Assembly: GCF_964213995.1 (NCBI RefSeq)
Contig: NC_135809.1
Location: 20,770,001 to 20,834,000 of the forward strand
Source: Mustelus asterias
Lineage: Eukaryota
DNA: 64,000 nucleotides
Direction: 5' to 3'
The notes under the pieces were generated by a model, which did not search any database, was not told where the DNA came from, and worked only from the letters and a program-made list of their open reading frames with translations. Shown here piece after piece: positions 1 to 64,000 of the stretch (the first letter of the stretch is position 1; each line of letters starts with the position of its first letter). The position numbers and the translations under genes were made by a program.

Positions 1-474
1 CTGCAGTGATATCCTGAAGCTGAAATGATTGTCTTCCAACCACCAGAACCATCTTCCTTTGTGCCAGGTATGACTCCAACCAGCAGAGAGTTTTCCTCTT
101 GATTCACATTAACTCAGTTTTAGAGCTCCTTGATGCCACACTCAATCAAATGCGGCCTTGATGTCAAGTGCAATCACTCTCACATCTGGAATCCAGCTCT
201 TTTGTCCATGCTTGAATCAATGCTATGATGAGGTCAGGGGCTGAGTGGCCTTGGCGGCACCCAAACTGAGCATCAGTGAGCAGGTTATTGCTGAGTAAGT
301 GTTGCTGATGGCACTGTTGATGACCCCTTCCATCACTTTGCTGGTGATCGAGAGTAGACTGATGGAGCAATAATTAGCCGGGTTGGATTTGTCCTGTTTC
401 TTGTGTACAGGACACACCTGGGCAAGTTTCCATCTTGCCTTGCAGATGCAAGTGTTGTAGCTGTACTGGGACAG
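1..474 (-). mobile_element. Decayed LINE RT fragment (CR1/L2 group, local 'LINE family 2')
   Basis: Frameshifted minus-strand peptides CPVHKKQDKSNPANYCSISLLSITSKVMEG and LLTDAQFGCRQGHSAPDL are non-LTR RT N-terminal motifs. Confidence 0.85.
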
Positions 475-770
475 TTAACACTTGTACTTGTCCAGATCCC
501 ATCTAAGAGGGCAGTGATTCTGGGTCCTCATCCTGCACTGAGGGACATGGGACTGAGGTTCCTTCACCCCATGGCAGATGTCTCAAACATGGAGCATTGA
601 TGGCGGTGTCTCCAGGGGGTCCTTTTCATTTCACCATCCACATTGCACTGGCATAATGCTTTGATGGGGAAGGTTAGAGAATTGGCATGAGGCATGACAG
701 TATCAGGCAGCAGTGACTTTGGGGAGGGGGGAGCGTGAGGGAGTGGTTTGATCCACACAGTCCTCTTATG

Positions 771-1097
771 GGGTGGCACGGTGGCACAGTGGTTAGCACT
801 GCTGCCTCACAGCGCCAGGGACCTGGGTTCAATTCTGGCCTCAGGTCACTGTCTGTGTGGAGTTTTCACGTTCTCCCTGTGTCTGCGTGGGTTTCCTCCA
901 GGTGCTCCGGTTTCCTCCCACAGTCCAAAGATGTGTGGATTAAGTTGATTAGCCATGCTAAATTGACCCTTAGTGTCAGGGGGACTAGCAGGATAAATAT
1001 GTGGGGTTATGGGAATAGGGTCGGGGTGGGATTGTGGTCGATGCAGACTCGATGGGCTGAATGGCCTCCTTCTGCACTGTAGGGATTCAATGATTCC
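771..1097 (+). mobile_element. HE1-like V-SINE, CR1-type tail
   Basis: tRNA-like head GGCACAGTGGTTAGC...GGGTTCAATTC, V-domain GTCTGTGTGGAGTTT...CCCACAGTCCAAAGA, tail GATGGGCTGAATGGCCTCCTTCTGCACTGT. Confidence 0.92.
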
Positions 1098-2374
1098 ACA
1101 TCACCTTCCTCTTCCTGTGCTGCCCACTGCTGTGATGGATCTGTAAGAAAGGAGGGTAGTTGGTAAGAATGGGTGAGCATCATTGCCTCAGGTGGAGGGA
1201 GGTGGTGAAAGGTGATTGTGTGATGTTCCACAGGGACACCAGTGCGATGATGCAGGTACCCGGGCGATAACCTGATGCCAGGAAGATGTCATCCACTGCA
1301 CCGTCCTCCAACTCCAATAGCTGGATGGCACTGTGAAGTTGCGTATTCTTCACCTCTGGCTTGCTCGCTGGGCAAGTTGGCATTGACTATTCATAACTTT
1401 GTCCAAGTATTATAATATTATTGGTAAAGCATGCAGTGAAATCATTTGAGAGCGTAGTAAAAGGGCCAGGCAACGTCTCGACCTTACCTTCTCACTCCCC
1501 AGTGTGCCACTGAACAGCACAGGCTGAATGACGCATTGTAAAGACGGCACTGATGTCTCCTGCTGTTTCAGATGCTTGTACCAGCTTCATAACAATGCTT
1601 ACACCAATTGGTATGCCAGGGAACATACTGAGGAAGTGTCTTTGTACTTAACTATAGAAGCCAGCAAAGGTGTAATTCCTGGTGTAAAATACATCCCCTG
1701 CAATGCAAAATTATCCTTCCTCAGATCGCACTTTCAATTTCCATGGAAAATATAAGAGCACTAACAAAGAAGCTGCCTTCGGTGCTGTCCATTTACCGAT
1801 ACTTTACTAATCCCTGCAGCTCTATTATTTTTTTGCCAACAAGACATGTACAAATTTCTGTCTGATGTGTCAAAATTGGACAGTGCTAATGATTTGTAAT
1901 AGAATGTGATTACCACAGATGTCCACAGAGAGGAAAAGGAAGTCTTTTATCTAGTTTCCTGCACAAAGATACAGTTTCTTTCTCTTCACACCAGGGGATG
2001 CAGAACCGGTGAGGCTAGGGGGCATAAAAGAAGGAAATGACACACAGCTTCTCGAACTTCCATCGTCACGAAAATCTAAATTATACAACATGGAAAGAAA
2101 AACACTTCACATAAAGCCTAAATTGTTCAACCTTTATGATAAAGCCATTTAGTTGTGTGTGAAATGCAAGGAGGTCTTCTGAATGCTTAAAAAAAAGCTT
2201 CAAGACAGCAGTCTGAGCTGTTATTCCTTGTGAATAAGAGACGATGGAGTATTTCAACACATGATCACAATTCTCCCATCCCACTGTGCTAATATTTTAG
2301 CTCAGTGGGCTGGGAGAATCTCATGGCGGGCGATGCATGGGATTCGCGCATGCGTTCCTGCCCCGATAGCATCT

Positions 2375-2903
2375 GATGTGGAGATGCCGGCGTTGGACTG
2401 GGGTAAACACAGTAAGAAGTCTAACAACACCAGGTTAAAGTCCAACAGGTTTATTTGGTAGCAAGGGACCATTTGGACGAAGGGACAGCCTGTTCCGAAA
2501 GCTCGTGCGGCACGGTAGCACAGTGGTTAGCACTGCTGCTTCACAGCTCCAGGGACCTGGGTTCGATTCCCGGCTCGGGTCACTGTCTGTGTGGAGTTTG
2601 CACATTCTCCCCGTGTCTGCGTGGGTTTCCTCCGGGTGCTCCGGTTTCCTCCCACAGTCCAAAGATGTGTGGGTTAGGTTGATTGGCCATACTAAAAAAT
2701 TGCCCCTTAGTGTCCTGAGATGTGTAGGTTAGAGGGATTAGTGGGTAAAATATATGGGGGTAGGGCCTGGGTGGGATTGTGGTCAGTGCAGACTCGATGG
2801 GCCGAATGGCCTCTTCCTGCACTGTAGGGTTTCTATGATTTCTCGTGGCTTTTGCTACCAATTAAACCTGTTGGACTTTAACCTGGTGTTGTTAGACTTC
2901 TTA
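2375..2903. mobile_element. Penelope-derived inverted-repeat element (family B), interrupted by a SINE
   Basis: Arms GTAAGAAGTCTAACAACACCAGGTTAAAGTCCAACAGG and its reverse complement; TSD CCGATAGCATCT at 2363-2374 and 2904-2915. Confidence 0.8.
2508..2841 (+). mobile_element. HE1-like V-SINE, CR1-type tail
   Basis: Full consensus, flanked by CTCGTG at 2502-2507 and 2842-2847. Confidence 0.93.
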
Positions 2904-3976
2904 CCGATAGCATCTCCCAGCGACGGAATTCCGGTGGCATCTGCTCTGCGCTGGAAATCGGCAGGAAGGTGCAGAAGTAATTTAAATACTTATTGAAATA
3001 TATTTTAAATGTGATCAGCGGGCCTGGGACTGAAGTCTCACAGCCTCCACCGCCACCCACCCACCCTGCCCCGCTCCCCGCTACAGTGGTTCACTTCAGC
3101 AGGGTTTAGAGTAGCTCCCCACCAATTGAGAACTAGTGGCCCGACCCCACTAGAGTGAAGGGGCAATCGGGGCCCCCCAGAGGGTCGGGCGGCAGGGAGA
3201 TGGTGCCCCCTGGGCATTGGCACCCTGGCACTGCCAGTGGGTGTCCCCAGCACTGCCCTAGGGGCAAAGTGCCATGCCCATCGGGCATGGGGTAGTGGCA
3301 AGGGGGTGTGGCCAAATGGGGGCGGGGTGTCCCACTGCCACTCTGCATAGAGATCGGTGGGGGAAGGAGGGAGGCCAGCAATCGGGGCAGGCTGGGGGGG
3401 GGATCAACCGGGGGGGGGGGGGGGGGGGGGTCGGCACTGCGGGGGGGGGGTTAACTGTCAGGGGTGTGGGATTCAGTGGGGGGAGTGTGCTGGGGCTTGG
3501 GGTGGGCTGGAAAGGAGGATAGGGCTGGGCCTGGGAATGGTCTGGGGGCCAGCGATCGGGCCATGGGGAGGGGGGGGGAGGGCGGAGAGTCGGCAACGTG
3601 GGGATCGTGGGGCCGGCCAGCGATTGAGCTGGCCAACGATCGGGAGGCTGTCAGTGCGGAGCCACTGCGCACGTGCCTATCTTGGTGCTAATGGCTCGAC
3701 ACATGCGCAGTGGCCCACTCAGCGTGCTGGTTTCAGCTTCTCCAGTGGGAATAGGCCCCGCCCCCTGAAATTTAATGATATTCGCGCTGGTGGCGTCTGC
3801 TGTGCACAGAATGTGGGAGATTCTTCTCTGAACACCCACTGAAAAAAAAACAGCGTGAATTACTCTAGTTTTCACATGAATTCGACACTTGGAATTTTTT
3901 CGAGAGAATTCCGGCCATGAATTTTGTCCCTGACCTACAGTAAAGATCAATCATCTGGATTCCTTATATATTATTT

Positions 3977-4056
3977 ATATATAAGGAATCAGTGGCGTCC
4001 AGTGAAGCCAGACAACACCCATGAACAAAGTGTGGATGGATCAAATAAAATTACAA
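3977..4056 (+). repeat. 80-bp direct repeat, copy 1
   Basis: 73/80 identical to 5315-5394 by manual alignment. Confidence 0.9.
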
Positions 4057-5314
4057 ATTTAAAAGTAAAAATTAAAAATAGTGTATCTTCATATTTCACA
4101 AACGTAAGTCCATTCTATTTCAATTTTTGCAACAATTATGCGTGATGTGCGTGCAGATTTTCAGTGACACATTTATTTTTAAATCTACCATTAACATATT
4201 TAGCACACTGGAGCTAAATGATTTCCATATTTCACCTCTGTTAACACTATCTTATTTTTATAGTATAATCAAGTCAGATCAAATATTACGTTGCCCGCAA
4301 TCAGTCTTTTTTTGCAGAATAAAAACGAATAAAAAAATGATTTGCAGCATCAGGAGGCGATTAGGATGCATTAAACTTTTATTTAAATCAGGATGGTATA
4401 AATCTATTGTGTTTAGCTTTTGCACTCTTCCGGAACACCGTACTTCCAGATGAATATAGTACTTCAAAGGAAAAAGACAGTGAAAAATGTATATTTGCAC
4501 ATCACAGGTCTTTTGATAAAATTGTACTCCACAGATGCATTTATACACAGGAAGCATCAGCAAGTTTCTATTCTGCAGTCTCTTCCACCATTTGAAGTTT
4601 GAGCTCAGTGTGATATTGGAAGTTAGCATTTGTTTTAAGAAAATGAAATAAGACAAACTCTTTAGATCTTCAAAATTTTTTGCAAACCACCACCATCATT
4701 TGCTCTCATGAATAATAAAGTGGACGCTTCTGCTTTCTGCAAATGGTTTGCGATGGTTTTGGCGATAGCAGTGATTAGCTGATAATTTCGCAAGCGTGTA
4801 AATGGATTTGTTTACTCTGGCGGGCATCATCAACGTAGAAGAACGGGGGGCCATTATTTATCCAGAGACAAGGTCAAGTTAAAAGCTTAACCACCTTTTC
4901 CTGTTCCTGCCCTGCACACATTCTTAGGCTGCTCACATCTGGGCCGCTCAGCATAACGTTGCCCTGTGAAAACTGTTCCTGCGGTGAACCATGGAGCTTG
5001 ACATCGGTGAACATCAGCACTTCCAACCCAGCAAATCAAAGCTGAAGCAATAGTTGCAAGTGAAGTTTGCAGGTGCGAAAGAAGCACATTAGACAGCAAA
5101 ACAGTTTAAAACAAAGTCTAAAACACCATTCAACTATAAGCTCTCTGAACATTAAGATCCAAATGGAGCAAACATTTGTGACAAACTCACTTCTCCAGAA
5201 CATGCATTATCCGGATGTTATGAATTGGACGCTTTTGCGGGACAGTTGGTTCATTGTTCCATTCTCTGTTCCGATACCACCTCTGAAACGAGTCTATCTT
5301 AACTGCTTCGTACA

Positions 5315-5394
5315 ATATATAAGGAATCAGTGGCGCCCAGTGAGGCCAGATGAAACCCATGAACAAAGTGTGTATGGATCAAATAAATTTACAA
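5315..5394 (+). repeat. 80-bp direct repeat, copy 2
   Basis: 73/80 identical to 3977-4056. Confidence 0.9.
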
Positions 5395-5494
5395 TATATT
5401 GTCATGCTAGCTGAAATCAGTCTTGGTCACACCTTTCTCAACAGAAAATGGCACAGATTCTTATCTGATAGCAAAATTAATAATCTGCTACAGA

Positions 5495-6287
5495 CAAAAT
5501 TTAGAATGATCCCGGGGATGAAAGTTGTGACGAATGAGGAGAGATTAAACAGTTTGGGCTTATACTCGCTGGAGTTTAGAAGGATGAGACGGGATCTGAT
5601 CAAGGTATATAATATTTTAAAAGGATTGATACAGTAAATGTAGACCAAATGTTTCTTCTTATGGAGCAATCTAGAATAAGAAGTCGCATGTATAGTTTGA
5701 GAGGTGGTAGATTTAAAACTGAGATGAGGAGGAACTACTTCTCGCAGAGGGTGGTGAATTTGTGGAACTCGCTGCCCCATAGCACGATGGAGTCTGAATC
5801 GTTGAATGGTTTCAAGAAGGAGATAGATATATTTCTAATAATAAAAGGGATAAGGGTGGCACGGTGGCCTAATGGTTAGCACTGCTGCCTCACAGCACCA
5901 GGGACCAGGGTTCGATTCCCAGCTTGGGTCACTGTCTGTGTGGAGTTTGCACATTCTCCCTGTGTCAGTGTGGGTTTCCTCCGGGTGCTCTGGTTTCCTC
6001 CCACAGTCCAAGGATGTGCAGGTTAGGTGGATTGGCCATGTTAAAATTGCCCCTTAGTGTCAGGGGGACAAGATGGGATAAATGCATGGAATTATGGGGA
6101 TAGGGCCTGAGTGGGATTGTGGTCGTGCAGTCTCGATGGGCAGAATGGCCTCCTTCTGCATTGTGGGCTTCTATGATATGGGGAACAGGAGGGGAGGTGG
6201 ATTTGAGATCAGCCAAGATCTGATTGAATGGTGGAGCAGGCTCGAAGGGCTGTGTTTACCTATTCTGCTCCTAATTCCTATGTTCCT
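5495..6287 (+). mobile_element. CR1 LINE 3' end, interrupted by a SINE
   Basis: EERLNSLGLYSLEFRRMRRDLIKVYNIL and RNYFSQRVVNLWNSLP peptides; CR1 3'UTR ending CCTATGTTCCT. Confidence 0.88.
5854..6177 (+). mobile_element. HE1-like V-SINE, CR1-type tail
   Basis: Matches the other copies over its full length. Confidence 0.92.
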
Positions 6288-6403
6288 CAGCCAATTCCTT
6301 TTAGGAGTCTTGAACAAAAACTGTGTCTTGTCTCCAAAAACAATTTTACTCTAGCTGCTCAACTCTTCCTCTACACAGTACAAGTGGCTCACATGATGTA
6401 GAG

Positions 6404-6765
6404 GAGGCGATGGGGAGGTCTTGGCCTGGTGGTATTAACGCTGGACTATTAATCCAGAAACCGTTCTGGGGGACCTGGGTTCGAATCCCGCCACAGCAGA
6501 TGGTGGAATTTGAATTCAATAAAAATTATCTGGAATTAAGAATCTACTGATGACCATGAAACCAATGTTGATTGTTGGAAAAACCCATCTTGTTCACTAT
6601 TGTCCTTCAGGGAAAGGAAATCTCATCCTTACCTGGTCTGGCCTACATGTGACTCCAGAGCCACAGCAATGTGGTTGACTCTCAACCACCCTCAGGCAAG
6701 TATGGATGGGCAATAAATTCTGGCCAGCAAGGAATGCCCATGTCCCACAAATGAATAAAAAAAAA
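6404..6765 (+). mobile_element. tRNA-derived SINE, family D (tail shared with LINE family 2)
   Basis: B-box GGTTCGAATCC; body repeated at 7636, 30020 and 32107; tail GGATGGGCAATAAAT...CCCATGTCCCACAAATGAATAAAA. Confidence 0.82.
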
Positions 6766-7635
6766 TACTCTTTCAGTCTTTGCCATCAGTAAGCCAGGTT
6801 ATGAGAAGCAATTTGCATGAATGATGAACACAGGCACGACAAGCTGGCATCTAGTCTGTGCCACATGACACAAGGGAACACATAATGAGAAAAGTACAAG
6901 TAATAATGCATTTTGGGGCAATACAGCTGTCCAGGAATAACTATCACTGACAGCGATCAGGCGCTGAACGTGAAAACCACACAATCTTGCAACAATTATC
7001 AGGAACAAAATGACCTGACATGAAGTGATGTGGTCCTCGATGGTTTAAGGCAACAGTTCCTGAACTGTGGATTGTGACCCCGCTTGCGTTTGCAGAGATG
7101 GTGAATTAGGTCACAAGCTCCCCCTCCTCCAAGACTGCACATTGCTCTGGCACCAAGGCCCAGGCAGCATCTGGCACTGCCCTTGCCCTGTTCATCTCTC
7201 GATCCCGCTCTCAAGGTCATGGGCTCTTGTCGTTGGCCGCTTTTCTGAGTTTCCTGCTGCCAGAAAATATGGAGAGCTTGGCTGCAACCTCAGTGGCCAG
7301 TAACTGTCACAGGTTATATTTTATGGCCGTTCAAATACACCCCATTTTCTTCATAAAGCCATGGCCTTACCGTGGACTGTGATTGAACTGCAGCCGGTCT
7401 GAGCCTAACTCCATCACCCTGTTGCCTTGGAATGACCTGGTCTCCTATCATCTCAATACATTGAACCGATGTTACCATTGCTTCCCGGTGAAGGTCTCTG
7501 TACTAGAATGGCTTAGATGAAGGAATGGACTGGTGAGCACATAAAATAACATTTTTATTAAGTACTTTAAAAAGACTCTAAGACATCTGGGTTCTGTCAA
7601 TGTCCTTCACTGCAATCCATTGGTGATCGTGGCTT

Positions 7636-7982
7636 TCTTTCTCATTCATGAGACGTGGGTGTCGCTGGCTGGCCAGCATTTGTTGCCCATCCCTAGTTGC
7701 CCTAGAGGGCAGTTGAGAGTCAACCACATTGCTGTGGCTCTGGAGTCGCATGTAGGTCAGACCAGGTAAGGAAGGCAGATTTCCTTCCCTGAAGGACGTT
7801 AATGAACCAGATTAGTTTTTTTACAACAATCAATAATGCCATCAGTAGACTCTTAATTCCAGATTATTAAAAATTGAATTCAAATTCCACCATTTGCCGT
7901 GGTGGGATTCGAACCCGCGTCCCTAAAATATTACCTGAGTTTCTGGATTAATAGTCTCGCGCAAATACAACTAAACCATGCC
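7636..7982 (-). mobile_element. tRNA-derived SINE, family D
   Basis: Reverse complement of the family seen at 6404-6765. Confidence 0.82.
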
Positions 7983-8422
7983 CTTCTCTGATGCGATGAT
8001 ATCATTATGGGGTAAGGAGGTAGGCCCCAAGAATTACCTCAGCAGGGACAAGTATTAAATCTGAGGTGTGGGCATTATTCTGCATCACACTCTTAGCAAG
8101 CTGATGTAACTGGCCTCTTGAGTTCATTGAAGTGAGAACACATGTACAAGGCTGAACTATCTCCTCCCTACAACCAAATTTAGCACCAAATGCTTATGGT
8201 TTTCCAAGGCACATTCAACTGGTTCTCTGTAGAGTCAGTTGAATACCTGTTGGAGGAGTGCCCTTTCTTCCAGGGTTATAGTTTACTGTCGCAAAAATTG
8301 GCACACTCGGCAATTGAAATGGAATCCAGACTTCTCTGTGGTGTCACAAATTTACAGTTGTATTTGTACAGACTGACATACACTATGTATTCTGACTGCA
8401 ATCCCTTTGCTTGGTTGGGTTT

Positions 8423-8636
8423 GATGTGGAGATGCCGGCGTTGGACTGGGGTAGGCACAGTAAGAAGTCACACAACACCAGATTAAAGTCCAACAGGTTT
8501 ATTTGGAATCATGAGCTTTCAGAGCGCTGCTCCTTCATCGGAGGCTCCACTCAACTGATGAAGGAGCAGCGCTCCGAAAGCTCATAATTCCAAATAAACC
8601 TGTTGGAATTTAACCTGGTGTTGTGAGACTTCTTAC
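8423..8636. mobile_element. Penelope-derived inverted-repeat element (family B)
   Basis: About 80-bp arms; core CTGATGAAGGAGCAGCGCTCCGAAAGCT at 8555-8582. Confidence 0.85.
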
Positions 8637-10620
8637 TTGGTTAAGTTCGACACTTGATAAGAATGAATGCCTGCTATAATGACGGAACTTACTATGATAG
8701 CCACCTTACACCCAGAATACTGACACACAGTCCCCCCCACCCCCCCCCCCCCCCCCCCGCCAAAGTTAAAATGTGGTTACAGTTCTCATCAATGGCACAA
8801 TGACAGCACTCATAAAGAACGTGAACTCGGGGGAGGGAAGAAAAGTGAAAGAAATGGAATATCCTGTTCACGGTTTATTTTTCTTTTACTGTGTCTTAGA
8901 TCAAGTCGGTTTTAATACATCATGCTCAAAATGGAAGTAGCAATTCATTTTAAAGTTCACATATTGGTTAGACAACAGGTTCACTGTCAGCTTTTGAACG
9001 GACCAAGTATCCTTAATATTTGAATATTTTGGTCACCAAGGAAATAGATTCTTCCAGAAACAAATCACTGTGAGTACATCAAGGAATGTGCTTCTTATCC
9101 TAGTACAAAGCAAAGAACATGGTGCTTTGAACCAGGCATCAATGGACACCTTAATTGGCCCAAAGAGAACAAAGGTTTTAATCATCATGCTTGTATTGTT
9201 TTAAAGATTATTCCAATAAATAACCTGCACCCCACTGACAGAAATTTAGAAGTTTTAGGGGGCATAAAAATTCGGGTTGTGCCCAGCCAGAGGCTCGCCC
9301 AAAGTCAATGGACCTTTAATCGGTTCACCAAATTTTCCATCCCGCCCACGACGATTCCCATGGTGAACGGGACTGGAGGGTTTACCTCGGTATATCTCAT
9401 ATTATCAGCAATTCAGAGTGCACACAGCTGAGGTGCTGGAAAGCAATGGAATACCGCTCTGTGTAACTGTATAATTCCTAGCTTTTCACGCCAACGAGAT
9501 CATCTGGTCCCACCGATGATGCATCCCTGCCGCATGTTTCCAGGCAATATGGGATGGGATCACTGTGAAATCCCATTGATAGCGGTGGGACCAGAAGATC
9601 CGGCTGCCAGCCAACACGCACAGTCTGCCACCGCTGAGAATAACACTATGGGGAGGCCAAAGAATCCTGGCATATTTGTTTGCTCAATAAGTTTTATATG
9701 TCCTTTTGAAAGCAATGGTATTGCAAGATTTACAAGGAGATTTTTATAGGATCTCATCAAGGTGATTTATCTTTTTGACCCAATATGAAATTGTCCATTT
9801 TATTGTTTTCAAATTGATTCCCAAACCGCCCCCCCCCCCCCCCACAACCCCCTCCCCCAGCCGCGATATATTGCTTTCTGTTGTGAATAACTACTCATGA
9901 ATACATAAATTTAAGAGTTAGCCTGTTACAAAAGGTGTTGAAATATGTATCAACCTTCATCTGAAGCAATGTGAGATGCATTGCAACTCCTGGGCATCAG
10001 CTGAGGAATTGCAGGGTTGATTTCTGCCTGGGGAGACAGGAAGCTGGGGGAAGAACCTGCCCACACCAGGAATCCACCCATGTGCACTTTTCCTCTGAAT
10101 TCCAATGGGACAGCATTGGTGGATTTCACATTGAGGGAGAACCTTCGGGGGGGAGAGTCTCTGAGAATCCCTTGTGAATCCACTGGTTATAAAGCTAAAA
10201 TAGAGAGAGACAGCTTTGGGAGTGTGAATATACTCCACAATGGTCATGCTTCATTATTGCAAAGCAAAAAAAACAGGATGCTGACTTACATTGCCAAAGT
10301 CAGTAGAATTAGTCAGAAATTGTGACGCTGAAGTTTATACAGTACTGCTCAGGACTGGCTGCATCCTGCATATTCCATTCAGTCCTGGCCACTGAAGCAC
10401 AAAGCAATGATCCAAGCTTTAAACGCGATAGAGGGAAGGGTTGGACATTACCAGGGAACAGTTTTCATGACATGGTGAGGAGTGGACTGGCTCCCCGTCT
10501 ATTCAGCCTCCATGCACTGGCTGTAGCAGAAGTTTTAAAATTTATATTCCCCAGAAATGCCTTTTCCAGTCCAAATGTCTTTATTTGTTAACAAAGAGCC
10601 AATCAAGCCTGATTTCCTTC

Positions 10621-12400
10621 TGTTACAACACAGAGGTTAATCTCCTTTACTTCGCGTCACAATCTGCTTAATTATTTAGGAAGGTGCTATCTGTTCTTAA
10701 TTAATGTTTAGAGATTCGGTAACATAAAGGCCTGACACTCACTTTAAGTGAAGAATTAACAAGGTATTTTATTTTAAAAACCAGGAACTTTAACTAAACA
10801 AGTAACACATTAACCAAGGTACAGTTTGACTGAAATGCCGTTCGAATAATACAAGGAATACTCATTACCCATAATAATAATAACAGAATTCTAGTCACTC
10901 TCAAAGAAATTATACAACCAGACTTGATGGAATTCGGAAGCTTTTTGAGTACTTCTATAGTTGTCCGGTGTCTATAATGTCTTTCTGACTCAGTATCCCT
11001 CTGTTAGATAGCTGGATAATTCCCTTAAGAGATATTGAAACTGGCAGAGTGGAGTGCTACTCTAGAGAGGAATGCTGGCTGTTTTACTGGGTGCCCTGGC
11101 CTCTGGAGGTGTTCTCTAGATGTTCTCTCGACATTCTGCTTGAGAAAAGGCTGTTGCTTTGGCCTTTATACCTGTGATGACCTCACAACTTTCTTCCACC
11201 AGGATTGGATTGATGCTGTCAACACTATCAAATTCAAATCTGATAGGCTTTTAATAGTTGAGTATTTTCTTTAAACTCAAAGGCTGTTAGGTAAGTGTCT
11301 TCTTTAAACTCATAGGCTAACATAAATGCAAAAACCTGCAAAGCCGGTTGCAAAGGCAACCCTGATGCTTTTGCCCTTTTGAAACAAATGTTGCAACCTG
11401 AAGTCTGTGTCCTCCGCATTTCAGCACAGAACTCAAAAGCAGCTTTTATAGGGATCACGTACTGTTTTCTTTCCCTCAAACATTTTACAATCCTTTTATA
11501 TCTTTATAAGCATTCTTTATACTTTTACAAACTCAACTTCACAACACTCCAGTCAAAGAAAGAGTAAATTTATTAGTTCCTAAAAAAAAAATAAAGGCAC
11601 CATGACATACACACAAGCATGCATATGTTAAAAGTAAGAAAGGCTGATTAAAAGTTCAAAGAATATACAATCAAGTCATTTACTTGTCTTTGAGACTTAG
11701 ATTGTTGAACATTGCAGCCATAGATTAGGTGGTCTCCTGTAAAATTCTGGAGTTGGCTTTGTTTAGGTCTGTACTCTGTTGAAGACAACTTTTTTAGTTT
11801 CCAGAGAGATCTTTCCTGTGCTTTTCCAGCAGAGTTTTTGATGACTTTCATGTTCCTTTCTCCTCCTGCTTGTTCTTGCTTTGATTCTGTTTGGCAGAAC
11901 TAGATTTTAAACTCCCGCCTGTATATTCCTGGAAGGGAATTTGATCAGCATGTCATGCATTCAATGTTGTAGACCAAGTAAGCCTATTTTCTGATCTATA
12001 CATCTCTGAAACCTTCAACACATTTCAAGATATAAATCAACAGGAGATGGGGTTATTTCATCTTTCACAGGGGGTTGAATGCCTGACAAGTATCTGTCAA
12101 AGTCCAGCACTTTGCATCTTTAATATCTTCCTTTCAAGAGTGTCTCTATTCGAAGTGTGACTTGACATCCCCTAAGTATGAGATTCCATGTGGCAGGTTC
12201 TCAGTGCAATTCATATAGACTTTCCAGAGAAGTGGTCAACTTTACAGCATCATCCATCAGGTAACTAATGGCAGCCATTTTTTTGATCATGCCTTTTCTA
12301 TTATATTTTTTAAAGTATGTCTTCTTTAAACAATTCAATATGTCTATGGTTAGCTGGTTAGCTGGTGAAGTTGTAGTTAACTTTCACTCAGCCATGAGTT
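10621..12400 (-). mobile_element. LTR-like sequence (one or two decayed LTRs)
   Basis: Starts TGTTACA; TTTATT (minus-strand polyA signal) near 10768; CATGACA at about 11607; no TSD found. Confidence 0.35.
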
Positions 12401-12405
12401 TTGGT

Positions 12406-14572
12406 TTTGATTTGATTTGATTTATTATTGCCACATGTATTAGTATACAGTGAAAAGTATTGTTTCTTGTGCGCTATACAAACAAAGCATACCGTTCAAA
12501 GAGAAGGAAATGAGAGAGTACAGAATATAGTGTTACAGTCATAGCTAAGGTGTAGAGAAAGATCAACTTAATGCAAGGTAAGTCCATTCAAAAGTCTGAC
12601 AGCAGCAGGGAAGAAGCTGTTCATGAGTCGGTGGGTACGCGATCTAAAACTTTTGTATCTTTTTCCTGACGGAAGAAGGTGGAAGAGAGAATGTTTGGGG
12701 TGCGTGGAATCCTTAATTATGCTGACTGCTTTGCCGAGACAGCGGGAAGTGTAGACAGAGTCAATGGACGGGAGGCTGGTTTGTATGATGGATTGGGCTA
12801 CATTCACGACCTTTTGTTGTTCCTTGCGATCTTGGGCAGAGCAGGAGCCATACCAAGCTGTGATACAACCAGAAAGAATGCTCTCTATAGTGCATCTATA
12901 AAGGTTGGTGAAAGTCATAGCTGACATGCCAAATTTCCTTAGTCTTCTGAGAAAGTAGAGGCGTTGGTGGGATTTCTTAACTATAGTGTCGGCATGAGGG
13001 GACCAACACAGGTTGTTGGTGATCCGGACACCTAAAACCTTGAAGCTCTCGATCCTTTCTACTTCATCCCCATTGATGTAGTCAGGGACATGTTCTCCTT
13101 TACGCTTCCTGAAGTCGATGACAATCTCCTTCATTTTGTTGACATTGAGGGAGAGATTATTGTTGCCGCACCAGTTCACCAGATTTTTTATCTCATTCCT
13201 GTACTCTGTCTTGTCATTGTTTGAGATCCAACCCACTACGGTGGTGTAGTCAGCAAACTTGAAAATCGAATTGGAGGGGAATTTAGCATAGATGTATAAG
13301 GCATAGATGTATAAGGAGTATAGTAGGGTGCTGAGAACACAGCCTTGTGGAGCACCGGTGTTGAGGATGATCGTGGAAGAGCTGTTGTTGCCTATCCTTA
13401 CTGATTGTGGTCTGTGAGTTAGGAAGTTCAGGATCCAGTCACAGAAGGAGGTGCCAAGGCCCAGGCCACGGAGTTTGGAGATGAGTTTCATGGGCATAAT
13501 TGTGTTGAAGGCTGAGCTGTAGTCAATAAGTAGGAGTCTGACATAGATGTCCTTGTTATCTAGGTGTTCCAGGGTTGAGTGCAGGGCCAGGGAGATGGTG
13601 TCTGCTGTGGACCTGTTGCAGCAGAAGACAAACTGTATCCAGGTAGTCTGGGAGGCTAGAATTGATTCGTGCCATGACTAGCCTTTCGAAGCATTTCATA
13701 ATGATGGATGTCAGAGCCACCAGCCGTTAGTCATGAAGGTACGCTGCTTGGTTTTTCTTAGGTACCAGGATGATGGTCGTCTTCTTGAAGCAGATAGGGA
13801 CCTCAGATTGTTATAAAGAGAGGTTGAAGATGTTTGCGAATACCTCTGCCAGCTGATCCGTGCAGGATCTGAGTGCTCATCCGGGTACCCATCCAGTCGC
13901 TTTCTGTGGGTTGACCTTCAAGAAAGCTGCTCTGACATCTGCAATGGTGACCCCAGATACAGGCTCATCCAGGGCTTCCAGGGTGGACGGCATGCTCTCG
14001 CTGACCTCTTGCTCAAAACAGGTGTAGGATGCATTGAGCTCATCAGGGAGGGGTGTGTTGGAGCCGGCAATTTTACATGCCTTCATCTTGTAGCCTGTTA
14101 TGTCTTGCAGACCTTGCCATAGTCGGCGGGGGTCGGTGTGGCTAGCCTGGGACTCTAGCTTGGTCCGGTATTGTTTTTTGTCATCTTTGATGGATCTCCT
14201 TAGATCGTATCTGGTTTTCTTGTATAGGTCAGTTTCACCTGACTTGAACGCCTCAGACCTGGACTTCAGCAAGCAGCGGATATCCCTGTTCATCCATGGT
14301 TTCCGGTTGGGGAACACGCGGATTTGCTTCTTTGGCACACAGTCTTCTACACACTTACTAATGAAGTCAGTTACTGTAGTGGCGTACTCGGCCAGGCTGG
14401 TCGCAGAGTTTTTAAATACTGACCAGTTCACTGACTCCAAGCCGACCCATAGGAGATCTTCCGATTCCTCAGACCAACATTGCACAACTTTCTTTGATGG
14501 ATTCACTCGCTTCAGTTTTTGCTTGTAAGCCGGGAGCAGGATCTCAGTCTTGTGGTCTGATTTGCCAAAGTG
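12406..14572 (-). mobile_element. Rex1/Babar-type LINE, 5'-truncated and decayed
   Basis: ORFs 12568-13497 ([49 protein letters not shown]) and 13877-14506; (ATCAA)n 3' tail. Confidence 0.85.
12568..13497 (-). pseudogene. Reverse transcriptase C-terminal part of the Rex1/Babar-type LINE
   Basis: 309-aa ORF; catalytic FADD appears as FADY; upstream frameshifts. Confidence 0.85.
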
Positions 14573-17500
14573 TCATTATGACTAAAATCAGTCCCACTAG
14601 TCCAAGGGCAGAACTCTATAGCTCTTTCCGCTGGCGGGATCTTCCATTGTTCCTGCCGAAGGCGGTGGAATTTTGATTGACTCACCGCATCTTACAACCC
14701 ATCCCCACTGTGACCAGGCTGTATCATTCCACCCTAAGTGCTGGAACCCACAGGGCCAGGTAGGTGCAAGGTCTTGAAATGGGAATGGAAAGAAAGGCCT
14801 GGGGGTTCAGGGGAGAAGAGATGACAGTCATGATGGTAAGACTAGGTGGGGAGGATGCACTCAAAGGGAGTTCGAGGGGGTGCTATTAGAGCCTGAAGCT
14901 GCAAGGGGGACAGGGTTGGCATTCATTATCCGAATGTGTTAGCACATGTAATGTAGAAAGGGCCCCCTTTCTGTGAATATAAGCAAGAGTGTGCTGATCC
15001 ACTGGAGAGGTGAAACTTGGTTCCTGTACTATTCTGGGGGCGATTTTAGACCTTTGGAGGGGAGTGCCCATCTTGAACAGGAAGGCGGGAGAGGGTGGCC
15101 CAGGGGGAAGTGATGGATGCATCACTCTTACTTTCCTACCTGAGCAGGGTGATCTGCATGACGTACCCCCACTCCCTCACCTCTTCCTGCCAGTTGACAC
15201 TTTATTACTGGACAAGAAGCAGCCATTAAGTGGCCATAAGGATGAGGGCAGGCAAGCTGTCCTCAGGCTCTCCTCCCTGGTAGTGGCTGCCTTCAACCTC
15301 CATGACGAATTCTGTACATTTACTACTGATCCATCTCCTTTTTCCGGCCACTGTCTCAGGTTGAAGCAGTATCTGGAAGATTAATGTGTTATCAATCTGC
15401 CATTGTAATACTCTCGGGCGGGATCTGGAGCCCGCATTCTCTGTCCACGAGGTCTCCTGCGGTCCCACAAGATCGGGTGTAACCCATAAATCGTGAATTT
15501 CTCTGGGGAGATCATGGTCTCCAATTTTCACCACCTTTCATTGGCAATGTCATCAGGCTCACACCCAGAATGGCAAGATCCTGATTGCAATACATTTAAA
15601 TCAATTTAAATCTAATTAAACACCACCCTCACCAGATATTTTATCCCCCTCACTAGATTTTTGCATCCAGATGGGAACTTGTTGCAGGGGTTCCCCCCAG
15701 CCCCCTGGATCAAGGAACATGGCCAGGCAATGCCCTGGCACTTCCCCGTGGCACAGGTTGGCACTACCAGGTTGGCAACAAGCCAATGATCTTTGGGGCG
15801 AAGGTGGGGGGGGGGGGCATTCTGGTATTGACTGTTTGGGTGGGAGGGAGAGATACTGGCTTTGGTCAAAGGTGGGGGAGCCCCTGACATCTCTGTGGTT
15901 TGGTTGGGTGTGGCGGTGGGGGGGGGGGGTGGGGGGAGGGGGGGTGTTATTTTCTTCTTCTGGTTGATGCAGCTGGCTTTACCTGCATGTTTAGGCCCTG
16001 CCCCTCAACATGACCACGTGAAACACGCCCACCTGTTTTTTTTTTGACAGTGTCGGTAGATTTGGAGGGAAAACCGACTTGTTTCTCTCTGTTTTCAGTC
16101 AGACCCTGACACTTTGTCAAATTTTGGTACGATCACCCCCAGAGAGTGACGGAGATGCCAGTGATGATCGGGGTGGGGGTTGGAGAAGGGGGAGTGATGC
16201 CCGCGATGATCTGGAGGGAAGGGGGGGGTTGCCGGGGATGATCAGGATGGGAGGGATGCCAGGTTGAATGAGGCAGTGGGATTGGGGGGGGGGGGGCGGG
16301 GAGGCCACTGATAGCTTTGTGGTGGAAGAGGAGGGTAGGGGGAGATCAATTCTTGTTTCAGTGATCAGGGTGCCCTGATCTCAGTGGAGCCAGCTCCCAT
16401 CTCTCAGAGTCCCCGTTTCGTCAGAGTGACAACACAAATCAAGGCCACTCTTTCCTTTTTGCAGTTAAAGTGACAAGGTCTGGAAAGAAAACTGGCCAGT
16501 GCAGCTGAAGCGTTCCACACCAGTTTTCTCATCAGAACTGACACCCTGCCAAATTCTCATAAGAATCCGCCTCCCATGTTGTGTTAGCATTTAGCATTGG
16601 ATGAAAATGGTGTCGGATACTAAAGTTATCTTTCACAGAATTCTCGAGATATTCAATGTCACAGGTTTAGTAATTCAAAGTTCTCCAGTAGCTTTTTGCC
16701 AGCATAATGCCAGCTGAATCTGAGGACTCATATTGGCTTCATTACTGCTTCGCTGGTGATACTTCACTGGAGTTTGCAGCCAACTCTAAATTAGTAAATA
16801 TTTTAATACAGCCAATTCCACATTTAATGAACGTCCATATAAAATGATTATTTAGTTTGGCATGCTGGTGTTTATTCAACGTGCGATTGTCTCTATTGGA
16901 CTGTTCACTAAATGTTTTACCATATTTCCTGTGGTTTAGTAACATCTTAGTGTAGATTATCAGGATTTCCTGGCAAGGTTCAGTCCTAAATGACTACACG
17001 GTAGTGGATGGCTAGCCAGAAATACAGTGGGCTGATTGTTTGCACGTTTCCATGGTTAGCTCATCTACATAATTATTCATAATTCCCTGCAGAGTTTATG
17101 CCCTTGTTCGGGGAGTGAGCCCGATGGGGAGGATCGGTAAATCACATTTTAGGCGAAATTCAAAGGGGTGCAACTGTGTAGAGGCGAGGTGGTCAACATT
17201 CGCCTTTGGAAAGACTCAAAAGGCGTTTCAGCTCACTGGCAGCCTTTCTTGAGCTGAAGGGGAAAAGGCGTCTCTAGCAGAAACAGGGTGAAAGGAAACA
17301 CAACGCAGAGAAGTCTGCTGGCAAATGAATAAAGAGCTTAGGACCCGATTTCCTGTTTCAGAACTGCAGTTTGGACACTATGATGCTCAAAGTGATTCCA
17401 AAGAAGGGTTGCCTTGTTTGGCACTCCATGCCACACTCCCCTTAGGATGACAGATTTGGAATGAGCACAAAGTATAAAGTACAAGGCCAAAATGATCTTC

Positions 17501-18170
17501 ACAATCATTGACAGTGACACATTTATGGCACAGTTTAGTTGCATTTCAGATTATAGCGTTCTGCACAACCTTGCCACTGGGCTCCTAACAATTCAACAAT
17601 CACTCTCACTCACTTCCACTCACTCTCACTTTCACACAGAGTTTCCCAAAGAAAATCAAGGTGCACCCCTGCCTGGATGAGCAATAGTAAGTGGTGATAT
17701 TTTGTGGCAAAGCCTATCCTGTCTCGCACCCCGGATTGCTCTTTTTTCCCTCCCACTCTTACAGCGCAGGGAAATTCACATTGTCCAAATTTCTACGGCA
17801 TCAGGGAAAAATGGCAGTGCCAAGATTTCTCATTCCCCAAGTGGACAAAAAAAAACACACCATCCTTTGTGCATGAGTTTTGTATCTTCCTTAATGACTG
17901 GAAATAAATATTCGCATCCAGAAGCTGTCTCGCACAATTGGATACCTATTGTGCGTGGGCCTTTCAAATGAATACTGATCCAGTGCAAAGGCTGGGAAAT
18001 AATGGCAAAATCCACATGACATAATGACCATGCTCCTGAACGCATTGAACTATTGCTCCCGGCCATTGCATCTCTTGCTTGTGTTTGCCAATGCTGTTGG
18101 CTGCCTTCATTATCTTTCAAATCAACCTTTCTGCCCCACCTCCCACTGTTGTTAAAATGAATGATTGTTT

Positions 18171-18777
18171 CATAGAAACATAGAAGATAGAAGCAGGAGG
18201 AGGCCATTTGGCCCTTCGAGCCTGCCCCACCATTCAATACGATCATGGCTGATCGTCCAACTCAATAGCCTAATCCTGCTTTTTCCCCATAACCTTTGAT
18301 CCCATTTGCCCCAAGTGTTATATCTAGCCATTGAATACATTCAATGTTTTGCATCAACTACTTCCTGTTGTAATGAATTCCACAGGCTCACCACTCTTTG
18401 GGTAAAGAAATATCTCCTTATCTCCATCCTAAATGGTCTACCCTGAATCCTCAGACTGTGACCCCTGGTTCTGGACTCCCCCACCATCGGGAACATCCCC
18501 CCTACATCTACCCTATCTCGTCCTGTTAGAATTTTATAAGTCTCTATGAGATCCCCCCTCATTCGTCTGAACTCCAGCGAAAACAATCCTAACCTAGTCA
18601 ATCTCTCCTCATACATCAGTCCCGCCATCCCCGGAATCAGCCTGCTAAACCATCCCTGCACTCCCGCGAGAGCAAGAACATCCTTCCTCAGAAAAGGAGA
18701 CCAAAACTGCACACAATACTCCAGGTGTGACCTCACCAAGGCTCTATATGATTGCAACAACACACCCCTGCTCCTGT
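18171..18777 (-). mobile_element. CR1 LINE 3' end
   Basis: LVRSHLEYCVQFWSP...FFTQRVVSLWNSL; TTCTATG tail. Confidence 0.92.
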
Positions 18778-18990
18778 TTCCTTTCCTTTCTCTCAGTAAA
18801 GCCCAGAGCACTGGCACAATATTGGCCCACCTGGTGATCCAGACCCTCCACTTCTCCTACCCCATTCCCAACTTCCCTGCTTGCTGGTTCCAACTACCAG
18901 TTTCCCCACTTGCAGCTTCCAACCTGCATTTCCCTCTTCTACCTTCATGACAAGGTGTCATAGATATCGAGTGAGAGGAGGTAGGTTCAA

Positions 18991-19506
18991 AGAAGAACAA
19001 AGAACAAAGAACAGTACAGCACAGGAACAGGCCCTTCAGCCCACCAAGTCTCTGCCAACACAGATGTCTCTCTAATCTAATCGATTCCTGCCTCTACGTG
19101 GTCCATATCCCTCTAATCCTTGCCTATTCATGTATCTATCCAGATGCCTCATGAACATTGTTATAGAATCTGCTTCCACCTCCCCCACCTCCTCCGACAG
19201 CTTGTTCTGGGCATTCACTACCCTCTGTGTGAAAAACTTGTCCTTTACATCTCTTTTAAACTTTCCCCCTCTCGCTTTCAACCTATGCCCCCGAGTAATT
19301 GATCCTTCGACCCTGGGAAAAAGACTCTGACTATCCACTCTATCCAAGCCTGTCATAATCTTGTAAACCTCACCCTCTAATGTTCCAATGAAAACAATCC
19401 AAGTTTGTTAAACCTTTCTTCACCGTCCATATCCTCCAAACCAGGCAACATCCTGGTAAATCTCTTCTCAACCCTTTCCAATGCATCAACATCCTTCTGG
19501 TAGTGT

Positions 19507-19541
<35 letters not shown>

Positions 19542-20019
19542 CCTCACCAAAGTCTTACCCAGATGCAACATGATTTTCCAATTCCTATGTTCAACGCCTC
19601 AACCAGTGAAGGCCAGCATTCCATAAGCCTTCTTGACCACCTTGTTCACCTGAGTTACCACCTTCAGGGAACTGTGAATCTTCATGCCTAGATCTCTCTG
19701 TATGCTAATATTTCAAAGGGCTCTATACTGTATGATGCACCATCAATCGAGCAAAGACTAGTTTGTATGCAAGAACAAATAGGCTTTTATTAGCAAAAGA
19801 CTTGGAGCACACCCATGCCGATGAACTGGTCCAGACTGAGGCAGGGGGGTGGGGAGCAGTCGCCTTTATACCTGGACCAAGGGGGGGAGGAGTCTCGGGT
19901 AGGGCCGGCAGGGATGTGTCCAGGCATGTCACATATACAGGTAATAAGCTAACCGTGGTTTACCACACTGTATACTCATTTACTATATACTTTCCTTCTG
20001 CAGTAGGCCTTCCAAATCA
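18991..20019 (-). mobile_element. CR1 LINE 3' portion
   Basis: ORFs 19072-19356 and 19377-19571 (LVRPHLEYCVQFWSPHY); (GTTCTTT)n tail. Confidence 0.9.
19733..19967 (-). mobile_element. Solo LTR (Gypsy/BEL-like), 235 bp
   Basis: TG...CA termini; perfect 5-bp TSD CTGTA at 19728-19732 and 19968-19972; minus-strand TATAAA followed by AATAAA. Confidence 0.8.
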
Positions 20020-20559
20020 TTCAAGACAAGGAGAAACTAATTCTCTCAGAGGTTTGTGAATCTGTGGAACTCACTGCCCCAGAGTGCAGTGGAGGCCGAA
20101 TCCATCAACAGATTCAAGAAAGAGATAGGTAAGTTTTTGATGAAAAATGGGATGAAGGGCTTTGGGGAACAGGCAGGAAAGTGGTGTTGAGACCAGGATA
20201 AGATCAGTCATGATCACGTTAAATGGCGAAGTGGACACAAGGAGCTGAATTGCCTACTCCCCGCCCCTAATTCCTATGTTCTTAGGTACCCCTCAAAACA
20301 AATCATTTCCCCATTCCAATAATAAGACCAATGTCAGCAGCACTGCTAGCCCCCCATTACCCTTCCCCAACCCACCTTCAACATCCCATTCCAGCCACGT
20401 CTCAACCACCATCTCTATTACTGAACCAATGAGCTAAATAGGAATGGTGGTGCAGTTTTCATCTTACAAACTTTGTTGCCCCAGGCCCGGCTAGAGAAAA
20501 CAGGGCAGATTGTTGCGTGGTCAAGCAATCTGTAGGAATGCTTCAACTGCTGTCAAATT

Positions 20560-21000
20560 TAGTGAAGGACCTGATGAACCTGTTTTGTCTCCGTTTCCCA
20601 ATCACAGCCAGATCGCGAGGCTGGCCTGTGTTGAATGGTTAGACTACAGCTAGGGTTCAGGGAGGAGCGAGAGTGGGTGTGGAAAGGCTGGGGCAAGATT
20701 GGAAGCTGATGGTGCTGGTGAAAGATCACAAATCGATTTCAATGGGAAAATCAGAGGTGTCAAGTGGAGGAAGATCGGAGGCCTCAGGGAATTATCAGAA
20801 GGGTTGTGGTGAGGGCAGGCAGGAGGTTAAGAGTTTTTTCAGTTGGTACCAGAATGATGGAGGAGATCAGATTTGCAGGCCTTAGCTTCGGGGATCGAGG
20901 CTATGACAGATTTCCAATCTTGTCGGATTTTGGGTTGGGCGGTTCTGGCCATAGGTGACTTGGGTCAAGATGGGTCAAGTAGAGTCACAGCTCACTCAAA
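20560..21000 (-). mobile_element. Old L2-like LINE fragment
   Basis: Purine-rich degenerate sequence resembling the other L2-like pieces; no intact frame. Confidence 0.35.
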
Positions 21001-21198
21001 GCACAGGAATAAACTGGTGCGTAAGCGGCAAAGGGGAGAGGCAGTCAGCTTCCACACCATGCCAATGCAGAACCGAGCTGCATTGTCCAGGTAAGATTTC
21101 GTTTTTATTTTACTCAATTAAAATTGATGCATGGCACAGTCTAAAATGTTCTAGTTTTCAGATAACCTTGGTTTCTGGATAACCAGATTTGAGACACT

Positions 21199-21324
21199 GG
21201 CCGGAATTTTACTGCCTCGTCTGCCCCAGAATCGAGGCGGGCGAGGCTCGCAGAGCGGCATTCTCCGTTGGCCTCAGGTGGGATCTTACGAGCCTCGGGT
21301 GGGCGTGTCAGTAAAAATCTGGCA
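21199..21324. mobile_element. MITE with about 16-bp imperfect TIRs
   Basis: GGCCGGAATTTTACTG ... CAGTAAAAATCTGGCA. Confidence 0.65.
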
Positions 21325-23711
21325 ACTGTAGGGTTATATAAAACATTTCACCCATAATTTAACCTATTTATACTGATTATTTTAAATTAACTTTCACTTA
21401 ATTTCAATCCTCACAATATATAGAGATCCGTTTGATATAATCCAATTTTTCAATCACATTAACTCAGGTCACATCTTGTATTCTATCTTCACTTATTTTT
21501 AAATCATGACTGATAATATTCCAGGAGTTGGTCATAAATATATAATTAAGGCCATACATCCCGTAATAAAGCATGTATAATTTTCCCTGCATAAAACATC
21601 AAATTTTCCACTTGTTCTGAGCAATGTCACACTCGCAAATATATTTAGAACTTTTAAAATAGACGTTTTGAGTTTGTCTTATGATACCTCCTGTTCTGAT
21701 GGCACATTCTGCCATCAGTTTGAACTTTAGGAGACTGGAAAATCCAACCAATGGGTCAATTAAAATTTCAAACAAAGCAATACGATAAGAGAACCATGTG
21801 AATGATAGTGCAACTGGACATAAAATAATGTAAATATATACCATGTCGGTGTGAAGACAGCTTCCCCATTGTGTAAAATTACAAACTTTTAAAATAACCG
21901 TGCAAGGCAAAAGAATTTGTGTGAAAGCATGGTAAATTTCAAAGAAAAAAACTGCAGATAGAATTTCCTTCCCTCTGCAGAGAGAAAGATACGTGGATCA
22001 GCATTGCATGCAAATGCTATAGAACAGCTATTTCAAATCAATAAGATTTCCTTTGGCCATAGCAGAGTGGACTGAACATAAGCAGTTAACCTCCCCCTAA
22101 CCAGTTCTTTATCACACTTTGTTAGTGAATTGCATATTCCAGTAAACCACAGATACAAAAATAATCCTCATTATTTTTCATTTTTAAGTGTTAAATATGC
22201 CCGCACTGGTTAATACTTTAAGAGCCAAGTTAATCCTTGCCTTGATTTGTTCTCAATGCGACCTTGAAAATCTCCATCCCAGCCTCCTTCAGCCACCCAC
22301 GAGAGAAACCTTCCTTATTTATTGATGCATGTGGTGCCAACAAGGTCAAGACTTTCTCTTTGAGGAACACCATCGTTGATCAGAAATTGTTTTTTAATGT
22401 GCAATCTCAGAAGAATGTTAACATCGGTCAGACCTTAACAGGAAGAATGTGTTAAGTAATCGGGAAGACTAACATTGATGATATTATTATGGATGTTAAA
22501 CTGCAACCAGGCTTGGATTATTAAGCATTCAGCTGTTATTGTTCTTTGAGAAATGTTAGAATTTGTGCATAACTGAATTGCAACATTTTAAAATGAACTG
22601 ATCTATGAAAATGCAATCTGAAATTGACTCATGGGTATATGACTGTCTTGTATTACATTATAGGAAAACATTTATTTCAAAAAATAATTTAAAATAAGTT
22701 GAGGTCATTAATTGGAGAGATTTACCCCAAGGTGTTCATAAAGTATGGATTAGATAGCCCTAAATACCAGCTGCTTTAATTTTACTATATGGACAAGGAA
22801 AGAGATCATACATTAAAAAATATATATAGAAAGCATATAGTTGCTTACCACGTTTAATCAGTAATTGATAAATAGTTCAAGGATCAAATCAGGCAGTATC
22901 TTAAAATAATTCTGCATTAACACATTGAAATTCCAATAAATATTCATCCATACATAGCCTGTCATTAGCAAGCTCATATTTCACATCTGGCATAGTTTAT
23001 TTTGAAACAACTTTCAACATTCCTCCCTTCCCAAATATTCTCCTTCCTGTACAATTGCCTCAAATAAACACTTTTCTCCCGAAAGTATTTGTTTCAAAAA
23101 TAACACCTTCACTCCCCCACCCTCAAGAAACTTCAGGTCTGCATTTATTAATAGTCTATTTGACTTTATAACTTCACCTGGGACACTTACGCTGCCCATT
23201 CCGCACCAGCACTGTTGGCTTTTCCCATGATGCATGGCATCACATCAATGCTGGTTCATCACCTTCATATCAACCACCATTTTGTTTGGATTTGGCAGAC
23301 GGTTTTGCAGCTGCATGTCCTTCCTGCTGCTGAATGTCCCCATTTATCGTGGCTGGGGCTGGGCATCATCACATCCTGGCTTACCTGCACCAGTGGCTGG
23401 GTTCTTTTGTAGCCAACAAGCCCTGGAGTAGGACTTGAACCTGGGACCTTCTGGCTCCTCCCCACTATACCAACACTGAGGAGCTACTGAAGCAATAAAA
23501 TGATGGTGGGCCAGACATAAATCTGCATGCACTTACTGAAATAGAAAAGGCCATTTTTTTCAGAGCTGTGAAAACATCAGACTAACCAAAAACTGGTATG
23601 AAGATAGTGCATTATTAATTAACCAATAATTTTTAAAAATTATTCCTGGAAGGACAGGTATAGCCATTCAATAAACTTTCTTTTTGAAGGGATGGAGAAG
23701 AGTAGCAGCTT

Positions 23712-24001
23712 TAAAGATTATTTATTAGTGTCACAAGTGGGCTTACATTAATACTGCAATGAAGTTACTGTGAAAATCCCCTAGTCGCCACACTCTGGCG
23801 TCTGTTCGGGTACACTGAGGGAGAATTTAGCACGGCCAATTCACCTAACCAGCACATCTTTTGGATTGTGGGAGGAAACTGAAGGAAACACACACAGATG
23901 CGGGGAGAATGTGCAGACTCTGCACAAACAGTGACCCAAGCTGGGAATCGAACCTGGGTCCCTGGCACTGTGAGGCAGCAGTGCTAACCACTGTGCCACC
24001 C
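23712..24001 (-). mobile_element. HE1-like V-SINE, alternative (type 2) tail
   Basis: Same head and V-domain; tail ...TTTTCACAGTAACTTCATTGCAGT...CTTGTGACACTAATAAAT. Confidence 0.9.
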
Positions 24002-24621
24002 AAAAATGTTGGCTGAGTTTCTGGATTAATAGTCTAGCGATAATGCCTCTAGGTCATCACCTCTCTAGTTTTAAGCAAGTGGGTAGAAAGGACTTTTCCA
24101 TACATCTCTACGTATTTCAGCAACCATTTTATTTTATCTCTGGATGAGTGACAACTTTTGTGGTTGGATTTTCTCCATGGGGGGGAAGAGGAATCAGGAT
24201 TGTTTTCAGGTCCCAAACCTGCCCCTCGTGGGGGCAGTCACGATTCTCACTTTGGTGAGCCCTTCATTGAAATGCACGTGGGTCCCCTGTCCAATTGGCT
24301 CAGAGGAGCTAGAATGGGGATGGATCACATGAGGGGAGAATTAATTCAAATTCTCCATAGCAACCATCACTGACATTGCTGTTTGTCCAAAGGGTGAGAT
24401 CTGCTGTCAATTGCTTCTACTGCACCAGAGGGAAGCGAGATGTCACAGGAGAACTGGAGATTTGGAACTCGGGGGTAGGGATGCCCTTTGCTTCATTGAT
24501 GCTGACCTGAATGTAGTATCGGAAACCATGAGGGAGAGGAGAGAGGTCCCGTTCCCTGAGGGTGGCAAGAGAAGATCACCAGCCTGAAATAAAGAGGCCT
24601 GTGTTTAAATTGCTATAACAA

Positions 24622-25305
24622 TCTGCATCACATCTACAAACATCCACTCTCTCCACCACCAACACTCAGTAGCAGCAGTGTGTACTATCTACAAGGTGCA
24701 CTGCAGCAATTCACCAAAGATCCTTAGACAAACCCATGACCACTTCCAACTAGAAGGACGAGGGTAGCAGATACCTGGGAACACCACCACCTGCAAGTTT
24801 CCTTCCAAGTCGCTCACCATCCTGACTTGAAAATATATCACTGTTCCTTCACTGTTGAAGATTCAAAATCCTGAAATTCCCTCCCGCTTGATTGGCACCA
24901 CATCTACAAACATTCAATCCCTCCACCACCGGTGCTCAGTAGCAGCAGTGTGCACTATCTACAAGATGCACTGTAGCAATTCGCCAAAATTCCTTGGGCA
25001 GCACCTTCCAAACCCATGACCACCTCCATCTAGAAGGACAAGGGCAGCAGATAAATGGGAACATCACCGTCTGCAAATTCTCCTCCAAGCCACTCACCAT
25101 CCTGACTTGAAAATATATCTTCGTTCCTTCACTGTCGCTGGGTCAAAATCCTGGAATTCCCTCCCAAGCGGCATTGTGGGTCAACCCATAGCATATGGAC
25201 TGCAGCGATTCAAGAAGGCAGCTCACCATCACCTTCTCAAGGGCAACTAGAGATGGGCAATAAATGCTGGCTAACCAGTGACGCCCATGTCCCACGAACG
25301 AACTT
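24622..25305 (+). mobile_element. LINE family 2 3' end with internal tandem duplication
   Basis: Matches the reverse complement of 48930-49400; segment about 24625-24885 is repeated at about 24895-25165. Confidence 0.85.
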
Positions 25306-25828
25306 TTAAAAGACAGATGCAACGCTAGAAGAACCTGGATTCAATGCAATGAAAGGTTCAACAGCCTCATGTGTTATGGGAAGGTTAGAGCAACACCAAA
25401 CCTTCTGGACAGGTCTCAGGATTTACACCTTCCTGTAGAAATAGCACCAGAGGAGCTGCAAGATAAATGCTGCTCTTGAGCATGGAAGGGGTGTGTGCTG
25501 AGGGTACTTAATGACCCTGAATGCCATGGTGCAATGTAGGATCTGAGACACATAATGGATGGGAGGAGACAACATTGGCCACAGAAAACAGCAGTGCCTA
25601 CCCCACTCTCTTTTGTCCTTGCAGGTAAAATGGGTCCAGGAGGGGAGGAGGGATACCTTTCTTCTCCTGCATTACCCTATTGGAACAGACACCAATGGAG
25701 ATCCCCTGAATAGCGGAAGAGGAGACTGTTGGACCCAGGGACTTGGAAGCATGAGGAGGACTTGGTGATTAGAGAGGTCAATGTGATTATTAAGGGGATG
25801 CAGTGTACTCCACCATATCCAACAGCAT

Positions 25829-25927
25829 CAAAAACAGAAAATGTTGGAAAATCTCAGCAGGTCTGACAGCATCTGTGGAGAGAGAGTAGAGCCAACGTTT
25901 TGAGTCTGGATGACCCTTGGTCAGAGT
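25829..25927 (-). mobile_element. Penelope-derived short element (family C)
   Basis: AAACAGAAAATGTTGGAAAATCTCAGCAGG...GAGCCAACGTTTTGAGTCTGGATGACCCTTGGTCAG; degenerate hammerhead core on the minus strand. Confidence 0.75.
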
Positions 25928-26284
25928 TAAGAGCAAAGAGAGTCAGCAGAGATTTATGCTATGAGGGTGGGTTCCAGGCCTCCAGTTCTCCTGTGACGTA
26001 TCTAGACAGGTGGCACAAGATGGGTAGGAAGAGATGTCAGAGGCAGAGGAAGCTGTGGCTTGTTTCCTTCAGAGTGGGAGGACAGACACAATCCTGCTCA
26101 GCTGGGCACAGGACCTCAGGAATCACTGGAAAAGAGGATCTATCTTGAAGAGCATCAGTTATATGCTGAGTTTACTAAGGCAGTTCAGCGTCATGAATAG
26201 AGATTGGAGGAATTCATTCAGCTCATGGCTCAGGGTTTTGAATGCACAAGCTTCTCCATAAAAAGTGTGATCAATCTTGAGTAA

Positions 26285-26995
26285 TGCTGAAAAAAGAGAC
26301 ACGTTGAGCCTTTTCATCTTATAATCATCAGGACACTTCACAAGAATACCAATATAATGTAAAAAAAATTCATAATGTGTGAGAAGGAAGTGCTGATTAG
26401 TTCGCAAGTAAACTGCAAGCAGCCAGCATAATCAAGGACCCCACGCACCCCGGACATTCTCTCTTCCATCTTCTTCCATCAGGAAAAAGATGCAAAAGTC
26501 TGAGGTCATGTAATAATTGACTCAAGAACAGCTTCTTCACTGCTGCCGTCAGACTTTTGAACGGACTTACCTTGCATTAAGTTGATCTTTCTCTACACCC
26601 TAGCTCTGACTGTAACACTACATTCTGCACTCTCTCGTTTCCTTCTCTATGAACGGTATGCTTTGTCTGTATAGTGCGCAAGAAACAATATTTTTCACTG
26701 TATGTTAATACATGTGACAATAATAAATCAAATCAAATCAAATCAAAGACTGATCGGTAGAGGCGTTGCCATGGAGAATGCACCAGGTGACTGCCAGTAA
26801 CAACCAAGCATTTGAAATTTAAACCGGGCGCATTGACTATGATTGGCTAAGGCATTGCCCTGAGGAATGAGTCAGTGAATGGCTGTCACTTATTTTGTTT
26901 AACTGAAATAGGTACAATGTGTGCACCTGTTCCTTCTGTCTGCAAAGAACAAGCCCTTGTGTATTGACATATGAAACTTCCAGTACATGCAGTTG
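26285..26995 (-). mobile_element. Possible third Penelope-like terminal fragment (family E), interrupted by a Rex1 3' end
   Basis: Minus strand reads GTCCTGATGATTATAAGATGAAAAGGCTC at about 26306-26334; extent is uncertain. Confidence 0.4.
26418..26747 (+). mobile_element. Rex1/Babar-type LINE 3' end
   Basis: Closely matches the reverse complement of about 12406-12735; ends AATCAAATCAAATCAAA. Confidence 0.9.
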
Positions 26996-27789
26996 AAGGA
27001 GTCTTGGCATATGCCGGGAAAACAATCTCACACATGGAGGAAGCTCTAATTGTGGTTGAACATTGAGAGACTGGTAACTCATCCTGTTGATTAATCTGAT
27101 TGGATGATTACTGGGTGTGTTGAAGGCCACATGTGTGCAATTGATGATGCCATACAGCTTGGGGAGTCCTTTGATGGTGGCACTGTCCTCTGTGCCTGTG
27201 AGGCTGCATCTGTTGTGAATCATAGAATCATAGAAACCCTACAGTGCAGAAGGAGGCCATTCGGCCCATCGAGTCTGCACCGACCACAATCCCACCCAGG
27301 CCCTACCCCCATATCTGCCGGCTAATCCCTCTAACCTATGCATCGCAGGACACTAAGGGGCAATTTTAGCATGGCCAATCAACCTAACCCGCATATCTTT
27401 GGACTGTGGGAGGAAACCAGAGCACCAGGAGGAAACCCACGCAGACACGAGGAGAATGTGCAAACTCCACACAGACAGTGACCCAAGCCGGGAATCAAAC
27501 CCAGGTCCCTGGAGCTGTGAAGCAGCAGTGCTAACCACTGTGCTACCGTGCTGCCATGTGAAATAAATGTAATGTCCAGCTCTGGCAAAGACAACCTCAG
27601 TGACCTGCAAGATGCAATGATTCACAGCCATTTGCACCATGCAACAAAGCTCTACCCCATCCTTGGAAGGAGGAAAAATCAAAAAGGTTCACGGCCACAG
27701 TGACTTTGACAGCTACTGGCAGGGCAAGGTGACCAGTTCTGCAAGGTGTGAGATCTTCAGTGAGGAGGTCTGTGTCTGTGACCATCTGT
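26995..27789 (-). pseudogene. Decayed PIF/Harbinger (HARBI1-like) DDE transposase
   Basis: Peptides LPVAVKVTVAVNLFDFSSFQG, HCILQVTEVVFARAGHYIYF and GLPKLYGIINCTHVAF...INRMSYQSLNVQ resemble Harbinger GFP..GAIDCTH...NRKG.HS.NVQ; split by a SINE. Confidence 0.8.
27220..27555 (-). mobile_element. HE1-like V-SINE, CR1-type tail
   Basis: Full-length copy. Confidence 0.93.
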
Positions 27790-27977
27790 GATGTGGAGAT
27801 GCCGGCGTTGGACTGGGGTAAACACAGTAAGAAGTCTCACAACACCAGGTTAAAGTCCAACAGGTTTATTTGGTAGCAAAAGCCACAAGCTTTCGGAGCA
27901 GCGCTCCGAATGCTAGTGGCTTTTGCGACCAAATAAACCCGTTGGACTTTAATCTGGTGTTGTGAGACTTCTTACTG
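27790..27977. mobile_element. Penelope-derived inverted-repeat element (family B)
   Basis: About 70-bp arms; TSD TGTGACCATCTG at 27777-27788 and 27978-27989. Confidence 0.85.
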
Positions 27978-28797
27978 TGTGACCATCTGCCCAGAGAGAC
28001 TGGTTCTTGGTCATCTCCAGGTAGTTCCATCTTCAGCGGTAGATCCCATGCTGAAGCTGTGACCTCCATTAATTTCCTGCCCTTGTTCCTCTCCCTTGTC
28101 CTCTTGATGCCCTGGGTTCTGTCTTTCCTGTGGAGAATGTTGCCCCTCATTGCCACTGGCCCCAAATATTTGTTGGCTGTGCCCACAATTGCCAGCTGGA
28201 GCCTTCCTTTTCGACAGGGGGCTGGACCAATGTCACTGGCAGCCTTTCCCCTGCTTTTCGGACCACGCAATAACATGAGGTTGGATGCGGGGCATGATAA
28301 CCTCATTCAGTGCCTGTGCATTGACTGCCCATTCTCCTTGTTTCTGTACAGCACCAAAGGCACCTTCTTTCCAAAGACTAAGACACCCTTTGCACTATTG
28401 ACCCTTCAATGGAGCTGAAGTCATTCCTTGGGCTGACTATCATTGGCTCCCAATACTATACCCATCTCCTTTTGATGAGGCCTGAAAATTCAGCTTCTTC
28501 TGTTTCTAGAAAATGTAGCTCTTAATCTTGGATACTTTTCACAGACTCTTGATATCCAACAGTAATACAATTTCAAGTCATAAATATCATTTGGCCCACT
28601 GTGCTATCCTCTGGCAACTATGTGTATCTCCGTTGCATGATGGAATGGCTTCAGGGAATAAGTGTCAAGTTTCTTTTGGAAACTTCCTCAGGTGCAAGAG
28701 TTCTATTTAAAACAAAACTGCAAAGTGTAGCTAATAGCCGGGTAGAGTCTAGTTCCTAAAATGTCCTGCATTTGTAGCAGAGTTACATAGAATCACA

Positions 28798-28920
28798 GGG
28801 CGGAATTTTTCCATACCACGCGCCACAGGAACTGTAGCGGGCGGGACAGGATCATGCATAGGTCCATTGTCCTTGGATGGGATTTTCCTCTTGGGAAGAG
28901 TGCATTCGGAAAACCCGCCC
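28798..28920. mobile_element. MITE, related to 62923-63043
   Basis: GGGCGGAATTTTTCC ... GGAAAACCCGCCC termini. Confidence 0.6.
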
Positions 28921-28926
28921 ATTGAA

Positions 28927-29249
28927 ACATAGAATCCCTACAGTGCAGGAAGAGGCCATTCTGCCCATTGAGCCTGCACCAACAACAATCCCACCCAGGC
29001 CCTATCCCCATAATCCCAAGTATTTACCCACTAATCCCCCTGACACTAAGGGTCAGTTTAGCATGGCCAATCAACCTAACCCACACATCTTTGGACTGTG
29101 GGAGGAAACCGGAGCACCTGGGGGAAACCAACGCAGACACTGGCAGAACGTGAAAACTCCACACAGACAGTCACCCGAGGCAAGAATTGAACCTGGGTCC
29201 CTGGTGCTGTGAGGCAGCAGTGCGAACCACTGTGCCACCATGCCGCCCC
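28927..29249 (-). mobile_element. HE1-like V-SINE, CR1-type tail
   Basis: Full-length copy. Confidence 0.92.
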
Positions 29250-30019
29250 CAAAAAAAGATAATTCTCAAAAGTAGCTATTTATGCCAGCCTCTCGTTAAT
29301 GTTTTTCTTTTTGTGGCGTTAGACACAATCAGAATTGAAATACAGGAAATTAGAGAAGTGTATCCCTTTGTAACATGATCCACGCTGATTATCCCATCTG
29401 TCCTCGTTGTCATATCATGACACTGAAGGAGGTAAAGAAGTCAGGAATGTTGCGAGGACCACACTAAGCTGCCAATTGGACATGCTCTAAACATGCTGTG
29501 TGGTGCAAATAACATCAGTACTCAAACTGATGGGAAAACTTTAGTTTTTCGGATAAATATTAATACAGCTCATGCTTCTTGTATGGATTAGGGGATTTCT
29601 TACGGATACTGTCACTCGCTTTCATTATATTTAACTCAAAGTTCTACTCGCATGTTGAATAAAGAGAATCAACTAATGCAAATGTCTCAACATATATAGA
29701 TATCAACCTTCTGTTATTTCTATTGAATCCCTTTCTTATTGCTCAATCACCCTTCTTAGTTTGATAAGATTCTATTCAGACGAATGGGAGCTGTTTCTCC
29801 TGGTTTCTTACCTTTTTCTCCTTGAACTGCTGTAGTCCATGTGCTGTAGATAGTGAGGAAGCTCCAGATTCTGACCCAATACCAATGAAACTTAACCCCT
29901 CAAGTCTGTTTAGCCAACCATTCAATGAAATCATGGCTAATTTGAGACCTACATCCTTTGTCCTATATTCCTTAAATGTTTTTATCCAAAGGTATTATCA
30001 ATCTCAGAGTTAAATAATA

Positions 30020-30432
30020 TTGCCCATCCCTAGTTGCCCGAGGGCTGTTAAGAGTCAAGCACATTGCTGCGGCTCTGGAGTCACATGTAGGCCAGAACAG
30101 GTGAGGACGGCAGATTCCCTTCCCTAACGGGCATTAGTGAACCAGATGGATTTGACAAAGGGACATCTGAACATCAGCTCTTTGCTCGCCTTACAGATGC
30201 TGCCAGACCTGCTGAGATTTTCCAGCATTTTCTCTTTTGGTTTCAGTGAACCAGATGGGTTTTTCCAACAATGGTTTGAGGGTGATCAGTAGATTCTTAA
30301 GCCCAGATTTTTTTTATTAGTGAATTCAAATTCCAACATCTGCCACGGTGGGATTCGAACCCGAGTCTCCAGAACATTAGTTGAGTTTCGGGATTGATAG
30401 TCTAGCGATAATACCATTAGGCCATCGTCTCT
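30020..30432 (-). mobile_element. tRNA-derived SINE family D, interrupted by family C
   Basis: Matches 7636-7982. Confidence 0.82.
30150..30244 (+). mobile_element. Penelope-derived short element (family C)
   Basis: CAGATGCTGCCAGACCTGCTGAGATTTTCCAGC; 14-bp TSD AGTGAACCAGATGG at 30136-30149 and 30245-30258. Confidence 0.8.
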
Positions 30433-31324
30433 CCTTTGTTAAAGCTTCCTGGTTTTCCACTTTGTGTTGGCGATTTCTTAGCAGTTAAAAGCTCAACTCT
30501 TGATTTGGAAAGAGTAAGAAACAGAAGCTCATAAATCTCAATCTGTTGGAAAGATGGCATCATCTTCAGAGGCAGTCCCAGGCATTTTTCTGATTTATTA
30601 AGAATGTAAGATGCCAAATGGCACCGTGTCTCCCTGCTGTTCTTAATGGACCACCTGACTGAGGCTTCCATGTGGCCAATGTGCTAAAAACCAACTGTAA
30701 AATCCTAATCCACAAGCACTTGCCATGTCCGCTGCCAGGGATAGTTTATGCCAGTTAGAAATGTGGACGATACAGGTACTGTAGTGCAAACCTTTGCTCA
30801 AAATTATAAAATTAGTCCCATGATGTAAATTCAGTTTGCATATTACCAATCACGCCAATGTGTATGCTGTGTTTACAAAGCTCCAGCCTTGTGCCAGAGC
30901 TTAGTAAGTGGTGTAAATTATACCACCCCATTTAAAGCAATCATCATGTACTCCCTCGATGGCTCGGTGGTTAAATGCAATATTTGATTGATAGTCATAC
31001 CTGCCAAGAAGATCATTTCTCTGGGCTGAGTTCGCTAACCAGAGTGGAGGAATTGCATTAAAGGAAAAAAGTAAAATCAAGTAAGGTTTACTTTACTTTT
31101 ACTTTATTTCTCTGGGCTGAGTTAGCTAATCAGAGTGGAGGAATTGTACTTTCTCTCATTATTGAAAAATCAGCCCAGATTCCTATCCCCAAGCAATGCC
31201 TCATTCTGCCAAACCAGGTCAATACTGTTGACATATCCACTGGGATCGATCCTCCAGTCTACCAAAACATATGATACATCGAAGGACAACTAAGAGATGA
31301 AGAAGGTGGGAAAAGGAGAAGGAG

Positions 31325-31638
31325 GGGCGGCACGGTGGCACAGTGGTTAGCACTGCAGCCTCACAGCTCCAGGGACCCGGGTTCAATTCCTAGCTTGGGT
31401 CACTGTCTGTGTGGAGTTTGCACGTGCTCCCCGTGTTTCCTCTGGATGCTCCGGTTTCCTTCCACACTCCAAAAATGTGCAGGTTAGGTTGATTGGCCAT
31501 GTGTGTCCCAGGATACGTTGGTTAGAGGGATTAGTAGGGTAGGTATGTGAGGTTGCAGGGATAGGGCCTGGGTGGGATTGTTGTCGATGCAGACTCGATG
31601 GGCCAAATGGCCTTCTTCTGCACTGTAGGGATTCTATG
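31325..31638 (+). mobile_element. HE1-like V-SINE, CR1-type tail
   Basis: Near-full copy with small internal deletions. Confidence 0.92.
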
Positions 31639-32106
31639 AGAAAAGAAAGCAAAACATGAAACTTCATCTGTTGCAGACAGAGAAGATAGTGACTCAGTCT
31701 ACTTTTCGACCTCTGCCTTCCTGAGCAGTGTTTGCATGGTCAACAGATGGAATATGTTAGCTGCCTTTCTGAATGCCTCCCCCCCCCCCCCCGCCCCCCC
31801 CCCGTATGCCCCCCTCCCTCTCTAAGTTGCCAAGTCAATTTTGAGGCTTCGCTACTTTATGGCTGCAAGCATACTCTGAGCTGCCACAGAATCAAAGAGC
31901 CTGACCAACCTCCAGACACAGAAAGATGTAGATCCAAGAAAAAGTCCATTCCCTCAACATGGGAAGGTGTAGAAGCTTAAGAAGAACCAACTTTACCAAA
32001 TGATATGCCTGAGCTAAGTGCTAAACAGACCACCAGGAGTATGAAAGGAAAGTCTCCTGAATGATGGATTCCGCCTAAGCGGAACCAATGGCCACCTAAA
32101 AGATTC

Positions 32107-32712
32107 TTGTTCTGGGGAACCGGGTTCAAATTCCACCACAGCAGATGGTGAAATTTGAATACAATAAAATAAATTTGGAATTAAGAATCTACTGATGACC
32201 ATGAAACCATTGTCGGAAATCATAGAATCCCTACAGAGCAGAAGGAGGCCATTTGGCCCATCAAGTTTGCACCAACCACACTCCCACCCAGGCCCTATCC
32301 CCATAACCCTATGTATTTACCCTGCTAGTCCCCCTGGTACTAAGGGGCAATTTAGCATGGCCAATCCACCGAATCCGCACACCTTTGGACTGTGGGAGGA
32401 AAGCGGAGCACCCAAAGGAAACCCACACAGACACGGGAAAAATGTACAAATGCCACACAGGCCCGGGAATTGAAGCCAGATCCCTGGCGCTGGGAGGCAG
32501 CAGTGCTAACCACTGTGCCACCATGCCACGCCATCTGGTTCAATAACATCCTTTAGGGAAGGAAATCTGCCGTCCTTGCCTGGTCTGCCTACATGTGACT
32601 CCAGAGCCACAGCAATGTGGTTGACTCTCAACTGCACTCTGAACAAGGGCAACTCGAGATGGGCAATAAATGCTGGCCAGCCAGCAACGCCCATGTCCTA
32701 TGAATGAACAAC
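32107..32712 (+). mobile_element. tRNA-derived SINE family D, interrupted by an HE1 SINE
   Basis: Family D sequence on both sides of 32220-32530. Confidence 0.82.
32220..32530 (-). mobile_element. HE1-like V-SINE, CR1-type tail
   Basis: Near-full copy. Confidence 0.92.
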
Positions 32713-32789
32713 AAAAATGAATCACAAAAATACTGATTGTATAATTGTATCATTGTATAATGATACTTCATAATTATTCTTCATAAACA

Positions 32790-35686
32790 GGAAGGTGGGT
32801 TGAAGTGTGTCTACTTCAATGCAAGGAGCATCCGGAACAAGGTAGATGAACTTGGGGCGTGGATTGGTACTTGGGACTACGATGTTGTGGCCATTACGGA
32901 GACGTGGGTAGAACAAGGACAGGAATAGTTGTTGGACGTTCCGGGGTATAGATGTTTCAGTAAGTGTAGGGAAGCTGGTAAAAGAGGTGGAGGAGTAGCA
33001 TTGTTAATCAAGGATAGTTTAACGGCTGCGGAAAGGCACTTCGAGGGGGATCTGCACACTGAGGTAATATGGGCTGAGGTTAGAAATAGGAAAGGAGCGG
33101 TCACGTTGTTAGGAGTTTACTATAGGCCCCCAAATAGTAATAGAGATATGGAGGAAGAAATTGCTAAGCAGATTATGGATATGTGTGGGGGTCACAGGGT
33201 AGTTGTCATGGGGGACTTTAACTTTCCAAATATTGATTGGAACCTTTGTAGGTCAAATAGTTCGGATAGGGCAGTTTTTGTGCAGTGTGTGCAGGAGGGT
33301 TTCCTGACACAATATGTGGATAGGCCGACAAGAGGTGAGGCCACATTGGATTTGGTACTGGGAAATGAACCGGGCCAAGTGTTAGATTTGGTTGTGGGAG
33401 AGCACTTTGGAGATAGTGACCACAATTCGGTGTCTTTTGTTATTGCAATGGAGAGGGATAGGGCCGTACGGCAGGGCAAGGTTTACAATTGGGGGAGAGG
33501 TAATTATGATGCGATTAGGCAAGAATTAGGGGGCATAAGTTGGGAACAGAAACTGTCAGGGAAAGGCACTAATGAAAAGTGGAACTTTTTCAAGGAACAA
33601 ATATTGGGTGTCCTTGATAGGTATGTCCATGTCAGGCAGGGAGGAAATGGCCGAGTGAGGGAACCATGGTTCACGAAAGAGGTGGAATGTCTTGTGAAAA
33701 GGAAGAGGGAAGCTTATGTAGGGATGAGGAAACAAGGTTCAGATAGCTCGATTGAGGGTTACAAGTTAGCAAGGAAAGAGCTGAAAAAGGGGCTTAGGAG
33801 AGCTCGGAGGGGACATGTGAAGTCCTTGGCGGGTCGGATCAAGGAAAACCCCAAAGCTTTTTACTCTTATGTGAGGAATAAAAGAATGACCAGGGTGAGG
33901 TTAGGGCCGGTCAAGGACAGTAGTGGGAACTTGTGTATGGAGTCAGTAGAGATAGGCGAGGTGATGAATGAATACTTTTCTTCAGTGTTCACCAAGGAGA
34001 GGGGCCATGTTTTTGAGGAAGAGAAGGTGTTACAGGCTAATAGGCTGGAAGAAATAGATGTTCGGAGGGAGGATGCCCTGGCAGTTTTGAATAAACTGAA
34101 GGTCGATAAGTCCCCTGGGCCTGATGAAATATATCCTAGGATTCTTTGGGAGGTAAGGGATGAGATTGCAGAGCCTTTGGCTTTGATCTTTGGGTCCTTG
34201 CTGTCCACGGGGATGGTGCCAGAGGACTGGAGAATGGCGAATGTTGTTCCTCTGTTTAAGAAAGGGAATAGAAAGGACCCTGGTAATTATAGACCGGTTA
34301 GTCTTACTTCGGTAGTTGGTAAATTGATGGAAAAGGTCCTTAGGGATGGGATTTACGACCATTTAGAAAGATGCGGATTAATCCGGGATAGTCAGCACGG
34401 ATTCATGAAGGGCAAGTTGTGCCTCACAAATTTGATAGAATTTTTTGAGGAGGTAACTAAGTGTGTTGATGAAGGTAGGGCAGTTGATGTCATATACATG
34501 GATTTTAGTAAGGCGTTTGATAAGGTCCCCCATGGTCGGCTTATGATGAAAGTGAGGAGGTGTGGGATAGAGGGAAAGTTGGCCGATTGGATAGGTAACT
34601 GGCTGTCTGACCGAAGACAGAGGGTGGTGGTGGATGGAAAATTTTCGGATTGGAGGCAGGTTGCTAGCGGAGTGCCACAGGGATCAGTGCTTGGTCCTCT
34701 GCTCTTAGTGATTTTTATGAATGACTTAGAGGAGGGGGCTGAAGGGTGGATCAGTAAATTTGCTGATGACACCAAGATTGGTGGAGTAGTGGATGAGGTG
34801 GAGGGCTGTTGTAGGCTGCAAAGAGACAGAGATAGGATGCAAAGCTGGGCTGAAAAATGGCAAATGGAGTTTAACCCTGATAAATGTGAGGTGATTCATT
34901 TTGGTAGGACTAATTTAAATGTGGATTACAGGGTCAAAGGTAGGGTTCTGAAGACTGTGGAGGAACAGAGAGATCTTGGGGTCCATATCCACAGATCTCT
35001 AAAGGTTGCCACTCAAGTGGATAGAGCTGTGAAGAAGGCCTATAGTGGCTGTGAAGAAGGCCTATAGTGTGTTAGCTTTTATTAACAGGGGGTTGGAGTT
35101 TAAGAGCCGTGGGGTTATGCTGCAACTGTACAGGACCTTGGTGAGACCACATTTGGAATATTGTGTGCAGTTCTGGTCACCTCACTATAAGAAGGATGTG
35201 GAAGCACTGGAAAGAGTGCAGAGGAGATTTACCAGGATGCTGCCTGGTTTGGAGGGTAGGTCTTATGAGGAAAGGTTGAGGGAGCTAGGGCTGTTCTCTC
35301 TGGAGCGGAGGAGGCTGAGGGGAGACTTAATAGAGGTTTATAAAATGATGAAGGGGATAGATAGAGTGAACGTTCAAAGACTATTTCCTCGGGTGGATGG
35401 AGCTATTGCAAGGGGGCATAACTATAGGGTTCGTGGTGGGAGATATAGAAAGGATATCAGAGGTAGGTTCTTTACGCAGAGAGTGGTTGGGGTGTGGAAT
35501 GGACTGCCTGCAGTGATAGTGGAGTCAGACACTTTAGGAACATTTAGGCGGTTCTTGGATAGGCACATGGAGCACACCAGGATGATAGGGAGTGGGATAG
35601 CTTGATCTTGGTTTCAGATAAAGCTCGGCACAACATCGTGGGCCGAAGGGCCTGTTCTGTGCTGTACTGTTCTATGTTCTATGTTC
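32790..35686 (+). mobile_element. CR1 LINE with essentially complete ORF2 (APE endonuclease + RT)
   Basis: LKCVYFNARSIRNK, AITETW, GDFNFP, DSDH, SGVPQGSVLGP, KFADD, HLEYCVQFWSP; (TTCTATG)n tail. Confidence 0.96.
32803..35605 (+). pseudogene. CR1 ORF2 disrupted by one premature stop and one frameshift
   Basis: TAG at 32926-32928; 22-bp tandem duplication at 35026-35069 separates ORFs 32929-35067 and 35045-35605. Confidence 0.9.
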
Positions 35687-36637
35687 ATATTGAGTAAGAG
35701 TTGAAGTTAATAGTAGTTGTCGAAGGTCGACTTGATTTTGCAGAATATGGAAAAGGGTTTTCTGTCTTTTATGGCCCCACAAAACTAAATTTAAATATGT
35801 TCTTTCTGATCGAGTTCCACTTCAGCTAAACTCATGGCTGCTACCATATAAAAGACACACAATACCATTCTGCCCATTTGAGCACAGAAATTGGTAAAAT
35901 ATTTGGCATCTGAAGCCAATTTACATATTAAAAGGGTCTAACGCTTAACGACCACTCCTCCTGCTGGACAGTAAGCTTGGAGAAATATACACACTGTCAA
36001 TGGTAAGTCGCTCTCCACCATTTTTAGGAGTGCTATTGCCTCACTGCTGATCGGCGAGAGACATTAAAATCCCTCTCTGGGGCGACATTTTCTGATCAGT
36101 GTTACTGTGATGTCAAGGGATTGCAACTTGTATTGAAATAATACTGCCAGAAAATCGAACCTCTGGTGTCTGGATTACATCATTAAAGTTTCCAAAACAA
36201 CCCATTCATAAAATTGGGCAACCCAGTCCCAGCAGGCTCAGAGAATGTGGCAATGAGATCCAACAAATGAGACCAATAAAAAAAGAGTGGGGGGGGGGAG
36301 GGGATGGTAGTGGAGGGCAGGAGGCAGAATGCAATAAGTAAACACTTAATCAACAGAAGATATTTCAAAAATAGTTTGGTTGTGACTAGGATCTTTTACA
36401 AGCTGTGAGTCACTGCGTGTAGAGATTCTTCCACTATTTTTAGGGCTGATGATTCTCTGAGGCTATTGATATTATTATCATTCCAATGATCACTGTTATG
36501 GCATGCTGCTCACTGCTGACAGGAACCTGCTTTAGTTTATAGAATACTCCATTCCAGTTCATTTTCTTCAGCTACTTAATCAGATATTCCATCCATCGCA
36601 GAATATTTAAAGATATCTCATAACAGCCTCCACAGTC

Positions 36638-36905
36638 ACAGCGGAATGGTGGCACCCTGGTTAACACTGCTGCTTCACAGCAGTTCGATTCTCAGCTTGG
36701 GTCACTGTCTGTATGGAGTTTGCACGTTCTCCCTGTGTGCGCGTGGGTTTCCCCCGGGTGCTCCGGTTTCCTCCCACATTCTGAAAGACATGCTGGTTAG
36801 GTGCATTGACCCAAACAGGTGCCGAACTGTGGCGACTGGGGGAATTTCACAGTAACTTCATTGCAGTGTTAATGTAAGCCTTACTTGTGACTAATAAATA
36901 AACTT
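36638..36905 (+). mobile_element. HE1-like V-SINE, type 2 tail
   Basis: Ends CTTGTGACTAATAAATAAACT. Confidence 0.88.
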
Positions 36906-36909
36906 TTTT

Positions 36910-37200
36910 TGCTGCCTCACAGTGCCAGGGACCCGGGTTCAATTCCAGCCTCGGGCCAATGTCTGTGTGCAGTTTGCACATTCTCCTCCTGTCTGCATGG
37001 GTTTCCTCCGGGTGCTCCGGTTTCCTCCCACACTCCAACGGTGTGCAAATTAGGTAGAATGGCCCTGCTAAATTGCCCCTTAATGTCAGGGGGTCTAGCA
37101 GGCTAAATGCTTTACGGGGACAGGGCCTGGAATGGATTGTTGTCGATGTGGACTTGATGGTCTGATTAGCTTCCTTCTGCACTGTAGGGATTCCATGATT
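36910..37200 (+). mobile_element. HE1-like V-SINE, CR1-type tail, 5'-clipped
   Basis: Starts TGCTGCCTCACAG directly after the preceding SINE. Confidence 0.88.
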
Positions 37201-37454
37201 TAATGAACAGCGAGCTGTTCTGACTGTTTCTGTCGCAATCGTAAAATGTCCCCTAACTGGGTCCTTAATTGCACAAATTGGCTACCTACTTCTGGAGAGC
37301 AGGGAATGTGTCAGGGAACCATCTTGATATGGGTCCCTCCCTATTTTCATAGCGCCCAACTCCCCTCCCCCCCACCACCTTCAACCTCATCTCTGTGGGG
37401 TTTCCAAATCTGAAGTTAAAAGATTGAAGTTCCACATCAGAAATTAAGGATAAT

Positions 37455-37985
37455 ATCCCAGTGCAGTATTGAGGAAATGCTGCACCGTCGAAGATGTTGT
37501 TGTTTTCTGGATGAGATGTTAAACGCAGATCCTGTCTGCCGTGCCATGTGGATGTTAGATATTTCATGGCACTATTGGAAGAGGAGAAGGAATTTCTATC
37601 TGGTCAACATTTATCACTCAACCAATGTCGTCAAAATAATTTCTGGTTGTTTATCTTTTGCTGTTTGTGGATTCTTGATGTGCACAACATGGGCAACACA
37701 TTAGAACCAACGTTTCGAGTCTAGAATACCCGCGGACAAAGGGCTATCGAGACTCGAAACGTTGAATCTATTCTCTCTCCACAGATGCTGTCAGACCTGC
37801 TGAGTTTTTCCAGCATTTTCTGTTTTTGTTTCAGATTCCAACATCCGCAGTATTTCGCTTTTATCTTGGGGAACACATTGCCCTGTGTTACTATTGTGCT
37901 TGCATTTTTAAAATACTTAATTGACGGAAGCACTTTTGGCATCAAGAGGTCATGAAATAACCAATACAAATGCATAGTTTTGCCT
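37455..37985 (+). mobile_element. Old DeuSINE-like (SacSINE1/AmnSINE1-type) element, interrupted by family C
   Basis: CCCAGTGCAGTATTGAGGAAATGCTGCAC...GGATGAGATGTTAAAC...CATGGCACTATT...TTGCTGTTTGTGG resembles the Deu-domain consensus as recalled, not searched. Confidence 0.65.
37703..37866 (+). mobile_element. Penelope-derived short element (family C) with short inverted 5' piece
   Basis: CAACGTTTCGAGTCT...AGACTCGAAACGTTG; TSD TGGG(C/G)AACACATT at 37690-37702 and 37867-37879. Confidence 0.82.
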
Positions 37986-38009
37986 TTTTCACTAATAAAG
38001 AGTAGTATT

Positions 38010-38326
38010 AGTTTAGTTTTATTAGTTTATTTATTAGTGTCACAAGTAGACTTACATTAACGCTACAATGAAGTTACTGTGAAAATCCCCTACTCGCCAC
38101 ACTCCAGCGCCTGTTTGGCTACACTGAGGGAAAATTTAGCATGGCCAATGCACCTAACCAGCACATCTTTCAGACTCTGGGAGGAAACCGGAGCACCCGG
38201 AAGAAATCCAGACAGACACAGGGAGAATGTGCAAACTTCACACAGACAGTGACTCAAGCTGGGAATCAAACTCAGGTCCTTGGCGCTGTGAGGCAGCAGT
38301 GCTAACGACTGTGCTATCATGCCGCC
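38010..38326 (-). mobile_element. HE1-like V-SINE, type 2 tail
   Basis: Full-length copy. Confidence 0.9.
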
Positions 38327-38339
38327 ATCTGAACTGTGT

Positions 38340-39260
38340 GCTCTCATCTTTCAACGGAAGATGATGGTGCTGTCAATCACGCCAATGACTGCAGACTGGT
38401 CAAGAAGGATGAGGGGTGGTTGGAAGGATATGGACAGGAGGCTGCAGATTTGGGAAAAGTTACACCTTCCAAGATTTTGGAGGGGAAAGAGAAAGTGGTG
38501 ATGGGGTGGTAGCTTGCAAGGGCAGAGGTGTCAAAGGTGGGTATTTTAATGGGCGGCACAGTGGCACAGTGGTTAGCACTGTTGCCTCAAAGCGCCAGGG
38601 ACCCAGGTTCAATTCCGGCCTTGGGTAACTGCCTGAGTGGAATTTGCACGTGCCTCCCATGTCTGCATGGCTTTCTTTCGAGTGCTCCAGTTGCCTCCCA
38701 CACTCCAAAGATGTGCGGGTTAGGTTGATTGGCCATGCTAAGTTGACCCTCGTGTCGGGGGGATTAGCAGGGTAAATGTGTGGGGTTACGGGAATAGGGC
38801 CTGGGTGGAATGTGGTCAGTACAGACTCGATGGGCTGAATGGCCTCCTTTTGTACTGTAGGGACTCTATGATTTGAGGAGAGAGTCAGACCTCACGGGGA
38901 GAGGAGCAGTACCTGAGAGGGAACCATTTAAAATCTTAGCTAACATGGAGGCCAAGAAGCGGAGATAGGTGGTCAACTCATTGATGAGAATAGGGTCAAG
39001 AGAACCGAAGATGGATGTCATTGACATAAAAAGGGCATAAGGAGAAACTAGAGAAAGATGTAGCTTCAGGGCTGAGGTAGGGGATGTGGCCTAGGGTGGG
39101 ACGGGGTGGTTTAGTGAAAGGGACATAGCAAAGGCAGCTTGTCAGATGGTCTGAATTTTAGTGATACAGGGATCCATGGGCTCCTCTGGTTGGAAGTGAC
39201 AGTGCAGGTGAAAGGCAGAGAGTTTTAAGAGAACAGTTTATATTGGCGAAGGAAATTCTG
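38340..39260 (-). mobile_element. Old L2-like LINE fragment, interrupted by a SINE
   Basis: Degenerate minus-strand peptide IKIPTFDTSALASYHPITTFSFPSKILE resembles L2 KKP.LD...L.NYRPISNLPFLSKILE. Confidence 0.6.
38551..38872 (+). mobile_element. HE1-like V-SINE, CR1-type tail
   Basis: Full-length copy. Confidence 0.92.
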
Positions 39261-39354
39261 CGACCTTTACATTTCAGGATGAGCCAATAGCGAGCAGTTT
39301 TGCAGCGATCAGAATGTGATGGCACCCCAATATGTCTATTTGTTTACTTAAATA

Positions 39355-39673
39355 TGGTGGCACGATGGCACAGTGGTTAGCACTGCTGCCCCACGGTGCC
39401 AGGGACCCGGGTTCAGTTCCGGACTCGGGTGACTGTCTGTATGGAGTATGCACATTCTCTCCATGTCTGTGTGGGTTTCCTCCGGGTGCTCCTCTCACAG
39501 TCCAAAAATGTGCCGGTTTGGTTGATTGGCCATGCTAAATTGCCCCTTAGTGTCAGGGGGATTAGAGGGGTAAATGCAAAGGGTTATGGGGACAGGGCCT
39601 GGGTGGGATTGTTGTCGGTGTACGCTCGATGGGCCGAATGGCCTCCTTCTGAACTGTAGCGATTCTATGTTCT
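39355..39673 (+). mobile_element. HE1-like V-SINE, CR1-type tail
   Basis: Full-length copy. Confidence 0.92.
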
Positions 39674-40097
39674 AAATAGCTATTTAAAGAGTCATTTTAA
39701 TCCATGAATTAACACGAGTTTTTAAAAGTTTATTATATATGCACATAATTTAATTAAAAGCAGAGCAGCATCTGCATAGTACTTGCATAATCCAGTTTAA
39801 AGAGATTAGTCTGGTAAATATTAAGATGATCCCAAGTCACTCAGTAGATATTGTTTAGCACTATTCTACCTTCTTGTCCGAGAATGGTAAATTTCTCTTT
39901 CATGTCCAGAATTGTTAACTTTCTCTTTCATTCATTCATCCATTCATTCATTCTTTCAACGTGCTACTTCGCAGTGCTGACTGGCACTGCACAAAATACC
40001 CGTACAGATTAAAAGGCATTAGGAGAAAAGGGAAATCTCTGTTTACCTTTCTATATTGCTGCAACTACAGGAAATCTCTTTTCGGTTTTCCTTCCAG

Positions 40098-40153
40098 ATT
40101 ACTGAAAATCATTTGCAAGCAGAGCAAGAAAGAATCCCTTTGGGTGCTTCGAG
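40098..40153 (+). other. Candidate 56-nt exon of an unknown transcript
   Basis: Polypyrimidine acceptor TCTCTTTTCGGTTTTCCTTCCAG and donor GAG/GTAAAA; no homology recognised. Confidence 0.25.
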
Positions 40154-41304
40154 GTAAAAGCACATTCTACACTGGTTAGGTGATACATTCATTATACTTG
40201 GCAGGCATGATTAGATTTCCTACATGATAAAGCATTTGCCTTCATTCAACTGGTAAGTTAAAAAGGTGTTATTTAATACTGTTTTCCTTGAGGAAAAAAC
40301 TGCACCACACCCCGCTGAACATATTTCCCTTCTCAAAATGAGTTTTTAAACCCGGGAAACACTTTCACATAATACGGGGGATAATCAGCAACACAAGGCT
40401 CAGGCTGATAGTGCCAGTGCATAAGCCATAAGTCTGTATCAAGAGTCAACGGTCACATAAAGAGAAGGCAACTGCATGTGGTGACTTGTTGCTGATAAAA
40501 GATTGGGTATAAGATCTAAAACCTAACCGTGGCAGAATTCCCTCATTAGCAATATCTTCTCCTTGAGTTCCTTGCCTGAAGGCAGAACCTTCGTGATTAC
40601 TTGCCAAACCGCAGCAAAGTGCTGTGATTTTTTTTTTACTATGGGTCGGGGGATCAGCCTGAGTCTACCTCATCCAGAACAGGAGATTGAACCCCGTGCT
40701 GTTTATTAATCTGATCCACATGCCAACTGTCTGGCCAACGGAGCGAACCAGCCCCCATTAACGATATATTTGTACGAAAATTGCAAACGTGTTCCGTAAT
40801 TGTTTAATATCAAAACTGGGATTCGACCAGTTAAAATTATATAAAATAAAATCGACATGACTCAGAACAACAATCAGCCCTTTTTGGCAATTCTGTACTG
40901 TTGAGGTTGAATGCGAATACTTTCATCTCCACACAATAATTTGTTCTTTTTTTCTACTAATTTTAGATGGAACCCTTCCATCTGCAGTTCTGATTTTCTT
41001 CAAGAAATAGAACTCATTGATGATCAGACTGATGGCCCTACGAAAATTAGAAAATCTCATTGTTGCAAAAATCCTTATTTGAAGTGGACATAAGAGCATG
41101 TCATAAATTAATGGAACATGGAGGGTGATTTGTACCCGCTCGGGTGGAAACACTGCAGCAAAAATTGCATTAATTATCTGCCCCAGAGCTGCCGAAAGGC
41201 GAACAAATTGCAGGCTTTACCTGCCCAACAGACAAGCTGCAAAGACAGTTACCCAAAGATGACCTATTCCTTTTACATAGATGCATGTCGGGTCCTGATT
41301 ATAT

Positions 41305-41616
41305 TTTAAGTTTAAGTTTATTTTTAGTGTCACAACTAGGCTTACATTAACACTGCGATGAAGTTACTGTGAAAATCCCCCAGTTGCCACACTCCACGGC
41401 CTGTTCAGGTACACTGAGGGAGAATTTAGCACGGCCAATGCACCTAAACAGCACATCTTTCAGACTGTGGAAGGAAACCGGAGCATCTGGAGGAAACCCA
41501 CGCAGGCACAGGGAGAACGTGCAGACTGCACAGACAGTGACCCAAGACAGGAATTGAACCCGGGTCCCTGGCGCTGTAAGACAGCAGTACTAACCACTGT
41601 GCCACCGTGCCCGCCC
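41305..41616 (-). mobile_element. HE1-like V-SINE, type 2 tail
   Basis: Full-length copy. Confidence 0.9.
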
Positions 41617-42227
41617 TGTTACCAGGGCTGATCTTCAAATTCAACTTGGCAGGCCAAGTGGGAAGTTTTAGCAAATTGCCTGTCAGGTTAAAAGGCGAAG
41701 CAGATTGGGAGAAGCCCAGAAGGGTAAATTGAATTTTTTTTTTATTAAATAGTTTCCCTTGTGTGTGGCAGAGCGGGAGTGCCCCTCAAGGTCCCTCGAG
41801 GAAAGGTTTGGCCTCCAGTGCTTTAGGTTCTCACCTCCCTTTACGATCGGGTAAGCCTCGCAGATTGGTCCACACATCTCTGATCCCACTCCTGCCAGGT
41901 AGCCACTAATTTTCTAATCCTTTCCACCTGGAGAGGTTTGCAAAATCAGCTGGTGGGAGTGAAATGAAGCGGAATGTTAAAATACACCAAATCTCACTCT
42001 AAATCCCACTCAAATGCGACCCAGACTTAAAAGCAGGACCTACCCTATACATGTTTTAAGACACCTCAATCGTAATTTAAGAAATATCGATTGATGAAAT
42101 AGTGCCAATTTTCCAAAGGAGAAAATAAACCGTAGAATCAGTTCGACTGAAGGGAGGCATCCCAAACATTCTGTCATTCCTTGGAAATACTGATCCATAA
42201 AGACGACAATCTTGGCTTTATTTTTAG

Positions 42228-42290
42228 CCCAAACGACGTCACGTCACAGCTGTGAATCAGGATCCAGTTTTAAACTGTATGATACATTCG
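42228..42290 (+). other. Candidate 63-nt exon
   Basis: Acceptor CTTTATTTTTAG and consensus donor CG/GTGAGT; two frames are open. Confidence 0.25.
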
Positions 42291-42979
42291 GTGAGTTAAC
42301 AGTGAGACACACTGCATTAATCACTGTGGCCACATATATCATGCAGCACAAATGGAACAGATTGGAACACAAGGATACACTTGTGAGCCCAGTGTCAGCT
42401 CATTAACCAGCTCACCTCATCTGCAGTCCTGCATACTCTCTAAAATGGCAACAACCAATTAGCTCAAAATATTAATATACAAATACAAACCAACTCCCTG
42501 GCAACATTCTTTGGAGGTCAAGTGGGAAGACTGATAAATTTGAATGACTTTTGATAGCAAGGCCAACACGGAATTAGACCAATTTCTTTTAAATTATTAG
42601 CATTGCTGCCTCCGTCTGTTTTTTTTTCACAACGGTCGATCTAAAATCAGAATTTTATAATAGAAAATTATTACTTTTATTACAATATTAAAGCAATTTC
42701 ACAGCTATCTTAGCAAGAGGCCATTAACTTATGAATACTAATAAGACCTCAGTGCTGATGTGACAAGCTTTATGAATAAGGAAACCTAAGGAGTTAGTGA
42801 AGCAGTATTTTTTCGCTAGTGGCATTTTGGTATAAATTTGTTCCATTTATCAGTATTTGCAGTACATAAACTCGGGATCATTTTTATTCCCCTAATTTGT
42901 TGGAGCTTATTTTCCGTTTTAATTTAAAAATTCAAATGAATTGTTGCAACTCAAAATAAATTCCATCATTCCCTGTTAC

Positions 42980-43230
42980 CATGGTGACATATATTTTGAT
43001 AAATCCAAGCTAAACCAGGTCGGCAGCTGTTCTTCAAATCCTTGGATTCCACTCGTATGCAACACTGCCCGGCGATTTGATGAAGTGATGCACTGAATGT
43101 GCAGGGAGCGTTTGAATAATACGTTATTCAATAATAGGTTGTCCGGTCCGCTGGAACGCCGCAACTCTGTGACCTGGATTTTAAATTCAATGCTTGTAGG
43201 CTGTACACCTTCAACTGCCTGATGGATAAT
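42980..43230 (-). other. Candidate 251-nt coding exon
   Basis: Acceptor CTGATTTCACTTCAG, donor TG/GTAACA, one open frame (IIHQAVEG...WFSLDLSKYMSPW), locally CpG-rich; product not recognised. Confidence 0.25.
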
Positions 43231-43391
43231 CTGAAGTGAAATCAGTTTGGCAAATGCCAATTCAATGCAGAATTCAGAACCACTTCCCAGCTTCCACAGG
43301 AGAAAATGAGACGGAGAACTTTGGTATATCGCTAGCTGGAGTTAAATAAGCAAATCACAATAAAAGCCAGCTGGCATGACTTCTTCAAACT

Positions 43392-45158
43392 ATAGAACAA
43401 AGAACAGTACAGCACAGGAAACAGGCCCTTCGGCCCTCCAAGCCTGTGCCGCTCCTTGGTCCAACTAGACCAATCGTTTGTATCCCTCCATTCCCAGGCT
43501 GCTCATGTGACTATCCAGGTAAGTCTTAAACAATGTCAGCGTGCCTGCCTCCACCACCCTACTTGGCAGCGCATTCCAGGCCCCCACCACCCTCTGTGTA
43601 AAAAACATCCCTCTAATATCTGAGTTATACGTCGCCCCTCTCACCTTGAGCCCGTGACCCCTCGTGAACGTCACTTCTGATCTGGGAAAAAGCTTCCCAC
43701 CGTTCACCCTATCTATCCCCTTCATAATCTTGTACACCTCTATTAGATCTCCCCTCATTCTCCGTCTTTCCAGGGAGAACAACCCCAGTTTACCCAATCT
43801 CTCCTCATAGCTAAGACCCTCCATACCAGGCAATATCCTGGTAAACCTTCTCTGCACTCTCTCTAACGCCTCCACGTCCTTCTGGTAGTGCGGCGACCAG
43901 AACTGGACGCAGTACTCCAAATGTGGCCTAACCAGCATTCTATACAGCTGCATCATCAGACTCCAGCTTTTATACTCTATACCCCGTCCTATAAAGGCAA
44001 GCATACCATATGCCTTCTTCACCACCTTCTCCACCTGTTTTGCCACCTTCAAGGATTTGTGGACTTGCACACCTAGGTCCCTTTGTGTTTCTATACTCCT
44101 GATGACTCTGCCATTTATTGGATAAATCCTCCCTACATTATTTCTTCCAAAATGCATCACTTCGCATTTATCCGGATTAAACTCCATCTACCACCTCTCC
44201 GCCCAATTTTCCAGCCTATCTATATCCTGCTGTATTGCCCGACAATGCTCTTCACTATCCGCAAGTCCAGCCATCTTCGTGTCATCCGCAAACTTGCTGA
44301 TTACACCAGTTACACCTTCTTCCAAATCATTTATATATATCACAAATAGCAGAGGTCCTAGTACAGAGCCCTGCGGAACACCACTGGTCACAGACCTCCA
44401 GCCGGAAAAAGACCCTTCGACCACTACCCTCTGTCTCCTATGGCCAAGCCAGTTCTCCACCCATCTAGCCACTTCTCCTTGTATCCCACGAGCCTTAACC
44501 TTCTCAACCAACCTGCCATGTGGGACTTTGTCAAATGCCTTACTGAAATCCATATAGGCGACATCCACGGCCCTTCCTTCATCAACCGTTTTTGTCACTT
44601 CCTCAAAAAACTCCACCAAATTTGTAAGGCACGACCTCCCTCTTACAAAACCATGCTGTCTGTCACTAATGAGATTGTTCCGTTCTAAATGCACATACAT
44701 CCTGCCTCTAAGAATCCTCTCCAACAACTTCCCTACCACGGACGTCAAGCTCACCGGCCTATAATTTCCTGGGTTATCCCTGCTACCCTTCTTAAACAAC
44801 GGGATCACATTCGCTATCCTCCAATCCTCAGGGACCTCACCCGTGTCCAAAGAAGCGACAAAGATTTCAGTCAGAGGCCCAGCAATTTCATCTCTCGTCT
44901 CCCTGAGCAGTCGAGGATAGATGCCATCAGGCCCTGGGGCTTTGTCAGTTTTAATGTTCCCTAAAAAACCTAATACTTCCTCTCTTGTAATGGAGATTTT
45001 CTCTAACGGGTCAACACCTCCCTCCGAGACACTCCCGGTTAACACGCCCCTCTCCTTCATGAATACCGATGCAAAGTATTCATTTAGGATCTCCCCTATT
45101 CCCTTGGGGGAAGCATAATTCCCCTCCTTTGTCTCTGAGAGGTCCGATTTTCTCCCTA
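43392..45158 (-). mobile_element. CR1 LINE, 5'-truncated, RT with a single in-frame stop
   Basis: ORFs 44188-45255 and 43465-44187 are in the same frame, separated by TAG where other copies have Q (WQMEF). Confidence 0.95.
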
Positions 45159-45558
45159 TAGGTTCGAATATATCTGGGTCAACAAGTTGTGAACTAAACC
45201 AAGTCAAATCCTGATCCCATTGTAGAAATACTGGGTTGCATTGACTAGTGACCAAAGACTTAGAACAATAAAGGTTTATTGATAGCTCAGAGTAGCTCCT
45301 ACATGTTACGTGTCTGCCCGCAGTGTACCCGATGGCTGCCGGACTTGCATCATTTCCATTGGTGTAATGCGAGGGGCCTGCTAGCTGGATGCCTGGGGTA
45401 CTGTGGTGTTTGATGGGACTGGTTCTGGAACCAGCCGTGGGTGATGCAGGTGTCGTACGTCATGGGCATCGTCCAACATAGCTGTTTGGCTGAGGGACAT
45501 GGCAGTGTACCACAGCCAGTTTGCCGTGGCCATCTGTGCTCTGGATCCTGACCATTTA

Positions 45559-45616
45559 AGAAGTTTAACAACACCAGGTTAAAGTCCAACAGGTTTATTT
45601 GGTAGCAAAAGCCACA
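45559..45616. mobile_element. Single-arm family B insertion inside Gypsy
   Basis: AGAAGTTTAACAACACCAGG...AGCCACA with TSD CTGACCATTTA at 45548-45558 and 45617-45627. Confidence 0.85.
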
Positions 45617-46897
45617 CTGACCATTTAGCCAGGTGTCAAAGAGGAGAGGTTGTAAACATTTTGATCATTGTACTTTTCTCTCCTTAGTCTGTGCTCCATA
45701 ACGGCACCACTCACATTGGTTTGGACATTTGGGTTGCAAGAGGACCTTGTGGCAATGTGGATTGTGCTCCTGGTGCGCCTGGAGAATGTTTGCAGCACTG
45801 ACAAGGGCAGACCCTGTCTGGGCACATTTAGCAGGCTGAGGAGTGTAGCATAGAAATCTGTGTGATCTCGGGCACATTTCCTCAGGAGATGCTTGGCCCG
45901 TTCCGTCAAGCCATTGGATTGTGGGTATAGGGGACTACTCGTGATATGCTCAAAGTCCCATGTGTGGGCAAAATTCCTGAACTCACTGGAGATTAACTGT
46001 CCGGCATTGTCCATCATTATCCTCTGAAGAATGACATGGGTGACGAAGTGTCTTGAGCTCGACTAATACTGTGTTGCTCTTCATATCTGGCAGCTTGTCC
46101 GAACCACATGCCGTATGAGTCAACTAGGATCAGCTTCTGTTTCCCAGTCCATTTGAAGATGTCAGCTGTTGTGTGACCATGGGGGATCCAGGACCTCATG
46201 TAGCTGGGTTGGCTCTTTGGCCTGATGCGGTTTGGGTGCAATGCATGTTATATACCTGGATGTTTCTCTCTCCGTGTCTGCATATATCGAGGGCCAGTTT
46301 AGTGATTCCTTTGGCCTGTATCTGGTTGCTTCCAACCCTGGGTGCCCTTGATGGAGTTGCTGTGTAGAATAGCTCTGCAGAGAGGTGAGGATGAACATTC
46401 GCTGGCCATGCAGTGTCAGTCCATCTTGTATGGTTAGTTCATCTCCGACAGTGAAGAGAATGCAGAGTTCACGGAGAAGCTCCCTTGATGATTGGGCCAG
46501 CTTTTCATGATGACGTCATGAATCTGTCTGCATGTTATATCCGCCTGTAGGATGTCCCCAAGTTCCTGGATTCGACAAGAGGGAAGCACCTCGGTAGTCA
46601 TGATGTCAGTGTCCTCCTCACAATGTGCTTGGTCAGTAGAGGACAAGAAGGCTCTGGGAAGGGTATCACCCTGGCACAGCTCTTTGCTGCATCTGTAGAT
46701 GACATTGATGTTGTAACGTTGTGGCTTAAGCATCACGCACTGCAGCTGTGCAGATTTGGGAGAGGCTTTTTTAGAATAGTTATGAATGGCTGACGTTCAG
46801 TTTCAACACTTCGGGGATGACCATAAATATAGTCAATGAATTTCTGACAAGTGAAGACGGGCAAGGAGCACCTTCTCCACCTGTGCACAAGGAGGTT

Positions 46898-47083
46898 TAG
46901 TCCAAAGATCTGCAGGTTAGGCGGATTGGCCATGCTAAATTGCCCCTTAGTATCAGGGGAACTAGCTAGGGTAAATACATGGGGTTATGAGGATAGGGCC
47001 TGGTTGGCATTGTGCTCAGTGCAGACTCGATGGGCAAAATGGCCTCCTTCTGCACTGTAGGATACTATGATTCTATGATTCTA
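46898..47083 (+). mobile_element. HE1-like SINE 3' half inside Gypsy
   Basis: AGTCCAAAGAT...CTATGATTCTATGATTCT. Confidence 0.88.
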
Positions 47084-48929
47084 ATGAGGGCGCTTAATGC
47101 AAAGGTCTGCCATTCTGGATGCCAACTGTGCCAAGTCTGTGCTGAGAGGTGTCTGCTGATTGGAGTACAGATGCTCAAATGTATAAGTATTGTAGCACTG
47201 GAGAGGCTGAGAGTGCCCACTTGAGCTTGCTGAACACAACATTATGATGCTCTTGCCAACACAATCGACATCTTGGTGGAGGAGCTGATGAAGGGGGTCC
47301 ATTGACCTCGCTGTAGCAAGGAATGAACTTTGAAAGATCATTCATCACACCCAAGGAAATGCTGCAAAGCATGCTTGACCAGGAAAATGGACATCTGTCA
47401 TATAGCTGTTATCTTGCCCAGATCTGGCTTCACACCATCAGCTCTGATAAGTGACCCACATTGGAATCTGGTTGCCCCTGAATCTGCGTTTACCAGTTTG
47501 AGCTTTAATCGTATGGTCCTATTTCTGCCAAGGACTAAACAAAGACGTGCATTGTGTTTTTGCATAGTACGATCCCAAATCAGCATGTCATCGAGGTTGA
47601 TTTTGCTGGATTATCCTGCAAAGAGTTGCTCCAGGAACCCATGGAAAACCTCACTTCCAGTGAAGATCCCATAGGGCATGTGGAGATAATGGTATCTGCC
47701 ACCAGGAGGTCTGGTGAATTTCTAAGATTCTCCATCCAGCAGGATTTGCCAGAACCTGCATTTTGCATCCAAGATACTGAAAACCTTGGAATTGAACATG
47801 TTAGCTATAACCTGTTCCACTGTCTTCATAGGGTGATGAGGTCTGAGCAGCGCCTTCTTTAGGTGGACTGGGTCAATGCAAATCCGAACCATGCCACCTT
47901 TCTTTACTGAAGCCACCATTGCTGAAACCCACTCTGTACTCCCATCTAAGGGGGTCTTGCCCAGTTCATCGACCACCTTCTGCTTCACAGTTAGGGGTAC
48001 TCATTTTGGAACACAGATTATTGATGGTATAGAGTCAATCTAGCCTCATATGGTATATTACAGGCAGCTTACTAATGACGTTGCAGTTGAATAAGTTGAG
48101 TAAATAGGTGCATGAGCAATGTGAGGGAGCACTGCCTGAGTGAGACAGAGTCTGAATGAAGATATTTGGGAATTTGGATCAAAGTGGGAATTTAACTGGT
48201 TTTAAGTTGAGTAGCCTGGTTAAAAAGGTGGCTAACCTTTTTAACTGAGTAGACTGAGTGACTGAGTCGTGGCTAACTTTCAATCGTCTGAAAGCCCTTT
48301 CCTTGAATAAGGCTTCAATAGATGTTGATTAACAGGAAGCTAAACTCGAGAGTGATTCATCCCAGCTCTATATAAGAAAGGGATATATTTCAAAAACACG
48401 ATCAGCAAATGGACGCATGAACAGTGGAAGAGAGCACACTTTGAGTGAAACACAGTCTGAGTGAGTATATTTGAGAATTTGGAGCAAAGTGGAAATTCAG
48501 TGCAGAGGGGAAAGAGCTACTCTTTTGATTTTTGCCTTCTAATATTTTCACTCTTTAGAAAGTGGTCGAGCCCTGCTGCAGGAGTAGCTGTCAGTTTGAT
48601 GTGTATCTGATAAGTGTTTAAGGTTCATTCCATTCCTCAGGTTTAAAATAGTATCGGAACTGTTCTTTTGGAAGTTGAAAATATATAAAAAGCACCATAA
48701 ATAATTAAATCATTTAAATAAGTAATTGTTTGAAACACATTACAGATGGAAGGGCAGGTGATGTGTAAAGGTTGCAGAATGCAAGAGCTCCTGGATAACA
48801 TTGTAATCCAGGGCAAACACGCCTGCAGTAGGTGTTTGTAGCTTGAGGGATTTCGGCTCAGAGTCATCAAACTGAAGGCTGACCTACAGACACCGTGACA
48901 TGTCAGGGAGGTAGAGAGTTACCTGGATT

Positions 48930-49778
48930 TTTTAAAATTCATTCATGGGACATGGGCATCGCTGCCTGGCCAGCATTTATTGCCCATCCCTAGTTGCCCT
49001 GGAGAAGGTGGTGGTGAGCTGCCTTCTTGAATCGCTGCAGTCCAGGTTCTGTGGTTTGACCCACAATGCCGTTAGGAAGGGAATTCCAGGATTTTGACCC
49101 AGCGACTGCGAAGGAATGGTGATATATTTCCAAGTCAGGATGGTGAGTAACTTGGAGGAGAACTTGCAGGTGGTGGTGTTCTCATGTATCTGCTACCCTT
49201 GTCCTTCTGGATGGAAGTGGTCGTGGGTTTGGAAGGTGCTGTCTAAGGATCTTTGGTGAATTGCTGCAGTGCATCTTGTAGATAGTACACACTGCTGCTA
49301 CTGAGCGTCGGTGGTGGAGGGAGTGGATGTTTGTAGATGTGGTGCCAATCAAGCGGGGCTGCTTTGTCCTGGATGGTGTCAAGCTTCTTGGGTGTTGTTA
49401 GAGCTGCACCCATCCAGACAAGTGGAGAGTATTCCATCACACTCCTGACTTGTGCCTTGTAGATGGTGGATAGGCTTTGGGGAGTCAGAAGGTGAGTTCT
49501 CTCCGCAGTATTCCTAGCCTCTGACCTGCTCTTGTAGTCACTGTGTTTATGTGGTGAGTCCAGTTGAGTTTCTGGTCAATGGTAACTCCAAAGATGTTGA
49601 CAGTGGGGGATTTAATGATGGTTACACCACTGAATGTCAAGGGGTGGTGGTTAGAGTGTCTCTTATTCGCGATGGTCATTGCCTGGCATTTGTGTGGCAC
49701 GAATGCTGCTTGCCACTTGTCAACCCAAGCCTGGATATTGTCCAGATCTTGTTGCATTTGAACATGGATTGCTTCAGA
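48930..49778 (-). mobile_element. LINE family 2 3' portion (continues at 51596-51635)
   Basis: MQQDLDNIQAWVDKWQ...GVTIDQKLNW...GQRLGILRR; tail same as at 25240-25305. Confidence 0.9.
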
Positions 49779-49779
49779 T

Positions 49780-51593
49780 TGATTTTAAAAAAAAATATGT
49801 CAAGAGTAAAAGGATGAGATGTGAAGGCATAGGACCCTTAAAAGGTGAAGGGGGAAAAGTTTGTGCGGAACCGTTAGAAATGGCGGAGCTGCTTAATGAA
49901 TACTTTACCTCGGTATTCACGGTGGAAAGGGATCTGGGTGGTTGTACTGCTGGTTTGCGGTGGACAGAAAGGATCGAGCATGTGGACATAAAGAAAGAGG
50001 ATGTGTTGGAACTATTGAATGGCATCAAGGTTGGTAAGTCGCCGGGACCGGATGGGATGTACCCCAGGTTACTGTGGGAGGCGAGGGAGGAGATTGCGGA
50101 GCCTTTGGCGATGATCTTTGCATCGTCGATGGAGACGGGAGAGGTTCCGGAGGATTGGAGGATTGCAGATGTGGTCCCTATATTCAAGAAAGGGAACAGG
50201 GACAGCCCGGGAAATTACCGACCAGTGAGTCTAACCTCAGTGGTTGGTAAGTTGATGGAGAGGATCCTGAGAGACAGGATTTATGATCATCTAGAGAAGT
50301 TTAGTATGATCAAAAGTAGTCAGCACGGCTTTGTCAAGGGCAGGTCGTGCCTTACGAGCCTGGTTGAGTTCTTTGAAAATGTGACCAAACACATTGACGA
50401 AGGAAGAGCGGTGGATGTGGTCTATATGGACTTCAGCAAGGCGTTCGATAAGGTCCCCCATGCAAGACTTCTTGAGAAAGTGAGAGGGCATGGGATCCAA
50501 GGGGCTGTTGCCTTGTGGATCCAGAACTGGCTTGCCTGCAGAAGGCAGAGAGTGGCTGTGGAGGGGTCTTTCTCTGCATGGAGGTCAGTGACCAGTGGAG
50601 TGCCCCAGGGATCTGTTCTGGGACCCTTGCTGTTTGTCATTTTCATAAATGACCTGGATGAGGAAGTGGAGGGATGGGTTGGTAAGTTTGCTGACGACAC
50701 CAAGGTAGGTGGTGTTGTGGATAGTTTGGAGGGATGTCAGAAGTTGCAGCGAGACATAGATAGAATGCAAGACTGGGCGGAGAAGTGGCAGATGGACTTC
50801 AACCCAGATAAGTGTGTGGTGATCCATTTTGGCAGATCCAATGGGATGAAGCAGCAGTATAATATGAAGGGTACCATTCTTAGCAGTGTAGAGGATCAGA
50901 AGGACCTTGGGGTCCGGGTCCATAGGACTCTTAAATCGGCCTCGCAGGTGGAGGATGCGGTCAAGAAGGCGTACGGCGTACTGGCCTTCATTAATCGAGG
51001 GATTGAGTTTAGGAGTCGGGAGATAATGCTGCAGCTTTATAGGACCCTGGTTAGACCCCACTTGGAGTACTGCGCGCAGTTCTGGTCACCTCATTACAGG
51101 AAAGATGTTGAAGCCATTGAAAGGGTGCAGAGGAGATTTACAAGGATGTTGCCTGGATTGGGGGGCATGCCTATTGAGGATAGGTTGAGGGAGCTTGGTC
51201 TCTTCTCCCTGGAGAGACGAAGGATGAGAGGTGACCTGATAGAGGTTTACAAGATGTTGAGAGGTCTGGATAGGGTAGACTCTCAGAGGCTATTTCCAAG
51301 GGCTGAAATGGTTGCTACGAGAGGACACAGGTTTAAGCTGCTGCGGGGTAGGTACAGAGGAGATGTCAGGGGTAAGTTTTTCACTCAGAGGGTGGTGGGT
51401 GAGTGGAATCGGCTGACGTTGGTGGTGGTGGAGGCAAACTCGTTGGGGTCTTTTAAGAGACTTCTGGATGAGTACATGGGATTTAATGGGATTGAGGGCT
51501 ATAGATAGGCCTAGAGGTGGGGATGTGATCGGCGCAACTTGTGGGCCGAAGGGCCTGTTTGTGCTGTGGCTTTCTATGTTCTATGTTCTATGT
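49780..51593 (+). mobile_element. Young CR1 LINE, 5'-truncated, uninterrupted RT frame to stop at 51508
   Basis: 609-aa ORF with KSPGPDG, SGVPQGSVLGP and KFADD; (TTCTATG)3 tail; TTCAG at both junctions. Confidence 0.96.
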
Positions 51594-53033
51594 TCAGTAT
51601 CTGAGGAGTCACGAATGGTGCTGAACATTGTGCAACATGGATGCTTTGTTTCAGGAGGTGGTCACACTCCTTTCCAAACTTCGGTTTGGAAAGTGGTCAG
51701 GAACAGGGGCGGTGTGAGGTCAGCTCAGGCAGGTAAGGGGACCCAGAGGGCAGGAGTATCAGCCTCTGCAATTATCCAACCAGGTTTGATGTTCTTTCAG
51801 TTTGTTTGGATAAGAGTGGAGGCTGCAGGATGGATGAGCTGACTGGCCATGACATCATGATACTGGAAACCATTCAAGTGGGGGCAACACTTAAGAATGT
51901 AGTGGTAGTAGGGGACAGTATAGCAAGAAAGAGTGACATTATTCTCTGTAACAAAGAGCCAGAGTCCAGATGGCTGTGTTGGTGCCTGCCCAGTGCCAGG
52001 GTTCAGGACAAGTGCTCCAAGTTGTAGAGGAACTTGCAGTAGAAAGGAGGAGGATCCTGCTGTTGTGGTCCATGTAGGTACCAATGACGTAGGTAGATTG
52101 GGGAAAGAGGGTCTGCATTGAGACTTTGACGAGCTAGGCACTAAATTAAACAACAGAACCTCCAAAGTTATAATCTCTGGATTACTACCTGAACAGTGTG
52201 CAAATTGGCATTGGGTACATAAAATTAGAGAGATGAATACCTGGCTCAAAGACTGGCATGGAAGAAGTGGATTTTGGTAAGGGGCTCTGGCATCAGTACT
52301 AGGGAAAGTTGGAGTTATACTGTTTAGACTACCTGCATCTGAACCATGGTTGGACCAGTGATTTGCAAACCTCATAACTAGGGGAGTGGAGAGGGCTTTG
52401 TTGTGTGGTTTTTCAGAGACTAAGTAATGCCGAAACGTCAGCTAATACAAAGACTCGCGAAATCAGTACCCTGGTTAAAGGTGTATCTTTATTTGATCAA
52501 CAGTTGCTGGGAGAGATAGTATTGGGCAGTCCAACACCTCTCTTACAGAGGAGGCCCTGAGCATTCCAATACCACTCTAAAGTTATAATACATCAGACAG
52601 GACAATTATACATTTTTGAGTTCGCTTTTCCGGCCTTCCCGTTAGTTATGAACTAGTCATCATTAGTACAAATCAATCATTGTTAACAGTTGTCATATAC
52701 CTTAGCCAATTACATTCTGCCCTCTGACATCATGAGATTTCATTTGTCCATAGAATCCGGATGCTTCTTCCTCCTGTCACTTGGCAACCCCTGACGCTTA
52801 GCTGTAGACTTCAAAGGTTCTGTTCTCACCAACTCTCAATTACGTCAGTGGTCAAGTCAGGGAGTTGATATTCCCATGTCTGAGTAGCACTGTCTTATCA
52901 GTACAGACTGAACAGCTCTATTTATTCTTTGGCTTTGGGAACCCATACTGTTCGTAACTTAAGCTGATAAGAATTTTCTATGGTTTCATTGTTCCAAAGC
53001 ATGTGGTTCGTCTCACCAAGTCTTCATCCCATC

Positions 53034-53185
53034 AAAGAACAAAGAACAAAGTACAGCACAGGAACAGGCCTTTCAGCCCTCCATGCCTGCACCAATCACA
53101 TTGTCCTATCTAGACCAACTGCTTATGTCCCTCTATTACCCATCTGTTCATGTGTCTCTCCAGATAAGTCTTAAATGTCGCTGAC
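53034..53185 (-). mobile_element. CR1 3'-terminal fragment
   Basis: AAAGAACAAAGAACAAAGTACAGCACAGGAACAGGCC matches the ends at 43392 and 18991. Confidence 0.85.
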
Positions 53186-53340
53186 ACCATGCTGTTCAGC
53201 AGCCTGTTTTTGGCTAAAGTGCACAGACCATTTTAAAATACATCTGAAATACATTTCAAAATCCAAAATACATGTTTAAATCAGAAATACTTGTTCAAAT
53301 CTCTTACTTGTTTAAATCTCTTACTGTGATTATATGATTA

Positions 53341-53592
53341 GTCATGATGTGGAGATGCCGGCATTGGACTGGGGTGAACACAGTAAGAGTTTTAACAACA
53401 CCAGGTTAAAGTCCAACAGGTTTATTTGGTAGCAAACACCATTAGCTTTCGGAGCACTGCTCCTTCGTCAGATGGAGTGGAAATAGAGCACATTTCCACT
53501 CCATCTGACGAAGGAGCAGCGCTCCGAAAGCTAATGGTGTTTGCTACCAAATAAACCTGTTGGACTTTAACCTGGTGTTGTTAAAACTCTTA
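53341..53592. mobile_element. Penelope-derived inverted-repeat element (family B), near-perfect arms of about 100 bp
   Basis: TSD TTATATGATTA at 53330-53340 and 53593-53603. Confidence 0.88.
53501..53537 (+). ncRNA. Minimal type I hammerhead ribozyme motif
   Basis: CCAT-CTGACGA-A-GGAGC-AGC-GCTCC-GAAA-GC-TA-ATGG gives stem I CCAU/AUGG, stem II GGAGC/GCUCC and palindromic AGCU stem III. Confidence 0.7.
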
Positions 53593-54367
53593 TTATATGA
53601 TTATACAGACAGTACCTCTGTTAATCTGTAAGTCTGCTCTGAAGTCATTTCATTTAATGCTAGTAGTTTTATTAGTGTCTAAATTCCCTAATTATTTGGA
53701 ATTTCTCGAACAGACTTTAATAGCGGGAAGAATGGTTCTTGAGAGGGGGTATGATTAAAAAGGATATGGCAGCATTTATAGGGCAACTATTTAGGTAATG
53801 ATACCCAGAGTGTGACAGGAAGGGGCCGATTGTATAAACATTAAAAAAACAGCAAATCGGGTCAAATGGGGAAAAATGGTGAAAAGAAAAAGCCAAACTA
53901 ATGTCTCTTTACGTAAATGTACATAAGATTTAGCACAAACAAATGAATTAACAACACAAATTGAAGTTAATGGGCATGATCTTATAGCCATTACAGAGAT
54001 GTGGTTACAAGGAGATCAAAGCTGACAACTAAATATTCAGGGGTATGTGATTTCATAAGGACAGGAAGGAAAGGGTAGTGGGCAGCTTTGTTAGTACATG
54101 ATGGAATAAGTACAGTAGCAAAAAATGATCTTGGATTGGAAGATAATCCATATGGGTAGAGATAAGAAATAACAAGGGAAAGAAAACATAGGTGGGAGTA
54201 GTATATAGGCCCCCTGATTGTAGCTATCCTGTAGGAAGGATAATAAATCAGGAGATAATGAGGGCATGTAAAAAAAATCAGCACATTAATCATGGGTGAC
54301 TTTAATTTTCATGTGAATTGGGAAAATCAAAAGACAGAGGTAGCCACGAGGAAAAATTCATAGAGTG

Positions 54368-54389
54368 TATATATATATATATATATATA
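54368..54389. repeat. (TA)n microsatellite
   Basis: About 11 TA units. Confidence 0.9.
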
Positions 54390-54644
54390 TTCAGGACAGC
54401 TTCCCAGAACAATGTGTTGTGGATCCAACCAGGGATCAGGCTATTTTGGATCTGGTAATGTGTAATGAGGCAGGTTTAATAAACAATCTCAGAATAGAAG
54501 ATCCCTGAGGAAACAGTGACCATAACATGGTAGCATTTAACAATCAATTTGCAGGTGAGAAATTTGGGTCAGAAACAGCTGGTTGAACTTAAATAAGGGT
54601 AATTACAAAAGAAAGAGGGCAGAGTTGACTTTATTTCAAAGGGA

Positions 54645-54838
54645 ATCAACGTGACAAAAACTGATTATCTGGTCATTATTACTTTGCTGTTTGTGGAAGA
54701 TAGTTGTGCGCAAAATGGCTATTGTGTTACCTACTTTCTAAGAGTGGCTGCACTTCAGAAGTATTTCGTTGTCTGTCAAGTACTCTGAGACATCTGGAGG
54801 TTGTGAGAAAGGGCGATATAAATATAAGCTTTTCTTTA
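54645..54838 (+). mobile_element. DeuSINE-like 3' half
   Basis: GATTATCTGGTCATTAT...TTGCTGTTTGTGG...GTGCGCAAAATGGCT...GGCGATATAAAT aligns with 37620-37985. Confidence 0.65.
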
Positions 54839-55794
54839 AAAGTGAGCATGGGAACAGGAGAATAATAGGAATGTAGACCTCTCACCACCGCCCCACCCCC
54901 AACACCCATGTGATTTATAGTTCTATAACAGTACGAAGAGCCTAATGTTCAAATACTGTATAAAATATGGGAATGATCGGATGGCTCAGGAACACGCTCT
55001 GTAGATCACAAGGAAAACTTTACAAGTGACCAGACTGAAAGAGCCCTACATAAAATTAACAGGAAACACAAAATCTATAAGTGAGTAACAGGTTTGTTCC
55101 TCCCCAAACCTTTATTATCTCAACTCTTCTGTGGCGTTCTTTGTCTCGGCAGTGTTGCCTGGCACCTTGTCAGGAAGAGCTCCCGTCCCCCCAAACCCTC
55201 TTCACATTTCTCATGTTCAGTCGCAAAGCTCTGTCTAATTTTTGACTTCAAACAACCTTTTAAAAAAATGTTTTATTTATGATTACTCTGGAGTTTAAAA
55301 TTTACGAGCTACCATTGCCTCATGTGTCCTGAATCTTGGCCCTGTCAGCCTACGTTGGATAGTTAACACAGTGATTCATCGACGAATTTGGATGGCAACA
55401 GCAAACGCAAATTTATGACTGACAAAGGATTTTTACAAAAACATCATTGGTAGATGCAATTGTAAGACGGGAATTAGAGGGAGGGGAGTTACTTACATTA
55501 AAAGATCTTTTAGTGGCATCAAAAAAAAAATTCATCTTGGAAAACGAAAACACTTGAAATGCGAAACGGGACTTTCAGATTGCTACAGAAACTTGCATCA
55601 CCAGGAAGAAATCGCATCTGACTGCCTGAAACCTTAGTTCTAACAGGGAAGACCAAGAACAATTGGAAAGGTAGGTCATTGGCCTTGCTGAATGAAAATG
55701 TGTTTCTTTGTACAGTGAGTCACTCCTGCAACCTTTCGTGACAAACAAAAGGCAGCAATTATTATCTCGGGAAGTCCGGTGAACAGAACAAAGT

Positions 55795-56122
55795 CATAGA
55801 TCATAGAAATTACAGGTTCCCTTCAATGCAGAAGGAATCCATTCAGCCTATTGAGTCTGCACTGATCACAATCCCACCCGGGCCCTATTTCCCCAATGCC
55901 ACACACTTACCCTGCCAATTCCCCTGACATTGTCAATTTAGCATGGCCAATCAATCTAACCTGCACATCTTTGGGCTGTGGGAGGAAACCGGAGAAAACC
56001 CACGCAGACACGGGAAGAATGTGCAAACTCCACACAGACAGTGACCCAGGGCCAGAATTGAATGGAACTTGGGTCCCTGGCGCTGTGAGGCAGCAATGCT
56101 AACCACTGTGCCACCATGCCGC
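55795..56122 (-). mobile_element. HE1-like V-SINE, CR1-type tail
   Basis: Near-full copy. Confidence 0.9.
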
Positions 56123-56721
56123 CTCGCTCACTGGCTGCATTGGATAGAATGAACGACCTGATAAACAAAGTGAATGACAGCTATCTCATTACAATTATCA
56201 ATCGGCTCGAAGCAAGATCTTGCATGTTCAAATCCAGCTGGTTTTAATTCAATAGGAATAACCACTGATAAATGCTGATTAGTATGCAGATACCATTTCT
56301 GGAGCTGCAGTCCATAACATGTGTTTTCCTTTTTCTTCGTAATGTCATAATTTCTGATCTTATTTTTTCATTATCAGCTCTCTGGAATGGTGGGCCCCCA
56401 CAGGACTGGTTTGTGGGCCATTAAGAATATACAGGGAAATAAACTTGAAACAATTGCAGCCAAGCCGAAACAAGGAATGCTCAAAGAAAATTTTTCTTAT
56501 CAGTTCAGTGCCAAGAAGTAAACGATGGTTCCAAACCATTCAAAATATAATTAAATTCAAAAAGAGAATTTAAGCTTATGAGGAGACTGCAGTTAACATC
56601 TGGGGAATGACTGGTTACATATTGCTCAGGATGGTCCTTGGCTATGTGCTTAAGTGGATAATGGCTCAAGCCTCTGATGGCGTTGGCTGAAATTTTTGTG
56701 GAGTTCGTGACCAGCATCGTG

Positions 56722-57207
56722 AGTTTATTTATTATTGTCACAAATAGGCTTACATTAACAGTACAATGAAGTTACAATGAAAATCCCGGAGTCGTCATAC
56801 TCTGGAGTCTGTTCAGGTACACTGAGGGAGAATTTAGCATGGCCAATGCACCTAACCAGCATGGCATCAGTGGAGAGAGAGTGGAGCCAACATTTCAAGT
56901 CTTGATGACCCTTCGTCAGCAGCTCTGGACTCGAAAAGTTGGCTCTATTCTCTCTCCACAGATGCTGGCAGACCTGCTGAGATTTTCCAGTATTTTCTGT
57001 TTTTGTTTCAGATTCCAGTATCCCCAATATTTTGTGTTTATTACCTAACCAGCGCGTCTTTCAGACTGTGGGAGGAAACCGGAGCACCCGGAGGAAACCC
57101 ACGCAGATACGGGGAGAATGTACAGACAGTCACCCAAGCCGGGAATCGAACCCAGGTCTCTGGCTCTGTGAGGCAGCAATGCTAACCACTCTGCCACCGT
57201 GCTGCCC
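56722..57207 (-). mobile_element. HE1-like V-SINE, type 2 tail, interrupted by family C
   Basis: SINE sequence is continuous across 56861-57042. Confidence 0.9.
56861..57042. mobile_element. Penelope-derived inverted element (family C)
   Basis: TSD ACCTAACCAGC at 56850-56860 and 57043-57053; minus strand CTGACGAAGGGTCATCAAGACTTGAAA. Confidence 0.85.
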
Positions 57208-57339
57208 TGAGGGCAGGAACTTACATGTCCTGATTGTTGTAGCGGGATAATGCGGGTTGGCATTCCCACTGAAGGTCATTGGGAATGGGATTTGCATCTG
57301 AACACCTGGGGAAGAACCCAGAGAAGAAGCAGGAATCTG

Positions 57340-57850
57340 TAAAGGGGTGAGGGGGATATCAGGCAGCTGAGGAGGGAATTTTTAAAGGTAGGTATCATTG
57401 CCGGATCTTGGGAAATGAACAGTAGTGGGAAGGGACTGTGACTGTGAGGAGAGCACTCGGATAAGGTAGGGTGAGAGAGTGAGGGTGCAAGTGCAGCAGG
57501 AGTAGGTCTCATCTGGGAAGTTGTTGGAGAGAATGAAAAGATTAAGATAGATCTTGGGAGTGGGTAGAATCAGGCTGGGCTTTGTGACTGTGACGGATGT
57601 GGGCACATTGATCAGCCTTCAATCTCTGCCCATCACCCTTCAAGTTCCTGCCCTCCCCCATGAGAGGGTGGAGGTAACACTGGGCTGGGTCAGTGGTGAT
57701 GCTAGAGGAAGGAAGAAGGTGTTGGAGATGGCTCAGTAGGTGATGCACTCCATTCTGAGGCAAAGACAGATCAGGATGGCGACACCCTCAATAGTCAACG
57801 GGGTGGGAGGAAGGTCATCGTGTTAGTGGAGCTGAAGGTCAGCTCACCTG
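57340..57850 (-). mobile_element. Old L2-like LINE fragment
   Basis: Degenerate purine-rich plus strand similar to other L2-like pieces. Confidence 0.4.
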
Positions 57851-58142
57851 AAGGAGAACCCTGATAATCTATCCTGATATCTTCTAGTTACTCTCTGCTC
57901 CAGCCACCCACCCATCACACAACGGCTATGCCTTCAGTCTGGTTATGTCAACAGCCCACAGTTGTTTCCCTACTAACAGACCATATAGATTGAAGTGGGG
58001 CAATGAGGCAGCACCCCAGCACTTTCTCAAGGGGTTTTTAGGGATGTGCAGCACAAATGTTGGTCTTGCCATTGACACTCATATTCCAGATTCAGAAAAT
58101 GGTGAGATGATTAGAGAGAATGGAGTGTTTACTTACCCACAT

Positions 58143-58266
58143 ACAAAAACAGAAAATGCTGGAAAATCTCAGCACGTCTGACAGCATCTGTGGGGAAAAA
58201 ATAGAGCCAACGTTTTGAGTCTAGATGACCCTTCACCCAGCATCCACAGTATTTTGCTTTTATCTT
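58143..58266. mobile_element. Penelope-derived short element (family C)
   Basis: Same arm as 25829 plus an inverted 3' tip CAGCATCCACAGTATTTTGCTTTTATC. Confidence 0.8.
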
Positions 58267-58274
58267 AGTGCTCA

Positions 58275-58525
58275 CATATCCAGGTGGCGCAGGATAAATT
58301 GTTCATGCATTTCCTGCACTGCAGGCCACTCCTCCTCTGCTCCCCTGTGCCCCTGGCCACCATGGCAACCTCCTCCCAGGCCAGTGTGTTGAGTCAGGTG
58401 GGCCTCCTCTTCCCAGCCCTTGGAAAGAGGATGTTCCCCCCACCCTCCACGGCCCAGAAAAGAGTCTCGAGGGAGGCATCGCTGAACTGTGGGGCCAGTG
58501 CATGCTGCTTTCTGGAGGCCATCTC
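58275..58525 (-). pseudogene. Myb/SANT-like DNA-binding ORF remnant (Harbinger second gene type)
   Basis: APQFSDASLETLFWAV...ILFP...(stop)...AWEEVA...RRSGLQCRKCMNNL. Confidence 0.65.
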
Positions 58526-58756
58526 GTGCCCAGATGTCTTGGTGCACTGGCTGGCCGGGTACCTGGATGGACATGTCAACGGGGTGCGAGACTTCCTGCC
58601 CGCATCGCTATGCCATGTGATGTAATCCTCCCAGCTGCATACTCAATCAGGCGAGCAGCACACGGTTTGACATGCTCACCCGCCCTGCCCTCCAGCGGGC
58701 ATCATTCCAACATCCCACTCCCGCCAACGGATTTAAACCCTGAGCAGCAACATTAA

Positions 58757-58975
58757 GTTGCATTCTTACAGCACCTTTTACATAGAAAATCATCCCCAAG
58801 ATCTCTACCGCTGTATAATCAGATTCAAAAAAATTAACGCTAAACCAAAGTAGGAGACATCACAAGAGGTGACCAAAAGCTTTGCCAAAGAACTGAGTTT
58901 TAAGGAGAGTCTTAAAGGAGGAGATGGAGGTGGAGAGGTATTGAGGTTTAGGGAGGGGATTCCAGAAACTATGCT
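58757..58975 (-). mobile_element. L2-like LINE 3' end
   Basis: Minus-strand end ...AAAAGGTGCTGTAAGAATGCAA; resembles the DeuSINE tail. Confidence 0.6.
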
Positions 58976-58980
58976 GAGAC

Positions 58981-59200
58981 CAGGGTTCCCAAACTGTGGG
59001 TCGCAAATGCCAGTTTGGTCGCAGGATGGGATTTTGGTGTCACAATGGCGGCCATGGAGCTTGCACTGAGTTTTCAAAACTGCGAGTCCTCCTTCAATGT
59101 TTGTGTTTATTTCTGTCGTTGAATGTGGCTCAATTGTCATTTCTCTGCGACCCGATTGCTGCTACGATCACAGCCTGTAAAAATACAGGTCATTGTTTTG
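58981..59200. mobile_element. hAT-like DNA transposon end fragment
   Basis: CAGGGTTCCCAAACTGTGGGTCGC resembles hAT/Charlie termini; no second TIR found. Confidence 0.4.
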
Positions 59201-59370
59201 ATCAGGACAAAACGACCAGTTTTAACCACCACCCCCTTCCTTCCCTCGCTCAACACCCCTGTCAACCACGCACCACTCTTCCACCTTGCTCAACTCTAAC
59301 CACACACCAGGGGGTGGGGAGCAGCAATGAGGGATGTACAACATAGCCAGAGCCAAAAGAGTGAAGACAG

Positions 59371-59866
59371 GGCAGCACGGTGGCACAGTGGTTAGCACTG
59401 CTGCCTCACACCGCCGGGGACCCAGGTTCAATTCCGGCCTCGGGGTCACTGTCTGTGCAGAGTCTGCACATTCTCCCCCCGTGGGTTTCCTCCAGGTGCT
59501 CCGGTTTCCTCTCACAGTTCAAAGATGTGTGGGTTAGGTTGATTGGCCATGCTAAATTGACCCTGGTGTCAAGGGGATTGGTAGCAAACGCCACTAGCAT
59601 TATTGAGTTTGTGTCTTTATATGCCTTGTTTGTGAACAGAACTCCCACTCACCTGATGAAGGAGCAGCACTCCGAAAGCTTGTGTGGCGTTTGCTACCAA
59701 ATAAACCTGTTGGACTTTAACCTGGTGTTGTTAGACTCCTTACTGTGTCAAGGGGATTAGCAGGGTAAATATGTGAGATTACGGGAATAGGGCCGAGGTG
59801 GGATTGTGGTCAGTGGAGATTCGATGGGCTGAATGGCCTCTTTCTACACTATAGGGATGCTATAAT
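59371..59866 (+). mobile_element. HE1-like V-SINE, CR1-type tail, interrupted by family B
   Basis: SINE is continuous across 59580-59744. Confidence 0.9.
59580..59744 (+). mobile_element. Penelope-derived element (family B) with hammerhead core
   Basis: 14-bp TSD GTGTCAAGGGGATT at 59566-59579 and 59745-59758; CAC-CTGATGA-AGGAGCAGCACTCC-GAAA-GC-TT-GTG at 59650-59684. Confidence 0.87.
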
Positions 59867-59994
59867 TCCACGTGGATTGTAGGGCTGAAGATGGCCACAG
59901 CTGATGGAAAAATGGAAGACCATTAAGGCATTTCAACGGAAGCTGGAATGAGAAGGCTTTGAGAAACTAGGTCAGCAAAGAATGATGAGTGATT

Positions 59995-60150
59995 TTATGT
60001 GATTTATTGTTGTCACATGTATGAGTATATAGTGAAAAGTATTGTTTCTTGTGTGCTATACAGACAAATCATACTATTTATAGAGAAGGAAAGGAGAGGG
60101 TGCAGAATGTAGCATTACAGTCATAATTCGGTTGTAGAGAAAGATCAAAG
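59995..60150 (-). mobile_element. Rex1/Babar-type LINE 3' tip
   Basis: Matches 12415-12565. Confidence 0.85.
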
Positions 60151-60876
60151 AATGAGTAAGATACAGTAAAAGTGGATGGGCTGAAGGTTACGGAGTATTG
60201 AAGATGCGATGCAAGCCTGGAGGGCTTTGCATCAATTGAGTGAGGTAGCTGGGCGCAGAACTCAGAGTCGAATAAGAAATCGAGACTGCGAAAGGTCTAG
60301 GTGAACATGAGACAGTTATTGATGGCAGTACACAACAAATTCCCAAGGATAATAGTCTCTCCTCCATTGCCTCAAGCAGTGGGGAATCAGTCTTTCCAAT
60401 TAGCACTCACTGCAAACCTCTGTTACCAATCTCAGTTGTTCTCGACGTCTGTCACAGTGAAAACATCTGCAGCTCCTCACTCGCACTGTCTAAAACATTG
60501 TAATTTCCTCCATCCCGACTTCTTCAGTAGTGGAAGAGTGGAAAGGATAACAGGAAAGGGAAGTGCTGTCTCTCCATGCACATGCATACCGTGCAAATTA
60601 TTTTATATACCATTACAAATCTTATTGTTCAATCCTGTTTTTCCGTCTATCATTCTTTCTTGTGGCTGACATGGCTATCTAGCACAGTCTCGGGGATCAG
60701 TTTATGAGTAACTGTTGAATAACTACTGGGCTGATCAACCAAAGTATTAATTTATGAAGAAGTACTAAAAATAAAAATCCAGATGTGCGAAATCTTAAAG
60801 AGAAAAAAAACATCAGGTTCTGGAAACACTCAGCTATTCAAGAAGAGAAGAGTTGAATTAATGGTTTGGAGTTTTT

Positions 60877-61151
60877 TAAAGTTTATTTATTAGTCACAAG
60901 TAGGCTTACATCAACACTGCAATGAAGTTACTGTGAAAATCCCCTAGTGCCACACTCCAGTGACCGTTCGGGAAGACTGAGGGAGAAATTAACATGGCCA
61001 ATGCACCTAACTCGCATATCTTTGGACTGTGGGAGGAAACCAGAGCACCCAGAGGAAACCCACACAGACATGGGGAGAATGTTCAAACTCCACACAGACA
61101 GTGACCCAAGCCGAGAATCGAACCCACCTCCCTGGAGCTGTGAGGCAGCAG
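60877..61151 (-). mobile_element. HE1-like V-SINE, type 2 tail (head extends to about 61170)
   Basis: Near-full copy. Confidence 0.9.
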
Positions 61152-62922
61152 TGCTAACCACTGTGCCACCCTTAACTTGGTGGTGAGTTCTGCGTAGGGA
61201 TAGGGGCTTTTGTGGTGTTCCTTCCCACAGGCAGCCTGATTGACTGGTTGGAAGCCTTTCAGGTTGGAAGCTTGCTTCACAGGGCTGGAGCTGACCACAG
61301 CGGGTGAGGCTGAGGGAATGGAGAAAGAAGGCAATAGTGTGGGGGGTGAAGAAGTGAGGTTGGAATTTTAGTGAAAGATGAGAGAAATATTAGAGAGCAC
61401 GGGGTGGGGTCTGGAGTCATGATCGTGTCTTGGGGGAATCAGGATTGCATGGAGGAGTCTCCATGTTATACAAATGGAGCCCAAACTGCAAATGCAAGGG
61501 TTAACAATGGTAGTGGGGGCTCGGATTGCACAGGCTCCCTGATTATGGGGATCTCCTGATTGCAATTCTGGTGGGGAGGGGTGGGAGTGGGGTCAAATGG
61601 TAAGGGGACGTACATAGATTATGATGGGTCTCGATGGTGATTATGGACGCCCATGTGTGACGGGTGGATGTTCAATGGTTATCCTTAGGGTGATAGTGGT
61701 CGGAGTTGTCCAATGGTGGTCAGTGTTGCGGGGAAGGAAGATCTGACAGTGGGGCTTGACGGATAAGTGGATACCTGATGGGTGGTCCTGGGGAGAATTT
61801 CCGTGGTGGTTCAGGCAGAGGGTATGTCTGCTGAGGGTCATGGTGGGGGAGGATGGCTGGGACGGTGCACAGCAAGCTCCAGCAGTGGTTGGAGGGAAAG
61901 CCTGGTAGCGAGGGGTTCCAACAAAGATGAGGATGGAGTGAAGCAGACAAACCACAGCGGGGAATGGATTTACCAAGTCACTTGGGGGGACCAAAGGAAA
62001 TGCTTCTGCTCCTCCTGGCCCACAAGAAGTGCTGTAAAGACATGAATTCAACTTCACTCACCTTTCATTTGCTGAGTTTCTCATGACCCGAAAAACATGA
62101 TTGCGTAAGCTTAAAAATTAAAAATAGCATGTCAATTAAAAAGAAGGCACACAGTCTTAATTAACCATTTAAATGACCAAAGAGCGTCCTATGAATAGGT
62201 TGGCCACCAGTCCATCACCACCCCCCACACCCCCACCCCTGTTCCATTCAAACAAGGGGAAGAATCTTGTTACATTGGGGTCTTGCCTGAGAGTTGGAGA
62301 GCCGGAGGGAGACTCGTGCTCACTCTTTTTTCGGGAAGGTACTCTGAACCACAAACCAATCAGGCAGTGATGAGGCTGCTGGTGGGAGCAAGGGGGTGGG
62401 GGGGTAGGTGTGGGGTGGGGTTGGTGGCAGCATTCCCCCCCACAAGGGATGGAAGTCCAGTCTTGCGAGAGCTGCGAGCCAGAGGTCAGCACTTCTTGCA
62501 CTCAGCAATGCCTTTGAGGAACCAGTGGCTGCTGAGGAAAGGACACCCCACAATGACCCAGGATTGAAGAGGACCCAAGAGACAGGTGGGGGAGAGTTCT
62601 TGGGGTGGGGGGGGGGGGTGTGGTCACAGTGAGAGGAGGACACAGGGACAAGGGTCAGAAGCAAGGGTGAGGGTTGGCTTTCAGCAGGCACCTCTCCCTT
62701 TCCCAATGTCCAATTCTCGATCAAGCATTGATTGCCTTTGGCTGAGGGAGGGATCCCCCGATATAATCTGGGTAGAGGAGGAAAGACAACGGGGTTCAGG
62801 AATGCCACCATCCTGCCTAATTGCATCCGCCACACCCTCATCCCCCTAAGCTGGCCACCTACAGGAGCAGAACATTCTGCCCCAGATGTGGGTGGGTGGG
62901 CTTCCTATTTCTGTATCTCTGA

Positions 62923-63043
62923 GGGGAATTTTCCCATCCCGCCTGCCACAGGAATCATAGCTGGCAGGGGGAGGATGATGCAAAGGTCCGTTGACCTCTG
63001 CGGGATTTTCCTGTTTTGAGGCGAGCGCAGCATAAAATCCCAC
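62923..63043. mobile_element. MITE, related to 28798-28920
   Basis: GGGGAATTTTCCCATCCCGCCTGCCACAGGAATC...AAAATCCCACCC. Confidence 0.55.
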
Positions 63044-63091
63044 CCTTTGTATTTCAACCTTTGACATGACCCGGACTCACCTGTTTTTTTC

Positions 63092-63280
63092 ACAGAATCC
63101 CTACAGTGCAGAAAGAGGCCATTCTGCCCATGGGGCCTGCACTGACAACAATCCCACCTAGGCCCCATCCCCACAACCTCATGCATTTACCCGGCTAATC
63201 CCCCCCTCCCCCCACCCCCCACCGCAACACTGAGGGGAAATTTAACATCCCCAATCTACCTAATCTGCGCATCTTTAGAC
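63092..63280 (-). mobile_element. HE1-like SINE 3' half
   Basis: AGAATCCCTACAGTGCAG... tail. Confidence 0.85.
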
Positions 63281-63419
63281 AGAAGTTAAAGTTCAACCCA
63301 ATGTTTCAAGTACGAATTCTTGCCCATTTCTCTGTCATTTTGGAAAGATCTCAGTAGCCACATGGATCATGTACAAGGTTCACCATGTAGAAGGTCATTG
63401 GGTAGATTTTCAGTTTGAT

Positions 63420-63742
63420 GGTGGCACAGTGGCCACAGTGGTTGGCACCGCTGCCTCACAGTACCAGGGACCCGGGTCAATTCTGCCTCGGGTCACAGTC
63501 TGCGTGGAATTTGCACATTCTCCCTGTGTCTGCATGGGTTTCCACCGGGTGCTCCAGTTTCCTTCCACAGTCCAAAGATGTGCGGGTTAGATTGATTAGC
63601 TGTGCTAAATTGACCCTAGTGTCAGGGGATTAGCAGGGTAAATATGTGAGTTTATGGGAATGGGGCCTGGGTGGGATTGAGGTCGGTATAGACTCGATGG
63701 GCCGAATGGACTTCTTCTATGCTGTAGGGATTCTATGATTCT
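63420..63742 (+). mobile_element. HE1-like V-SINE, CR1-type tail
   Basis: Near-full copy. Confidence 0.9.
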
Positions 63743-64000
63743 CTGATCTTGTCTCAAAACGTATGACCAAGCAATTACAGCATAACCAGAAAATATTCAA
63801 CATACTCCTGGCATGCTTTATCTTTCAAACTTACTAAACGCTGCTATTATATGTGGAATGGAGCCTAACTTCAGGGCCAGGCCAAGATCAAATTAGGACA
63901 GTGTCAGAAGACTGGTGGATAATTATTCCTCATCCCATGCTCGACCAAGCCAGGGATATCAAAAAGAACAATTAATTCAAGATCCTTTGGTGACATTCAG

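Follow-up and report, generated by a model that had tools for sequence, protein, structure and literature searches.

The association of Penelope-like elements (PLEs) with hammerhead ribozymes has already been published, as have the inverted stubs and one-sided tails of these elements. As far as their available text goes, the reports on Neptune/Nematis-type EN+ PLEs describe a single ORF with reverse transcriptase (RT), a CX2-5CxxC linker plus a GIY-YIG domain at the C-terminus, together with pseudo-LTRs made of partial tandems, an inverted 5'-truncated copy, a one-sided tail of 30–40 bp and target site duplications (TSDs) (PMC8557442, PMC3846280), and all of these traits are shared by the element described here. 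The minimal hammerheads of PLE pseudo-LTRs (Cervera and De la Pena 2014, PMC4209133; the motif also in PMC6765202) agree with the present ones in the core, the extra base before stem II, the G10.1-C11.1 pair, the short helix I and the palindromic 15.2-16.2 positions, as well as in their many variant families, in opposite-strand pairs lying close together and in most copies being solitary; the helix II of 5–6 bp found here is a difference. PMC4209133 states that in vivo evidence for PLE hammerhead activity is lacking, whereas the copies analysed here keep possible traces of the cut. In the anole Poseidon element PAc (Frangieh et al. 2024, PMC11167929) the hammerhead also lies near the ORF start, two RT start sites bound the tail, and both strands were shown to be cut and extended.

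The window, a 64-kb stretch of the Mustelus asterias genome, was previously described in a sequence-only reading as containing six insertions (at 2375, 8423, 27790, 45559, 53341 and 59580), five with clean TSDs of 11–14 bp and four forming long inverted repeats. On re-checking all six are present, five TSDs are clean and the sixth is decayed, and four inserts are inverted head to head. The insert at 53341 is flanked by a 12-bp TSD (53329-53340/53592-53603, the first base of the right copy being shared with the element end), and the target rebuilt from it fits TG-N16-CA. Between the TSD copies lie a 144-nt minus-strand arm and then a 108-nt plus-strand arm. The former (53341..53484) is a tail-bearing, 5'-truncated PLE end with 92% identity to a full-length copy (L106) and contains, read leftwards, the hammerhead, AATAAA, the tail and then the first 5 nt of the ORF. 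The tail (53341..53383, minus strand) is an unpaired extension that ends at the ATG of the parent, the ORF start in the full-length loci L092, L100 and L106, and this accounts for four extra bases at 53341. The latter arm (53485..53592, plus strand) is a tail-less, 5'-truncated PLE end with 91% identity to L106. Minimal type I hammerheads are located at 53439..53475 on the minus strand and at 53501..53537 on the plus strand, the latter with its predicted cut between 53533 and 53534. No empty-site joint for this locus was found among the contigs listed, none of which bridges the site from unique flanks. The neighbouring segment 53017-53094 is another abundant repeat, with very high contig depth in four runs.

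Three of the sister insertions are inverted as well. The one at 2375..2904 (TSD 2364-2374/2905-2915, 11 bp) has a stem II variant hammerhead with a damaged core, the insert at 8422..8635 is older, with a broken stem I and a decayed 12-mer TSD containing 2 mismatches (8410-8421/8636-8647), and in that at 27789..27977 (12-bp TSD, 27777-27788/27978-27989) the arms join within stem II. A single tail-less arm on the minus strand occupies 45559..45616 (11-bp TSD, 45548-45558/45617-45627), its 5' end lying at the predicted cut (+1 or -1). Finally, 59580..59744 is a tail-less plus-strand arm of the CAC/GUG subfamily, inserted in a SINE and flanked by a 14-bp TSD (59566-59579/59745-59758); its 5' end bears an inverted scrap of 19 nt. 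Inserts in the window are asymmetric in that one arm has an extra tail of about 40 nt, which stops where the parent's start codon lies. Nested at 2508-2841 in the first of these inserts, 4 nt past the predicted cut, is a SINE of tRNA type flanked by a 6-bp duplication; it has many copies across the window and is presumably of a kind present in sharks. A second short inverted insert at 56860-56960 resembles a hammerhead on its minus strand (a core, a longer stem II, GAAA and UGUU) and is likely to be the end of another PLE family.

Genome-wide counts were obtained with exact sequence patterns in the 3.68-Gb assembly. A 32-nt piece of the PLE end, downstream of the hammerhead, has 162,329 exact matches; the CUCAC-type core has 10,653 and the CAU/AUG-type core, the type of the 53341 copy, 21,865. 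Upstream identity among 60 loci extends over 0 to about 1,200 nt, and the longest copies enter a frame with RT thumb and GIY-YIG. A protein search for the parent ORF yielded 19,982 candidates, of which 150 were scored, and 20 long-ORF loci were examined. Three of these (L092, L100 and L106) have the layout hammerhead-ORF-hammerhead, with the repeats about 3,010 nt apart (3,016 nt in L092, where they enclose an 892-aa ORF). The hammerhead lies about 210 nt beyond the ORF stop; the next ATG, at which the tail ends, follows about 95 nt further on, whereas the tail of PAc ends 111–118 nt inside the ORF (PMC11167929).

The L092 protein has the motifs DKG, YIDD, CX4CX2C and VYLIRC..WYIGET and is matched by RVT_1 above the cut-off (E=6.7e-10). 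GIY-YIG (PF01541) was not reported for it in the domain search, although the endonuclease motif VYLIRC..WYIGET is present, and on L038 this domain scores just below the cut-off (E=3.3e-4, 21.3 bits vs 22.6). Atlas look-alikes (0.98) carry RVT_1 and some of them GIY-YIG; a PDB sequence search with the parent ORF gave 0 matches, and tblastn found no such ORF inside the window. The CX4CX2C motif (residues 754-762) is a Zn-finger-like linker between RT and EN which, judged by the CX2-5CxxC definition of PMC8557442, would place the parent in the Neptune/Nematis type and is a difference from PAc (PMC11167929). Pseudo-LTRs from partial tandems are present in L092, L100 and L106. Its host range would suggest Neptune rather than Nematis. 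At L093, three further long frames (801, 501 and 698 aa) lie beside the PLE ORF, the last being a second tandem PLE copy. Contigs from runs of four relatives cover the element and have loose ends at both tail boundaries; they contain no place where many molecules end and are silent on starts, strand and level, and none of the runs listed for the element is recorded as RNA.

The six inserts are thus 5'-truncated ends of an autonomous PLE. The sequence-only reading had offered Penelope termini or a non-autonomous ribozyme-bearing family, and had suggested extending the copies to a linked RT and GIY-YIG ORF. That ORF was found in the three full-length loci, the same end being present downstream of it and again upstream, as expected for termini; a non-autonomous family is contradicted by the continuous series of 5' ends, the shortest copies starting within the ribozyme and the longest being complete.

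The anatomy of the insertions was derived from 134 arms chosen by a motif downstream of the cut (the window, L112-L141 and L172-L211). Their 3' ends form two groups about 37 nt apart. Of 47 head-to-head pairs, 46 have exactly one tailed arm, and the remaining pair lacks a TSD. A TSD of 10–16 bp, with a mode of 12–13, flanks 39 of the 47 pairs, and one of at least 10 bp is found for 15 of 40 single arms; the rotifer PLE examples in the available text of PMC8557442 and PMC3846280 have 8–10 bp. The pairs span from 136 to more than 3,300 nt, with differing junctions, and over half of them lie between 136 and 300 nt. Both arms share their subfamily marker in 44 of 45 scorable pairs (22.8 after shuffling, maximum 35). 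A TG-N16/17-CA motif centred on the TSD is present in 34 of 39 rebuilt targets, compared with 4.8% of random sites. This symmetric target, a spaced palindrome, differs from the ATT of PAc (PMC11167929), and none is described for Neptune/Nematis-type elements in the accessible parts of PMC8557442 and PMC3846280.

We favour a process where the PLE protein would nick both strands 12–13 nt apart inside the symmetric TG-N16/17-CA. One nick would prime at a site on the RNA just before the ATG, giving the tail arm, and the other about 37 nt upstream on the same RNA, giving the tail-less arm; both cDNA copies would stop early and then be joined head to head. We infer that both nicks primed on one RNA; the protein of PAc is a dimer by AlphaFold prediction (PMC11167929). 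For inverted PLE copies, self-priming on an antisense template has been proposed instead (PMC3846280). We consider it very probable that all six inserts are truncated ends of a 3.0-kb EN+ PLE with a hammerhead repeat, likely generated by cutting of both strands, and the palindromic form would be a by-product of two-ended copying and head-to-head joining. At four loci (L217, L269, L281 and L295) the arms pass the tail into the first 60–90 nt of the ORF, so that priming can begin further downstream. Many insertions lie in CR1-like LINE remains or SINEs (flanks of L031-L060 and L112-L211), and an identical target word occurs at different loci (L124, L177).

The same sample bears on two other origins. 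A separate non-autonomous ribozyme-bearing element, retrozyme- or SINE-like, might copy itself as a palindrome via PLE enzymes; short palindromes are common and a few junctions recur, and PLE-derived non-autonomous retrozymes have been described in the available text of a preprint (bioRxiv 10.64898/2026.07.22.740005). Against such a short element, the spans reach beyond 3,300 nt with differing junctions, arms enter the ORF in both orientations, there are no tandem units, and the hairpin masks the ribozyme, so we regard this explanation as largely refuted and very improbable. A non-LTR retrozyme, defined in that preprint by tandem non-coding units each carrying a type I hammerhead, was also discarded, as the copies are dispersed, inverted or single, and enter the ORF. 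Inverted arms, small size and a window devoid of the ORF would also suit a DNA transposon MITE, for which the sequence-only reading had expected fixed-length TSDs and symmetric terminal inverted repeats; the variable TSD length, the asymmetric arms in 46 of 47 pairs, the existence of single arms with TSDs and the membership of the sequence in an RT element leave this a next to negligible prospect.

The 252-nt copy at 53341 folds as a 101-bp hairpin plus the unpaired extension (-198.1 kcal/mol, z -27.6), and the computed probability of stem II within it is about 1e-14. According to this folding, the ribozymes of the copy would be masked if transcribed. The proposal that each strand encodes a ribozyme copy that a hairpin would hide agrees with the cores at +53505 and -53471 and with the computed hairpin, which removes stem II. 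The attached suggestion of a functional siRNA source or folding switch appears improbable. It could draw on the near-perfect hairpin itself and on the frequency of pairs (47 among 134 arms), from which tens of thousands of comparable pairs would be expected, but insertion mechanics explain the form, a single CpG-type change is all that separates the two arms, and the locus shows no sign of transcription or conservation, nor a contig bridging it from unique flanks. The palindrome is more simply understood as a by-product of insertion. Rfam microRNA matches on the palindromes were rejected as hairpin artefacts.

The CUGA(U/C)GA core noted earlier in three inserts was recovered, with intact cores starting at +8555, +53505, +59653 and -53471. 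Taken alone, the hammerhead is no more stable than its shuffles (z -1.1 to +0.9, 6 stretches), and the Rfam hammerhead families had no match in the window at E<=10; the case for a hammerhead therefore rests on motif conservation and covariation. A survey of 196 arms found a recognisable core in 167; half of the loci were ORF-selected, and since arms were kept only at <=3 core mismatches the core conservation is partly circular. Position 17 is U, A or C in 166 of the 167 arms and G in one. Variation is seen at positions 7 and 17 and in loop II against a constant core, and changes in stem II keep its pairing. The extra base before stem II is A in 157 of 167 arms, the G10.1-C11.1 pair is G-C in 143 and G-U in 14, and the survey confirmed the palindromic stem III, AGCU, of the sequence-only reading.

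The two strands of stem I are CCAU/AUGG at 53501-53504/53534-53537 but CAC/GUG at 59650, and the stem is broken in the 8555 copy. The difference between the first two, previously pointed out as a compensatory change, is truly compensatory, yet it is one event at the level of subfamilies and not an independent one in the 53341 copy. The first stem I pair, scored by eye in the first 100 listed of 29,634 matches, is U-A in 79, C-G in 20, U-G in 1 and C-A in 0. Among 22 haplotypes, 92.4% of cells are paired and 3 of 9 pairs are changed on both sides, these reflecting few subfamily events; cell-based pairing measures exceed all 500 shuffles, while the count of two-sided pairs was reached by 97 of 500. 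Covariation in the stems is clear between subfamilies, yet the independent events among these related subfamilies are few. A double hammerhead has the same energy as two open monomers (-19.1 vs 2 x -9.6). In its full-length context, the first repeat of L106 has a stem I predicted to continue past a 6-nt bulge into a further helix. The hammerhead would work in the RNA of the parent element and would sometimes cut in vivo, leaving a 5'-OH end.

If a 5'-OH product were copied to its end, copies would start at the cut. The copy at 45559 ends at the predicted scissile bond, and 6 of the 134 arms end at +1/-1, compared with 0.84 per position nearby (p 0.007; 7 arms with cruder references). Without the window copy the excess has p 0.03, and two of the six arms come from one insertion. 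A cluster at -13 was dismissed as a reference artefact. Genome-wide junction patterns, which covered one subfamily only, gave 234 matches at +1, 243 at -2, 40 at +3 and 95 at -4, or about 950, 555, 250 and 255 after correction for chance. Counts at the -2 control are high too, in part owing to +1 ends that carry A/T filler and to intact copies that have slipped, and the -4 control is uneven, as 56 of its 95 rows share one junction. A junction scan of mixed subfamilies was not used as a test, because the position is blurred by a subfamily that has two additional bases. Scored by eye, 43 of the first 100 +1 junctions listed fold back around a short palindrome, a form that might arise with no cleavage at all; simple inserts with the TSD directly abutting +1 also exist (L213, L279, L307 and L152). 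The excess of copies starting at the predicted cut is real but modest.

A further observation concerns a word foreign to the PLE that is common to three arms among the first 30 of the +1 loci. It is eukaryotic SSU rRNA in sense orientation (Rfam, E 1.3e-9 and 4.5e-14). A genome-wide pattern was then run in which the rRNA word and the PLE motif were separated by 30 free nucleotides, and which detects this one rRNA end only. It returned 4 arms, belonging to 3 insertions, and in each of them an identical 18S end is joined exactly to +1; at the other bases of the 30-nt span it returned no fusions. The three insertions lie on three contigs, each with its own TSD, and belong to two PLE subfamilies. 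Their rRNA portions are 19, about 87 and about 112 nt long, and in one insertion both arms pass the 18S-PLE junction. Two subfamilies and three different lengths, contigs and TSDs point to at least two separate events, on RNA that ended freely at the cut. The 18S sequence continuing past the fused end had no match in the pattern scans; in vertebrates the 18S bases beyond this end probably differ from the PLE bases, although microhomology at the junction may have played a part. A comparison of the two longer 18S pieces, at L334 (G000:C3:5156800-5156970) and L335, shows 4 differences over 86 bases next to PLE parts that are nearly unchanged; an rDNA variant, or errors made by RT where rRNA bases are modified, may be the cause. 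Fusions to U6 or other small RNAs were absent from 80 loci drawn from the 100 listed +1 rows and from 30 drawn from the 100 listed at -2. Rfam was run on 40 fusion-candidate and related loci and misses pieces as short as 19 nt.

Hammerhead cleavage leaves a 5'-OH end. The 18S fusions favour cleavage in vivo at the predicted bond, followed by ligation or a template jump. The cut PLE RNA would have been joined to an 18S fragment by an RtcB-type ligase, or RT would have jumped between templates, and the product would then have been copied; the two-armed fusion slightly favours ligation. In U6/LINE-1 chimeras, RtcB joins 5'-OH ends to cyclic phosphates (Moldovan et al. 2019, PMC6789731), and there too a sense host RNA fragment stands at the truncated 5' end of a retroelement, in one unit with a TSD. 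By contrast, the 5'-OH partner here would come from ribozyme cleavage at one fixed base, and an internal piece of 18S takes the place of the host RNA. Any role of a ligase is putative. A cut made in trans on the rRNA was rejected, as the rRNA end lacks an NUH triplet.

These data must be weighed against the view that the inserts are PLE ends whose hammerhead never cuts in vivo, the pile-up at +1 being due to the short palindrome or to a pause of RT at stem I. The 18S fusions would then stem from one PLE copy in an rDNA unit or from microhomology switching. Arrays of rDNA are frequently absent from genome assemblies, and the fold-back share at +1 and the high -2 control also fit this view. PLE hammerheads cleave poorly in vitro, according to the available text of PMC4209133, and in the anole element ribozyme mutants left insertion unaffected and no RNA-seq reads ended at the cut, as the accessible part of PMC11167929 reports. 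It is harder to reconcile with fusions in two subfamilies with three rRNA lengths, contigs and TSDs, with simple inserts whose TSD abuts +1, and with the no-G rule at position 17 and the paired stems kept across subfamilies. On balance, we find a hammerhead that never cuts rather unlikely. For the fuller reading, our judgement is evenly balanced. It sees in the genome a germ-line fossil record of cutting by the hammerhead, with a few percent of the copies beginning at the scissile bond. Its 5'-OH product would have been joined by ligation more than once, in the way of U6 and LINE-1, to the cyclic-phosphate end at one fixed 18S break and then copied into DNA.

We found no published account of this PLE family or of rRNA fusions at the cut; the supplements of PMC4209133 and of the 2026 retrozyme preprint may list shark hammerheads. 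What is added here is that 18S fragments are fused at the predicted cut in three insertions, which is testable. Taken alone, the insert at 53341 is a dead stub of an ordinary sort, from a class already known, and the interest is carried by the traces at the family level. The family bears on how the inverted-plus-tail structure forms and on whether the minimal hammerheads of PLEs cut in cells, a question addressed in the available text of PMC4209133 and PMC11167929. With its intact 892-aa copies, the in vitro assay used for the anole element could be extended to a second clade, and the 18S fusions supply an exact junction to seek and an exact bond to map. If the fossil-record reading is true, the family would provide in vivo evidence for PLE ribozyme activity and a marker of a recurrent 18S break, accompanied by two-ended insertion at a spaced palindromic target.
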